From positions 1,128 to 65,127 of the forward strand of contig JABSQO010000008.1 in NCBI GenBank assembly GCA_013215775.1: a stretch of DNA of 64,000 nucleotides. Direction: 5' to 3'. Source of the DNA: Piscirickettsiaceae bacterium. GTDB lineage: Bacteria; Pseudomonadota; Gammaproteobacteria; Nitrosococcales; Methylophagaceae. A program made the position numbers and the translations under genes. Below are positions 1 to 64,000 of this stretch, in pieces (the stretch's first letter is position 1; the number at the start of each line of letters is the position of its first letter). Under the pieces are notes generated by a model. The model was not told the DNA's origin, searched no databases, and was given only the letters and a program-made list of their open reading frames with translations.

Positions 1-272
1 TTCTTTTGGGGATCTTTTATGTCCTCAACGCCTATGACCAATTCATCTAAACTATGAGGATAGCCCGATTGATCCACCAGCATAGTTATTCTTCCATCAT
101 CGACTGCTTTTTTATAAGCATCAATAGCGGTCCGGATATCACGCAAATTACGTTTTAATTCAACTTCCTTTTTTCGCGTTACGCTCAACTCAGCATACGG
201 AACGGCAGCAGTGGCCAACAAAGCAAGAATGGCAACCGTAAAAATAATCTCAATATATGAAAAGCCTTTCAT
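1..272 (-). CDS. Prepilin-type (GspG-like) pseudopilin, 5' part only; the gene runs off the left edge of the window
   Basis: Not in the ORF track because it is open-ended. My translation from the ATG at 272..270: MKGFSYIEIIFTVAILALLATAAVPYAELSVTRKKEVELKRNLRDIRTAIDAYKKAVDDGRITMLVDQSGYPHSLDELV... It has a short basic leader, a G|F cleavage site, Glu at +5 and a hydrophobic helix, as in prepilin-like N-termini. It lies directly downstream of the secretin gene. Confidence 0.7.
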   Translation of the reverse strand, partial: MKGFSYIEIIFTVAILALLATAAVPYAELSVTRKKEVELKRNLRDIRTAIDAYKKAVDDGRITMLVDQSGYPHSLDELVIGVEDIKDPQK

Positions 273-337
273 GCGACTACCACAACGTATTTTCTTCTTC
301 TTTAATAAGCACATCATCTGAAAAACCAACGCTATAT

Positions 338-2221
338 CTAAAACTCGGAAGCTAAGCCCGGTGGAAGTTGTATGTTAAGCCCTTGTGGTGCAGCAGGTTC
401 TTTCGATACTGCTGGTTTATTCGCTGAACCCGGTGCAACGCCTGCTTTAAAGAGTTTAGAAATTTCTTCCCGTGTTCTAGGTTGTGTAAAGCCTCTTCCC
501 GCATTGAGTTCTGTGCCAGTCCAATATTCTGCTAATGCCGCATCAGGTGATTTCCGAGGACGAATAATATGCGGTGTAATCGAGAGTACTAACTCTGTTT
601 TCACCTTCTCATTGCTATGTGTTGAAAAGAAGCGTCCTAATATTGGAATATCACCTAAACCCGGTATTTTATTGACTGTTTCACGATCTGCATCGCTAAT
701 TAAACCTGCTAATATTTGCGTTTCACCATCTTTTAAACGCAGTTCGGTGGACGTGCTTCTCGTGCCTATTTGGGGAACAGACGCTCCTGTAATAGTGGTA
801 ACTATCTCACCAACGGAACTAACCTCAAGAGTCAACTTGATAGTGACATCACCACTCATGCTAATCGTTGGCTGTACTTCAAGTTTTAAGCCGGTATCAA
901 TATATTGAACATTATCTGAAATAACACCATTAGAAGAAACATTAGAAGTAATAACGGGCACACGATCACCAATATGAATTTTTGCAGATTCGCCATTTTT
1001 AACACGAATGCGTGGATTTGCTAACAAGTTAACATTTGAATCTTGACCTTCAAAAATGATTGATGGATTTGGACTTACACTAATATCGCCAGAGTTCACA
1101 TTCTTTAATGCTTCCAGCGTTAAACCGTCTGAAGATATTACTGTTAGCCGTGTCGGCCACGTGACACCTTTATCGGTACTTTCTGTTCGCCTTATTTCGA
1201 GAATCTCCATTTCCAACATCACTTCAGGCTCAGGCAAGTCTTGAGATTTAATCAATTTCTCTGCTAGCACCATCACCTCAGGTACATCCTTAATCATAAT
1301 CATCGGTAATCGATCATCTGTCTGGATCTGTCTAATGCCCAACATTGATTTTAACAACTTACTCACAGTCTCAGGGTCAGCATACTCCAGGAAAAAACTT
1401 CGGATAATCAAATCTTGATACTGGCGCGTTTTTAGCGGTGTATCGGGATAAATAATGACCGAATTTTCATTTAACACTTTTTTCTTCAACTGATTAGACT
1501 GTACTAAAACATCAATCGCATCTTCCAGTGATACATTTTGAATAAATAACGAAGCTTTTAAATTGCTCTTCACATCTTTATCAAGGATGAAGTTTACTCC
1601 CGTACCTTTTGCTAAGGCTTCAATGATAATTTTTAGCTGGGTATCTCTAAATTCGAGTGATACTGGATTAGTGTATTTAAGTCGTTTATGTAAACCTTCA
1701 ATACGTTTTTCATCCTCCCTAACAACCATTGCCCTATATAAGCTTGCAGCCTCTATGTTTTCAGGGTCTTCGACCAATACTTCCCGCAATAAAGTGGCTG
1801 CTTTTTCATCATCCTGCTCTGATCTCCCTATCAAACCTTGTGCTTGCTCTATAGTCGCTTCATGTTGTCGAAAGATGGCAACGCGACGCATACCTTCTTT
1901 TGCTCGTAAATTATTTAAATCAAGGTCAAATATACGATTATAAAGTTGTTCGGCCGAATCAAAATCATCATTATTAAGTGCCGCATCTGCTTCTATCGTT
2001 AAGCCTTGTAATACTTTTCCTTTTTGTTTGAGCTCTTCTATATTCTCAGGAACAGCTAAAACGTCAGAATAATCAGTCACATCATCCTTTTTGGTAAATA
2101 AATCTGCCGTATTACAGCCACTAAGAGCAAAAGCTATAACACTCACAACAATCAACAATTTCGAAAAATAATATACTATTTTATTCATAATGGTTTCTAA
2201 CTTTAAGTTAAGTGTATTCAC
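338..2221 (-). CDS. Secretin-family outer-membrane channel (GspD/PilQ-like) with a lipoprotein signal and a TPR-like N-terminal extension
   Basis: 627 aa. Lipobox FALSGC near the N-terminus. Helical-repeat region (AEQLYNRIFDLDLNN, AATLLREVLVEDPEN). N0/STN-like segment VSLEFRDTQLKIIIEALAKGTGVNFILDKDV. C-terminal secretin core NLLANPRIRVKNGESAKIHIGDRVPV...IPGLGDIPILGRFF. 4-nt overlap with the upstream gene. Confidence 0.85.
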   Translation of the reverse strand: MNTLNLKLETIMNKIVYYFSKLLIVVSVIAFALSGCNTADLFTKKDDVTDYSDVLAVPENIEELKQKGKVLQGLTIEADAALNNDDFDSAEQLYNRIFDLDLNNLRAKEGMRRVAIFRQHEATIEQAQGLIGRSEQDDEKAATLLREVLVEDPENIEAASLYRAMVVREDEKRIEGLHKRLKYTNPVSLEFRDTQLKIIIEALAKGTGVNFILDKDVKSNLKASLFIQNVSLEDAIDVLVQSNQLKKKVLNENSVIIYPDTPLKTRQYQDLIIRSFFLEYADPETVSKLLKSMLGIRQIQTDDRLPMIMIKDVPEVMVLAEKLIKSQDLPEPEVMLEMEILEIRRTESTDKGVTWPTRLTVISSDGLTLEALKNVNSGDISVSPNPSIIFEGQDSNVNLLANPRIRVKNGESAKIHIGDRVPVITSNVSSNGVISDNVQYIDTGLKLEVQPTISMSGDVTIKLTLEVSSVGEIVTTITGASVPQIGTRSTSTELRLKDGETQILAGLISDADRETVNKIPGLGDIPILGRFFSTHSNEKVKTELVLSITPHIIRPRKSPDAALAEYWTGTELNAGRGFTQPRTREEISKLFKAGVAPGSANKPAVSKEPAAPQGLNIQLPPGLASEF

Positions 2222-2751
2222 GGTGTCTTTCCAATATTCATATTCTGAGTAATATTTAAGGGTAAATATAACCAGCGGAGCTGTTCTCCATCTATATCTT
2301 TTAATTGATAATGTTTATCCACTATATCGCCCTCACTGACAATATGTAATGCCTCACCTTGCAGCAAAAATACTTTTATCACATCATTTTCAATTAATTT
2401 TCCAATATATTTGAATGGCAATGGTGGCGCTGTTGGCCTTTTGGCTACCGGTTTAACAACAGGTTTAATATTAGACATTTTTTTAATCTGCTGTTGTTTG
2501 TTGACTGGAGTATCAAATAAATCCACCGATTTTCCCTTAAAAGATTGCCGTTGAAGCAATGCCAATACATTGTCATTCTTTATATCGTCTCTTAAACTCT
2601 TTGCTTGTGCCACAGAGATCTTTTCAGCTATAAGCGTCGGTTTCACTATAACTGTATCACTATCCGATTGTGGTGTATTCCACACCAACCATAGCGTTAA
2701 TAGTAATAAGCTTGCCAAAATCACCCAACGTTTAATTGTTTCGTTTATCAC
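2218..2751 (-). CDS. Single-pass membrane protein, PilP / GspC-HR-like component of the secretion cluster
   Basis: 177 aa. One N-terminal TM (WVILASLLLLTLWLVW), then a Pro/Lys-rich linker. The C-terminal segment resembles a small beta domain (FKYIGKLIENDVIKVFLLQGEALHIVSEGDIVDKHYQLKDIDGEQL), as in PilP or the GspC HR domain. It sits just upstream of the secretin, with 4-nt overlaps on both sides. Confidence 0.5.
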   Translation of the reverse strand: MINETIKRWVILASLLLLTLWLVWNTPQSDSDTVIVKPTLIAEKISVAQAKSLRDDIKNDNVLALLQRQSFKGKSVDLFDTPVNKQQQIKKMSNIKPVVKPVAKRPTAPPLPFKYIGKLIENDVIKVFLLQGEALHIVSEGDIVDKHYQLKDIDGEQLRWLYLPLNITQNMNIGKTP

Positions 2752-3278
2752 TTGTGCACCATATACAAGGTAAAACGAAGATTTGCCGATACAATACCGG
2801 CATCATCTCGTTCGAAGGCTAATTGTTCTAACGCTACATAAGGTAAACCTGCCAATACATCAACAATAAATGCTTTAATCTTCGGATAAGTGGCCTCAAC
2901 AGAAAAATTCATATTATAGTGAACAAGATTTTCTCCTTGCCTTCGTTCATCTTTATACGCCACTTCATTTATCGTAATACGGTATTTTTTTGCCACATCA
3001 AATATAGCTTGGATGCTGGTAGTTACATTTTCAACTATAGGTGTATTATCAAAAAACTGCTCTGCAGGTGAAATATACTGGTAAACAATCGGTGCTGTTT
3101 TTGGTATTTCAACTGAATACTGCTCAAGTAATCGTAAATTTTGCTGTGCCGGAAGCAGTATATAAACGCTATACATCGTTATTACTACTAATAATAACCA
3201 AGCAATCCAACCTGCCAGACCCACTCTGTCACCCAATCTTGCAAGTAGCCACTGTAATCTAGCCATCAAATTTTCCAC
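2748..3278 (-). CDS. PilO / GspM-like bitopic assembly protein
   Basis: 176 aa. N-terminal TM (GLAGWIAWLLLVVITMYSVYILL). The C-terminal ferredoxin-like pattern MNFSVEATYPKIKAFIVDVLAGLPYVALEQLAFERDD...LRFTLYM is typical of PilO/GspM. It overlaps its neighbours within the operon. Confidence 0.55.
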   Translation of the reverse strand: MENLMARLQWLLARLGDRVGLAGWIAWLLLVVITMYSVYILLPAQQNLRLLEQYSVEIPKTAPIVYQYISPAEQFFDNTPIVENVTTSIQAIFDVAKKYRITINEVAYKDERRQGENLVHYNMNFSVEATYPKIKAFIVDVLAGLPYVALEQLAFERDDAGIVSANLRFTLYMVHK

Positions 3279-3787
3279 CGCATTTTTAATGTGAAACTTA
3301 GGCGTTTTTTGTTGTTCAATCCTAAGTGACGTTGATTCACTAATAACACATCTTGGAAAACCGGCTGCTCCTTTAATAAATCTATAAAATTAAGCATGGT
3401 AGGTAAATCAACTGCTTCAGCGCCAATCAACACATCTCCCTTGGTAGGGTTTGGTTGAATGGTCATTAACTTTATTTTTGGTGCTGATTTTTTAACCACC
3501 TCTAATGAACTAAGTAAATCCTGCCACGGAAAATTCAGCTTTCCCTGTACTGCACTCGCTACTTTCAGCATTCTTATATCGTGTTCGGTTGGCTGAGCTT
3601 GCTTGATAGGTTTTCGCCCTTGTGAAATGGCGATTGAATTTTCAATCTCAGTAACGTTAGTGCTTATTCGCTGTTCTTCCACTAACAGCCCTAGTGAAAT
3701 TAGCATCAGCACCACTATCAGCACTATATTTGACTGTCGGCGACTACGTTGTTTGAGCGTCGAAAAATTTAATGATAGAAACGTCAT
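3266..3787 (-). CDS. PilN-like bitopic assembly protein
   Basis: 173 aa. Basic N-terminus plus one TM (IVLIVVLMLISLGLLV). The periplasmic part ends in a PilN-like pattern (IKLMTIQPNPTKGDVLIGAEAVDLPTMLNFIDLLKEQPVFQDVLLV...LSFTLKM). Confidence 0.55.
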   Translation of the reverse strand: MTFLSLNFSTLKQRSRRQSNIVLIVVLMLISLGLLVEEQRISTNVTEIENSIAISQGRKPIKQAQPTEHDIRMLKVASAVQGKLNFPWQDLLSSLEVVKKSAPKIKLMTIQPNPTKGDVLIGAEAVDLPTMLNFIDLLKEQPVFQDVLLVNQRHLGLNNKKRLSFTLKMRWKI

Positions 3788-4560
3788 ATTAATGTGGCCA
3801 ACATTTCACTCATGGAGGTGTTATCACTCTTATTATGTATTGATAATGAACTCGCTTTTAACATGTCCACCTCCTCTTCAGCTAATGACGTGTCCTTGCC
3901 AAAAACATGAAGATGTCTCGATTTCATCTCTTGTTGTAATTTCATCGTGCGTTTTACAACATTCAATGCCTCAACTGATTGTTGATTAACTGTAGGAGAA
4001 GCAACAGTAAAACGTACCAAAGCCCCTTTTGTTATTTCAGCTAATAATAATCGTTGTGGTTCGGCAAGCATTAACCAGTCATGTTTTTTAATTTTATGAT
4101 GATAATGATTCATCACACTCATTAAAGCGGGTTCAATAGCCTCAATTGTCCATTTATATTGCTGAGCTAACGCCTCTAATCGCATTAATAAAAGCTGGTC
4201 GATGGCACTAATTACCAATGGTTGGCCATAGCCTTGCATAGCAATACGAATAGTCCAGTTATCGATATCATTGCCATAGAGTGTTCGCATATAATTTTCT
4301 GCTAACGACTGCCAATCTTGCTGCGAAAAGACATCTGGTTGCCACGGTAATACCGCATAACGAACATAATGATTTGACAGAATAAATCTAATCGAGCCAG
4401 GTTTTATCGTTGCAGCATTGTTCTCAAGTTTGATCAGCACTTGAGCCCATGAAGATACATTTTCCGTATCAATAACACGGTTTTCTTTATCTCCTGAATT
4501 TATCGTAATACTGTCAGGAGTAATGGCAATTAGAGTCGGTTTACGCCATTGCGGTAACAC
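3784..4560 (-). CDS. Cytoplasmic PilM / GspL-N-like protein (assignment tentative)
   Basis: 258 aa, no TM segment. It sits between the ATPase gene and the PilN-like gene, the position PilM or the cytoplasmic domain of GspL occupies. I recognised no diagnostic motif; the call rests on gene order and size. Confidence 0.4.
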   Translation of the reverse strand: MLPQWRKPTLIAITPDSITINSGDKENRVIDTENVSSWAQVLIKLENNAATIKPGSIRFILSNHYVRYAVLPWQPDVFSQQDWQSLAENYMRTLYGNDIDNWTIRIAMQGYGQPLVISAIDQLLLMRLEALAQQYKWTIEAIEPALMSVMNHYHHKIKKHDWLMLAEPQRLLLAEITKGALVRFTVASPTVNQQSVEALNVVKRTMKLQQEMKSRHLHVFGKDTSLAEEEVDMLKASSLSIHNKSDNTSMSEMLATLI

Positions 4561-6193
4561 GGTTCACCTCTTCTATTGTTGTTTCACCACGCCATGCCAA
4601 GTCCAATGCCGCCTCACGTAGTAAATAGGTTCCTTGATTTCGGGCGTGTTCTTTGATTTGACTAATCGGTGCTCGCCTCGCAATAAGCTCTCGTAACTCA
4701 TCATCTAGACAGAGTATTTCAGCAACAGCACGACGACCCTTGTAACCTGTACCTCGACATACTCCACAACCTTTACCATGTACAGGCTTTGCATCCTCAG
4801 GTGGTGTCACACCCGCCAAATTTGTTAACGCTTCATCAACCGCAACAAGTTCAGCACACGACGAACAAACCGTTCTGATTAATCGCTGTGCAATAACAAT
4901 ATTCAATGCAGATACAAAACTGTATGGATCAACACCCATATTCAGAAACCGACCAATCACATCAAATACATTATTGGCATGCACAGTGGTAAAGACTAAA
5001 TGCCCTGTTAATGCAGATTGAACCGCTATTTGTGCTGTCTCTCCATCACGAATCTCGCCCACCATGATCTTATCCGGATCATGTCGAAGTATTGATCTTA
5101 ATCCCAAGGAAAAACTTAATCCTTTTTTCTCATTAACAGGTATCTGTAATACGCCGGACAACTGATATTCCACTGGGTCTTCAATGGTAATGATTTTATC
5201 CATACCATTATTAATTTCACTTATCGCCGCATAGAGTGTTGTTGTCTTACCGCTACCTGTTGGCCCCGTCACTAACACCATGCCATAAGGACTCAAAAAA
5301 TGGCGTCGCATCACAGCCATAACATTGTCATCAAAGCCAAGATAATCTAATCGTAAGCCTCCTACATGATCAGCTAATGATTGCTTATCAAGGACACGGA
5401 TAACCACATCCTCGCCATGAATACTCGGCATAATCGACACCCGGAAATCAATTTCTCGGCCTCGGTATACAGCACGAAAACGTCCGTCCTGAGGTATACG
5501 GGTTTCAGTAATATCAAGCTCAGCCATGACTTTAATACGAGAAACGATCTGTTCCGCCATTCCCTGTTCACTGACGGCACCCATTTGACTGATAACACCA
5601 TCAAGGCGGTATTTAATTGCTAAACCTTGCGGCGTTGTTTCAAGGTGAACATCACTGGCATCCGCTTTTAAAGCATCATAAAGCGTAGAACGCACTAACT
5701 TCACTACCGAACTATCATCCATCTCAATGCTATGTAGTGATAACTCTTCAATAAGATTTTCGTTTACGCCATCACTACCAACATTAGATAGTGCAGAATC
5801 AACTGCTCGCAAGGATTCTTCTTGTTTGGCCAAATAGGCGGTAATATCAGCTCTAGAGGCAAGTTTACTAGTGAATGGTAATGCTATTTTTTCTACTGCC
5901 CAGGCCATCAAGTTACTATCAAACACATCAGAAAAGACAAAAGTTAAACTAGCCGAATCATCACTTATAACAACACAATCTCTCTGAATTGCATCAGAAA
6001 AAGATAACAAATCAAACGCAGGGCTACTCACTAACATTTCGTCAAAGTGAATGGTTTGATACGAAAAGAATTCGGCTAATTCTGCAACAAGCTTTTCTAT
6101 TGCTAAACCACTTGTTTCTTCAAGTACGTTTAATGAGCTTTTACCAGTCTCATTGGTCTTAATTGCCTGTATGATTAGTTCTGCAATGGTCAT
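4541..6193 (-). CDS. gspE: GspE/PilB-family secretion ATPase
   Basis: 550 aa. Walker A VTGPTGSGKTTTLYA. Asp/His boxes (IMVGEIRDGETAQIAVQSALTGHLVFTTVHAN). Tetracysteine cluster CSSC...CGVCRGTGYKGR. N-terminal GspE_N-like region. Confidence 0.93.
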   Translation of the reverse strand: MTIAELIIQAIKTNETGKSSLNVLEETSGLAIEKLVAELAEFFSYQTIHFDEMLVSSPAFDLLSFSDAIQRDCVVISDDSASLTFVFSDVFDSNLMAWAVEKIALPFTSKLASRADITAYLAKQEESLRAVDSALSNVGSDGVNENLIEELSLHSIEMDDSSVVKLVRSTLYDALKADASDVHLETTPQGLAIKYRLDGVISQMGAVSEQGMAEQIVSRIKVMAELDITETRIPQDGRFRAVYRGREIDFRVSIMPSIHGEDVVIRVLDKQSLADHVGGLRLDYLGFDDNVMAVMRRHFLSPYGMVLVTGPTGSGKTTTLYAAISEINNGMDKIITIEDPVEYQLSGVLQIPVNEKKGLSFSLGLRSILRHDPDKIMVGEIRDGETAQIAVQSALTGHLVFTTVHANNVFDVIGRFLNMGVDPYSFVSALNIVIAQRLIRTVCSSCAELVAVDEALTNLAGVTPPEDAKPVHGKGCGVCRGTGYKGRRAVAEILCLDDELRELIARRAPISQIKEHARNQGTYLLREAALDLAWRGETTIEEVNRVTAMA

Positions 6194-7365
6194 TGAATAC
6201 CACTCGCCAATTCAAAAATAGGTAAATACATCAATAAAACAATCAATCCTATCACCAAACCAATGGCTGCCATTAACATCGGCTCAAACAATTTAGTAAA
6301 GGCATCTACCCAACGCAACATTTCCTGTTCATGAAAATCTGCTGCCCGCTCCATCATCACATCAAGTTTGCCCGATTTCTCACCAACACGAAATAATTGT
6401 GACGCCACTGGCGTCGTCAGGTTACATGTTGTCATGGCTTGAGCGAATGGTCGCCCTTCACTGATAAGATGTTTGGCTGTAGTTACATTCTGTTGTAATG
6501 TTTGTCCTAATAATTCATTCACCATATCTAATGCTGATACCACTGGAATACCACTACGTAACAGCATAGAAAATGTGCGATAAAACCGGCTTAAATGATA
6601 CACCCGTACTCGCTCACCAATTTGAGGCAGCCGAGTGATAATCGTTCCAATGTATGCACGCACGGCTGGTTGCATAAGAGCAGCTGTCACCAAAATTACA
6701 AACATCACCAGTACTACTAGCATTAACAGCCCATGATTTTCAACGGCTTGACCAATCTTTAGCAAGACCTCAGATGCCAATGACAAATCGATTGATCGCG
6801 ACTCATAAATCTGGCTAAAACGTGGTACAACATAAGCTATAAGAAAGAACAATACCAAACCACCAAAAGCCAGTACCAAAGCGGGGTAAATAGAAGCACT
6901 GATGATCTTCTTCCGTAACACATCTATCTGCTCAAGATAGAGAGAAAAGCGTTGCAATCCTTCTGGTAAATTTCCCGTTGTTTCGCAGGCTTTAATATTA
7001 GCGACAAATAAGCTGGGGAAACATTCAGGCACTGCTGATAAAGCATCCGAAAATTGTCGACCATTACGTAAAGAAACTAATACAGTTGAAATAGTTGCCC
7101 GATTATCAGTATTCATTTCTTTCTGAGCTAATGTTTCTAATGATTCTGTTAGTGTTAAACCCGCTTCTAATAAAACGCGTAGTTCTTGACAGAAAAATAA
7201 TAATGGAAAATGTCCTTTTCGACGACTTATTCCTTTTTGGCGTACTCGTAATACGGTAAAGCCCTGCTGTTCAGCTAAACGTCGCGCATCATTATCATTA
7301 ACCGCTTCAATGCGAATAATTTCTGGGGTTGTTTGGGGGCGCATGACCCTCAATTGAAATTGCAT
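6190..7365 (-). CDS. gspF: GspF/PilC-family inner-membrane platform protein
   Basis: 391 aa with the duplicated GspF-domain architecture: two cytoplasmic helical domains, each followed by TM segments. It ends in the typical ...LVIGLIVLLMYLPIFELASGIQ. 4-nt overlap with gspE. Confidence 0.88.
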   Translation of the reverse strand: MQFQLRVMRPQTTPEIIRIEAVNDNDARRLAEQQGFTVLRVRQKGISRRKGHFPLLFFCQELRVLLEAGLTLTESLETLAQKEMNTDNRATISTVLVSLRNGRQFSDALSAVPECFPSLFVANIKACETTGNLPEGLQRFSLYLEQIDVLRKKIISASIYPALVLAFGGLVLFFLIAYVVPRFSQIYESRSIDLSLASEVLLKIGQAVENHGLLMLVVLVMFVILVTAALMQPAVRAYIGTIITRLPQIGERVRVYHLSRFYRTFSMLLRSGIPVVSALDMVNELLGQTLQQNVTTAKHLISEGRPFAQAMTTCNLTTPVASQLFRVGEKSGKLDVMMERAADFHEQEMLRWVDAFTKLFEPMLMAAIGLVIGLIVLLMYLPIFELASGIQ

Positions 7366-7383
7366 AATCTGAAATAATGTCTT

Positions 7384-7794
7384 TTAGCGATTATAGATGT
7401 CAGCGTTTTCAGCTGTACCGCCTAATTTTCTATCTTTTCCATAGGAAAACAAATCATACTCGTTACCCTGTTCACTAGGAATTCGATACACATAAGCTTG
7501 CCCCCATGGATCTAACGGCACTGCTTTTTCCAGATAAGGCCCCAGCCATTTGGGTTCATTCTCAGGAGCAACGTCCAATGCTGATAAATTTACTTCTTGT
7601 GATGGGTAATACCCCATATCTAAACGATAGATATCCAATGCTTTTTCAATAGCTGATATTTGAGCCCGAGCAGCTTTGATTTCAGACTTACCTAATTGCG
7701 AAAAATAGCGTGGTGCCACGTAACCCACTAATAAGCCAATAATAACCATCACCACCAATAATTCTAATAGGGTAAATCCTTTACTACGATACAT
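7384..7794 (-). CDS. gspG: Major pseudopilin GspG
   Basis: 136 aa. MYRSKG|FTLLELLVVMVIIGLL prepilin N-terminus with Glu+5. GspG-type body (AARAQISAIEKALDIYRLDMGYYPS...LDPWGQAYVYRIPSEQGNEYDLFSYGKD). Confidence 0.9.
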   Translation of the reverse strand: MYRSKGFTLLELLVVMVIIGLLVGYVAPRYFSQLGKSEIKAARAQISAIEKALDIYRLDMGYYPSQEVNLSALDVAPENEPKWLGPYLEKAVPLDPWGQAYVYRIPSEQGNEYDLFSYGKDRKLGGTAENADIYNR

Positions 7795-7840
7795 TGAGCT
7801 ACTCCAAACATGTATTTCCGATATAACTCATTATTACATA

Positions 7841-7870
7841 AAAAAGCCCCCGTAAAACGAGGGCTTTTTA
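7841..7870 (-). terminator. Rho-independent terminator downstream of the DUF336-like gene
   Basis: aaaagccc (7842-7849) pairs with gggctttt (7861-7868). On the minus strand the stem is followed by a T-run. It separates the 271-aa gene from gspG. Confidence 0.6.
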
Positions 7871-7911
7871 TTAGAGTTAAATTTAGTCTAACTAAACTTA
7901 ATAACTACTGA

Positions 7912-8727
7912 TTAACGAATACCAAAGTCACCTGCATCTGTAGGATTATTTGAAGCCGCTGTGCTTGTAGGATCATTTACACCACATGCAGGCTGTTGAA
8001 ATAGCGCAGATAATGGAGTAACTGTCGTATCAACCAATTCTAAACCATCATCATTTGGTTGGTTATCACCCAATAGCTCTGCACGAAGACGATAAGCCAT
8101 TGTATGGTCACGACATGAGGTATCACCTGATACACCTACCGAACCAATTTTTATACCAGCAGAATTATACAGTGCAACACCGCCACCAAAGACATTGACA
8201 CCACCAGGTCTCTTGCCCACTAATGGATCGCCTCCAGTTGTGCCGAGGTCCGATGGTGCGCCTTTATAAACGACATTTGTATCTACAGGGTTACTATGTT
8301 GCAAGCCGTATAGGCTTCCACCAGGGTAAACAGCAGCTGATAGTGCTCCGGTTGAAATTGCTAGACCATCTAAACTAAATTGATTAGCTGTATTGGCTTT
8401 TTGTGCAGAAATCACTCGACTACCTAACCAAGCAGTAGCTCCTGCATTAGACCCACCATTGTCTGTCGCTGTCGCTCCATCTACTGAGTAAACATAACAA
8501 ACTTTACCTGATTTATTCATTAACGTTGCCCACATTCCTAGGCCAAAACCAAACTGTAAGGTATCTTCATAAGCTTGATCAACGGCAGCTTCAAAAATAC
8601 CACTGTCAATATCACAGGCATTACCAACACCTGAAGCAAAAGACGAGGTTGTTGACATCATTGCTGCTACAGCCACTGTGATAGCTATACCAAATTTCTT
8701 CATTACTATTCTCCTTAACATTGTCAA
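7912..8727 (-). CDS. Secreted GlcG/HbpS-like (DUF336) family protein
   Basis: 271 aa. Signal peptide (KKFGIAITVAVAAMMSTTSSFASG). DUF336-type pattern: MWATLMNKSGKVCYVY, SRVISAQKANTANQFS, and GGGVALY...KIGSVGVSGDTSCRDHTMAY. No C-terminal TM or sorting tail. Confidence 0.6.
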   Translation of the reverse strand: MTMLRRIVMKKFGIAITVAVAAMMSTTSSFASGVGNACDIDSGIFEAAVDQAYEDTLQFGFGLGMWATLMNKSGKVCYVYSVDGATATDNGGSNAGATAWLGSRVISAQKANTANQFSLDGLAISTGALSAAVYPGGSLYGLQHSNPVDTNVVYKGAPSDLGTTGGDPLVGKRPGGVNVFGGGVALYNSAGIKIGSVGVSGDTSCRDHTMAYRLRAELLGDNQPNDDGLELVDTTVTPLSALFQQPACGVNDPTSTAASNNPTDAGDFGIR

Positions 8728-8787
8728 TATTCTTAAAATTCAAACGCCCAAATGTAGCGTTTAGATAATATACTGGTATCAACAAAT

Positions 8788-8817
8788 ATAATACCCCCTC
8801 TAACGAGGGGGTATTAT
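8788..8817 (-). terminator. 13-bp G/C-core hairpin overlapping the stop codon of the GT4 gene; probable operon-end terminator or REP-like palindrome
   Basis: 8788-8800 (atataccccctc...) pairs with 8805-8817, with loop taac. The tail on the minus strand is only moderately T-rich. The core TACCCCC...GGGGGTA recurs at 23335-23357. Confidence 0.4.
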
Positions 8818-9939
8818 TAGCTCTCTATAGAGTTCTGAATAGCTTGAAATCATTTTTTCTGCAGAAAACAATTCCCAATATCGTTTCTGCGCATTATCCC
8901 CCATTCTCTTGGCTTCAGTAGGGTTATCCCATAAATAGCACATGGCATTTCTTAATTCAGTGACATCACTGGGAGGTATGACTAAACCCGTCTCCCCATC
9001 AATATTAACAAAGGTTGTTCCCGTACCTATTTCACTTGAAATCAATGGCTTGCCAAACATTGCACCTTCTAACAGGACGATACCGAACGCTTCTGAACGT
9101 AAATGTGAAGGAAACACCACTGCGTAGCATGTTTTGAATAGGGTTACTTTATCTTGTTCCGACACTTCATTCACGAACAAAACATTTTTTAATCCTAGTT
9201 TTTCAGCTTGAACTTTTAATTCATTCTCAACCGGTCCCGATCCTGCAATGATTACAGGATATTCTAGGCCTACTAATGCCTCCATAAGAATATGTAATCC
9301 TTTGTAATACCGCAGTGCCCCTAAAAATAAGAAGAATTTTTCACCTGTGATATTTTGCCAATAATCCAATAACTCGGATGTTGGCTCTGAGTAGCTTTTC
9401 CTATCCAAGCCAAAAGGAATAACCTTAGTTTTATTTTGATAACGTTTTAACACTTCACTCGAAGCAAGATAATTTGGTGATGCCGAAATAATTGATGTTA
9501 CATCTGATAGAAAGCGATGCATTAATGGTCGGTATAATTTCAGTAAGTACTTTTGTCGGATGATATCCGAATGATAGCTCACCACTGTTGGCTTATTTAC
9601 TTGGCTATAAAAATGAACAAGGTCCATGAATGGCCATGGGAAGTGGTAATGTATAATGTCTGTTTGTTCTAGTAATGCCTTAAAACGGCTTAAGACTGAG
9701 ATTGAAAATCCCGTAGATGCCACTTCAAAACTCTGTTTTACTCGGTGTATCTGGTAACCATCTATTTCCAATACATCGTCCTTAACATCAGGACTTAGAA
9801 CTAGCACTTTATTCTCAATGCCATTACTAGCCCCCCCCCTACAAAGCTGATGAATAACCTGCTCCACTCCTCCAAATGAATAGGGATAGCAGGTTTTATA
9901 AAAATGTAAAACTCGAATAGGTTTTTGTGGCTTATGCAT
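8800..9939 (-). CDS. GT4-family glycosyltransferase (probable mannosyltransferase)
   Basis: 379 aa. GT-B/GT4 C-terminal signature FPSHLRSEAFGIVLLEGAMFGKPLISSEIGTG (E-x7-E). It lies in an operon fed by manC and manB. Confidence 0.8.
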   Translation of the reverse strand: MHKPQKPIRVLHFYKTCYPYSFGGVEQVIHQLCRGGASNGIENKVLVLSPDVKDDVLEIDGYQIHRVKQSFEVASTGFSISVLSRFKALLEQTDIIHYHFPWPFMDLVHFYSQVNKPTVVSYHSDIIRQKYLLKLYRPLMHRFLSDVTSIISASPNYLASSEVLKRYQNKTKVIPFGLDRKSYSEPTSELLDYWQNITGEKFFLFLGALRYYKGLHILMEALVGLEYPVIIAGSGPVENELKVQAEKLGLKNVLFVNEVSEQDKVTLFKTCYAVVFPSHLRSEAFGIVLLEGAMFGKPLISSEIGTGTTFVNIDGETGLVIPPSDVTELRNAMCYLWDNPTEAKRMGDNAQKRYWELFSAEKMISSYSELYRELIIPPR

Positions 9940-9942
9940 TCA

Positions 9943-11268
9943 TTAGGACTGTAATTTATCGTACACATCAATTGTTTGCTTTGCACAGCGCTGCCATGAA
10001 AATAGTTTTGCCTGCTGTTGACCAGCTTGACTTAATCTTTCGCGCATATTTTCATCTTCTAATAAATTGCTCCACCCATGTGCAATATCATCGACAGAAT
10101 AGGGATCCACTAGCAAACAACCATTTCCCGCAACTTCTGGTATCGAGCTAGTGTTTGATGATAATACAGCTGTACCGCTTGCCATAGCTTCTAAAACAGG
10201 CAATCCAAAACCTTCGTATATAGATGGATACAAAAATACTGTCGCCGCTGCATATAGCTTAGGAAGATCCTGTTCATCAACGTAGCCCAACCGTATTACT
10301 TCTTTTTTCTCAACCAATTGTGAAATTATCTGATGAATATTATCACTTGCCCAGCCCTTATCACCGACAATTGCCAATGGATATAATAATCGTATCTTTT
10401 TCGGCAATTTCTCAAATGCTTGTAATAATCGAACAAAATTCTTTCGCGGCTCTATTGTCGAAACAACAAGGCTGTATTGCTTATATTGTAAGCCGTGCTT
10501 TTCGAGAACACCTTGGCAGTCAACATCTGAATAAGGTTGAAACTTGGGCTCTACACCTAAATACACAACATTGACTTTATCTGCCTCGACATCAAGTAAC
10601 TCAATGATCTCTTGTTTCTGAAATTCTGAGACTGTGATAATCTGCATCGCTCGTCTAGCCACGTCATATATTTCTTTAGTCCAAAAGTCCGTACGCTCCT
10701 TTGGGTGACACTCAGGATGTCTAAGAACCGATAAGTCATGAATTGTCACAACCGATTTGTTTGAGGTTGGAATTAAATGATAATTGGGGCCATGAAAAGT
10801 ATACTTCGGTAAATTTCTTACTATATTTTTATACTTCCAATCCTTAAAGAGGTAATAGCCTCGACGAAAAAAGCCTTTAAATGGTACAAACTTTCGGTAT
10901 TGACGCACCTGCCTCCAATGCTTAAAGTTATTATAGTTTGAAATAAGTTGATCCCGAAAAGGAATCTGTTGTCGATAAGGTATTCGTTCCCAGAAAGGTA
11001 TAAATCGCCAAAAAGGTATATGAATAGAAGTGTTGTTATTTTCCACAGTATCTTGTTGAATTTCAGCACTTTCTCTAGGTATCACTTTTTCAACATATGC
11101 TTCTAATTCCTCCGATGTCTCTAATACCAATTGTTGTGTCAAAGTAAGTAATTTAACATTTTCAACAAGCGGTGATTTTAGAAGTTCTCGAGCTAAAGCC
11201 AAGGTATATCGACCAATCCCTGTTAATGGATGGGCTATAGATTCTATGTCCAGAATAACTCTCATCAA
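9943..11268 (-). CDS. GT4-family glycosyltransferase with an aromatic/basic insertion
   Basis: 441 aa. YPSIYEGFGLPVLEAMASGTAVLSSNTSSIPEVAG (E-x7-E). The N-terminal half carries an insertion with IPFWRFIPFWERIPYRQQIPFRDQ. Confidence 0.8.
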   Translation of the reverse strand: MMRVILDIESIAHPLTGIGRYTLALARELLKSPLVENVKLLTLTQQLVLETSEELEAYVEKVIPRESAEIQQDTVENNNTSIHIPFWRFIPFWERIPYRQQIPFRDQLISNYNNFKHWRQVRQYRKFVPFKGFFRRGYYLFKDWKYKNIVRNLPKYTFHGPNYHLIPTSNKSVVTIHDLSVLRHPECHPKERTDFWTKEIYDVARRAMQIITVSEFQKQEIIELLDVEADKVNVVYLGVEPKFQPYSDVDCQGVLEKHGLQYKQYSLVVSTIEPRKNFVRLLQAFEKLPKKIRLLYPLAIVGDKGWASDNIHQIISQLVEKKEVIRLGYVDEQDLPKLYAAATVFLYPSIYEGFGLPVLEAMASGTAVLSSNTSSIPEVAGNGCLLVDPYSVDDIAHGWSNLLEDENMRERLSQAGQQQAKLFSWQRCAKQTIDVYDKLQS

Positions 11269-14200
11269 AGCATTCCAAAACGAATGAGAACTGATTTACC
11301 ATATCTTCGGAGTCTAGGATAAGGATCCGTCATTTTCTTAACCTTTAGAACTACTCGCCAAACACATCCTTTTAGTTTGTTTTTTAACCTTGACAACAAA
11401 GTGTCTTCAACTTTAGGTATTTCTTTGTCACATTTATGAGTAATTGTCGTTGTTATGTCAAAATCGGGCACCAAAACATTTAATAATACCCTTGCAGTAA
11501 AATCAATCGTGGCTGCGGATAGTCCCAGCGGCTCATAGGCCTTTCGTGTCTCATCTGGCAGTATAAGACCAAACTCTTTAGCAAGGTATTCAGTATGTCG
11601 TGCAGATAGACTGAGTACCGCTTCTTGTTGCGAATCTTTTAATTGAATTTTTCTACCTTCTATCATTGGTAAAAATCCTCTTCCAATATTCCTTTTGTTT
11701 TTAAATTCTGTTCCCAGCGGTATATAACCATCTAATATTTTAATCATCCGGTCACCAATGATTACCGCCTCTTCAGACAGTGAAGAATTATAATTCGGCG
11801 CCATCATTAACACTTTTTCCTCAATTGACTGCGGAAAATTTAGCAATCGCAAAAAATCCAATACAACATTGCCATTTGGTAATAATTCTTTAGAGAAAGG
11901 CCTAACATTAAGTTGTTTTTCTCCAAATACCCTAATTAATTTCTCTAAAAAATCTTGGTAAGGCTGCGTTGGAATATGCATCCCTTCCCAAACTCTTTCG
12001 CCCGTTTTAACACGTTGACTTATCGCACTGGTAGCGTATGACAACGGTGATCTGACATAGAGTACGACTTCAATTTCATCACAGTACTGTTCAAGAAATT
12101 GTTTTATTTGTTCAAGGCTTGACTCTGTCATATGAACAAAGCCCTCACATGACAATACCGCTGTATCTGCTGGAATTTCAAGAAATGCTTTCTCAAGATA
12201 GGAAATATATTCTCTATCCCTGTCTAGAATTTTTTGAAGATGCTGTTCACGATTAAACGATTTGTTATAAATAAATAATTCAGATTCAGGAGTAAAATAG
12301 GATCCTAAATTATGAGCCCTAAGACCGGCCGGATAAAATACACTATTTTTAAGTAATAATTCTCGCCCCTTATGTAAAGTCGTCTGTATAGAGGTCGTCC
12401 CTGTCTTGTCTGGCCCCACATGAAATATTATCTTTTTAAACTTACCTTCTTTTTTCCTTACAATAGCTTCAGGGCCTTTAGGCAAGACCATCCCTCTTCT
12501 TATATCATCTACTTTAGGTGACGAATGCTTAGTACCCGTTGATAGGTCAAAATCAGGTACTAATATGTTCAGAAGCACTCGCGCAGTAAAATCAATTGTT
12601 TCTTTTGAAATATTTAATGGCTCGTATGGAGATATATTTTCATTCTGTAATTCAATACCAAACTCATTGGTAAGATAATCTATATGAGGCTTGCTTGCCT
12701 TAAGAATTTCTTTTCGTTGGAAATCGTTAAATTGGAACTTTCTCCCTTTTATCCGAGGTAAGAACTCTCCACCAATCCCTCTCTTAACCCTAAATTCGTC
12801 CCCAGGAGGAATATAACCATCTAATAATTCTATCATCCTGTTTCCTACCAGCCTCGCTTCGGCTGATAAAGAAGAATTTTGGGGGGGCATTACATCTATT
12901 ACCTTGCTTTGTACCGATTTTGGTAAATTTAATAACGAAAGAAAATCTAAAACCACATTCCCGTTGGGAAGGGATTCTTTTGTAAATTGTCGAATATTAA
13001 TTTTCTTCTTACCAAAAACTCGGATTAACTTTTCCATTACGTCCTGAAATGGGAATGCAGGAAAGAAATTTTCATCAAACGTTCCTTCGCCACGTTTAAC
13101 ACGCTGGCTTAATGCACTCCCCGCGTATGACAGTGGTGCTCTTGCATACAAGACCACTTCAATGTCATCACAATACTCGGTGAGAAATTCTCTCATTCGC
13201 TCAAATGCATCCTCTGCGAGATGGGCAAACCCCTCACATGAAAGAACTAATGTATCCGCTTGTATTTTATTGAAACTATTTTTAAGGAACGCTAAATAAT
13301 TTTGATCTCTATGAAGAATTTCCTGTAAATGCTGTTCACAGTTATATCCCTCGTTATAGATAAATAAGTCTGCTTCAGCAGTAACACAAGATCCTAGTAT
13401 GTGGTGCCTTTTTTTGTTAACACCACTTCCAATAGGGTAAAAAACACCATGTTCAAGTAACAACTCTCGGCTTTTATCTAGGGAAAATTGTATTGATGTT
13501 GAACCAGTTTTATCAGGTCCAACATGTAATATCACTTTCTTATATTTACTTATTTTGGGGGGGGTGACTATAGGAAAGCTGATTTCACTAACTGCATCTG
13601 GATGTATTTTAACAATGCTGTGAGCCATTTTATTTAACTGATCATACATTATCGTATTTTTGGTGAAATACAACTGATAAAAATATTGATAGACTGGTAT
13701 CGCAATGTGTTTCTTCAATTCATTGAGGATAAAAATGACCGTATCAATTTGTTCTGTATTCCATGTTAACTCTCTTTCACTCGTTGAATAATTGATAGGC
13801 ATAAAGAATTTTTCACCCAATAATGCTAATATCATCTCCCTTTCATCAGCTACTACGTTTTCGATTTGGCTAAATTCCCGACCAGTCAATACAAACTTTT
13901 CTCCTTTTATCGCCAATAAAGGAAAAAAATCTCTTCGGTTCTTCATAAGTTCCGAGCTATTGTTATGTATATAATCGATCAACCTCACGGCTTGGCTAGA
14001 CCTCGATTCATTAACAATTTTTAATTTAATTGAATTCTGTTTCTGAATATCTAATAAATTTAGGAAATAGGCTACTGGTCCATTTGGGAACTGACAGGCC
14101 TTCTCAAAGCAGTGAAATTCAACAGATGTCCCGAAAACATCTATCAAAGTTCTTATCTTCAAATAACTTTTTTTATTCTTATTAAGCTTATCTAATTGGG

Positions 14201-14666
14201 CTTGGATACTACCGTTAGGAATTCGTTGTTGAATCTGGGACGTCACCAAATTGCTTGGATCTCGAACAAAGGTTATGACTCTGATCTTAAAGCCCATTAA
14301 ATCAAATTTATTTTTAAGCTCAATAAGCTCCTCTTCATCTAGGCTAGAAATAAATTCGTCAGAAAACAACACACGGTCATGATTGATAATATCCTTTTTA
14401 AGGATATTATCAATTTGTTGATTTATTTGATCCGGATCAAAATCATTAAGCATTTTATAATGCTGAAAGTCTTCTGGATATTTAGTAAAAAAACCAAACA
14501 ATGGAATCGATTGATTATAGAAGCGATGACCTTCTATAAGCATATCGGGATAGTAGTAACCTAGTTTTTTAAGTTTTTCCCTATTGTTGCCCAAGGTGTG
14601 CTGAATCGATGACGAAGCAGTTTTATGAAATCCACAGTGGATAATTAGTTGTTTTTGATTATTCAT
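11265..14666 (-). CDS. Large protein made of three tandem sulfotransferase-like modules
   Basis: 1133 aa. Each module starts with a PAPS-loop-like motif (HCGFHKTASSSIQ at aa 10-22, HVGPDKTGSTSIQ at aa 381-393, HVGPDKTGTTSIQ at aa 749-761). Each also has a 3'-PB-like motif (VRDPSNLVTS, YARAPLSYAGS, YVRSPLSYATS). There is no GxxxxGK[ST] Walker A, so this is a sulfotransferase fold rather than an NTPase. Basic amphipathic C-terminal tail. Confidence 0.55.
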   Translation of the reverse strand: MNNQKQLIIHCGFHKTASSSIQHTLGNNREKLKKLGYYYPDMLIEGHRFYNQSIPLFGFFTKYPEDFQHYKMLNDFDPDQINQQIDNILKKDIINHDRVLFSDEFISSLDEEELIELKNKFDLMGFKIRVITFVRDPSNLVTSQIQQRIPNGSIQAQLDKLNKNKKSYLKIRTLIDVFGTSVEFHCFEKACQFPNGPVAYFLNLLDIQKQNSIKLKIVNESRSSQAVRLIDYIHNNSSELMKNRRDFFPLLAIKGEKFVLTGREFSQIENVVADEREMILALLGEKFFMPINYSTSERELTWNTEQIDTVIFILNELKKHIAIPVYQYFYQLYFTKNTIMYDQLNKMAHSIVKIHPDAVSEISFPIVTPPKISKYKKVILHVGPDKTGSTSIQFSLDKSRELLLEHGVFYPIGSGVNKKRHHILGSCVTAEADLFIYNEGYNCEQHLQEILHRDQNYLAFLKNSFNKIQADTLVLSCEGFAHLAEDAFERMREFLTEYCDDIEVVLYARAPLSYAGSALSQRVKRGEGTFDENFFPAFPFQDVMEKLIRVFGKKKINIRQFTKESLPNGNVVLDFLSLLNLPKSVQSKVIDVMPPQNSSLSAEARLVGNRMIELLDGYIPPGDEFRVKRGIGGEFLPRIKGRKFQFNDFQRKEILKASKPHIDYLTNEFGIELQNENISPYEPLNISKETIDFTARVLLNILVPDFDLSTGTKHSSPKVDDIRRGMVLPKGPEAIVRKKEGKFKKIIFHVGPDKTGTTSIQTTLHKGRELLLKNSVFYPAGLRAHNLGSYFTPESELFIYNKSFNREQHLQKILDRDREYISYLEKAFLEIPADTAVLSCEGFVHMTESSLEQIKQFLEQYCDEIEVVLYVRSPLSYATSAISQRVKTGERVWEGMHIPTQPYQDFLEKLIRVFGEKQLNVRPFSKELLPNGNVVLDFLRLLNFPQSIEEKVLMMAPNYNSSLSEEAVIIGDRMIKILDGYIPLGTEFKNKRNIGRGFLPMIEGRKIQLKDSQQEAVLSLSARHTEYLAKEFGLILPDETRKAYEPLGLSAATIDFTARVLLNVLVPDFDITTTITHKCDKEIPKVEDTLLSRLKNKLKGCVWRVVLKVKKMTDPYPRLRRYGKSVLIRFGML
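11442..13547 (-). repeat. In-frame tandem duplication (about 1.1 kb x 2) inside the 1133-aa gene
   Basis: aa 374-741 and aa 742-~1075 align end to end, roughly 60% identical by eye. Examples: VLSCEGFAHLAEDAFERMREFLTEYCDDIEVVLYARAPLSYAGSALSQRVK vs VLSCEGFVHMTESSLEQIKQFLEQYCDEIEVVLYVRSPLSYATSAISQRVK; LPNGNVVLDFLSLLNLP vs LPNGNVVLDFLRLLNFP; IDFTARVLLNILVPDFD vs IDFTARVLLNVLVPDFD. Confidence 0.85.
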
Positions 14667-14717
14667 TTACTCTTCAATACTCATTAATTTATCTAGAACA
14701 GCTAAAATTATATGGTT

Positions 14718-16415
14718 TTATTTTGTATCTAAGCACTCTAAAATGAGGGGAATTAAATCATATGCTTGTAAAAATTTCTGGCTATTGATCAATTGTTCAA
14801 AAGCATATATAGATGCTGCTAGGCTTGTATCTGAATCTTTCACTTCCTGAGTATCTTCCCGACAGTCTCGTGTTTTTTCTGTGGCTACGGCCAAACGACT
14901 CAAGCCATCGTCCTTAATTGACCACCCTGCCCCCATCGGCTCTATCGCCCATCGATTCCAATGTAATGCAACTATTGCTTTTTCTGTTATTAATAACATT
15001 TTCCGTGATAATTTCGGATTAATCACTGTCAACGGAAGCATGTTTAATCGGTTTTTAATCTCTTTAGTAACCGCTAATAATTTTGCAATGTCATCACCAA
15101 CAGTGCTATCCGTTAAATTACTGACATATTCTACACGTTGCCAAAACTGTTGATCTAAACGTTGTGGTAATAGTGGGTGTGATCGCAAATATTTTTCTAC
15201 AAATAGCTTAGGCGGAATTACCTTCATCAACGATTCATTAAGTTTAAATTTACTATCTTCTGTTTTCTCATACCTCGGTGCACTACCATTTTTCCAATCA
15301 AATAATAAACAATAAAAACCTTGTACTTCATCAATTGCTAAAAGCTCTAAACTAGGTATATCTGGAATTTGCAGCATAATTTCATTTTCATGCTGAGCAG
15401 CCAAAGTTTGTTTTTTGCCAAATAGTTTGATTAGATATTCATCCTTTTCACCTGTAGCAGTACAGACTGAAGCTCGATAAACCTGTACATCTCGTACATC
15501 CAACTGCAACCATTGACATGTAATCTTCTCAGGCCTTTTACCAGTAGACCGTTCAATGACCACCCCAACCCATTGTTGAACATTCGATGGCTCTGCCAAT
15601 GTCCAAAATAAATCTCCATGAAATGTTTTATCTTGAACTAGAACCTGTTCATTAAAAAATAATGCATTAATTTGAACATGTCGCAATACAAGGTTTTTTA
15701 TATTTACAATTACTTTTTTGAGACTCCCTTGAAACTGCCGAATCAGTATAAAGGTCAAAATCATGATGAGTATGCCCGGACCATCACCATTAATCGCTTG
15801 ATATATCATGAATACAAAAACAAGCAAATACCCCACATCAAATAGCGTCATCAGGCTGGATTTTGAGTTGTCATTTTGAATTAAGTGGTGGTCTGCAACC
15901 ATAAAAAATGCTCGATGCAATCCTATAATCACAATACCATAACTCACCATCAATACTAATACGCTTGGATAAAGCCAAGCTAAGACAGCTACTGAAATAA
16001 ACAGGAAAAAGAGTTCTGCCAAACTTTGTGAGTATCGCTGAAACCCTTTCTGAGCTACATCCTGCTGATTATCAAAAAGCGGCATTTTCCCCGTGTTTAT
16101 TAATATGTTCTCTGCTCCCATTTCTGTTAACTTAACCAACACTTTTTCAGAGGTTAGATATATCATATAAAAAACGACTGTCGCCCCGCACAAGGCTATA
16201 ACTAACGTTTCACGCTCAAACAGTTGGAAACTAGCCGGGAAAAATTTAGGGATACCAGTCGAGCCTAGCAAAATTACAACTTTTAAAGGCAGGTATGACA
16301 CTAAAATACTTGTGAATTTTGAAATTAATGAAAAGACAATACTAAAAATAGTCTGATTAGGTACAATCCTAAAAAACTTTCTGCCCATTAAAGAAAGCCA
16401 ATGAAAATTTTTCAT
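14718..16415 (-). CDS. Polytopic membrane protein with a large cytoplasmic C-terminal domain of unknown function (possibly a degenerate kinase-like fold)
   Basis: 565 aa. About 5-6 TM segments in the first ~250 aa, then a soluble domain of ~300 aa. I recognised no catalytic motif. See the findings for the weak kinase-fold resemblance. Confidence 0.45.
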   Translation of the reverse strand: MKNFHWLSLMGRKFFRIVPNQTIFSIVFSLISKFTSILVSYLPLKVVILLGSTGIPKFFPASFQLFERETLVIALCGATVVFYMIYLTSEKVLVKLTEMGAENILINTGKMPLFDNQQDVAQKGFQRYSQSLAELFFLFISVAVLAWLYPSVLVLMVSYGIVIIGLHRAFFMVADHHLIQNDNSKSSLMTLFDVGYLLVFVFMIYQAINGDGPGILIMILTFILIRQFQGSLKKVIVNIKNLVLRHVQINALFFNEQVLVQDKTFHGDLFWTLAEPSNVQQWVGVVIERSTGKRPEKITCQWLQLDVRDVQVYRASVCTATGEKDEYLIKLFGKKQTLAAQHENEIMLQIPDIPSLELLAIDEVQGFYCLLFDWKNGSAPRYEKTEDSKFKLNESLMKVIPPKLFVEKYLRSHPLLPQRLDQQFWQRVEYVSNLTDSTVGDDIAKLLAVTKEIKNRLNMLPLTVINPKLSRKMLLITEKAIVALHWNRWAIEPMGAGWSIKDDGLSRLAVATEKTRDCREDTQEVKDSDTSLAASIYAFEQLINSQKFLQAYDLIPLILECLDTK

Positions 16416-16464
16416 TGTAAATTCTGATGACCTCTATTAAATTTCATTTGTACTCTTTCAGCAG

Positions 16465-17796
16465 TCATTGGTTTTTAAGAAAGTTCATAATACTACGCAG
16501 TGGTGCAGTTATCCGCCATGAATGGCTACGATATAACATTTCTAGTTTGCTCTCTACTTGGTTTACTTTAGATTCCGCTTGCTGTGCTAAGACTTCAGCT
16601 TGGTCTGTTTTGCCATTAGCCTGCTCTACTTTCGCTTCTGCTTGTTCTACTTTCGCTTCTGCTTGTTCTACTTTCGCTTCTGCTTGTTCTACTTTCGCTT
16701 CTGCTTCTTTTATTTTAGTTTCAACCTCAGAAAGATTACTCATAGCATTAGAAAGTTCTGCCTCATATCTTTTTACAATTTTTCGAGCTGTCATCTCTTT
16801 ACTCACAATAAGATTCTTATCTACCTGTGACACCTTCGCTAAAGATATTCTTTCTTCATTTAGCGCCCTTAATTCTTTCATTTCATATTGACTGTAGCCA
16901 TGTTTCACCAATAAGTCATGAATTTCTTGTTCTATCTCATTATAAAAACCTGTTTCACTCTGCACATAAATTGATTGCGGCATATCACAATCTGAAAAAT
17001 CAATTCCTTGCACACCTAAGTTATCTAAATTATTGAGAATGTCTTTACGATAATAATCCGAATAACTCAATTGATCGATATTAATAGCTATATCACAACT
17101 AGGTTTCGCTTCAAGAAATGCATGGCACCATAAGGCATAGAAAAGCTTATAACTTCTTGGTGCATCTAACCTATTTCGGTTTAAGGAAGTTTGTTGTTCG
17201 ACCTTTTCCCATGAATTAAATTGTTCAAGTTCAAGATCGCTAATCACTTCAGTCAAAAATGGGGGTATATTTTGTGCATTTGCAATCAATAGATTCCGTT
17301 GATCAAAGTAATTGTCTATTTTATAAGACCACCACTGGTTCCAAGGATGTCGCCACAAAAATATATGCACTCCTCCAAACTCTGTTTTCAAACATGCTGT
17401 ACGTCCAGATGTACGACAACATTGAAAAACAGGACGGCCCTGTGCTCTATTTGATAAAAAAGTGAAATAATCTTTAAGATTACTAACATCACTACCTGCC
17501 GGTAAAAAATATTGATAATAAGAAAGCTCTTTGGGGAAAGTATTCTTTATCTCACCAGCGATCATTTGAAATTCATAATAGTAAGGCTTATCGATCTGTG
17601 GATGATTCAAATATCTAGCCATTTCTTTACCAACTTCTTGCATCTGATTGGTATCAAGTAATAATAAATGCTCATTTAATGGTTCTTGGTAACACCAGTA
17701 CCCAGAATTGGACCGGCGAAAAACATTAAATAAATAAGTGCTTCCTGAACGGAAAAGAGAGTGAATAAAAATTGGACTTTTATCTTTTTTATTCAT
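16465..17796 (-). CDS. Sulfotransferase-family protein with a C-terminal heptad-repeat coiled coil
   Basis: 443 aa. 5'-PSB-like IFIHSLFRSGSTYLFNVF and 3'-PB-like FLWRHPWNQWWSYK. The C-terminus is KEAEAKVEQAEAKVEQAEAKVEQAEAKVEQANGKTDQAEVLAQQAESKVNQVESKLEMLYRSHSWRITAPLRSIMNFL. Confidence 0.65.
   Translation of the reverse strand: MNKKDKSPIFIHSLFRSGSTYLFNVFRRSNSGYWCYQEPLNEHLLLLDTNQMQEVGKEMARYLNHPQIDKPYYYEFQMIAGEIKNTFPKELSYYQYFLPAGSDVSNLKDYFTFLSNRAQGRPVFQCCRTSGRTACLKTEFGGVHIFLWRHPWNQWWSYKIDNYFDQRNLLIANAQNIPPFLTEVISDLELEQFNSWEKVEQQTSLNRNRLDAPRSYKLFYALWCHAFLEAKPSCDIAINIDQLSYSDYYRKDILNNLDNLGVQGIDFSDCDMPQSIYVQSETGFYNEIEQEIHDLLVKHGYSQYEMKELRALNEERISLAKVSQVDKNLIVSKEMTARKIVKRYEAELSNAMSNLSEVETKIKEAEAKVEQAEAKVEQAEAKVEQAEAKVEQANGKTDQAEVLAQQAESKVNQVESKLEMLYRSHSWRITAPLRSIMNFLKNQ
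16619..16702 (-). repeat. 21-bp tandem repeat, four copies (three perfect, one with 2 mismatches), coding for (AEAKVEQ)n
   Basis: The unit gcttgttctactttcgcttct occurs at 16640-16660, 16661-16681 and 16682-16702. A diverged copy is at 16619-16639 and a partial copy follows to ~16710. It is in frame within the sulfotransferase gene. Confidence 0.95.
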
Positions 17797-17853
17797 GATT
17801 GACCTAAGGGAAGGTAAACCAAGAAAGAGATTCTATTTAGCTTTAGCTCTAAC

Positions 17854-19224
17854 TTAATGCAAGTCATTTGTAATTATACTTTTTAACGTATTAATATATT
17901 GCTGGATGATCTCCGCACTTCCATTACTTTCTATATTCAGACGTAATAATGGCTCCGTATTAGATGCTCGCAAATTAAAGCGCCAAGTGGAAAAGCACAT
18001 GCTTAGACCATCAGTATCATCTTGTTCGAGATAATCACTCTTAAAATGATTTTTGACTCTTTCGATGCTTGCTTCAACATCATGTACTTTGTAATTAATC
18101 TCACCACTACAAGGAAATAATTCAATTCGCTCGCTAACCATACTTGATAGTGACGTGCCCGTTACGCTAAGTAGCTCAGATACTAATAACCATGGAATCA
18201 TGCCGCTATCACAATAAGCAAAGTCACGAAAATAGTGATGGGCACTCATTTCACCACCATAAATAGCATTTTCAAACCGCATCCGTTCTTTTATAAAAGC
18301 ATGACCTGTTTTACTTTGTATTGCTTGTCCGCCAGCATTTTCTACTATATCTATGGTATTCCATATCAGTCGCGGATCATGGATTATTTTTTCACCAGGA
18401 TTTTTAGCCAAAAATGCTTCGGCCAATAGACCTACAATATAATAACCTTCGATAAACTCACCGTTTTCATCAAATAGGAAACAACGATCAAAATCTCCAT
18501 CCCATGCGATTCCCATATCAGCATTATGTTGACGAACCGCCTTTGTTGTTACATCACGATTTTCTGGTAACAGGGGATTTGGAATGCCGTTTGGAAACGT
18601 GCCGTCAGCATCATGGTGTATTTTTATAAATTCTATTGGCACTTTTGCTTGCTGAAAATGTTGTTCTATTGCATCAATCACATGCCCTGCCGCACCATTT
18701 CCAGCATTAACAACCAATTTTAATGGCTTAATATTCGATAAATTTATATATCCTAAAAGGTGATTAATATACTCTTCTTGAACTGAGTGATTTTGAAAGG
18801 TTCCTTGCCGAGATGACACAGGGAAATTGTTTTCTTCAGCAAGGCACTGAATTTCTTTCAGACCTGTATCGCCACTAATAGGTTTTGCCCCTCGACTTAC
18901 GAGCTTCATACCATTAAAGTCAATCGGGTTGTGACTGGCAGTAACTTCTATACCGCCATCAACATCTAAATGAAATGCTGCAAAATATATTTCTTCTGTG
19001 CCTACCATACCAAGATCAAGCACATCAACACCTGACTCCATCAATCCTTTCGCGAGGGCTTGTTTTAATGGCTGACTAGAAAGACGAATATCGCCACCAA
19101 TAACAACCTTTTTAGCTTTCAAATAATGTGCATAGGCTCGACCAATACGATAGGCAATATCTTCATTTAATTCATCACCTAACTTCCCACGAATATCGTA
19201 GGCTTTGAAACAAGTCAGCGTCAT
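17854..19224 (-). CDS. manB: Phosphomannomutase
   Basis: 456 aa. Active-site loop [15 protein letters not shown], metal site [13 protein letters not shown] and sugar loop [10 protein letters not shown]. Confidence 0.9.
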
Positions 19225-20675
19225 TATTCTCGACCATACATATCGTCAAACCGCACAATATCATCTTCGCCAAGATATTCACCACTTTGCACTTCGATAA
19301 TAATCAAATCAACAACACCAGGGTTCCCTAACCGATGTTTATGTCCTGCGGAGATATACGTTGATTCATTTTTATTTAACAGAAACTCTTTACCATCATT
19401 CGTTACTTGGGCTATTCCGCTCACCACAACCCAATGCTCACTGCGGTGATGGTGTGTTTGCAAGGAAAGATAAGCAGCTGGTTTAACAACAATACGCTTG
19501 ATTTGAAAATTCTCGCCTTCTTCAAGGACGGTATAGGTACCCCATGGTCGGTGAACTTCTAAATGTGTTTTATGAAGGTTATATTCACCTTGTTTGAGTT
19601 GAGTAACAATCTTTTTAACATCTTGACTACGTGTTTTATCGGCGATTAACAATGCATCAGCCGTGTCTACAATAATTAAGTTGTCAATACCAATAGCACC
19701 AACCATTCGTCCTTCATTTTGAATATAACAATTTGTCACATCATGCAGTAATGCCTGACCTACTACACGATTACCATCTGAATCTGGCTGTTTAAGCTCA
19801 CTAATCGCATACCACGAACCAATATCACTCCAGCCAATATCACAAGCAATCATCGCCACTTTGTTCGATTTTTCCATTAACGCAAAATCAATAGAAATAT
19901 CAGGAGCATGACTAAAATCATCTTCTGTCAATCGAATTGAACCCGTGTTTTCATTACTTTTTGAATACGAACTCGCGAAACTAGCTTTGGCACTATTAAG
20001 TACCTCTGGTGCATACTGTTCCAGCTCTGCCAAGAGGGTTCCGACACTAAAGCAAAACATGCCTGAATTCCAAAAATAATTGCCCGAAGCAAGATATTCT
20101 TTTGCTTTATCAAGTGACGGTTTTTCAACAAACTGTTTAACGACATAACCCTGACTATTTGTACCGGCAAGTAAATCTGAATGACTATCTGCTGCAATAT
20201 AACCAAATCCTGTTTCAGGAGTTTCTGGTCGAATACCAAATGTTACTAAATAAGCTTGTTGTGCTAATTGAGTCGCATTGGAAACAGCTTCTGAAAATGC
20301 ATCTTGGTCAACAATCAAATGATCTGCCGCTAACACTAGCATAAGGGCATCGTCACCATGAGATTTGGCTATTTTAAGTGCTGCAATGGCAATGGCTGGG
20401 GCAGTATTCCGACCGAAAGGCTCTAAAATAAAAGAGCATGGTAGATCACCTGTATTTACCAGCGAATAATCATCTTGAGTTTTGAAGTATAGATCTCGAT
20501 TTGTGACTGTGATGATTTCGACTACATTCGATAAATTTACAGCTCTAGATAATGTTTTTTGCAACAAAGTTTCACCATCTTCCATGAGCATAAATGGTTT
20601 TGGATGCAACTCTCTTGAAACAGGCCACAGACGACTTCCCGCACCTCCTGATAAAATTATAGGTATCAGTTCCAT
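19224..20675 (-). CDS. manC: Bifunctional mannose-1-phosphate guanylyltransferase / mannose-6-phosphate isomerase (type II PMI)
   Basis: 483 aa. N-terminal [18 protein letters not shown]-terminal cupin [19 protein letters not shown]...[10 protein letters not shown]. Confidence 0.9.
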
Positions 20676-21006
20676 ACTAAAATATCTTCACCTTTAACAA
20701 TACAAGAATAAAAACCAACACGTTTCGCTTTGGGTGAGATGCAGTATATCCTAATTGGCAGCCCACTCTACCCCTCTTTTAGGCCTAGGAAGACACTTAA
20801 TTTATAAAAGCTTCTAATCTCAACGATATGCTAGTTAAGAATTTTCAGATCATTGCCTCATATTCAGTCGGTAAAATATATTCCCTAACTTTTGATGCAA
20901 GCATTATGATCATCGGATGATTGTCCAAGCCTATACATTCCCACTTAATATTCTATCGTAAAAGTTCACTTTAAAACTCATATACTCTCGTTATCAAGTC
21001 ATTAAA

Positions 21007-21612
21007 CTAGGATTGATATCGCCAGTATGGTTTACTTAAAATATAGACTATTAAAATAGGCAATATAAAGACAGAAAAATAAGTCGTTAAATCAAAGATA
21101 AAATTGATCGTAGTCGTGGATAGTGGTGAGAAGTAACTCTCATAGGGAATCTTACTTAACGCAGGATCATAAACAAAATACTGAGATTCAGCGGACAAAT
21201 ATACATAAATAGGAAGCATTATCTTTATCCACAGATATAGTGTAGTAATAAAGAATAATACGCATGTCCCCAAAATTATGTTTTTTATCCTTTTATAAGG
21301 AAGAGATGTAGCTGCTGCCCAATAGATCGGATAAGAAAATAATACAAGAGAAATCTGATTAATTCTAAAGTTCATCGACTGTAATTCACTCGGTTCTGGC
21401 GCAACAATCCTTGTTGCCGCAACCCAAGAATTTTCATCCAGCATGAATAATTTAGGGTAGATATGTGGCAATGTTTTTTCGAATAAAAATGCACTTATTT
21501 CACTAAAAGCTGGAATCAACACTGGCTGGAGAATAAAAAGCCAAAAGCCAATATAGAATATAAACCAAAGCAGAGCCAAACGAAAAACAGGTATAAGGTT
21601 AGGATGTAACAT
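21007..21612 (-). CDS. Polytopic membrane protein, partner of the mini-exosortase (function unknown)
   Basis: 201 aa, ~5 TM segments, no motif recognised. Its start overlaps the exosortase-like gene by 14 nt, which suggests translational coupling. Confidence 0.5.
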   Translation of the reverse strand: MLHPNLIPVFRLALLWFIFYIGFWLFILQPVLIPAFSEISAFLFEKTLPHIYPKLFMLDENSWVAATRIVAPEPSELQSMNFRINQISLVLFSYPIYWAAATSLPYKRIKNIILGTCVLFFITTLYLWIKIMLPIYVYLSAESQYFVYDPALSKIPYESYFSPLSTTTINFIFDLTTYFSVFILPILIVYILSKPYWRYQS

Positions 21613-22114
21613 TATTTTCAGGTTCGTGGCTACTGAAATAAGAAATCCAAGCTAAAAATATCACTAATACCCATAACTGTAGTAGTAAAGGCCAAACATT
21701 TTCATGAATAAAATTAAATGTACTTAATTCATACCAATGACCAATATAAACAAGGCTAACCAGTCTTATAATATTGACAATCTGTATCAATACCGCACCA
21801 ACAATCAGTCCACATAAGCGCCATTTCCAGTGTAGTGGATAGGCCAAAATACCAGCATAAAGTAAGACAGTTACAAATAAACCACTACACGTTTCAGTAA
21901 CAGTGATGAAGAAACCATCAGAAATACCTAATCCCAAGGTATGAGCCAATGATGAGCTAGGCTTGGAAATAAAATCACTATCGAAAACATTCGTAATAAT
22001 CGCTGTTACTTGAGCAAGTAAATAAGTGAAATTATTAACGACTGATGAACCAAACGATAATAACCAATAACCTACTAGAAACACTATCAGGAAGATTGTA
22101 AAAAAACGAGCCAT
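21599..22114 (-). CDS. Minimal exosortase/archaeosortase-family protein (171 aa; XrtH-like by size)
   Basis: 5 predicted TM segments. It has the ordered catalytic-type residues of the family: Cys in VTETCSGLF, Arg in IQIVNIIRLVSL and His in FNFIHENVWP. Confidence 0.6.
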   Translation of the reverse strand: MARFFTIFLIVFLVGYWLLSFGSSVVNNFTYLLAQVTAIITNVFDSDFISKPSSSLAHTLGLGISDGFFITVTETCSGLFVTVLLYAGILAYPLHWKWRLCGLIVGAVLIQIVNIIRLVSLVYIGHWYELSTFNFIHENVWPLLLQLWVLVIFLAWISYFSSHEPENNVTS

Positions 22115-22123
22115 GCGGTTTAT

Positions 22124-23008
22124 CTAAACTTGAGAACTACTGGTGACATTAGAATCTGACCTAGCGATAGTTTTCTTTTGTGGTGATGGAGAGTAAATAA
22201 ACGGTTGAATCAGAGTACTGATTAAGCCTTGTTCCTTGTCTGACCTAAAGTATTCCAAACCTAGGCGAAGCTCTTCTTGCTCTGCTATAGGGATGTGTTG
22301 ATATGTACCGAACATACGATCCCAAAAACTAAAAACATCCGCATAATTAGAGTTAGTCTGTGCTTTATCGGCCGAGTGGTGAACGCGGTGCATACTAGGC
22401 GTTACAATGACCATTTTCAGTATCTTATCTAATTTATCTGGTACTCGTATGTCAGAATGTGGCCAAAATGCATAAAATCCATACACAACATTATAGACAA
22501 GGAATACCCATATATCGACACCAAGGAGCACCGTAGTTAAGAAAACTAAAGGAATATCTAGCATTCGCTCTAAAGGATGAAACCTAAGCGAAACTGAAAA
22601 ATCCAAATCTTTATCTGTATGATGGATTAGGTGAAACCGCCATATTGGTCGCCATGCATGTGAAAAACGATGCAACCAATAAACAAAAAAGTCATGTAAA
22701 ACGAAATAAGCTAAAAGTTGCAATCCAACAGAGGCATTCGGCAAATAATTAAATAAGCCAAACTCAAAAGATGATGCACTAGATTCAGCAGTAAAATTGA
22801 ACCATTTTAATAATGAATAAGAGATTAAACTTGTGAGCATGTAAAGCGAGAGATTAACAAACCAACGTCTAATCTCAGGTTCTCTTTTTTTGCAGTACCT
22901 ATACGTGCTCGTAATAGAGTCTAGGAATATGTAAAAAACAACCAAGCCACACAGGTAAACAAATACACCCTTACCACCTAGAAACTCTATAATTAATTCT
23001 AAATCCAC
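22124..23008 (-). CDS. Fatty-acid hydroxylase / sterol desaturase superfamily membrane protein
   Basis: 294 aa, polytopic. Three His boxes: HDFFVYWLHRFSH, HLIHHTD and MHRVHHS. GTG start at 23008, 8 nt after the stop of the 57-aa ORF. Confidence 0.75.
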   Translation of the reverse strand: MDLELIIEFLGGKGVFVYLCGLVVFYIFLDSITSTYRYCKKREPEIRRWFVNLSLYMLTSLISYSLLKWFNFTAESSASSFEFGLFNYLPNASVGLQLLAYFVLHDFFVYWLHRFSHAWRPIWRFHLIHHTDKDLDFSVSLRFHPLERMLDIPLVFLTTVLLGVDIWVFLVYNVVYGFYAFWPHSDIRVPDKLDKILKMVIVTPSMHRVHHSADKAQTNSNYADVFSFWDRMFGTYQHIPIAEQEELRLGLEYFRSDKEQGLISTLIQPFIYSPSPQKKTIARSDSNVTSSSQV

Positions 23009-23016
23009 AGAGTTTG

Positions 23017-23190
23017 TTATTTTTTATTTTTAAATCTCGTGCTTAACTTTTTCGCTCCAATAGCCGCAATAACGATACCACCAGAAATTAAGGCAAAACC
23101 TGAATCAAATGTAGATGCTGTTGGACTCAGCGCTGCATTAGCCACTTCACCAAAGCTCATAAGAACAACTAATAACGTAAATTTTTTCAT
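23017..23190 (-). CDS. Unannotated 57-aa pre-peptide: signal peptide plus a C-terminal sorting-signal-like TM and basic tail
   Basis: Below the 60-aa cut-off of the ORF track. My translation: MKKFTLLVVLMSFGEVANAALSPTASTFDSGFALISGGIVIAAIGAKKLSTRFKNKK*. Shine-Dalgarno GAGAGGA lies 5 nt upstream of the ATG (23190..23188), and the stop TAA is at 23019..23017. It is the first gene of the cassette. Confidence 0.55.
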   Translation of the reverse strand: MKKFTLLVVLMSFGEVANAALSPTASTFDSGFALISGGIVIAAIGAKKLSTRFKNKK

Positions 23191-23334
23191 TTCTATCCTC
23201 TCAATCCAATAAATATCAAATTTTTACAGCCTAAACAGTACATCCCAACCAGCTAACAAACCACTACCTTTCGATTTACATCAAATTCAATTCTTATAGT
23301 AAAGACTATCATCACATATCTACAAACTTTTAAG

Positions 23335-23357
23335 TACCCCCCTTAAGTAGGGGGGTA
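23335..23357. repeat. G6/C6-core palindrome in the divergent promoter region
   Basis: tacccccc (23335-23342), loop ttaagta, ggggggta (23350-23357). The heptamer ttaagta also directly precedes the left arm. The core resembles the hairpin at 8788-8817. Confidence 0.7.
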
Positions 23358-23473
23358 TCTACTACAAGTAAAAATCATCCTTTAGCTTGTTAAGGATAAC
23401 TTAACTTATTGATTCATTGTCTTAAATCTGATAGGTTTCAACATACTATACGTATGGAAACTTAAAGATTAAG

Positions 23474-24559
23474 ATGGCAAAACAAACAAATTATCGTCTT
23501 GAGCAACTTTCGCAGCTGGACTTACCAAGCCAAATATTTATCCCTGCACTATTACAAGAATTGCACTTCACCATCCCTTCACTATCAAATACATTTTGCT
23601 GGCAGGATGACGATGGAAGCCTAAGCAATATTTATGATGAAGTATCCAATACAACAATTCTAAAGAAATTTATTATTTCACTATCAAACACTACGCCAAA
23701 GAAGCATAATCATATAAATAGCTGCATTATCCAGTTAGCAAAACCAATCACGTCATTTGAACATACTAAACAGTATCCCTTTCTTGCCGAATGTTACAAA
23801 ACAGTTTTATTACCTTTAGGTTATGTAAATACCTGTTTTATCCCGATATTTCATGACAAAACGAGCAAACGCCTTGGCCTACTAATGATCCATAGAGCTA
23901 AGAATGATAATCCATTTAGTGAAGATGACTACTTAAACCTTGAATTTATTACAAGTATCATTGCTGAAGGCCTAGCCCCCCCTAATCACCGACCACTTTT
24001 TATGACGGATGGTTTAGAACAGGGCATTCTCATTGTTGATAGCATAGGTGAACTTCAGCGTGCATGTCCGATGGGAGAAAAACTTCTCTCAATGGCATCA
24101 TCGCCCACTTTTAATCTCACATCTTCAGCAAATTTCTCACCTTATAACCTTCATGTTTTTCCTCAATATTCGGACTTAATTCAAACTATCCTTGATACCG
24201 ACAATAAACGAGAAGTACCATCCTTTAAAGCTTTAACCATTAAAAATGCATGGGGTGAATTTAAATTGCATAGTTTTATGATTGAAGATAAGGCGGGGAG
24301 ACGTTCAGCACAAATAGGATTGAATATTCGTCGGCAAGAACCATTTTCACTGACACTGTTTCGAAAAATAAAGAAACTAAAACTGACGCCTCGACAAGAA
24401 ACAGTCAGCTTACTTTATGCTTCTGGAGACCACCATCAAACTATCGCCGAAAAACTTAATTTGAGCCTTTATACAGTAAAGGAACATGTTAAAAACATAA
24501 CCACCCGACTTGATATTCATTCAAGAGCCGATCTAATTGAGCTAATTCTTTGCGATTAA
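23474..24559 (+). CDS. LuxR-family transcriptional regulator with an uncharacterised ~290-aa N-terminal domain
   Basis: 361 aa. C-terminal LuxR/GerE helix-turn-helix LTPRQETVSLLYASGDHHQTIAEKLNLSLYTVKEHVKNITTRLDIHSRADLIELI. No receiver or autoinducer-binding motif recognised upstream. Confidence 0.75.
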   Translation: MAKQTNYRLEQLSQLDLPSQIFIPALLQELHFTIPSLSNTFCWQDDDGSLSNIYDEVSNTTILKKFIISLSNTTPKKHNHINSCIIQLAKPITSFEHTKQYPFLAECYKTVLLPLGYVNTCFIPIFHDKTSKRLGLLMIHRAKNDNPFSEDDYLNLEFITSIIAEGLAPPNHRPLFMTDGLEQGILIVDSIGELQRACPMGEKLLSMASSPTFNLTSSANFSPYNLHVFPQYSDLIQTILDTDNKREVPSFKALTIKNAWGEFKLHSFMIEDKAGRRSAQIGLNIRRQEPFSLTLFRKIKKLKLTPRQETVSLLYASGDHHQTIAEKLNLSLYTVKEHVKNITTRLDIHSRADLIELILCD

Positions 24560-24594
24560 CAGCTCTTTTTATGCGTTCATCGACTTAATAAAAT

Positions 24595-25167
24595 CTATTT
24601 CATGGCAAGCTGAACAGGTCTAAATGACTTTCGATGGATCTCCGTTATCCCGAGCTCTAATAATGCCTGTTGATGCTGTTTTGTTGGATAACCTTTATGT
24701 TTGGCAAGACCATACCCCGGATAACACTTATCCATTTCAACCATCTCTCTATCTCTTGCCACTTTAGCTAAAATCGATGCAGCAGCTATAGCTGGTTCTG
24801 ATTGGTCGCCTTTAATAATAGTTGTTACAGGACACGATAAATCTGGAGCTTGATTACCATCCACTAAGGCATGTGAAGGTTGTATAGACAATCCTTCTAC
24901 TGCTCGTTTCATGGCTAATAGCGTTGCTTGTAGAATATTAATTTGATCAATTTCTTCTGGCTCAGCACGCCCTAATGACCACGCTAAAACATTTTCTTTA
25001 ATAATCGGCTCTAGTTGTTCACGACGTTTTTCAGTTAATTTCTTAGAATCATTCAAACCTTCAATTGGTTTGTTGGGATCCAATATAACGGCAGCAGTAA
25101 CAACTGGTCCAGCTAAAGGTCCTCGCCCAACCTCATCGATACCAACGATGTAAATTGGTTTTGTCAT
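24595..25167 (-). CDS. rnhB: Ribonuclease HII
   Basis: 190 aa. [20 protein letters not shown] and [11 protein letters not shown] motifs. It follows lpxB with a 4-nt overlap, which is the conserved lpxB-rnhB pair. Confidence 0.92.
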
Positions 25168-26303
25168 GTCAACATGGTGAGCACTTGTTTTGCAGCATTT
25201 TGGGCGCCACCAGCAGGACCAAGAGCCGTTAATACTTGTTGACGAATATCTTCTGCTGCAGCTTTGCTATTTACCTGTGTTAATAATCGTGAGAGCTCTT
25301 TGTCTAGTCGTTCGGCAGTCACATCATCTTGTAATAATTCAAGAATCAATGATTTCTTTGTCACAATATTACATAAGCCAACATAGGGGATTTTGACCAG
25401 TTGTTTTAGAATTCGATACGTCATTGGTGCGACACGGTAAACAATTAGGTGCGGCACACCTAACAAAGCAATTTCAAGTGTTACTGTGCCCGATGCCGCC
25501 ACAATGGCATCACATGCTGAGGTGAGTTCATAGAAATCACCAACTACTACTTTGATAGGTAATTTAGTTTTCTTCAGGATAGGCTTAAGCACTTCCACAT
25601 CAAGACCTGATGCCAATGGCAATACAATGCTCACATCATAATGATGGTGATGTATCTGTTCAGCCGCTTCTATCATTATCGGTAATAGTGCTTCTACTTC
25701 ACTACGGCGGCTCCCAGGGAATAATCCAATAACTCGATGTTCAGGATCTAAATCGAATTTGGTTTTCGCTTGTTCTATAGTTAATGTCTTTTGAACAGCA
25801 TCCACTAATGGATGGCCCACGCACGTCACTGGGACCCCAGCCTTCTCATAAATGGGCACTTCAAAAGGAAAAAGTACAGCGATATGATCAACCACTTTTC
25901 GAATCGTTTGCACCCGACCTTTACGCCATGCCCACACTTTAGGACTAATATAATAAAGGACAGGAATGCCTAATTTTTTAGCCACTTTGGCCAATTTTAA
26001 GTTAAAGCCTGGATAATCAACCAACACCAATAAATCAGGGCGATCGACCTTTAATAAGGCTACTATTTGATTAAATATTTTCTTGATATATCGATAGCGC
26101 TTAAGAACTTCAACTAGGCCCATTACCGCTAATTCAGAAAAATCAACAATGATCTCAGCACCCGCAGAACGCATATTTTCACCACCAATTCCCTTGACGG
26201 TGACATCCGGTGCGATTTGTTTTAATTCTACGATCATTCTTCCAGCATGAGCATCGCCTGAAGCTTCGCCCGTTATAACAATAATATTTGCTTGAAGACT
26301 CAA
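25164..26303 (-). CDS. lpxB: Lipid-A-disaccharide synthase
   Basis: 379 aa. N-terminal [19 protein letters not shown], with [12 protein letters not shown], typical of GT19 LpxB. Confidence 0.9.
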
Positions 26304-27418
26304 GCTTCATCATCCTCAGCATAGCCGACAAGCTCTAAGCCAAAACCAGATAGTCCTGTTAATTTTGTAGGCGTACCCATCACCCGCATTTTTTTCACAC
26401 CCAGATCCGATAATATCTGTGCGCCAACCCCAAATGTTCTTAAATCCCAACTCAATGAAGTTGTTGGTGTTACATCGCCCCGATCTTGTTGCTCATATCG
26501 CTCAACTTTAGCTGCCAATTGTTTGTTTTGTTGTGGTTGGCGTAATACCACCAGCACACCTTTTCCTGCCTGTTGAATCTGAGTCATTACTTTGGACAAT
26601 GGCCAATGACCAGGCTCGCGTGTTGCTCCCAATAAATCATTTAAAGGATCAGCCATATGCACCCGAACTAACGTTTCTTCATCGGCAGTAATATCACCAG
26701 CAACTAACGCCAAATGTACCTGACCATTAACTGTATCTTGGAAACTATACAATTTAAACTCACCATGCTCTGTCGGCATATGACATTCTGATAACCGTTG
26801 CACTGTCATTTCGTTCTCAAGACGATAACTGATCAAGTCTGCAATGGTGCCTATCTTTAAATCATGTATTTTAGCAAACTCTTCTAAATCGGAACGGCGT
26901 GCCATGCTGCCATCTTCATTAAGAATCTCAACAATAACAGCTGAAGGATCTTTCCCTGCCAATTGTGCCAAATCACAACCCGCTTCGGTATGTCCAGCAC
27001 GTGTTAACACTCCACCTAATTGAGCTTTAAGAGGAAAGATATGCCCTGGTTGAACGACATCTTCTGGCTTTGCATCACGATTAACTGCTGCTTGGATAGT
27101 GACGGCACGATCCGCAGCTGAAATACCTGTTGTAACACCCTGAGCAGCTTCAATAGACACGGTGAAATTCGTTTCATAACTGGTTTGATTATCAGAAACC
27201 ATTAAAGCTAGGCGTAGTTTACGGCAACGTTGTTCTGTTAAGGTCAAACAGATTAAGCCACGTCCAAACCGAGCCATAAAATTAATTGCTTCCGCAGTGA
27301 CACATTCAGCGGCCATCACCAGATCGCCTTCATTTTCTCGGTCTTCATCATCCATGATAATGACCATTTTGCCTTGTTTCAAATCAGCCAGAATTTCAGC
27401 TGTAGTATTTAATTTCAT
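26300..27418 (-). CDS. ribB: 3,4-dihydroxy-2-butanone-4-phosphate synthase fused to a degenerate GTP-cyclohydrolase-II-like domain (RibBX type)
   Basis: 372 aa. The N-terminal DHBPS domain is intact (MDDEDRENEGDLVMAAE, GHTEAG). The C-terminal domain reads LVRVHMADPLNDLLGATREPGHWPL where active RibA has the Zn-binding Cys cluster. Confidence 0.85.
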   Translation of the reverse strand: MKLNTTAEILADLKQGKMVIIMDDEDRENEGDLVMAAECVTAEAINFMARFGRGLICLTLTEQRCRKLRLALMVSDNQTSYETNFTVSIEAAQGVTTGISAADRAVTIQAAVNRDAKPEDVVQPGHIFPLKAQLGGVLTRAGHTEAGCDLAQLAGKDPSAVIVEILNEDGSMARRSDLEEFAKIHDLKIGTIADLISYRLENEMTVQRLSECHMPTEHGEFKLYSFQDTVNGQVHLALVAGDITADEETLVRVHMADPLNDLLGATREPGHWPLSKVMTQIQQAGKGVLVVLRQPQQNKQLAAKVERYEQQDRGDVTPTTSLSWDLRTFGVGAQILSDLGVKKMRVMGTPTKLTGLSGFGLELVGYAEDDEA

Positions 27419-28068
27419 TATTTTAGGAATCCGTGTTTAAGCAGTGTTTCTTTGGTAATAGCCGTAGCCGTACCTTGTTGTTGTGGCAATAATCGTTCTA
27501 GGTAACGTGCAATCAAATCAACTTCGAGATTTATTTTGGTGCCGACACTATAACTACTCATAATTGTCTCTTGCATAGTGTGAGGAATAATATTTACTTC
27601 AAACCAATTATCCGCTACGTTATTCACCGTCAAACTAGTGCCATCAATGCAAATCGAACCTTTTTCAGCAATATATCGTTCTAAACCAGCAGGTACTTCA
27701 ATACGAAATATAACTGAGCGTGCAGATTCTTGTTTTGAGACTACCTTACCCAAACCATCAACATGACCGCTGACAAAATGTCCTCCTAAACGATCACCCA
27801 CCGCTAATGCCTTCTCTAGATTTATTGCTGAACCTGATTCCACATTACCCAAGCTAGTGCGTTCAAGGCTTTCGCGTGACACATCAAAACTCAGTGTAGC
27901 ATTGCTTATATCAACTACAGTCAGACAAACACCATTAACCGCCACACTGTCACCTAATGACACATCAGATAAATCCAAATTTTCTGTTGCCACTTGTAAG
28001 CGTAGATCGCCCCCTTTGGGCTGAACTACTTCTATCTTTCCTATTGCAGCGATAATGCCGGTAAACAT
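27418..28068 (-). CDS. ribE: Riboflavin synthase (alpha chain)
   Basis: 216 aa. MFTGIIAAIGKI start and the duplicated lumazine-binding barrel (VNGVCLTV / IDGTSLTV). Confidence 0.92.
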   Translation of the reverse strand: MFTGIIAAIGKIEVVQPKGGDLRLQVATENLDLSDVSLGDSVAVNGVCLTVVDISNATLSFDVSRESLERTSLGNVESGSAINLEKALAVGDRLGGHFVSGHVDGLGKVVSKQESARSVIFRIEVPAGLERYIAEKGSICIDGTSLTVNNVADNWFEVNIIPHTMQETIMSSYSVGTKINLEVDLIARYLERLLPQQQGTATAITKETLLKHGFLK

Positions 28069-28069
28069 C

Positions 28070-29170
28070 TTATATTCTCTCGTTATATTCTGGTGTTGCT
28101 GTTATACGCCAATCTTTGCCAACTGCTCGTATATCGGTAATGTTCAAATCAATATTTTGTGCCATCGTTTGTAAGTCTGGCAAGTGAAATAATCCTTTCG
28201 CTGAATCTCCCATTAATTTAGGTGCCATATAGATAACTATTTCATCAATTAAATTCGCTTTTAATAATGCGCCATTTAATACTGCCCCCGCCTCAACCAT
28301 CACTTCATTTATCTCACGCTGTGCTAATTCTGCCATTAATGCGCTTAGATCAACCTGATTATCATTCGTTGGTAAACTAATTACTTCTGCTTTAAGGGCT
28401 GGTTTAGAAGCAATTGCGCTGGCAATCAAAATATCACCATCATGTTTAAATATCTTAGCCTGATCAGATATCTGTAATTGACTATCAACGATAACTCGTA
28501 GCGGCTGTCTAACAACTTGATTATCAGGATACCAATCACCCTCAGGTCTCACTGTTAATGAAGGGTCATCCGCAATTACTGTACCAATACCCGTTAAAAT
28601 AGCCGAACTTTGTGCCCGTATTTTTTGCACATCCTGTCGTGCAGCGACTCCCGTTATCCACTGGCTTTCGCCCGAAGTCATTGCTGTTCTACCATCAAGA
28701 CTCATGGCTATTTTAGTTCGCACATACGGACGGCCTAATCGCATACGTTGGCAAAATCCAGCATTCAGTTTTTCTGCTTGTTGCTCTAATATTCCGACAA
28801 CAACCTCAATCCCCGCATTGTTTAATTTCTCAATACCCTTGCCAGCAACCAATGGATTAGGATCCTTCATCGCAATAAAAACACGTTTCACACCAGACTT
28901 TATCAACGCATCAGCACATGGAGCAGTACGCCCTGTATGACTACAAGGTTCCAAGCTCACATAACAATCTGCACCTTTGGCTTGTTCATCAGCATCTTGC
29001 AAGGCGTTAACTTCTGCATGAGCCTCACCAGCACGTCGGTGCCATCCCTCACCAATGATCTGTTCATTTTTCACCAGAACACAACCTACGCGGGGATTGG
29101 GGTCAGTTGTAAAAAGCCCGCGCTCTGCTAATTGCAAGGCACGGGCCATATATTGTTCATGAAATGACAT
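28070..29170 (-). CDS. ribD: Bifunctional riboflavin biosynthesis deaminase/reductase
   Basis: 366 aa. Deaminase Zn site HAEVNAL...PCSHTGRTAPC, followed by the reductase domain. Confidence 0.92.
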   Translation of the reverse strand: MSFHEQYMARALQLAERGLFTTDPNPRVGCVLVKNEQIIGEGWHRRAGEAHAEVNALQDADEQAKGADCYVSLEPCSHTGRTAPCADALIKSGVKRVFIAMKDPNPLVAGKGIEKLNNAGIEVVVGILEQQAEKLNAGFCQRMRLGRPYVRTKIAMSLDGRTAMTSGESQWITGVAARQDVQKIRAQSSAILTGIGTVIADDPSLTVRPEGDWYPDNQVVRQPLRVIVDSQLQISDQAKIFKHDGDILIASAIASKPALKAEVISLPTNDNQVDLSALMAELAQREINEVMVEAGAVLNGALLKANLIDEIVIYMAPKLMGDSAKGLFHLPDLQTMAQNIDLNITDIRAVGKDWRITATPEYNERI

Positions 29171-29172
29171 GA

Positions 29173-29394
29173 CTAGACCTTATTATGACGGTCCCGACAG
29201 CGGGGGCAAATATGTTCGCCATCTTCAAACAACCAGTCCCATTCAAGTGCTTCATCTAATGGCCCTTCAAACCAAGAACGACCATCCGTGACTCTTCGAC
29301 CATCTATATCACCACGTATAGTACTTCTCTGTTGTTCGATATAACGAACACCCTGAGGATTGCAGATATCACAGAAAATAATCACTCGAAGCAT
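29173..29394 (-). CDS. Small Cys4 (zinc-ribbon-like) protein of unknown function
   Basis: 73 aa. CDIC at residues 8-11 and CPRC at 63-66. It is wedged between nrdR (4-nt gap) and ribD (2-nt gap), so it is very likely co-transcribed. Confidence 0.55.
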   Translation of the reverse strand: MLRVIIFCDICNPQGVRYIEQQRSTIRGDIDGRRVTDGRSWFEGPLDEALEWDWLFEDGEHICPRCRDRHNKV

Positions 29395-29398
29395 AGTT

Positions 29399-29872
29399 CT
29401 ATTCCTTAGTTACTTGTTCGGTACGATTCTTCATTCGCTCAATTTCTTCATGAAATGCATTTACATCCTGAAAACTTCGATAAACTGATGCAAAACGAAC
29501 ATACGCCACTTCATCCAATTCATGCAAGGCATCCATTACCCAATCACCCACTAAACGGCTTTCTACCTCACGATCACCCGTAGCAATCAAACGTCGTATA
29601 ATGCCTCTTACAGCACTATCAATCGCGTTAATACTAACAGGTCTTTTTTCCAATGCTTTTAAAAAGCCTGATCGTAACTTATCTTCAGAAAAAACTGCTC
29701 TAGATTTATCACGTTTAATCAATCTAGGTAACGTTAATTCAGCGGTTTCATACGTTGTGAAACGCTCATTACATTCCGTACAACTACGGCGCCGACGAAT
29801 GGCATCCCCTTCCGCAGAAAGGCGTGAATCGATTACTTTAGAATCATCAGCACCACAAAAAGGACAACGCAT
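29399..29872 (-). CDS. nrdR: Transcriptional repressor NrdR
   Basis: 157 aa. MRCPFCG...[12 protein letters not shown] zinc ribbon plus an ATP-cone. Confidence 0.93.
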
Positions 29873-29886
29873 AAATCTTATTAGCC

Positions 29887-31143
29887 TTAGTTATTGTAGA
29901 CAGGAAGTTTCTGGCAGACCACTAACACCTTAGCCTTAACATCCTTGATGATAGTTTCATCACCTCGACCATCAATCACATCACACATCCATGTTGCCAA
30001 ATCTTGACACTCTTTCTCTTTAAAACCACGGGTCGTCACTGCTGGCGTACCAATACGAATTCCCGATGTGACAAAAGGAGACTGTGGATCATTAGGAACT
30101 GCGTTTTTATTGATAGTGATATTTGCATGACCTAACCATGCATCCACCTCTTTACCAGTCAAGCCTGCTTCAATAAAACTCACCAAAAATAGATGATCAT
30201 CTGTACCTTTTGAAACTACATCATAACCACGTGCCATAAATACTTCGGCCATCACACGAGCATTTTTCACCACTTGCTGCTGGTAGATACGAAATTCTGG
30301 CAACATTGCTTCTTTAAACGAAACAGCTTTAGCAGCAATCACATGCATTAATGGACCACCCTGAAAACCAGGAAATACAGCCGAATTCAGCTTTTTCTCA
30401 ATTTCTGGATTCGCTTTTGCTAATATTAAACCACCTCGTGGGCCGCGAAGAGTTTTATGCGTTGTCGTCGTTGTGACGTCCGCTATTTGCACTGGACTAG
30501 GATATTCACCAGCAGCGATTAAACCTGCGACATGAGCCATATCAACGAGTAAATAGGCACCAATGGAATCGGCAATATCACGAAAACGTTGCCAATCAAC
30601 AATACGAGAATAAGCAGAAAAGCCAGCAATCAACATTTTAGGCTGGTGTTCGTTGGCTAAACGTTCAACTTCATCATAATCAATTTCACCCGTATCAGCG
30701 TTCAGTCCATAAGAGACTGAATTATAAAATTTACCTGAAGCACTAACTTTAGATCCATGAGTTAAATGACCACCATGGGCTAAGCTCATGCCTAGGATAG
30801 TATCACCCGGTTGTAATAGGGCTAAATAAACAGCAGCATTGGCTTGTGAACCTGAATGTGGCTGTACATTGGCATAATCAGCACCAAATAATTCCTTGGC
30901 GCGGTCAATCGCTAATTGTTCTGCAAGATCAACATACTCACAACCACCGTAGTAACGTTTGCTCGGGTAACCTTCAGCATATTTATTAGTTAATGACGAG
31001 CCTTGTGCTTCCATAACACGTGGGCTGGTGTAGTTTTCAGACGCGATCAATTCAATATGATCTTCTTGACGTTGGTTCTCAGCTTCAATCGCTTGAAACA
31101 ACTCATCATCAAAACCAGCAATAGTCATGTTTTTCTTGTACAC
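29887..31143 (-). CDS. glyA: Serine hydroxymethyltransferase
   Basis: 418 aa. [10 protein letters not shown] and the PLP-lysine motif [14 protein letters not shown]. Confidence 0.95.
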
Positions 31144-31253
31144 AGATTCCCCCTGTTTCTACTGTAGAATTAACGATATATTCTATCTCACTACGCGCTA
31201 AGCATCTATGTCGTAGTCATTTTTTTGCATTTACCTTATGGATTTGATTTTTT

Positions 31254-32114
31254 ATGAATATATCATTGATCGGAATAGGACTGATGGGACAAGCTTTAGG
31301 GGAGCATCTACTTGCTGAAAATCATACCTTAACCGTCTTTAATCGAAGTCCTGAAAAAGTAATTAAATTACAACAACAAGGTGCACTTATTGCAAGCTCC
31401 GCGCAAGATGCCGTCCAGTCAAGTGACTTTTGTCTGTTGATGTTAAGTGATGCTGATGCAATTAATGCCATCCTTGATAGCATCGAACCAGATACTTTTA
31501 CCCATAAAATGATTATTCAAATGGGCACTATTTCACCTGATGAATCTCGATCTATTGCCAAACGTATTACTAATTATAGCGGTCGCTATTTAGAATGCCC
31601 TGTCTTAGGTAGCCTTCCTGAAGCACGATCTGGCACATTAATTCTTATGGCTGGAGGCAGTGATGATGATTATCAAACCGCATTACCTTTACTCACCATC
31701 ATTGGTAAAGAACCCCAGCACATTGGTAGGGTTGGGCAAGGGTCTACAGTTAAACTTGCTATGAATCAATTAATTGCAGGGCTAACATCAAGCTTTGCAT
31801 TAAGTTTGGCTTTGGTCGAGAAAGAGGATATTGAAACCGAGCAGTTTATGAAGATTGTCCGTGACAGCGCGCTGTATGCTTCCACCTTTGATAAGAAACT
31901 GGAGCGGATGTTAAAACGCGATTTTTCAAACCCAAATTTCCCAACCAAACACTTGGCGAAAGATACCAAATTGTTTTTATCCGTTGCTCAGCAATTAGGA
32001 CTAGAAACTTGTGCATTAAAAGGGATTGATAAATTATTGGATAAAACCTTAGAGCAAGGTTTGGCTAATACAGATTATTCTGCACTTTATTCTGGTATTT
32101 CTAAACCTAAGTGA
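31254..32114 (+). CDS. NAD(P)-dependent oxidoreductase, 3-hydroxyisobutyrate/6-phosphogluconate dehydrogenase-like family
   Basis: 286 aa. Rossmann start ISLIGIGLMGQALGEHL and the family core GSTVKLAMNQL. Substrate not assignable. Confidence 0.7.
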   Translation: MNISLIGIGLMGQALGEHLLAENHTLTVFNRSPEKVIKLQQQGALIASSAQDAVQSSDFCLLMLSDADAINAILDSIEPDTFTHKMIIQMGTISPDESRSIAKRITNYSGRYLECPVLGSLPEARSGTLILMAGGSDDDYQTALPLLTIIGKEPQHIGRVGQGSTVKLAMNQLIAGLTSSFALSLALVEKEDIETEQFMKIVRDSALYASTFDKKLERMLKRDFSNPNFPTKHLAKDTKLFLSVAQQLGLETCALKGIDKLLDKTLEQGLANTDYSALYSGISKPK

Positions 32115-32120
32115 CTGAAT

Positions 32121-32148
32121 AAAAATGCCCTTTTATAAGGGCATTTTT
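32121..32148. terminator. Bidirectional rho-independent terminator between convergent genes
   Basis: aaaaatgccctt (32121-32132), loop ttat, aagggcattttt (32137-32148). The A/T runs on both sides give a U-tract on either strand. Confidence 0.7.
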
Positions 32149-32167
32149 GAATCATGAAATCACGTGA

Positions 32168-33505
<1,338 letters not shown>

Positions 33506-33522
33506 TCACGCGGCCGAATTGA

Positions 33523-34638
33523 TTATTTACTATCAGGAAGTTGATAAATAACAACTTCACCCTGACTACGTAATTGTTCTATTTTTTGTTTCTGTGCATC
33601 ATCATCAGACCATTCAACAGATGTCACTGGTTTATTTTCACCATCACTGACAAAATGATTGGCAATGGCTTTTAAATCCAAACTAAAACCTGTTGCAGGT
33701 TGAGCATGCCCAAAATCCTTGCCAATATCATCGTAGCGACCACCTAATGCAATCGCATTCGAACTACCTGTTTGATAAGCTGCAAACACCACACCTGTGT
33801 GGTAGTGATAACCTCGCAATTCTGCAAGATCAAAATTGATCACAACATTAGGAAGACGTGTAGCGATTAAATCAGCAACTATTTGTAGTGTTTCTAATGC
33901 TTGTTGTACCGGTTGAGAAGCCTTGTTTAACACCTGTTTCGCTTGTTGCAAAACATCACTACCACCATTTAATTCAGCCAAAGCTAGTAACATCGAATGA
34001 TGATCCGTCGATAATTTATATTCAGTCAATAACGTTTCTATTTCTGGTAATGCTTTTCGCTGTAAAACTAAAAATAAATCTTGTTCCTGTTCTGCACTTA
34101 AACCAGAATCCTGAGCAAGGCCACGGTAAATGCCAACATGGCCAATATCCAATAATAATTCAGGATTAAGCCCTGCAGTGGTTAACATCTCAATCATTAA
34201 CTGCAAAATTTCCATATCACTTTCAGGGCCCGCATGACCATATATCTCTGCTCCTAACTGAATAGGATTACGAGAAGTGCCCTGTCCTTGCGGTAAAGTG
34301 TGCAAGACATTTCCAATATAGCAAAGTCGCAGTACATCATCATGATCACGTAAGTTATGTGCGGCAATGCGTGCTACTTGCGGTGTCATGTCAGCCCGGA
34401 TTCCCAGTAAACGCCCAGACATCTGATCAGTCAGCTTGAACGTTTGTAAATCAAGCGCCTTACCTGTTCCTGTTAACAACGAATCAAGATATTCCACTAA
34501 AGGTGGAAATACTAATTGATAACCCCAGCTTTGCATTCTATCAAGCAGATTACGTCGTAGCATTTCAAGTTGTGCTGCTTGTTGAGGCATTAATTCGTCA
34601 ATACCTTCTGGTAGCAACCAACGTTCTTTTAAACTCAT
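33523..34638 (-). CDS. hisZ: ATP phosphoribosyltransferase regulatory subunit (HisRS paralogue)
   Basis: 371 aa. HisRS-like core without an anticodon-binding domain. It sits in the conserved hflKC-DUF2065-hisZ-purA arrangement. Confidence 0.8.
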   Translation of the reverse strand: MSLKERWLLPEGIDELMPQQAAQLEMLRRNLLDRMQSWGYQLVFPPLVEYLDSLLTGTGKALDLQTFKLTDQMSGRLLGIRADMTPQVARIAAHNLRDHDDVLRLCYIGNVLHTLPQGQGTSRNPIQLGAEIYGHAGPESDMEILQLMIEMLTTAGLNPELLLDIGHVGIYRGLAQDSGLSAEQEQDLFLVLQRKALPEIETLLTEYKLSTDHHSMLLALAELNGGSDVLQQAKQVLNKASQPVQQALETLQIVADLIATRLPNVVINFDLAELRGYHYHTGVVFAAYQTGSSNAIALGGRYDDIGKDFGHAQPATGFSLDLKAIANHFVSDGENKPVTSVEWSDDDAQKQKIEQLRSQGEVVIYQLPDSK

Positions 34639-34642
34639 GTAA

Positions 34643-34840
34643 TTAATTTACCCAATAAAGTAAAGCAACACCTAAAGCCATACTAAACAGGCCAATAGCT
34701 CTTAGCTGCCGATCATTCATGCTTGCCATTTGTGCCAGTGCTTTTCGAAATGTAGATGGACCCATGAAGGGCATAAACCCTTCAATGACTAACATTAATG
34801 CTATTGCAACCCATAGACCTTGTACTAAGCTTTCATTCAC
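34643..34840 (-). CDS. Small membrane protein, DUF2065 family
   Basis: 65 aa with two TM helices. It occupies the conserved position between hflC and hisZ. Confidence 0.65.
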   Translation of the reverse strand: MNESLVQGLWVAIALMLVIEGFMPFMGPSTFRKALAQMASMNDRQLRAIGLFSMALGVALLYWVN

Positions 34841-34847
34841 TTAGTGC

Positions 34848-35711
34848 TTAGTCTTCAGGGCCACTAAAGCTATCAAAGAACGCACCTTTCGGCTCAATCA
34901 CCAACATATCATTGCCATTAAACACATTTTTATAGGCATTTAAACGGCGATAGAAGCCATAAAACTCCTCATTTTTCCCATAAGCTTGAGCATAAATATC
35001 GGTCGCTTTCGCATCACCATTACCACGTATTTGCTCCGCTTTTTTCTCTGCTTCAGCCAACACGGTGATTCTTTCTCTATCTGCTCTTGATTTGATAGAT
35101 TCTGCTTGTTCAGCACCTTCAGCACGTGTTTCATTGGCTTCTTGCAAACGCTCAGTCCGCATTCTAAGATACACTGCCTCATTGATATCTTTAGGAAAAT
35201 CAATTCGTTTGATACGAATATTAACCACTTCTATACCAAAATCCTTAGCACTTTCATTGGCTTGTTCCAATATTTGTGCCACCATCGTTGTTCGATCACC
35301 AGCCACTACTTCATGAACTGTTCGCGTAGCAAATGCATCACGGAGACCATTATTAACAATATGGAATAACCGTGAGCTTGCTAGACGCTGATCACCACTC
35401 ACTGCGGTGTAATAAAGGCTGGTATCAACAATTTTCCATAATAAAAAAGAATCGACTAATAAGTTTTTATTTCTACCTGTTAGATAATTCTCAGGTTTGG
35501 CATCAATCGTCAAAATACGACCGTCAAAACGTTTGATCTCTTCAAAACCCGGCACTTTGAAATGGATACCCGGTGCAAGATCTGCCTGTTTTATTTCACC
35601 CAAACGAAGTAATAAAACGCGCTCACGTTGATCAACAAAAAATACTGTCGAACTAAATATAACAAAGGCTAAAAAAGCCAAAAAGATACCTAAATTTATA
35701 CGTGAAGACAT
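34848..35711 (-). CDS. hflC: Protease modulator HflC
   Basis: SPFH/band-7 domain. I prefer the ATG at 35711 (MSSRINLGIF...), 1 nt after the hflK stop, over the track start at 35741, which overlaps hflK by 29 nt. Confidence 0.88.
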   Translation of the reverse strand: MSSRINLGIFLAFLAFVIFSSTVFFVDQRERVLLLRLGEIKQADLAPGIHFKVPGFEEIKRFDGRILTIDAKPENYLTGRNKNLLVDSFLLWKIVDTSLYYTAVSGDQRLASSRLFHIVNNGLRDAFATRTVHEVVAGDRTTMVAQILEQANESAKDFGIEVVNIRIKRIDFPKDINEAVYLRMRTERLQEANETRAEGAEQAESIKSRADRERITVLAEAEKKAEQIRGNGDAKATDIYAQAYGKNEEFYGFYRRLNAYKNVFNGNDMLVIEPKGAFFDSFSGPED

Positions 35712-35712
35712 A

Positions 35713-36894
35713 TTAACGGCCCCCTCTACTGCGTACATCATCTCGTGCTGATGAACTGGTTGACGTTGTGTTTGTCGATGGGTAAGCAGTCATATTGCTC
35801 AAGTCGATACGTGTCGGTGACAATGATGTTCCACCACGCATTCTATCTAAAGGAAGATACAACACATTATTACTATCCTTTGATACATCAACTAAGACTT
35901 TTTGACTACGACTATAAACTAATTCCATTGTGTCTAAATACAAACGTTCTTTAGTAATTGCCGGTGCTTTTTCATATTCGTTCAGCACTTGTAAAAAACG
36001 ACTGGTTTCACCCTCTGCCTTGGCGACAATTTGATTTTTATAAGCTTCAGCTTCTTGTTCTATTCGAACTGCCTTACCACGTGCTCTTGGCACAATATCT
36101 TTCGCATAGGCTGATGCCTCATTGATTTGGCTTTCCTTATCTGCATCCGCTTTTACAACATCGGCAAATGCTGATTGTACTTGTGGTGGAGGTTGAATAT
36201 CAGGCATATTAAAGTTGGTCACCACTAAACCCGTGCCATAAGCTACTAATAATTCTTGCAATGCTACTTCAGCTTTTTGGGACATCGCCGCACGACCTGT
36301 TTTGAATACTTCATCCATTGTCGTTTTACCAACAATTTCTCGTACCGCACTTTCTGTCATCTGACGTAGCGTCAAATCAGGATTGACCACATTAAACAGA
36401 TATTTAGCCGCATCTTCAACGTGGAACTGTACTTCAACTTTGAGTTCAACAATATTTTCATCTCTAGTCAACATTAGTGCTTCAGATGAAACGCTGCCAC
36501 CACTTTGACCAAAACCAATCGTTGACGTTCTAATCTGTGCGACATCGACTTTCTCAACTGATTCTATTGGATAAGGTAGATGCCAATGAGGTCCAGGCAA
36601 TGTCGTTTGTGTATACGCGCCAAAACGAAGCTCTACACCACGTTGCGCAGGTTGCACAATATACCAACCCGAAATCAGCCAAACAACAAAAATAACGAGT
36701 AATATTAGTCCAACACCAATTGAACCAGCATTACCCCCTGATGAGCTATTACCACCTTTTGAAGAATTGCCACCAAATAATCCAGCTAGTTTGCGCTGCA
36801 TATTTCCAATAATCTCATCAAGATCCGGTGGTCCATCATTACCACGTTTGCCCCAAGGGTCTTTATCACCATTACCAGGTTCATTCCAAGCCAT
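35713..36894 (-). CDS. hflK: Protease modulator HflK
   Basis: 393 aa. MAWNEPGNGDKDPWG start, Gly/Ser-rich linker, one TM and an SPFH domain. Confidence 0.9.
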   Translation of the reverse strand: MAWNEPGNGDKDPWGKRGNDGPPDLDEIIGNMQRKLAGLFGGNSSKGGNSSSGGNAGSIGVGLILLVIFVVWLISGWYIVQPAQRGVELRFGAYTQTTLPGPHWHLPYPIESVEKVDVAQIRTSTIGFGQSGGSVSSEALMLTRDENIVELKVEVQFHVEDAAKYLFNVVNPDLTLRQMTESAVREIVGKTTMDEVFKTGRAAMSQKAEVALQELLVAYGTGLVVTNFNMPDIQPPPQVQSAFADVVKADADKESQINEASAYAKDIVPRARGKAVRIEQEAEAYKNQIVAKAEGETSRFLQVLNEYEKAPAITKERLYLDTMELVYSRSQKVLVDVSKDSNNVLYLPLDRMRGGTSLSPTRIDLSNMTAYPSTNTTSTSSSARDDVRSRGGR

Positions 36895-36979
36895 TTAACT
36901 CTCCAAAATGAGTTTTATAAATTCCAACGTACCTATTCTACGGAGTTAGTCCGCATTAGGAAACTATTGCTTATCGTTA

Positions 36980-38122
36980 TTATCCGAATTCTACTTGCTG
37001 TTCAGGAAAATATTCTTGCAATACTTGCCGTAATAAATCCAAGCCTTCACCTGTCATTGCTGACAACCAGACACGAGTAACCTTGCCATCTTCATTTCGA
37101 TCTATACGCGGTTCATGATCATCAAGCTGATCTATTTTATTGCAGACAATCAATTGTGGCACTTCATCAGCGCCAATTTTCTCTAACACAGAATTCACGT
37201 GATTCATTAAGTCTTCTCTATTAACTGCACCCGCTTCAACAACATGAAGTAATAGTTGAGCCTCTCTTGTTTCTTCTAATGTGGAACTAAATGATTCAAC
37301 CAAATCATGTGGTAAATCTCTAATAAAACCTACCGTATCAGCCATTACTAGCGGCTGAGTTCTTTCCAGCTTCATTCGTCTCAATGTGGGATCTAAGGTC
37401 GCAAACAATCGATCATCAGCATAAACATCTGCGCTAGTTAGCCGATTAAATAAGGTAGATTTACCCATATTGGTATAACCCACTAATGATACAACCGCCA
37501 CATCACTACGTCGCCGTGAACGACGCCCTTGTTCACGTTGCGATTGTACTTTTGCTAAGCGTTTTTTTAAAGATTTAATACGTTTGCCCAATAAGCGACG
37601 ATCTGTTTCTAATTGCGTTTCACCAGGACCTCGCATCCCTATTCCACCTTTTTGTCGTTCAAGGTGAGTCCAACCTCTTACAAGGCGGGTGGATAAATGT
37701 TTTAGTTGGGCAAGCTCAACTTGAAGTTTACCTTCATGAGAGCGTGCACGACGAGCAAATATATCTAAAATCAAACCTGTTCGACCAATCACTCGACACT
37801 CTAGTTTAGCTTCTATATTGCGTTCTTGGCTTGGTGATAAATCATGATTAAACATAACAAGCGCAGCATTGCTTGCCAGAACATGTTCACGAATCTCTTC
37901 AACCTTACCCGAGCCTGCAAAGAATTTAGGATCAGGACGTTGACGATTACCATGGACAATACTGGCAATTTTTGCATTTGTTGAATTCACTAATTCAATA
38001 AATTCTTGCTCAACTTCAGCAAAATCTGGGTTATTAAAATTAAGATGTACCAGTACTACTGCTTCTTTCTGTGAATGCTCTTCAAAAGCGGCCTGTGTCG
38101 TAGGCCGATCAAACAATTCCAT
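36980..38122 (-). CDS. hflX: GTPase HflX
   Basis: 380 aa. LDIFARRARSHEGKLQVELAQLKH, GPGETQLETDRR, G1 motif GYTNMGKST and DTVGF. It is shorter than E. coli HflX at the C-terminus. Confidence 0.92.
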   Translation of the reverse strand: MELFDRPTTQAAFEEHSQKEAVVLVHLNFNNPDFAEVEQEFIELVNSTNAKIASIVHGNRQRPDPKFFAGSGKVEEIREHVLASNAALVMFNHDLSPSQERNIEAKLECRVIGRTGLILDIFARRARSHEGKLQVELAQLKHLSTRLVRGWTHLERQKGGIGMRGPGETQLETDRRLLGKRIKSLKKRLAKVQSQREQGRRSRRRSDVAVVSLVGYTNMGKSTLFNRLTSADVYADDRLFATLDPTLRRMKLERTQPLVMADTVGFIRDLPHDLVESFSSTLEETREAQLLLHVVEAGAVNREDLMNHVNSVLEKIGADEVPQLIVCNKIDQLDDHEPRIDRNEDGKVTRVWLSAMTGEGLDLLRQVLQEYFPEQQVEFG

Positions 38123-38131
38123 GCAATGCCT

Positions 38132-38353
38132 CTACTCTTCGTTAAATGTGACGTTACGGACAGGTACTATTGTTGAAATAGCGTGTTTATAAACCATTTG
38201 ATTCACTGAGTTTTTGAGCAGAATGACAAATTGATCAAACGAATCAATTTGGCCTTGTAGCTTAATACCATTTATCAAAAATATAGATACTTGTACATTT
38301 TCCCGTCTTAATGCATTTAAAAATGGGTCTTGTAATGTTTGCGCTTTAGCCAT
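38132..38353 (-). CDS. hfq: RNA chaperone Hfq
   Basis: 73 aa. [39 protein letters not shown]...[10 protein letters not shown]. Confidence 0.96.
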
Positions 38354-38385
38354 TGTGTTCCCCTATTATTATTATTGTTACACTT

Positions 38386-39321
38386 TTATATTTTAGTCTT
38401 TTCTAGACTGCTCATCAATTCAGAACATTGACTCTCTAGAAAGTTCATTACTTGTTCAGTGGGTAATCCATCTCCACTATCAAACCAGACACCATCGTGT
38501 TGCGCTCTCAGCCACGTTAATTGGCGTTTAGCCATTTGTCGAGTAGCAATAATGGCTTTTTCCATCATCGTTTGTTGATCGTATTCACCGGATAAGTACA
38601 TCCACGCTTGACGATAACCCACAGCCCGAATAGACGGCAAATCTGGATGGCAATCCGGCCGGTCAAATAATGATTTTGCTTCATCTATAAAATTATTATT
38701 TATCATAAGCTGATATCTATCCGCAATGCGCTGATGCAGAACACTCCGGTCAAAAGGACTGACGATAATTTTAATCACCCGGTATGCAAGTGACTTTTCT
38801 GTTTCTTTAGTCAATTCTGTCAGAGAATGTCCAGTGATTTCATACACCTCAAGAGCACGCTGTAATCTCTGTGGATCATTGACATGAATTCGTGCTGCTG
38901 AAACAGGATCGACTTTCGTAAGACGAGCATGTAAATGAGCGAGCCCATATTGCTCAATTTCAGCTTCTAATTGGGCTCGAATAAGGGGATCAGCACTCGG
39001 TAAGTCAGCAAGACCTTGCTGCAAGGCCTTGAAATAAAGCATTGTACCGCCCACTAACAAAGGAATCTTTCCTCTAGCAGTGATATCTGCCATCAAACGA
39101 AGAGCATCGTCACGAAATTGACCAACAGAATAACTTTCCGTCGGATCAAGGATATCGACTAAATGATGAGGATATTTTGCTAAGGTATCGGGATCTGGTT
39201 TTGCCGTACCAATATCCATACCACGGTAAACCAATACAGAATCAACACTAATAATTTCTACAGGATAGCGCTTAGCAATCTCTAATGCTAAAGCAGTCTT
39301 ACCTGCTGCCGTTGGCCCCAT
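38386..39321 (-). CDS. miaA: tRNA dimethylallyltransferase
   Basis: 311 aa from the ATG. The P-loop GPTAAGKT starts at residue 2, and the frame stays open upstream to the rho stop ([17 protein letters not shown]) with no ATG, GTG or TTG. The true start may therefore be non-canonical or the ATG itself. Confidence 0.88.
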   Translation of the reverse strand: MGPTAAGKTALALEIAKRYPVEIISVDSVLVYRGMDIGTAKPDPDTLAKYPHHLVDILDPTESYSVGQFRDDALRLMADITARGKIPLLVGGTMLYFKALQQGLADLPSADPLIRAQLEAEIEQYGLAHLHARLTKVDPVSAARIHVNDPQRLQRALEVYEITGHSLTELTKETEKSLAYRVIKIIVSPFDRSVLHQRIADRYQLMINNNFIDEAKSLFDRPDCHPDLPSIRAVGYRQAWMYLSGEYDQQTMMEKAIIATRQMAKRQLTWLRAQHDGVWFDSGDGLPTEQVMNFLESQCSELMSSLEKTKI

Positions 39322-39365
39322 AATAAAGAGAGCCGTTGGATAATGTGCAGTGGTACTAGTCAGGA

Positions 39366-40625
39366 TTAACCCTGTTTCATTGTATCGTAGAATTGCTCAT
39401 TGGTTTTAGTTGCTTTCATGCGATCCATTAAGAATTCCATCGCTGCAATAGGATCCATCGGTGCCAGTATCTTACGTAAAATCCAAAGTTTCTGAAGATC
39501 ATCTGCTGGGGTTAACAACTCTTCCTTACGTGTGCCCGAACGAGTCACATTAATCGCAGGATAGATGCGGCGATCAGCTAACTTACGTTCAAGTTGCAGC
39601 TCCATATTACCGGTACCTTTAAATTCCTCAAAGATAACTTCATCCATACGTGAGCCCGTTTCAACTAGGGCTGTGGCAATGATCGTTAAACTACCACCTT
39701 CTTCAATATTACGTGCCGCACCAAAGAAACGTTTCGGTCTTTGTAATGCATTCGCATCCACACCACCGGTCAACACCTTGCCTGAAGATGGAGCAACAGT
39801 GTTATAAGCACGCGCTAGTCGAGTAATTGAATCAAGTAAGATAACAACATCACGCTTATGCTCAACCAAACGTTTTGCTTTCTCAATCACCATTTCAGCT
39901 ACTTGTACATGTCGCGTAGCAGGTTCATCAAACGTACTAGAAACCACTTCACCGACAACAGATCGTTGCATTTCGGTGACTTCTTCCGGACGTTCATCAA
40001 TTAATAAAACAATTAAGTCACTCTCAGGATAATTGGCCGTAATTGATTGGGCAATCATTTGCAAAATCATTGTTTTACCTGATTTTGGCGGTGCAACAAT
40101 CAATCCCCGCTGCCCCTTACCAATTGGAGAAGCTAAATCAATCAGTCTAGGCGTTAAATCTTCCGTGCTGCCATTACCGCGTTCTAATGTGAATCGTTCA
40201 TTAGGGAATAATGGTGTTAAGTTTTCAAAAGGAACTTTGTTTTTAGATTTTTCTGGCTTTTCGTAATTGAGTTCGTCTACTTTAATCAGAGCAAAATAAC
40301 GCTCACTATCTTTTGGCGATCGAATTTTCCCAGTAATTGTGTCGCCAGTTCTTAAATGGAAACGACGAATTTGACTCGGTGATACGTAAATATCATCTGG
40401 GCCTGACACATAAGACGATTCGGGTGAGCGTAAAAAACCAAACCCATCTTGTAGTAATTCCAGAACTCCCGTCGTGATAACCTCGTCACCTTGTTTTGCA
40501 TGATGTTTGACAATAGCAAAAATCAGATCTTGTTTACGATTGCGAGCTAAACCATCGAGCTTCAGAGAAAGTGCAAGCTCCATAAGCTCAGCAGCGGTCT
40601 GCTTCTTAAGTTCTGTTAAATTCAT
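39366..40625 (-). CDS. rho: Transcription termination factor Rho
   Basis: 419 aa. MNLTELK start, an RNA-binding cold-shock-like domain and Walker A APPKSGKT. Confidence 0.96.
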
Positions 40626-40832
40626 GTAATACCTAGAATGGGATTTTTCAAATAGAAATAATTAATGAGGCGTGCGAAATGCCACAGTGATAATAAATGG
40701 GGGAAATGTTTTAGGAATTCGTCAGCGATAATAGCAATAAACATTTAGTACGTCTAGCTAAAAACAGAATATTGTGCTTAAAAAGCATTCCGTGTGTCAG
40801 AAAAGATACTTATAGCGATATTTCTTAATCGT

Positions 40833-42032
40833 TTAAATAGTGAAAACTTTAGCAAATTTTCGCTTACCAACCTGAATAATATGTTCAACATTTTGACCAA
40901 TAACCAACTTACGATCAACCACTTTTTCGCCATCAATTTTAACAGCACCTTGTTTGATCATTCGAAATGCTTCTGAGGTGCTTACGGTTAAGCCAGCATC
41001 TTTTAATACATTTGCAATCGCTAGGCCATCACTACCAACAGTCAGTGTGACTTCATTAAGATCATCCGGAATTTGACCTTTTTTAAATTGATTGTCAAAT
41101 CCATCTCGAGCTTGCTGTCCATCCTGATCGCTATGGAAGCGAGCCACAATTTCTTGGGCAAAGTCTTTCTTAATTTCAATTGGATTACGACCAGCTGCTA
41201 CATCATCACGCCATTGTTGAATTTCAGTGATATTTCTAAAACTCAACAAATCAATATAACGCCACATCAAATCATCTGAAATTGACATAATTTTACCAAA
41301 GATATCCTTAGGACTATCACTAATACCAATAGTGTTATTGAGCGATTTAGACATTTTCTGTACACCATCTAATCCTTCCAATATTGGCATTGTTAAGATG
41401 GTTTGTTGAGGTTTACCGTAGGCTTTTTGTAATTCTCGCCCCATTAACAAGTTAAATTTTTGATCGGTGCCGCCCAACTCAACATCAGCTTCTAATTCAA
41501 CGGAATCATATCCTTGAATTAAAGGGTATAAAAACTCATGAATAGCAATGGGTTGTCCACTTTTATATCGCTTACTAAAATCATCACGTTCTAACATTCG
41601 TGCTACCGTGTGATTTGATGCCAGATGGATCATATCTGCTGATGAAAGTTTGTTCATCCAATGTGAATTGAACACCACTTTAGTTTTTTCTGGATCAAGA
41701 ATTTTAAACACCTGCTCTTGATAAGACTTGGCATTTTCTTGCACTTGTTCCGGTGTTAATGGTTTCCGCGTAACATTTTTACCTGTGGGATCACCTATCA
41801 TGCCAGTGAAATCCCCGATTAAAAATAAAATTTCATGGCCCAAATCCTGAAACTGTTTCAACTTATTTAATAAAACAGTGTGACCAAGATGTAAATCCGG
41901 TGCCGTAGGGTCAAACCCTGCTTTAATGCGAAGTGGACGGCCAGTTTCTAGCTTCTCGATCAGCTCACTTTCAACGAGTATTTCTTCAGCACCACGTCGT
42001 ATTTCAGCCATCGCTTGTTGCACAGAAACCAT
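40833..42032 (-). CDS. tyrS: Tyrosyl-tRNA synthetase
   Basis: 399 aa. HIGH motif (DLHLGH), KMSKS present (QKMSKS) and a C-terminal S4-like domain. Confidence 0.93.
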
Positions 42033-42156
42033 TTACTTCTCCCAAAAAACTTTGAATTTTCGCGAATAGTATCACAACATAGGTCAAGAAAGGCTTCCAT
42101 TTCAATGAAAATACTGCGAAAATGCGCCATTACTATAGTGTAGTTAGAGTTTATCG

Positions 42157-43680
42157 ATGAAACGAAACAAATTAATACGCTCATCTGATCAGAAAAACAT
42201 TTTTTCTAATACCGCACGACGCACGGATAAACTCCGCAACTTCTTAGTCCTATCATTACTCACATTTGCAGGCGTTTTCATTACCAGTATTGTGTTGGCA
42301 ACAAGTGAGCCTGTTGGTAAAACGAATCAATCTCAAATAATTGACCTACCCAATTTATCTGCTGAACTGCAAGTTTTATCTACGTCAGATCAACAATCCG
42401 TTCAAAGCCAAATAGCATTACCAAAATTATCAACGTCAGAAGCAATTTCTACCGACGAAAACGAAATATTCATTGATGAAACCCATTTAACTGAACTAGC
42501 GGCCATTGAACAAGCGTCATTAACCTCAATTGAAATGATGGCGGATGAACCCACATTAGATGTACAAATTCTTGATTGGCAACAAGTGACTGTGAAATCA
42601 GGCGATAACCTATCAGTTATCTTCCCCCGTGTTGGATTATCTGCTCGTGATGTTTATAACGTTGCACAGATAGGCAACGATATTAAACCACTCCTTAATT
42701 TAAAACCTGGTCAAACACTACGCTTTGGCATTGCGACACAACAAGATTCCAAGCAGTTACAACAATTACAGTTACTGCTTAGCCCAATTAAGACGCTAAA
42801 CATTATTTCGACAACGGATGGTTATCAAGCGACTGTGCTTACACGTGAAGTCGAACAACGCCAAATGCATGCCACAGGAAAAATTGAGAGTTCATTGTTT
42901 GAAGCTGGCAAACAAGCAGGTTTGTCCGATAAATTAGTGATGGAACTGGCTTATATTTTTGGTTGGGATATTGATTTTGCATTGGATTTACGCAAAGACG
43001 ATCATTTTAAACTGATTTACTCTGAAAACTATCTTGATGGCGATAAAATTGCTGATGGTGCCATTGTAGCGGCAGAGTTTACCAACCAAGGTAAAACATT
43101 CAGTGCTGTTCGTTATACTGATAATACGGGTTTAAGTCGTTATTATTCTCCTAAAGGCGACAGTATGCGTAAAGCCTTTAGTCGGACCCCTGTTCACTTC
43201 TCACGTATTAGTTCACGCTTTAATCCAAATCGTAAACACCCTGTACTCAAAACACGTCGACCTCACCGTGGTGTTGATTATGCCGCTGCTAGAGGTACAC
43301 CTATTCTTGCAACAGGAGATGGTAAAGTTGATTTTGCTGGTACAAAAGGTGGCTATGGTCGTACAGTCATCCTAACGCATGGTGGTAAATACACTACTTT
43401 ATATGCCCATATGTCACGTTATAAAAGTGGTATAAAACGTGGAAAACGTGTCCGTCAAGGTGATGTCATTGGCTATATTGGTAGTAGTGGTTTAGCAACC
43501 GGCCCCCATTTGCATTACGAGTTCCGTGTCAATGGTGTTCACCGTAATCCGTTAACAGTTACTTTACCGAAAGCAGAAGCTTTAGCTAAAAAATATCGTG
43601 TAGATTTTGAGCAAAAATCACAACTCTTATTAGCTCAACTTGATAAAGTCAATAATAATATCTTGGCGCTTAACGATTAA
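42157..43680 (+). CDS. Membrane-anchored M23 (LytM-type) murein endopeptidase with an OapA/LysM-like domain
   Basis: 507 aa. N-terminal TM. VTVKSGDNLSVIFPRVGLSARDV resembles OapA/LysM. M23 catalytic motifs HRGVDYAA and GPHLHYEF. Confidence 0.85.
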   Translation: MKRNKLIRSSDQKNIFSNTARRTDKLRNFLVLSLLTFAGVFITSIVLATSEPVGKTNQSQIIDLPNLSAELQVLSTSDQQSVQSQIALPKLSTSEAISTDENEIFIDETHLTELAAIEQASLTSIEMMADEPTLDVQILDWQQVTVKSGDNLSVIFPRVGLSARDVYNVAQIGNDIKPLLNLKPGQTLRFGIATQQDSKQLQQLQLLLSPIKTLNIISTTDGYQATVLTREVEQRQMHATGKIESSLFEAGKQAGLSDKLVMELAYIFGWDIDFALDLRKDDHFKLIYSENYLDGDKIADGAIVAAEFTNQGKTFSAVRYTDNTGLSRYYSPKGDSMRKAFSRTPVHFSRISSRFNPNRKHPVLKTRRPHRGVDYAAARGTPILATGDGKVDFAGTKGGYGRTVILTHGGKYTTLYAHMSRYKSGIKRGKRVRQGDVIGYIGSSGLATGPHLHYEFRVNGVHRNPLTVTLPKAEALAKKYRVDFEQKSQLLLAQLDKVNNNILALND

Positions 43681-43692
43681 GATTTTTCATCT

Positions 43693-44805
43693 GTGAGCTA
43701 TTACATTGGAGTCATGTCAGGTACCAGCTTAGATGGTATTGATGTCACTATCACTGAGTTTACAGCATCAAATACCTGCAAACTTATTGCTGCTCAAACC
43801 TTTCCATTTCCAGCTAAACTGCAATCCAAATTATTTACATTAATCAATGATCAACAGTGTGAATTGCGTGAATTAGGTGAGTTAGATATTGCACTAGGCC
43901 AATTGATAGCCCAATCTGTTAATCAGCTTTTAAATACCCATCACTTAAAAGCCAGTGATATTTCAGCTATTGGCAGTCATGGGCAAACGTTATATCACTC
44001 ACCCAATGGTGATTACCCATTCAGCATGCAAATTGGCAATGCTGATGTGATAGCGGAATTAACTCAAATTACAACTGTGGCTGATTTTCGTCAGCGTGAC
44101 ATTGCAGCTCAGGGTCAAGGCGCACCGCTAGTGCCCTCTTTCCACCATGAGCTATTTGCAGACCCTCAACATGATCGCGCTATCGTAAATATCGGTGGTA
44201 TTAGTAACATCACATCACTACCTTCTGATAGAAAACAGGCCATTTTAGGGTTTGACACTGGTCCAGGGAATGTCCTGTTAGATGGCTGGATCGCACGACA
44301 TCAACAACAAGATTACGATCAACAAGGCCAATGGGCAGAGACAGGTCAATATAATAATGAATTATTGGCTGAATTTCTCAATGAACCCTATTTTCAGCAA
44401 TCTATTCCTAAAAGCACTGGTCGCGAGCTATTTAACATGGCTTGGTTGGACAAAAAACTGGCTCAATTTAACCAACCAATTTCTGCTGTTGACGTGCAAG
44501 CAACGCTAGTGCAATTAACTGCATCTAGCATTGCAAATGACATCACACATTATAGTAACAACTGTAAATCTGTGTTTATTTGTGGTGGTGGCGCTCATAA
44601 TGATTACTTAATGTCACGACTGAAACTATTATTAAAAGATATTGAAGTAACCACTACCGAGACTTTAGGATTGCATCCTGATTGGGTTGAAGCCTGTGCC
44701 TTTGCTTGGCTAGCATACAGAACGTTACACGGGAAAGCTGGCAATGCACCTTCCGTGACGGGGGCAACACATTCGGTAATACTCGGCGCTATTCACTCAG
44801 CCTAG
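43693..44805 (+). CDS. anmK: Anhydro-N-acetylmuramic acid kinase
   Basis: 370 aa with a GTG start. YIGVMSGTSLDGIDV and FDTGPGNVLLD motifs. Confidence 0.9.
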   Translation: MSYYIGVMSGTSLDGIDVTITEFTASNTCKLIAAQTFPFPAKLQSKLFTLINDQQCELRELGELDIALGQLIAQSVNQLLNTHHLKASDISAIGSHGQTLYHSPNGDYPFSMQIGNADVIAELTQITTVADFRQRDIAAQGQGAPLVPSFHHELFADPQHDRAIVNIGGISNITSLPSDRKQAILGFDTGPGNVLLDGWIARHQQQDYDQQGQWAETGQYNNELLAEFLNEPYFQQSIPKSTGRELFNMAWLDKKLAQFNQPISAVDVQATLVQLTASSIANDITHYSNNCKSVFICGGGAHNDYLMSRLKLLLKDIEVTTTETLGLHPDWVEACAFAWLAYRTLHGKAGNAPSVTGATHSVILGAIHSA

Positions 44806-45191
44806 TCATCTAGTGATGATGCATATTCTTCTGACGACAATAGACCTTCAATATCAGTCGCATTATCTGGCTGTATCTTAAATAGCCAACCATTGCCAAA
44901 TGAATCTTCATTGATCAGTTCAGGCTCATCTTCTAGTGCTGTATTGACAGCTGAAATCTCGCCATTGACCGGCATATAAATATCTGACGCAGCCTTAACG
45001 GATTCTAACAACATGCACTCTTCTTTAGCTGCAAACCGTTGTCCCACTTCAGGCAATTCAGCAAAGACTAAGTCGCCTAATAAATCCTGTGCGTGGTCAG
45101 TAATGCCCACAGTAATTTCACCCGTTTCTTCAAGTCTAAGCCACTCATGGGTATCAGCATATTTTAAGGTATTCGGATTATCCATTAACAA
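44802..45191 (-). CDS. gcvH: Lipoyl-carrier protein, GcvH family (orphan; no gcvT or gcvP in the window)
   Basis: 129 aa. LKYADTHEWL and the lipoyl-lysine motif LESVKAASDIYMPVNGEI. Its start overlaps the malQ stop by 7 nt. Confidence 0.85.
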   Translation of the reverse strand: MLMDNPNTLKYADTHEWLRLEETGEITVGITDHAQDLLGDLVFAELPEVGQRFAAKEECMLLESVKAASDIYMPVNGEISAVNTALEDEPELINEDSFGNGWLFKIQPDNATDIEGLLSSEEYASSLDD

Positions 45192-46639
45192 CGTCCATAC
45201 AATTTATTTAAATATTTAAATCTAGTTGCACAATCTTCACTAATCATATTCCAATCAAAACGCCAGTTCCAGTTACCTTCTGTAGTACCTGGTACATTCA
45301 TTCTATGATCGCCATCTAAGCTCAAAATATCTTGCATTGGTATTACGGAAAGTTCCGAAACAGACTCAAGTGAAGCTCGAATAAGTAGCCATGGCATAGT
45401 TTCATGTGACCCACCTAAATATTCATAAACTCGTTCTTTAGTATGGTCATCTAATTCTTCAAACCAACCTAGCGTTGTATTATTATCGTGCGTTCCGGTA
45501 TAAGACACGCTATCCACCGTATGAGAGTGTGGTAAATAAGGGTTCGTACCATCATCACCAAAAGCAAACTGTAGGATCTTCATGCCTGGCATTGCATATT
45601 TTTCACGTAGTGCTACAACGTCATCAGTAATGATGCCAAGATCTTCAGCTACGAAGGGTAGCTCACCAAAAGTACTTACTAACTGGCTGAATAATGCATC
45701 CCCCGGTGCTTTCACCCATTCACCATCAATGGCTGTTTCACAATCGGCTGGAATTTCCCAACAGGCTTCAAAGCCTCTAAAGTGATCAATACGAATCATA
45801 TCGAACATGTCTAATTGTGTTTTTATACGCTGCTGCCACCAAAGAAAATCTTGGTCGATATGCTGTTGCCAACGATATAAAGGGTTACCCCAACGTTGAC
45901 CTGTTTCCGAAAAATAATCTGGTGGCACACCAGCAACTTTTGTAGTGTGGCCTTCTTTATCCAGCGTAAATAATTCAGGGTTAGCCCACACATCAGCGCT
46001 ATCATGAGCTACAAAGATAGGTACATCACCAAATAGTAAAATACCGCGCTCATTGGCGTAGTCTTTAAGTGCATGCCATTGCTGAAAGAATAAAAACTGA
46101 CCAAACCGGCGAATATCCAACGACTCATCTCGCTCGTGCTTTATTTTATTAATAGCAGATGCATGCCTGTCTCGTAGTGCTTTTGGCCATTGATACCATG
46201 GTGTAGTGTGATTTAGGCGTCGAATTTCTCGATAAAGAACGTAATCATCTAACCAATATTTCTCATTTTGACAGAACTCTATAAAAGCAGATTTCTCGTT
46301 AACACTCGCATTTTTCCTAAACTGACGGTAGGCATGCACCAATTTGATAAGAAATGTATCCCCTGGGAAACCCTCGTCATCAGCCCATACTTGCTGTTTA
46401 ACCATATCCATACAGACTAATCTAGGATTAGATGCATGAGCAGATAAACACTGATATGGCGAACCATCACTATGTGTTGGCCCTAATGGCAACATTTGCC
46501 AAACAGTGACGCCCGATGCTTGCAGAAAATCTACAAACTGATAAGCATCTTGACCTAAATTAGCCGCAGGCAAACTAGTGATATGAAGTAATACCCCTGC
46601 TCGCCTTTGTTGAAATACTCGCGCTTGTTGCAATGCCAT
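45185..46639 (-). CDS. malQ: 4-alpha-glucanotransferase (amylomaltase, GH77)
   Basis: 484 aa. RAGVLLHITSLP start, RIDHFRGF and VSYTGTHDNNT motifs. Confidence 0.9.
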   Translation of the reverse strand: MALQQARVFQQRRAGVLLHITSLPAANLGQDAYQFVDFLQASGVTVWQMLPLGPTHSDGSPYQCLSAHASNPRLVCMDMVKQQVWADDEGFPGDTFLIKLVHAYRQFRKNASVNEKSAFIEFCQNEKYWLDDYVLYREIRRLNHTTPWYQWPKALRDRHASAINKIKHERDESLDIRRFGQFLFFQQWHALKDYANERGILLFGDVPIFVAHDSADVWANPELFTLDKEGHTTKVAGVPPDYFSETGQRWGNPLYRWQQHIDQDFLWWQQRIKTQLDMFDMIRIDHFRGFEACWEIPADCETAIDGEWVKAPGDALFSQLVSTFGELPFVAEDLGIITDDVVALREKYAMPGMKILQFAFGDDGTNPYLPHSHTVDSVSYTGTHDNNTTLGWFEELDDHTKERVYEYLGGSHETMPWLLIRASLESVSELSVIPMQDILSLDGDHRMNVPGTTEGNWNWRFDWNMISEDCATRFKYLNKLYGRC

Positions 46640-46644
46640 CTTAG

Positions 46645-48360
46645 TTAATTTTCACCACCACGACGCATTGTGCCGCCTTGCTCAATACCACCACCACCGT
46701 GAGACACGGTTTCAGATAAACTTTGAGGTACTTCTTCGCCCAACATTTGGTAAAGGTTAGACAAGTGCAGACGGAATAAACGTTCAAAATCACTGACGCT
46801 GTCTGCTGAATTGTAATCACCAAACCACCAGAACCAATCTGAGCCTTCACAAATAGCTAATTGCCTCAATATGGCATGTTTAGTTTCTGGTTCAAAGGTT
46901 TGCTCAGCCATCACACGATCGAAGGTTTGTTTGGCCTTACTTAATAGATCCCAACCACGGTTCTTATCGGCATCACCTATCCATGTTGAAAATGAACCAT
47001 ACACCCAACTACCGGCGACCATTTTGGGCAATTCAGCTGGATGGACACCATTATTCAAACTTTCAGAGAAAGTCGTTAACTCTAATTCTGGATGCTCGGC
47101 TAATCGCCGATAAAGATCTTGCAAGAAATAATAACCATTATAGGAATAATATTCCCACGCATTCTCACCATCCAATATCACCGATACAACACGATTGTCA
47201 TCACCTTCTGTACCCGCTTTAATGGTTAGTAAATGGTTTATAAAATCATTTACAGCATCTTCAGCGCTCCACTTGGTGTAAGTAAAACCAATCAAGTCAG
47301 ATAAACCGTCATCGCGGAAAAAACATGCTGGTGTCGCACCCGGTAATTTATAGGGCTTATAAATACTGGCATCTTGCATTTCAGACAGGTTAAAACTGTT
47401 ACGTAATACATTTTCACCAGTCGCAGTCCAGGTAAAACCATGTTGAGAAATGATTTTCATTGTCTCTGTCGAGACAGCACCTTCAGATGGCCAACAGCCT
47501 TTTGGTCGGAAACCAAAGAAAGATTCAAATACGCGCAGTCCTTCTTCCATATGCCAATGAACTCGTTCTTCACCACCTGGATACGTTGCAATCTCAGGCA
47601 ACGGAGAGTCGGGCATTGCCTCATGGGTTGTTTTAATATCAAGCATTAACGGTACGATAGGATGCGCATAAGGTGTCACTGACAGCTCTACTCGACCTGT
47701 TTCTGCCAAACGGCGATATCGGGGAATAAGATCACTTAATAATTCACCAATCACTATCATTAATTGACGACGATCATGGAAGTTGAATAATTTAGCCTTT
47801 TTCATTAATCCTTGAATTCGCACATCTGAACGTCGAACTGTTTCACCCATCCAAGCTAAGTGATACCACACCACCATATCAACCATAAATTGGTCGTTTA
47901 TATAGTTTAGCTGCTCTGAATCTTCCAAAAATCTGCGAGCCATCTCTGCTAATTTTGCAAAATGTGGGAAAGGTGCGATTAATTTCTCTTCATTAGCACG
48001 TAAACAATCGCTGATAAGCTTCTTACGCTCTTCAGCACTTGCAGGCTGCACTGGCGAATCTAAGGCCATTAGCAAGGGATCTTTCAATCGCCCCGTACCT
48101 TTGAACCGTGACTTTACTTGCTCATCATAATCAGCAATTTGTTCCAATAATGTTGGGGCAAAGTTAACAACTGCTTTTGCACCGGGCACATTTTCCAAGT
48201 GCCAAGCCATATCAACATAATCTTTAATGACATGTAGATAAGTCCACGGTAAGTGGTACATGCCACCCATCGGCTCATTATATTGTGGCTGGTGCATATG
48301 CCAGCACAGAACAACTTTTAATTTATTTGTTTTTTTCAAATTCACTACATTATCTGACAT
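46645..48360 (-). CDS. Glycoside hydrolase family 57 protein (alpha-glucan-active; exact activity not assignable)
   Basis: 571 aa. [11 protein letters not shown] start, [12 protein letters not shown], and a GH57-typical layout inside a glycogen operon. Confidence 0.75.
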
Positions 48361-49618
48361 GTCGGTATTGCTGCCCTAACATTTCTGGAGTGACGAGTAC
48401 CACACCTTCGGGTGACACTTCATATTTTTCTGCATCTGCAACAGGATCTTCACCAATCACAGTACCTTCTGGCACAATACAACCTTTATCAAACACTACT
48501 TTTGTCAGACGACAATGTCGGTTGACCGTGACATCAGGCAAGATCACACAATCCTGGATAATTGAATAGCTGTGTATTTGTACTTTCGAAAATAAGACTG
48601 AATGTCTAACCGTTGAACCGGAAATAATACATCCACCAGAAATCATAGAGTCCACAGCCGTACCACGACGTTCATCATCATCAAACACAAATTTTGCCGG
48701 TGGAAGTTGTGCTTGGTAGGTCCAGATTGGCCAGTTATCATCATAAAGATTTAACTCTGGTGTAATGCCGATTAATTCTAAATTAGCCGACCAGAACGCA
48801 TCAATCGTACCAACATCACGCCAGTAGCCAGGGTCATTACCTTGCACATCTTTGTATGGGTGTGCGATGACTTTATAGTTATCAATCAGTGATGGAATAA
48901 TATCGTGACCAAAATCGTTGGTTGAACCTGGTGTATCAGCATCTTTAATCAATTGCTCATACAAAAATGCAGCATTGAAAATATAAATTCCCATTGATGC
49001 TAATGCCAAATCACTACTGCCTGGCATTGGGTTTGGATTTGCTGGCTTTTCAGTAAATTCTCTAATTCGATAATCATCATCAACTGACATAACACCGAAT
49101 TCTTTGGCTTCTTTCAGAGATACAGTCAAACAACCAATGGTCATATCCGCATTTTTAGCCACATGCTCAGCCAACATATCACCGTAGTCCATTTTGTAGA
49201 TATGATCGCCCGCCAAAATTACAATATATTTTGGTCCATGATTTCGTAAGATATCAATATTTTGATATACCGCATCTGCTGTGCCTTTATACCAACTTTG
49301 TTCTGTCCGTTGCGAGGCAGGTAACAATTCAACAAACTCACCCATTTCACCCCGCATATAGCCCCAACCCTGCTGAATATGGCGCATTAATGAATGTGCT
49401 TTATATTGCGTTAAGATACCGATTCTACGAATACCTGAGTTGACACAGTTTGATAGCGGAAAATCGATAATTCTAAACTTGCCACCAAAAGCGACAGCGG
49501 GCTTTGCTCGCCAATCTGTTAATTGCTTTAAACGTGATCCACGACCGCCGGCCAAAATAAGGGCTAAAGTATCTTTAGTAAGACGACTTACAAATCGCGT
49601 GCTATCATTCTCTGACAT
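48350..49618 (-). CDS. glgC: Glucose-1-phosphate adenylyltransferase
   Basis: 422 aa. [31 protein letters not shown] and the C-terminal left-handed beta-helix. Confidence 0.93.
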
Positions 49619-49733
49619 AAAACATCTCCAAACGGGGGTGAGTGAACAAGCTTATAAGGCATGTATCATACCGTATTAGCCCGATTTAATCACCTTAAAT
49701 ATTGCACAAAATTACGAAATCAGGAATAAAAGC

Positions 49734-51899
49734 ATGAGTACAAACCCACTATCTGAAGACTTAATTAAGATTGTTGAAGCACGCCATCATGACCCGTTTT
49801 CTGTCCTCGGTGCTCACCCTCACGGCACAAAAACAACCGTCACCGTTTTTCTACGTGATACCCAAGAAGCATCATTAAACGATAAACTTAAATTAAAGCG
49901 CATTGAAGGTACCGATCTCTTTCAATGGACAGGTAAAACAGAACTCCTCGAAACGCCTTATACCATCAATCGCATCGCCGGAAATGGTGATCCTGTTGTT
50001 AACCATGATCCTTATTGTTTCTTACCCCAATTGTCAGAATATGATCTACATTTATTCTCTGAAGGTAAACATTGGCATGCATACCGAATTTTAGGTGCAC
50101 ATCCTCAACAAGTTGATGGCGTAGACGGTGTTTTATTCGCAACATGGGCACCAAGTGCTCAGCGCGTCAGTGTCATCGGTAATTTCAACCAATGGGATGG
50201 TCGCATTCACCCCATGCGCGCCCGTGGTGATTCAGGTGTTTGGGAATTATTTGTTCCCGATATCAGTGCTGGCGAAATCTATAAATTTGAAATTAGAGCC
50301 CAAGATGGCTCGTTACATTCCAAAATGGATCCCTATTGCCAACAAGCAGAATTACGACCTAGCACTGGCTCTATAGTTGTCGCTGACACTGGTCACAAAT
50401 GGCAAGATACTGACTGGATGTCTAAACGTGAAAAAGCAGACTGGTTACATACTCCTCATTCCGTTTATGAAGTCCATATGGGGTCATGGAACCGAAATGA
50501 AGCAGGTGACTTTTTAACCTATCGCGAAATGGCTGAACAGATGGTGCCATACGTTAAAGAACTTGGCTTTACTCATATCGAATTGCTACCGATCACTGAG
50601 CATCCTCTTGATATCTCTTGGGGGTATCAAACAACAGGATATTTTGCTCCAACCAGCCGTTTTGGTTCTCCAGATGACTTACGTTATTTCATCGATACTT
50701 GTCACCAAAATAACATCGGTATTATCCTTGATTGGGTGCCAGGTCACTTTCCAAAAGATGCACATGGCCTCGCTCGTTTTGATGGTAGTGCATTATATGA
50801 ACATGCTGATCCACGGCAAGGTGAACACCAAGATTGGGGAACATACATATTCAATTATGGCCGGAAAGAAGTCACTAACTTTTTGTTATCTAGTGCTTTT
50901 TACTGGTTGGAAGAATTTCACATTGATGGTTTACGTGTTGATGCTGTCGCATCAATGTTATATCTCGATTACTCTCGTGAAGAAGATGAATGGGTTCCAA
51001 ACCAATATGGTGGTCGTGAAAATCTTGAAGTCATTGAGTTTTTCAAGCACCTCAATACAGTACTGCATCAGGAACACCCTGGTTGTCTAATTTCTGCTGA
51101 AGAATCGACATCATATCCAATGGTTTCGCGACCAGCTCATATGGGTGGATTAGGTTTTTCCATGAAGTGGAATATGGGTTGGATGCATGACATGCTGGAA
51201 TACATGAAAGAAGATCCGATTAATCGTCGTTATCATCATGATTCACTAACGTTTGGTCTGCTTTATGCCTTCACTGAGAACTTTATCTTGCCGTTTTCTC
51301 ATGACGAAGTAGTTCATGGTAAGAGTTCGATGATCAATAAAATGCCTGGTGATGAGTGGCAACGTTTTGCAAATCTAAGATTGTTATACACAATGATGTT
51401 TACTTATCCGGGTAAAAAACTACTCTTTATGGGATTAGAGTTTGCTCAAGGTACAGAATGGAACTGTGAACGTGCACTAGATTGGTATGTACTGGATTAC
51501 CCACTTCATAAGGGCATGAAGTCATTGGTCACTGATCTAAACAAGCTCTACACCGAAACACCGGCACTATATCGTCATGATTTTGACCCACATGGCTTTG
51601 AGTGGCTAGATGCCAACGAGCACGAACAATCTGTATTAAGTTATATTCGTAAGGATGGTGAGGATTATGTCATCAGTATCTTTAACTTCACCCCAGTACC
51701 AAGAGAACCTTACCGTATTGGTGTGCCTGAAGATGCTGAATATAAAATCATCTTAAATTCTGATGCTGACTCATATGGTGGTAGCAATATTGGTAACACG
51801 ACAACGATCAAGGCTGAGGCAACACCATGGTCCGATAAGCCTTACTCGATAGAAATCAGCCTGCCACCATTAGCAGGAATTGTTTTACAGAAAGTATAA
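49734..51899 (+). CDS. glgB: 1,4-alpha-glucan branching enzyme (GH13)
   Basis: 721 aa. [26 protein letters not shown] and [14 protein letters not shown] conserved regions. Confidence 0.95.
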
Positions 51900-51926
51900 T
51901 GTCTAACAGGATGTAACAAAATAGAT

Positions 51927-51962
51927 CACCCTAGTTGAGTTTCTCAACTAGGGTGTTTTTTT
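51927..51962 (+). terminator. Rho-independent terminator of glgB
   Basis: 13-bp stem caccctagttgag (51927-51939) / ctcaactagggtg (51943-51955), 3-nt loop, followed by a T7 run at 51956-51962. Confidence 0.8.
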
Positions 51963-51969
51963 ATGTATA

Positions 51970-53607
51970 TTAATCTCTCAACTGGCGAATCAATTTGATT
52001 AAATTCGTTGTCGAGCTATCATGTACGGCGATGTTACCATCACTCTTTAAATCAGGCCAAATAGCGTTAGCGAGTTGTTTACCTAGCTCTACGCCCCATT
52101 GATCAAATGAGTTAATATTCCAAATAACACCTTGAACAAAGACTTTATGTTCATACAACGCGACTAGTTTACCCAACATTTCAGGTGTTAATTTAGCAAA
52201 AATCAATGTATTGCTAGGACGATTACCTGGGAATATTTTATGCGGTAACAATGCTTCAAGCGCCTCACCTTCAAAACCTTCCTCAACCAATTCTCTACGT
52301 ACTTCTTCAGCATTTTTTCCTTTCATCAATGCTTCTGATTGTGCCAAGCCATTTGCCAATAAAATAGATTGATGATCCACTTCTGGATAATGACTATTGA
52401 TTGGCAATACAAAATCAACTGGGACTAATTGTGTTCCCTGATGAATTAACTGGAAATAGGCATGCTGACCATTGGTACCGGGTGTTCCCCAAATGACAGG
52501 CCCTGTTTTATAGCTAATTCGTTGACCTGTTCGATTGGTAATCTTACCGTTACTTTCCATATCTAATTGCTGCATATGACTGGGGAAACGGGCTAATGAG
52601 TGATCATAAGGCACAATAGCTTGCGTTTGAGAGCCAAAGAAATTGATATACCACACACCAAGCAATCCCATGATGACAGGAATATTTTCTGCTAACGGCT
52701 GATGTCGGAAATGGTTATCCATTTCATGGGCACCGTCCAATAGGCGTTCAAAGTTCTCTATACCCACATATAGTGCAATCGGTAAACCTATTGCACTCCA
52801 TAAGGAATAACGACCACCTACCCAATCCCAAATTTCAAACATATTGTTAGTATCAATACCAAATTCGGCCACTGCTTCCGCATTGGTTGACACCGCAACA
52901 AAATGTTTCGCAACATCTTGTTGTTGCGCTGATTTTAAAAACCAAGATCTTGCTGACTCAGCATTGGTCAATGTTTCTTGGGTAGTGAATGTTTTAGATG
53001 CCACCACAAACAAAGTAGTTTCTGGTTTCAATTTATCTAATGTTGTACTTAAATCAGTACCATCAATATTAGAAACAAAATGAACGCTAACACCTTCAAC
53101 AGCATAAGGTTCTAAGGCATCACAGATCATTGCCGGCCCTAAATCAGATCCACCGATACCAACATTAACAATATCGGTTATTTTTTGGCCAGTATAACCA
53201 AGCCATTCGCCATTATGAATTTGATTACAGAACTTTTTCATTTGACCTAATACCGCATTCACTGCTGGCATCACATCTTTGCCATCAACCAGTACAGGTG
53301 TATTACTGCGATTACGTAAAGCGGTATGCAGTACAGCTCGACCTTCAGTGTTATTGATTCCTTCACCAGTGAACATACGTTCTGTCATACCAGACATATC
53401 GACTGATTTTGCCAAAGCGACTAGTTTTTCCATCGTCTTTTTAGTAATTCGATTTTTTGAATAATCAAGCAACAAATCACCACAATTCGCCGTAAAGCGA
53501 TCAAAGCGACCAGAATCCAAAGCAAATTCTTCGCGCATTGACGTATATTTCAGATCAGAATAGTGACGCTGTAGCGATTGCCATTCAGGTATATTTAAAG
53601 GTGTCAT
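51970..53607 (-). CDS. pgi: Glucose-6-phosphate isomerase
   Basis: 545 aa. [23 protein letters not shown] and [18 protein letters not shown]. Confidence 0.95.
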
Positions 53608-53625
53608 ATTTCTCTTCTATATTTT

Positions 53626-54882
53626 TTATTGTTTTAAATAATTTGCGACTGCATCCCACGCAATTGTTTCCTGCTCACCTGTGGCCATTGTTTTTACGCC
53701 AATCACTTGTTGACTTATTTCATCATCACCAAGAATCAATGTCCAACGAGCACCACTTCGATCAGCTCGTTTAAATTGGTTCTTAAAGCTACCACCACCA
53801 CAGTGGGTAATCAACTTCAAATTTGGAATGGCATCTCGTAAATTCTCAGCTAGCAGTAATGATTGTTTAGCAGCCTGTTCCCCAACAGCAACAAAATAAG
53901 CATCTATTCCCGCTATTTCTGGCAGTGCATCTGTTGCTTCGAGTAGTGCTATTAAACGCTCCAACCCAATAGCAAAGCCAATGGCTGTTGCAGATCGACC
54001 TCCTAATTGTGCGACCAAACTATCATAACGACCGCCAGCACATACTGTGCCTTGCGAACCAAGATGGTTGGTCACCCATTCGAATACTGTTTTACCGTAA
54101 TAATCCAAGCCACGCACTAATCTTGGATTTATTTCATAAGAAAGACCAGCCGCATCTAAGGATTCACAAAGTGCCGTAAAATCTTGCTTTGATTCCATAT
54201 CAAGATGATCTAACAATTTTGGTGCAGCATCATTTAATGCCTGCATTGCTGGATTTTTACTGTCCAGTATTCTCAATGGATTAGTATGTAAACGCCGCTG
54301 ACTATCTTCATCCAATTCATCTTGATGGGCTTCAAAATAAGCGATTAATTCATCTCGATAAGCTAATCGTGCCTCAGTCGAACCTAGAGAATTAATTTGT
54401 AGTGTTAAACCCGTTAAGCCTAGTTGTTTCCATAGGCGAGCTGTCATCAAAATCATTTCAGCATCAATGTCTGGTCCGCTAAAACCATAAGCCTCTACAC
54501 CCACTTGGTGAAATTGACGATATCGGCCTTTTTGAGGTCGTTCATGACGAAACATGGGCCCCATATACCAAAGACGTTGAGTTTGGTTCAATAAGCCATT
54601 TTGCATCGCGGCACGGACACAGCCAGCAGTCCCTTCTGGTCGTAATGTTAACCAATCACCATTACGATCTTCAAAAGAGTACATTTCCTTTTCAACAATA
54701 TCGGTAACTTCACCAATAGATCGTTTGAACAACTCTGTTTTTTCAACAATTGGGAATCTAATTTCTTGATAACCATAACTCGTCAGGACTTGTTTAAGTG
54801 CTGTTTCAACAGCTTGCCAATAAGGCGTTACTTCGGGAAGGATGTCATTCATACCCCGAATCGAACGAATAATATCTGCCAC
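53626..54882 (-). CDS. hisS: Histidyl-tRNA synthetase
   Basis: 418 aa. IRGMNDILP, class-II motifs ([23 protein letters not shown]) and an anticodon-binding domain. Confidence 0.95.
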
Positions 54883-54884
54883 GC

Positions 54885-56009
54885 TTAACTTATATCCTTT
54901 ATTGGAATCACTTTCTCTGGGTTAGATGATTGTTGTTGCCGTGCTATACGCTGACGAATTTCTCGTTCTAATTCATCAACTAATGCTTCATTTTCAACTT
55001 TATGATTTGGCTTACCATCAACATACAGTAAATTTGGCTCTCCACCGGTTAAACCAATCGCTGCAGATTTGGCCTCTCCAGGTCCATTCACTACGCAGCC
55101 GATTACGGCCACATCCATTGGCTCTAAAATATCTTCTAATCGAGCTTCTAATTCATTCACTGTTGAAATCACATCAAACTGTTGGCGAGAACAAGAAGGG
55201 CAGGCAATTAAATTAATGCCTTTACTTCTAATTCTCAGGCTTTTAAGAATATCAAATCCAACTCGAATTTCTTCTATTGGGTCGGCCGCCAGTGATACTC
55301 GAATCGTATCACCAATACCCTCAGCCAGTAACATACCCAACCCAATTGCTGATTTAACCGAACCCGATCTAAGACTACCGGCTTCAGTGATTCCTAAATG
55401 CAGTGGTTGTTCAATCTGACTCGCCAACTTGCGATAGGCATGCACGGTCATAAAGACATCTGATGCTTTCAAACTTAACTTAAAATCGGGATAATTCAGA
55501 CGATCAAGGATATCAATATGGCGCATTGCCGATTCAACTAAGGCGTCAGGCGTTGGTTCACCATATTTTTTTTGCAGATCTTTCTCTAGTGATCCAGCAT
55601 TCACACCTATTCTGATTGGAATACCGTGATCACGAGCACTCTCCACTACTGCACGAACTCTATCTTCTCGGCCAATATTACCGGGATTAATTCGTAAACA
55701 ATCAGCACCTAATTCAGCGACACGGAGAGCAATTTTATAATCAAAATGAATATCCGTGACAAGCGGAATAGTGACTTGTTTTTTAATCAATCCAAATGCT
55801 TCTGCAGCCTCCATACTCGGTACTGAAACTCGCACAATATCAGCACCCACATCTTGTAATGCTTTTATTTGAGCAACTGTCGCTTTCACATCACAGGTTT
55901 CAGTGTTGGTCATACTTTGCACCGATATAGGCGCATCGCCACCCACCGCAACATTACCGACCATTATCTGCCGAGATTTTCGTCGCACGATAGTTGAAAT
56001 TGATTCCAT
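54885..56009 (-). CDS. ispG: 4-hydroxy-3-methylbut-2-en-1-yl diphosphate synthase
   Basis: 374 aa. [13 protein letters not shown] and the [4Fe-4S] cysteines ACPSCSR...GCVVNGPGE. Confidence 0.95.
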
Positions 56010-57004
56010 TAAGACTCCGCTTCTATAACAAATCTGGCTACGCCACCTTCCGTATAAGGTGAGGTATCAAACACGGTATTATTATATTTCATGATGACCG
56101 CAGATGCGCGACCGAAAGTAACACTCAAGGGTAATTTCCCCGCCACCGTCACAGTCTGATTCTCTTTAACCACTCTATTTACTAATATTTGTTGGTCTGC
56201 ATCCTTAATTTCTACCCAGCTATCACCAGAGAGTTGAAGTTCGATAATAGGGAAATCCTCGGCCGGTTGTTGAGTAGCAAGCTCTGCCAGTTCATTATCA
56301 ATTTGACCCTGCTGTTCAAGTGCAAGATCAGCATCTTCTTTCTGCTGGGGCGATAACATTTCAGTTTTTGTCATTTTCTGTTCTATCTCAAGAGAGATTA
56401 CCTCTTCAGTAGTCACTTCGACATTCACTTCTTTGTCATCTGTCACATCAAGTGATGCTGGTTTTTCTATCGCTATATCTGTTTCACTATTTTCTGATAT
56501 CGGCTTCACAACACTGGCATTAAAAACATCGTCGGAATTTTGCTGTTCATTCAATTGTTCCCATGGCGACACATCATCAGCGGCATCTGAATATGCTCGC
56601 GAATCCTGCCATTGTTGATAAGCAAACCAAGTCACGGCCAACACGACAATCAATAAGGTTGCTGGTAACCAAGGATAGCGAGAAGATGGTTTTATCTGAT
56701 AATGGCTTAATATTGCCGCCTCAGTTATTTGATACTCAACATTAAACGCAGAAAGCATTTCCCTTTCTGGCAAACCAAGAAATTTCACATAATTTAGAAA
56801 ATAACCCCGAGCATAAGCTCTTCCATGTAACTGTTCCCACTGCTCTGCTTCCAAATTAATGATTGTTCCTTTCATCAATCGTAGCTGTGCAGCCACTTCA
56901 GAAATACTGATCTTTTTTGCTTCACGCGCAGCTTTTAATTTTTCACCCACGCTAGGTGACTCGCTACCTACTACAATTTCGTCATTATTATCATCAGTCA
57001 TCAT
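56009..57004 (-). CDS. rodZ: Cytoskeleton-associated protein RodZ
   Basis: 331 aa. N-terminal XRE-type HTH ([21 protein letters not shown]), one TM, an acidic linker and a C-terminal DUF4115-like domain. It sits in the conserved pilW-rodZ-ispG-hisS neighbourhood. Confidence 0.8.
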
Positions 57005-57759
57005 TAAAACTGCCCATTTTTAACCTGTAATGCTTGGTCAGAATCCGGGAATTTCCCCTTCAATAACATACTATAACTTGCTACTGCGTCTTGATCATCC
57101 AGTTTATTTTCTGTTTTTATCCCAAGCAAAAGAGCGTGAGGACTCCATGCCGATACCGCCTTATATCGCTCAATATAAGCTCTCGCCCGTAAATAATCTT
57201 GTTGTTGATAACTCAATTCTGCCATCTGAAATAATGACTTAGTCAAGTTTGGATTTATTTGTAATGCTTGTCGAAAATAACTTTCCGCACGAATAGGGTC
57301 AGGAATACGATTGACGCATAATCCTGCATTTTCCAATGCTTGTGCCTTGCTACTATATAAAGGGTTTTTAATCGCTTCTAAAAACTGCTTCTCAGCTTCA
57401 TCGTAGCGAGCTTGTTGGCATAAAAACACCCCGAAATTATTGTGCGCTTCGGAATATTGTGGCGCTCGTTGTACTGATTCTTCGAAATGTTTTCCAGCCT
57501 TATCCATTTCACCTAGACGTTGGTATAACAAAGCAATCGTATTATGAGCACTCGGTAAATTTGGATCTTGTTTTAATGCTTTCTGTAACTTCTCAAGTGC
57601 GATCTCGTAATCGCCACGTTGCATATAATTCAATCCTAAGCGCATATTAATTTCAGCGGCTTTAGGATCAGGAGCAATATGTTCTATCGGACGTGTATTG
57701 CCTAGTTGTTGGCAACCCGCTAATAGCGATAACATTAGTACTATTAAAAATATTTTCAT
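57004..57759 (-). CDS. pilW: TPR lipoprotein, PilW-type (type IV pilus biogenesis/stability)
   Basis: 251 aa. Lipobox LLAGC and TPR repeats throughout. It occupies the conserved position between rlmN and rodZ. Confidence 0.7.
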
Positions 57760-58853
57760 TGTGCTGCTAAAGCCTCCGCCTCGGCTATTCGTTGAGTGCG
57801 TCGTGTTTTATCTTGAACCTCACCGGCCAATTGACCACAGGCGGCCACAATATCATCTCCGCGAGTCTTACGTATAGTGGCTACAAACCCACCATCCACT
57901 AGCTGCTTTTTAAAACGTACCATTACTGGTTTTGATGAACAGCGATAAGATGTTTTCGGAAAGGGGTTAAATGGAATTAAATTAATTTTAGTCGGTAAAC
58001 CTTTTAAGATTTTCATTAAATCCTTAGCATCTTGAATAGAATCATTAATACCCTCTAGCAATACATATTCAATTGTAATGTGGCGTTTTTGAGGTACATC
58101 AACATAACGTTTACATGCCGCCAATAATTCAGCTATAGGATATTTATCATTCAGAGGGATAATTTCACTGCGTAACTTATCATTTGCTGCATGCAATGAA
58201 ATCGCTAAACTCACATGACAATCTTCACGCAATTTATCAATCATCGGCACCATGCCAGATGTGCTTAAGGTTACTCTACGCCATGAAATGCCATAAGCTA
58301 AATCATCACGCATCAATCTCATTGCAGTAATAACATTATTGTAATTGGCTAAAGGTTCACCCATGCCCATCATCACCACGTTAGTGACGACGCGTTTACC
58401 TTTTGGATCTTTCCCTAAATATTCGTTTGCCAACCAAACTTGGCCAATAATTTCACTTGCATCAAGGTTACGATTAAATCCTTGCTGCCCTGTGGAGCAA
58501 AAAGTACATGCTAAGGTACAACCTACCTGTGAGGACACACACAAAGTGCCTCGTCCTTGTTCAGGAATATAAACCGTTTCAATTGAATTGCCACAAGACA
58601 ATCGGATAATCCATTTCCGAGTACCATCTTTCGAAATATGTTCTTGTAATACTTCAGGCAGCTTAATTTCTGCTCTTTCAGTCAATTTTTGTCGCAAGAC
58701 TTTGCTCAAATTAGTCATTTCAGCAAAATCCACTACTCTATATTGGTGAATCCATTGTAATAACTGGCGCGCACGGAAAGATTTCTCACCGATTTCGGCA
58801 AAAAACGCTTCCAGACCCTTCTGATCTAATCCTAATAAATTCGTGCGTACCAT
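57756..58853 (-). CDS. rlmN: 23S rRNA/tRNA adenine-C2 methyltransferase (radical SAM)
   Basis: Radical-SAM [11 protein letters not shown] and MGMGEPL. I prefer the ATG at 58853 ([18 protein letters not shown]...) over the track start at 58928, which overlaps ndk by 62 nt. Confidence 0.92.
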
Positions 58854-58866
58854 TTTATTTATACCG

Positions 58867-59298
58867 TTATCGAGTGCGAGAACATAATTGATCTTCAGTA
58901 AAGAAGTAAGCAATCTCACGTGTTGCACTTTCTACTGAATCAGAACCATGAGCCGCGTTCTCATCAATACTTTGCGCAAAATCAGCACGGATAGTACCAG
59001 CATCAGCATCCGCAGGATTAGTCGCACCCATTAGGTCACGATTTTTCAACACAGCACCTTCACCTTCTAACACTTGAACCATCACTGGACCTGATGTCAT
59101 AAAACTAACCAATGCACCAAAAAATGGACGTTCTTTATGTTCAGCGTAAAAACCTTCTGCTTGTTGTTGTGATAAGTGAATCATTCGACCAGCAACAATT
59201 TGTAATCCTGCTTTTTCAAAACGTGAATAAATATCACCAATTACATTTTTAGCTACAGCATCTGGCTTAATAATAGAAATAGTGCGTTCAATCGCCAT
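58867..59298 (-). CDS. ndk: Nucleoside diphosphate kinase
   Basis: 143 aa. [12 protein letters not shown] and the active-site NAAHGSDS. Confidence 0.96.
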
Positions 59299-59429
59299 TG
59301 TAAATCCTCTTTTAAGAAGTTAAGTTAAAATTCTGCTATTTTACCACCTTATCGCTACTGCGTTAGAACTAATAAGATAGAATCATCACAAGTTTGAATA
59401 TAACTAATTAACAGGCATTTACCCTAAAT

Positions 59430-60299
59430 ATGAACTCGACCTTTAAATACATTGGCCTTTATATACGTAAAAATGATCCTGTAATGAAAAATGCTGTCAT
59501 TCAAGTGACAAAATTCCTTCAGGCCCAATCATTAACTGTTTTTGTTAATGAGCCACTACGATTTCTACCAGAACTTGAGGTGATTTCCATTGGTGATTTC
59601 CCACAAAAATGCGACCTTACCATTGCTATCGGCGGTGATGGCACACTACTCTTTATTGCTCGTGCATTAGCGGGTTCTGGATTACCTTTAGTGGGTATCA
59701 ATGTCGGACGTTTAGGATTTTTAGCCGACCTCACTTTAACTAACTTAGAGCAACACCTCTCACAAATTTTAGAGGGTAAATATCGTGAAGACACCCGTTT
59801 TTTAATGCAATCCAGCATTACTAAATCTGATAAACTCATCAGTATGGCAATGAATGATGTGGTCGTGCATTCGCATCAAAGCTTACATATGATTGAATTT
59901 GAAACATCAATTAATGGTCGGTTTCTTAATAGTCAACGTGCCGATGGTATTGTTATTGCTACTCCAACAGGTTCTACTGCCTATGCCATGTCTGCTGGCG
60001 GCCCTATTCTTGATGTAGATCTAGATGCTCTAGTCCTGACATCAATTTGCCCACATACCTTAAGTAATAGACCGCTGGTTATTGCCGCTGACAGTGTGAT
60101 TGATATTACTCTAAGTGAAAATAATACTCATACTGCAATGGTGACATCTGATGGCCGTCCGGGTCATATTTTAGAACCTGGTGATAGCATCCGTATTGAA
60201 CGTCACCCAAGCACTATCAAACTATTACATTTAGAAGATCACGACCATTATTCAATTTTGCGAGCCAAACTTGAATGGGGTCGCAAATTGACATGCTGA
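59430..60299 (+). CDS. nadK: NAD kinase
   Basis: 289 aa. GGDGTLL and TPTGSTAYAMSAGGPI motifs. Confidence 0.92.
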   Translation: MNSTFKYIGLYIRKNDPVMKNAVIQVTKFLQAQSLTVFVNEPLRFLPELEVISIGDFPQKCDLTIAIGGDGTLLFIARALAGSGLPLVGINVGRLGFLADLTLTNLEQHLSQILEGKYREDTRFLMQSSITKSDKLISMAMNDVVVHSHQSLHMIEFETSINGRFLNSQRADGIVIATPTGSTAYAMSAGGPILDVDLDALVLTSICPHTLSNRPLVIAADSVIDITLSENNTHTAMVTSDGRPGHILEPGDSIRIERHPSTIKLLHLEDHDHYSILRAKLEWGRKLTC

Positions 60300-61966
60300 C
60301 CAATTTGAATATCCGCCACCTTGCTATCGCTGATGATCTTGAGCTTAGTTTTAGCCAAGGCATGACATCACTGACAGGTGAAACTGGCGCAGGTAAATCG
60401 ATCTTAGTCGATGCAATGAGTCTAGTGCTTGGTGATCGTGCCGATCCTAATATGGTTCGTCACAACTGTGATCGTGCGGAAATCGAGGCCACATTTAACA
60501 CATCAAAAAACTCCATATTACAACAATGGTTAATTGACCAAGAGCTTGACGATGATGAACTATGCCATTTACGACGAACCATTTCTCGGGACGGCCGTTC
60601 AAAAGCTTATATCAATGGCAGAACAGTTCCTCTCCATCAATTACGTGAAGTCAGTGCACGTACTATTGATATTCATGGCCAACATGCACATCAATCTTTA
60701 ATCCGCAGTGAAACCCAACGTTTATTAATTGATACTGTCGCCAATACCAAGCCCCTGCTGGATGAATTATCAGTCGCCTACAAACAGTGGCAAAACTCTC
60801 AACAACAACTCACTGAATTACAACAGCAATCCCAACAACATACTGCTCGTTTGGAGTTATTACGCTACCAAGTTCATGAACTTGACCCACTGGATTTAAG
60901 TGATGACACGATTCAACAACTCATTCATGAACAACAGAAATTAGCTTACGCATCGCAATTAATTAACACCACAGAATTGAGCCTTCAACAGCTTTTTGAA
61001 CAAGAACAAGGTTCTGCTTATAGCGTGGTCAGTAATGTACTTATCGATTTAGAAAAGCTAAAAGATATTGAACCTCAGTTTAACAATATCGTAGAAATAT
61101 TAAATTCAACTATTGCCCAACTTGACGAATGTAGTAGTGAATTGCGGCATTATCTAGATAGTGCAGATAACAATCCAGAGCGACTTGATGAAGTCGAAGT
61201 ACAATTATCGGCATTGCATGAACTTGCTAGAAAACATCATGTTGAGATCGAAGCACTACCCGCTCATTATCAACAACTTTGTGATGAATTAACGAGATTG
61301 GCCGATTTAGACAGCCACAGTGAACAGTTACAGCAACAAGTCGACGAACAAGAGAAACTCTGTCGATCACTATGCCAAAAAATTAGTCTGCAGCGCCAGC
61401 GAGCAGCTGAACCACTAGCAGAAAAAATAAGCCAATCGATACAACAATTAGCTATTCCGGGTGGATATATCGAATTTAATATTAGCCCTTTAGCCAATGG
61501 ACACTTTAATGAAACAGGCTCAGATCATATTCAATTATTAGTTAGCACGAATCCCGGTCAATCTGCTGGCGACTTGGGCAAAGTGGCTTCTGGAGGCGAA
61601 CTAGCACGAATTAGTTTAGCTATTCAAGTCGTGACGGCAGGAACGCGCAGCGTACCCACTTTAGTTTTTGATGAAGTCGATGTCGGTATTGGTGGTGGAA
61701 TTGCCGAAATCGTCGGCCGTCATTTACGCCTATTGGCCAGTACACAGCAGGTGATATGTATTACCCATTTACCCCAAGTTGCAGCCCAAGCACATCAACA
61801 ATTGCAGGTCAGTAAAAAACAATCTGATGATAGTACTCATATTGAACTTGCTGAACTCAATGAGGAGCAGCGAGTTGAAGAAATCGCCAGAATGCTTGGC
61901 GGTGTTACATTAACCGAAAAAACACGCTCCCACGCACAAGAAATGCTAGAACAAGCCCAAGTCTAG
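60293..61966 (+). CDS. recN: DNA repair protein RecN
   Basis: I prefer the start at 60293 (MLTNLNIRHLAI...), which forms an ATGCTGA overlap with the nadK stop. Walker A GETGAGKS, a long coiled coil, and the signature/Walker B region SGGELARISLA...LVFDEVDVGIGG. Confidence 0.93.
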   Translation: MLTNLNIRHLAIADDLELSFSQGMTSLTGETGAGKSILVDAMSLVLGDRADPNMVRHNCDRAEIEATFNTSKNSILQQWLIDQELDDDELCHLRRTISRDGRSKAYINGRTVPLHQLREVSARTIDIHGQHAHQSLIRSETQRLLIDTVANTKPLLDELSVAYKQWQNSQQQLTELQQQSQQHTARLELLRYQVHELDPLDLSDDTIQQLIHEQQKLAYASQLINTTELSLQQLFEQEQGSAYSVVSNVLIDLEKLKDIEPQFNNIVEILNSTIAQLDECSSELRHYLDSADNNPERLDEVEVQLSALHELARKHHVEIEALPAHYQQLCDELTRLADLDSHSEQLQQQVDEQEKLCRSLCQKISLQRQRAAEPLAEKISQSIQQLAIPGGYIEFNISPLANGHFNETGSDHIQLLVSTNPGQSAGDLGKVASGGELARISLAIQVVTAGTRSVPTLVFDEVDVGIGGGIAEIVGRHLRLLASTQQVICITHLPQVAAQAHQQLQVSKKQSDDSTHIELAELNEEQRVEEIARMLGGVTLTEKTRSHAQEMLEQAQV

Positions 61967-62382
61967 TCTTTATCCTGTCGGCATTTCTGACAGATACCAT
62001 AGATATATAAACTGTGATCTGTCATCTCAAAGCCCTTTTCAAGGGCAATGGCACGTTGGCGTTGCTCAATCACCTCATCAATAAACTCTTCTATTTGGTG
62101 ACAGCGTACACATAATAAGTGGTCATGATGAGTACCATCTTCAAGTTCAAATACAGCGTGACCATCATCAATACTCAATCGAGACACTAAACCTGCACCT
62201 TGAAACTGAGTCAATACACGGTAGACTGTCGCTAAACCGATTTCTTCACCCATCTCCAGCAAAGCCTTATAAACATCTTCAGCACTCATATGGCGTTGTT
62301 TTGTCGTCTCTAAAATCTCCAACACTTTAAGTCTTGGCAATGTGACTTTTAAACCTACATTTCTTAAATCCTGACTTTCCAT
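61963..62382 (-). CDS. fur: Ferric uptake regulator
   Basis: 139 aa. LKVTLPRLKVLEIL, metal sites HHDHLLCVRC and CQKC. Confidence 0.92.
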   Translation of the reverse strand: MESQDLRNVGLKVTLPRLKVLEILETTKQRHMSAEDVYKALLEMGEEIGLATVYRVLTQFQGAGLVSRLSIDDGHAVFELEDGTHHDHLLCVRCHQIEEFIDEVIEQRQRAIALEKGFEMTDHSLYIYGICQKCRQDKD

Positions 62383-62458
62383 AAATTGATACCTCGTCGA
62401 AACTGAGTGATTAGCGTATCATCTCACTCTGATAATTTAATTCAAATAGTAAATATAA

Positions 62459-63001
62459 ATGAAAACCTTTCTCATTTACACCTTTTCCATCTTAACCTTG
62501 TTACTTAGTGGCTGTAATAAAGATAAAATTCCTGGCGTTTATCGTATTGATATTCAACAAGGTAACGATGTTACCCAAGAAATGATCAATAAACTTAAAC
62601 CTGGCATGAGTAAAAGCCAAGTGTCGTATGTTATGGGCACGCCTCTTATTATTGACACCTTCCATCCTGACCGTTGGGATTATATTTATAGTTTTCATCC
62701 AGGGAATGGTCAACGTGAACAACGCCGCGTCACACTATTCTTTGAACAGGATAAACTAAACCTCATTAAAGGGGATATTCGTACTGTTGCCCGCGAAGAT
62801 CTACCGCAAACAGCTCGAACAGATACTAATATTGTGGTGCCATTAACTGAGAAAAAGACCGGTATATTTCAGAGTTTAAAGAATGCTATCGGACTGGGTG
62901 ATGATGACGAACAAGAGATTGTAGAATCTGAACCTAAGGATGATGAACAAAATGACACATCGGATATTAATACGGAAACATCACTTGAATCAGAAGAATA
63001 A
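62459..63001 (+). CDS. bamE: Outer-membrane protein assembly factor BamE (SmpA/OmlA) with an acidic C-terminal extension
   Basis: 180 aa. Lipobox LLSGC and [33 protein letters not shown]. Divergent from fur, as in many gammaproteobacteria. Confidence 0.85.
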
Positions 63002-63033
63002 TAGAACTCAGAGAGTTTAAAATTTATAAGTAA

Positions 63034-63663
63034 TTATACTGCCGCTTCAAACGCTCCTGTCTGTGAATTAAAGCATAACAATTCACCCGTTGTCATATCA
63101 AAATACCAGCCATGCAATGTCAACTTTCCTTGCTCCACTCGATCTCGAACACTGGAAAATGTCATCAAATTTGCTAGTGATTCCAATATAGCCCGTTGCT
63201 CACACGCTCTAATTTGTACTTCTTCCGTAGCATTGGATAATTTTTGTTTCACCCACTCTTTCGCTGGTTTCGCAATGCAAACCCATGAATGAATGAATTG
63301 TGACTGTGCACCACCATCATCTTCCCACAGCGCTTGAATACCACCACAACGAGCATGCCCCATAATAATAATATTCTCGACTTCAAGATTATGGACAGCA
63401 AATTCCAATGCCGAACTCGTGCCATGGTAATGGCCATCATCTTCACAAGGAGGTACTAAGTTAGCCACATTACGTATAGTAAACAAATCACCAGGATCAC
63501 AATCTGTCACAATCGCAGGATCTACACGAGAATCACAACAAGCGATCATCAATGTTTTTGCCGGTTGCCCATGAACCATACTGTCATACAGTTGACTGTC
63601 ACTACCAAAATATTGCTGTTTAAATCGTTTAAAACCTTCTAATAGTTTTGCTTTATCCGCCAT
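63034..63663 (-). CDS. Beta-class carbonic anhydrase
   Basis: 209 aa. Zn ligands in CCDSRVDP and GHARCGG. Confidence 0.88.
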   Translation of the reverse strand: MADKAKLLEGFKRFKQQYFGSDSQLYDSMVHGQPAKTLMIACCDSRVDPAIVTDCDPGDLFTIRNVANLVPPCEDDGHYHGTSSALEFAVHNLEVENIIIMGHARCGGIQALWEDDGGAQSQFIHSWVCIAKPAKEWVKQKLSNATEEVQIRACEQRAILESLANLMTFSSVRDRVEQGKLTLHGWYFDMTTGELLCFNSQTGAFEAAV

Positions 63664-63670
63664 TGATACT

Positions 63671-64000
63671 TTATCTCAAAAATCGTACAAAAAGGTTTAT
63701 CAAAAATTCTTGTTCTAACGTGGTGACTAGTCCATGCCCACAATGCACCCTCAAGTGCCTCGGCAAGTTCATCACTCGTCGAAGGCTATCTTGCATTAAA
63801 GCATCGTCACCCATCGGGAAATCAGTTCGGCCTATACTACCTGAAAACAATGTATCACCAACAAAAATATCATGTTCATATCCTTGCTGGCCTAAGAGTA
63901 TTGCCTGACAATGATTTTTCAAGCTTAGGTAAATATGTTGGCACACTGAAGGCTTGTTGAAGTTGTATCAAAGCACCAGCATGATCGCATGACCATGCGA
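63671..64000 (-). pseudogene. Decayed MBL-fold (YcbL/GloB-like) hydrolase; the upstream part runs off the window
   Basis: The C-terminal part is intact in one frame (GDTLFSGSIGRTDFPMGDD...VHCGHGLVTTLEQE). The metal motif is split across two frames near 63980-63997: HGHA is followed 5 codons later by TGA at 63970..63968, while DHAGALIQLQQAFSVP reads in another frame that ends at a stop. The distance from HGH to GDTLF is ~43 codons, against ~85 in YcbL as I recall it. Confidence 0.5.

Follow-up and report, generated by a model that had tools for sequence, protein, structure and literature searches.

A conserved 57-codon gene at the head of a desaturase-XrtH operon: a candidate minimal partner of exosortase H

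What is an exosortase-type sorting signal for when almost nothing precedes it? The question is raised by a 57-codon reading frame (the mini-ORF) of a Piscirickettsiaceae metagenome-assembled genome (MAG), encoded beside an exosortase, whose predicted product consists of little besides a signal peptide, a short helix and a basic tail. Exosortases are widespread, yet to our knowledge no bacterial member has had its attachment target identified by biochemistry. In the following, the window is the whole 64-kb stretch of DNA that was analysed, and the product of the mini-ORF and its homologues are called mini-peptides.

The mini-ORF and its neighbourhood

The mini-ORF heads a tightly packed run of same-strand genes encoding a desaturase, exosortase H (XrtH) and an XrtH-associated membrane protein. 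The neighbourhood comprises the following features:

21007..21612, minus strand: XrtH-associated polytopic membrane protein, 201 aa; overlaps the XrtH stop; weak precomputed match to PF28117 (XrtH_assoc)
21599..22114, minus strand: exosortase H (XrtH); TIGR04177 score 98.5 bits (cutoff 86)
22124..23008, minus strand: membrane di-iron enzyme of the FA_hydroxylase or "sterol desaturase" type; PF04116, E = 1.3e-29; GTG start
23017..23190, minus strand: mini-ORF, 57 codons plus stop, from sequence and translation; identical to NQZ53793.1; homologues in loci L013, L014 and L015
23196..23202, minus strand: Shine-Dalgarno-like GAGAGGA, 5 nt upstream of the mini-ORF ATG (spacer TAGAA)
23335..23357, no strand: perfect inverted repeat TACCCCCCT-n5-AGGGGGGTA (9-bp arms), between the two divergent genes
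23474..24559, plus strand: LuxR/GerE-family HTH protein; PF00196, E = 4.3e-11; transcribed divergently

The translation of the mini-ORF is MKKFTLLVVLMSFGEVANAALSPTASTFDSGFALISGGIVIAAIGAKKLSTRFKNKK, followed by the stop. Frame, translation and Shine-Dalgarno site are exactly as an earlier note on this DNA gave them. The frame is not unannotated, as that note had it: GenBank holds the window peptide as NQZ53793.1, a "hypothetical protein" of the Piscirickettsiaceae MAG, and gene calling on six contigs from a single metagenome series, whose DNA is 99.8-100% identical and adds no diversity, gave the identical peptide. Six-frame scanning of the 64-kb window turned up no other ORF in which an xPTxxx[WFY]-type motif goes together with a hydrophobic C-terminal stretch and a basic tail. 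The ORF that runs antisense to it (23039-23212, plus strand) was rejected as purely mechanical, the conserved frame lying on the minus strand. Only 8 nt separate the mini-ORF stop from the GTG start of the desaturase, a gap that suggests translational coupling of the two genes. The peptide is divided as follows:

23134..23190, minus strand: predicted Sec signal peptide, residues 1-19, by inspection; ends with A-N-A just before A20
23101..23133, minus strand: predicted periplasmic stub ALSPTASTFDS, residues 20-30, from the alignment; the only "cargo", holding the core ASTF[GD]S-G
23053..23100, minus strand: short Gly/Ala-rich transmembrane (TM) segment GFALISGGIVIAAIGA, residues 31-46; mean Kyte-Doolittle hydropathy 2.10
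23020..23052, minus strand: basic, putatively cytoplasmic tail KKLSTRFKNKK, residues 47-57; six Lys/Arg and no acidic residue

By inspection, the signal peptide of the window copy has the n-region MKK, the h-region FTLLVVLMSF and a c-region ending in A-N-A. A lipoprotein reading was rejected, the peptide having no Cys. A Type IV or Flp prepilin was rejected as well: the G-F-E spacing misfits the motifs G/FTLIE and G/xxxxEY, the signal peptide is of the classical hydrophobic kind, no Pfam model matches at E <= 10, and no pilus genes occur among the genes read around the mini-ORF.

Among NCBIfam models the desaturase matches OlsE best, but its 92.6 bits fall far short of the 475 bits that this model requires. 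XrtH possesses Cys76, Arg117 and His137, which are invariant in an alignment of 23 sequences (the window XrtH and 22 relatives) and correspond to the catalytic triad of Cys, Arg and His proposed for exosortases (Haft 2023, bioRxiv 10.1101/2023.06.07.544157). Further downstream of the cassette lie GDP-mannose pathway genes and sulfotransferase-like genes.

Upstream of the mini-ORF, the bases of a sigma70 promoter proposed in the earlier note are present, but TTGTAG and TACTAT agree with the consensus at only 3 of 6 and 4 of 6 positions, and the site is not listed by a promoter scan, which detected no excess of promoter-like sites in this region over shuffled sequence; the promoter call finds no support. 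The inverted repeat at 23335..23357 occurs once in the window (expected matches in shuffled sequence: 0) and is a candidate operator or RNA hairpin. Terminator-like sites were not found in 20600-23600, nor was any Rfam RNA family in 20000-25000. The LuxR/GerE-family protein is a possible local regulator of the cassette; no homologue of it was found at L013-L015.

Conservation in a small XrtH subclade

A word-indexed homologue search with the window peptide (5.8 billion proteins) returned only the peptide itself and a fragment, and a word-indexed search with the window XrtH only a fragment. Homologues were reached via XrtH, by searching 1.84 billion cluster representatives exhaustively with HMMER. 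This search yielded only three full-length close relatives of the window XrtH, 42-48% identical, after which identities drop to about 35-39%. All three close relatives are encoded in the same cassette of one or more small ORFs, an FA-hydroxylase-family "sterol desaturase" and XrtH:

L013: 60-aa ORF, FA_hydroxylase, XrtH, XrtH_assoc
L014: uncalled 57-aa ORF (counted from its ATG), FA_hydroxylase, XrtH, then the contig end
L015: 57-aa ORF and 56-aa ORF in tandem, FA_hydroxylase, XrtH, 207-aa XrtH_assoc homologue

The four homologous mini-ORFs are 56-60 aa long and have the same position and strand as the window copy. A Shine-Dalgarno-like, purine-rich tract precedes every one of them (weak in L014). 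Their peptides, with a slash at the predicted signal-peptidase site, are MKYLVSVFALLFVSSFAVA/ATGAPAATFGSGYELFAGTALLGAVGLKKVASLIDRNKNSK, MNYTFVILLAISSASYA/SGPPVSAIGSGMELLAAAAVMGIFGARKVVSRFKNKDRQD, MKVSMFTAALIGPTAAFA/ATGAPASTFGSGFELFAAAGVLGAVGAKKAAVLLKRKK and MKITVLMLLMFPFSVFA/ATGVPASVSGTGLEFVAASLLVIGASMRFIKKKDSDSEAQ. XrtH is encoded two genes downstream of the mini-peptide in all four loci of the family. The earlier note had taken the peptide for an exosortase-type signal beside its neighbouring exosortase; this neighbour is XrtH, and the order peptide-desaturase-XrtH recurs in 3/3 readable close relatives, which speaks for that reading.

The layout is constant in all five peptides: a signal peptide of 17-19 aa, a stub of 10-11 aa, a Gly/Ala-rich hydrophobic segment of 16 aa and a tail with 4-6 Lys/Arg. 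By inspection, each of the five combines the tripartite C-terminal arrangement (motif, TM helix, basic cluster) with an AxA-type signal peptide, the residues at -3/-1 being small throughout (A/A, A/A, S/A, A/A and V/A). Alignment of the five gives the consensus A/ATG-x-P-A-S-T-F-G-S-G-[FYML]-E-[LF], then the helix, then G-A-[KR]-K, with ATGxPASTFGS as the consensus of the stub and [ST]-x-[GD]-[ST]-G-[FYML] as conserved core. Conservation is higher in the stub than in the TM segment and tail. Of the five, the window peptide diverges most: ATG is replaced by ALS, G by D and E by A.

pN (0.26-0.46) is lower than pS (0.67-0.87) in 10/10 pairs of the five mini-peptide genes, among which synonymous sites are saturated at these pS values. 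The earlier note had let the reality of the ORF depend on its reading frame being conserved at equivalent loci, and on the peptide not occurring consistently without an exosortase. ORFs of the same layout are present in L013, L014 and L015, with pN below pS as given, and none turned up apart from an XrtH, the three further loci having been reached via XrtH. Since the frame is kept at equivalent loci, the 57-codon mini-ORF is, as judged from comparative sequence evidence, a real and conserved gene.

The family is small, with only four known loci. Patterns of the mini-peptide family gave no match in JGI metagenome contigs, and patterns of the XrtH clade none in GTDB genome contigs or JGI metagenome contigs; no relatives of XrtH were found on plasmids, and none of XrtH or the desaturase among PDB sequences. 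At more distant XrtH loci (L007-L012 and L096-L100, corresponding to P0012, P0013, P0014, P0016, P0018, P0021, P0157 and P0158) both the desaturase and the mini-ORF are absent, so the cassette appears confined to a small XrtH subclade. Homologues of the XrtH-associated protein follow XrtH in L007-L013 and L015. The XrtH proteins of the mini-peptide clade possess an insertion of 8-11 residues, a KPSxS...G loop before the helix of the catalytic Cys, which is absent from all other XrtH examined, including those of Nitrotoga.

Sorting-domain models and midcut-by-XrtH proteins

Neither the window peptide nor its four homologues match the IPTL_CTERM model TIGR04174 (cutoff 20.5 bits), even at E <= 10, while cargo proteins of Nitrotoga, used as positive controls, score 35.8 and 44.9 bits. 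The midcut-by-XrtH model NF033207 (cutoff 45 bits) likewise matches none of the five mini-peptides, and the search with TIGR02595 (PEP-CTERM) and all other NCBIfam and Pfam models at E <= 10 returned a single match, of one homologue to Heimdall-CTERM (E = 0.24, 11.9 bits against a cutoff of 24), which was dismissed as meaningless. The comparison with CTERM sorting-domain HMMs that the earlier note had proposed thus gave no match for the window peptide. Nor is the IPTLxxWG signature present before the TM helix of the mini-peptides, which possess no Trp in this region and have Pro out of register: the window SPTASTFD stands against GAPASTFG, GPPVSAIG and GVPASVSG in the homologues. The resemblance of SPTASTF to IPTLxxW, already called loose in the earlier note, was not confirmed: the Pro-Thr of the window peptide is shifted by one alignment column against the homologues' Pro, and the match is not conserved in the family. 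Filing the window peptide as IPTL-CTERM was therefore rejected, no CTERM HMM matching any of the five peptides.

Mini-peptides nevertheless share with IPTL-CTERM (TIGR04174) the tripartite C-terminal layout of motif, TM helix and basic cluster, the position beside XrtH and a Gly-rich helix end before the basic residues (...LGMFGMGAMRRR in the Nitrotoga cargo proteins, ...GAVGAKK or ...AAIGAKK in the mini-peptides). In contrast to IPTL-CTERM, they have no conserved I-P-T-L or W-G. Canonical IPTL-CTERM carriers are proteins of 495-1235 aa with real passenger domains, whereas the window peptide has only 11 residues before its helix.

A scan of GTDB species genomes with the canonical XrtH profile gave 80 loci. 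A CTERM-bearing substrate gene lies next to XrtH in the canonical loci L055, L081, L083, L088 and L093, with IPTLSEWG-type cargo proteins of 495-1235 aa at L055, L088 and L093 and PALPTWG in L081/L083; such genes being common at canonical XrtH loci, a substrate gene beside XrtH is the norm. With the window desaturase as tblastn query, a full-length homologue (30-33% identity) was detected directly upstream of XrtH in L047, L061, L064 and L076, which are loci of Nitrotoga or other Nitrosomonadales. In these Nitrotoga-type loci, whose desaturase-XrtH pair looks orthologous to that of the window, a gene of 169-176 aa lies directly upstream of the desaturase with a gap of 6 nt, twice in tandem in L047. 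Its proteins score 99.6-109.6 bits on NF033207 "midcut-by-XrtH protein" (cutoff 45), and one of them reaches 17.8 bits on TIGR04174 IPTL_CTERM, against the cutoff of 20.5. Behind their signal peptide, some 17-20 residues of stub (GT-x-x-Y-G-P...) lead to SIP[TA]LSG[FS]ML, a short helix and R-x-L-R-x-H, and the proteins end with a second TM segment and a domain of ~100 aa with conserved Cys.

The gene order X-FA_hydroxylase-XrtH-XrtH_assoc is common to the window, L013-L015, L047, L061, L064 and L076 (the L014 contig ends after XrtH). All eight loci detected with a desaturase directly upstream of XrtH are headed by a mini-peptide gene (4) or a midcut-by-XrtH gene (4), and only one more midcut gene was seen among the remaining loci, in L084. 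The His boxes are all invariant in an end-to-end alignment of the eight cassette desaturases, from both cassette types. A midcut-by-XrtH protein with an IPTLSG motif in the same slot is a further point in favour of the exosortase-type signal that the earlier note had proposed.

Midcut-by-XrtH proteins (NF033207) and mini-peptides thus occupy the same slot before FA_hydroxylase-XrtH-XrtH_assoc, with a gap of 6-8 nt to the hydroxylase, both occur in tandem copies (midcut in L047, mini-peptides in L015), and by inspection they appear to share a Sec signal peptide, a short stub, an S-G-aromatic motif at a short TM helix and a basic cluster. Their sequence similarity is not significant: hhalign of the mini-peptide and midcut profiles gave E = 0.025 and a probability of 1.9%, its sole alignment placing S-G-F-E-L...K of the former on S-G-F-M-L...R of the latter. 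In this non-significant register a hand count gives 14 residues between the aromatic residue after S-G and the first basic residue in mini-peptides and midcut proteins alike. A local midcut HMM retrieves no mini-peptides, and a local mini-peptide HMM no midcut proteins. The window peptide stops 11 residues after its helix, whereas the midcut alignment runs ~110 residues further; another TM segment, a Cys-containing domain of ~100 aa and an IPTL/IPAL signature, all present in midcut proteins, are missing from it. In contrast to midcut loci, mini-peptides go with the distinct XrtH subclade that carries the loop insertion. The description that best suits the window peptide after these comparisons is that of a putative midcut-type XrtH partner ending right after its sorting signal.

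Proposed function and alternative readings

Exosortase sorting signals are tripartite, with a motif abutting the helix, and "dedicated" one-to-one pairs of enzyme and target encoded by neighbouring genes are known (Haft 2023, bioRxiv 10.1101/2023.06.07.544157). The window locus resembles such pairs in that an enzyme and a single putative target with a tripartite signal come from neighbouring genes of one operon. It differs from them, and from PEP-CTERM systems, in that known targets bring a passenger domain to the cell surface, of which the window peptide has effectively none; "sorting" in the usual sense therefore cannot be its purpose.

The reading to which we incline, with modest confidence, is that the mini-ORF is translated and that its product serves XrtH as a dedicated minimal substrate or as a substrate-like partner. 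The window peptide may then be the smallest natural substrate known for the exosortase family to which XrtH belongs. In the proposed course of events, Sec would export the 57-aa pre-peptide, and signal peptidase I would cleave it after A-N-A. The product would be a type-I membrane peptide of 38 aa, with the 11-residue stub in the periplasm, a 16-residue helix and the Lys/Arg tail in the cytoplasm, as its predicted topology indicates. XrtH, a membrane-embedded Cys/Arg/His enzyme, would by analogy recognise the helix boundary [ST]-x-[GD]-[ST]-G-aromatic and cut there. Processing dependent on ArtA goes with lipid attachment and processing by rhombosortase with attachment of glycerophosphoethanolamine, one-step transpeptidation being unproven for any such enzyme (Haft 2023, bioRxiv 10.1101/2023.06.07.544157). 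In analogy to ArtA and rhombosortase, the stub, of roughly 8-11 residues, might be transferred to an acceptor. Speculatively, a modified membrane lipid would be the most likely acceptor, given that a lipid-type di-iron hydroxylase is encoded between the peptide gene and XrtH. Taken together, these steps would make the cassette a factory for a ribosomal lipopeptide (or a glyco- or lipo-conjugate), in which XrtH moves a peptide of ~8-11 residues onto a lipid tailored by the hydroxylase. We regard this extended version as unlikely and put it forward as a tentative idea.

The same observations could be accommodated by a small single-pass membrane protein that is never cut and acts as a structural or regulatory partner (for example a pseudo-substrate or adaptor), either for the FA hydroxylase or for XrtH in complex with XrtH_assoc, a reading that we consider doubtful. 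The mini-peptide gene always adjoins the desaturase and not XrtH (with the 8-nt gap in the window), no sorting-domain HMM matches the mini-peptides, and conservation covers the entire stub, beginning at the signal-peptidase site, which would fit a protein-protein contact and is unlike ordinary junctions of cargo and motif. Against an uncleaved partner, the slot is the same as that of midcut-by-XrtH proteins with a recognisable IPTL motif, and both the basic tail and the placement of the motif directly at the helix are typical of sorting signals. Moreover, tandem duplication, present in L015 and among the midcut genes of L047, is commoner in substrates and precursors than in stoichiometric subunits; the tandem copies fit a substrate or precursor better.

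In streptococci, C-terminal peptides cleaved by sortase act as signals. This precedent allows the reading that the membrane fragment, or the cleavage event itself, is the functional output at the locus, the cassette sensing or regulating XrtH activity or the state of the envelope while the stub is discarded. The stub is too short for a conventional surface protein, and midcut relatives keep a large C-terminal, membrane-anchored part after the presumed cut, so that the part downstream of the cut may matter there. It is exactly this C-terminal part, the would-be functional product of the midcut proteins, that the mini-peptides have lost, and conservation in their TM segment and tail is weaker than in the stub; the loci share no conserved sensor kinase. 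A signalling fragment is accordingly quite improbable in our estimate. The loss of the C-terminal two-thirds of the midcut proteins and the rarity of the family would also suit a decaying midcut-by-XrtH remnant or a chance ORF without function. Such an origin is very improbable: length, stop position and layout are kept in four loci whose XrtH are 42-48% identical, pN is below pS in all pairs despite saturated synonymous sites, the gene is duplicated in L015, Shine-Dalgarno-like tracts are retained, and the 8 nt before the desaturase are too small a gap for leftover sequence.

In the papers that were searched, nothing was found on XrtH, IPTL-CTERM substrates or "midcut-by-XrtH". XrtH systems and the midcut-by-XrtH idea are already known from curated models; new is the cargo-less form of 56-60 aa with a conserved motif of its own and its own XrtH subclade, which is outside any model. 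Because no model covers the mini-peptides, real small genes are labelled hypothetical or left uncalled, and the family marks a gap in annotation. The two types of desaturase-XrtH cassette have in common a signal peptide, a stub of at most ~20 residues and a sorting signal, whereas the large domain of the midcut proteins lies outside this shared element, which changes the half of the "midcut" protein that counts as its product. If the mini-peptide is indeed a substrate of XrtH, a mature candidate of 38 residues, in a four-gene operon with a lipid-oxidising enzyme, offers a practical test system. Should the lipopeptide factory prove true, this would be an exosortase that makes a small-molecule-like component of the envelope instead of anchoring a protein, and the mini-peptide would be the first natural minimal substrate with which to solve the acceptor chemistry of exosortases.

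The intergenic region and further proteins of the window

The LuxR-type gene and the mini-ORF, the 57-codon gene of the candidate exosortase H (XrtH) substrate, are divergent, and the AT-rich intergenic region that separates them contains a perfect inverted repeat:

23335-23357, 9-bp G/C-rich arms, TACCCCCCT-n5-AGGGGGGTA

It occurs once in the window, with 0 occurrences expected from shuffles, and is not followed by a T-run. This repeat may act as an operator or form an RNA hairpin.

Three further ORFs of the window possess repetitive features:

11265-14666 (-), 1133-aa protein
16465-17796 (-), 443-aa protein
16427-16891 (+), 154-aa antisense ORF, (CSTFASA)n

The 1133-aa protein, without a family match, has an evident internal duplication into two halves of ~370 aa, each starting with ...HVGPDKTG(S/T)TSIQ... 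and ending with ...IDFTARVLLN(I/V)LVPDFD. Downstream of the XrtH operon, its gene belongs to a cluster that also holds GDP-mannose pathway genes. The 443-aa protein is weakly sulfotransferase-like at its N-terminus and ends in a C-terminal coiled coil with four exact AEAKVEQ repeats, which account for its alanine-zipper matches; the antisense ORF is a mechanical consequence of the same repeat.

Other ORFs beside XrtH at comparison loci

Several comparison loci with XrtH (L numbers) carry other ORFs nearby:

L011 1588-1923, uncalled ORF directly upstream of XrtH, ending ...PPPSPPPVSASTDSPLMLFFFSLGIIGVAVGLRKLGSQKG
L034 5750-5923 (-), ORF with two hydrophobic segments
L040 5749-5943 (-), ORF with two hydrophobic segments
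L041 1532-1753 (-), ORF with two hydrophobic segments
L019 2128-5013, ~950-1000-aa ORF
L046 2012-5017, ~950-1000-aa ORF
L075 2134-4986, ~950-1000-aa ORF
L077 2131-4965, ~950-1000-aa ORF

The tail of the L011 ORF resembles a C-terminal sorting signal (CTERM), and its GxxGxxxG-x-RK end is similar to that of the mini-peptides. This ORF has no visible signal peptide; N runs are present nearby on the contig. The ORF of ~57-73 codons with two hydrophobic segments (...GMFAFS.W...TGDWVAL.F..GSLAYG..FASG...), conserved in Luminiphilus- and Halieaceae-type loci, lies a short way upstream of XrtH and is encoded on the other strand. It has no sequence relationship to the mini-peptide. The ~950-1000-aa ORFs, from Halieaceae/Halioglobus-type and related gammaproteobacterial loci, end ~1 kb upstream of XrtH, with a TM segment and an RKRLRKRR-type basic cluster at the terminus (...LNYG.A.LWLG.LA..HWLRKRLR+RRY...).

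XrtH of mini-peptide and Nitrotoga-type loci

XrtH of the mini-peptide clade (window, L013, L014 and L015) possesses an insertion of 8-11 residues, KPS-x-S...[GA]-[LI]-G, partly invariant across the clade and located in the loop immediately ahead of the catalytic-Cys helix:

Window gene 21599-22114, XrtH residues ~50-66, loop insertion (also L013, L014, L015)

It is absent from every other aligned XrtH, including the Nitrotoga enzymes adjoining midcut-by-XrtH proteins (NF033207). The genes of the latter are:

L047 88-723 and 780-1301, tandem pair
L061 2490-3017
L064 3300-3830
L076 4532-5041
L084 2277-2879

In the Nitrotoga-type loci among them, the FA_hydroxylase-XrtH pair begins 6 nt downstream of the midcut gene. 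In L055, L088 and L093 (Nitrotoga), large IPTLSEWG-CTERM cargo genes adjoin XrtH in place of midcut genes, and the XrtH of these loci aligns closely with that of the midcut-bearing ones. Judged by this alignment, a single XrtH type seems to serve midcut proteins and IPTLSEWG-CTERM cargo proteins alike.
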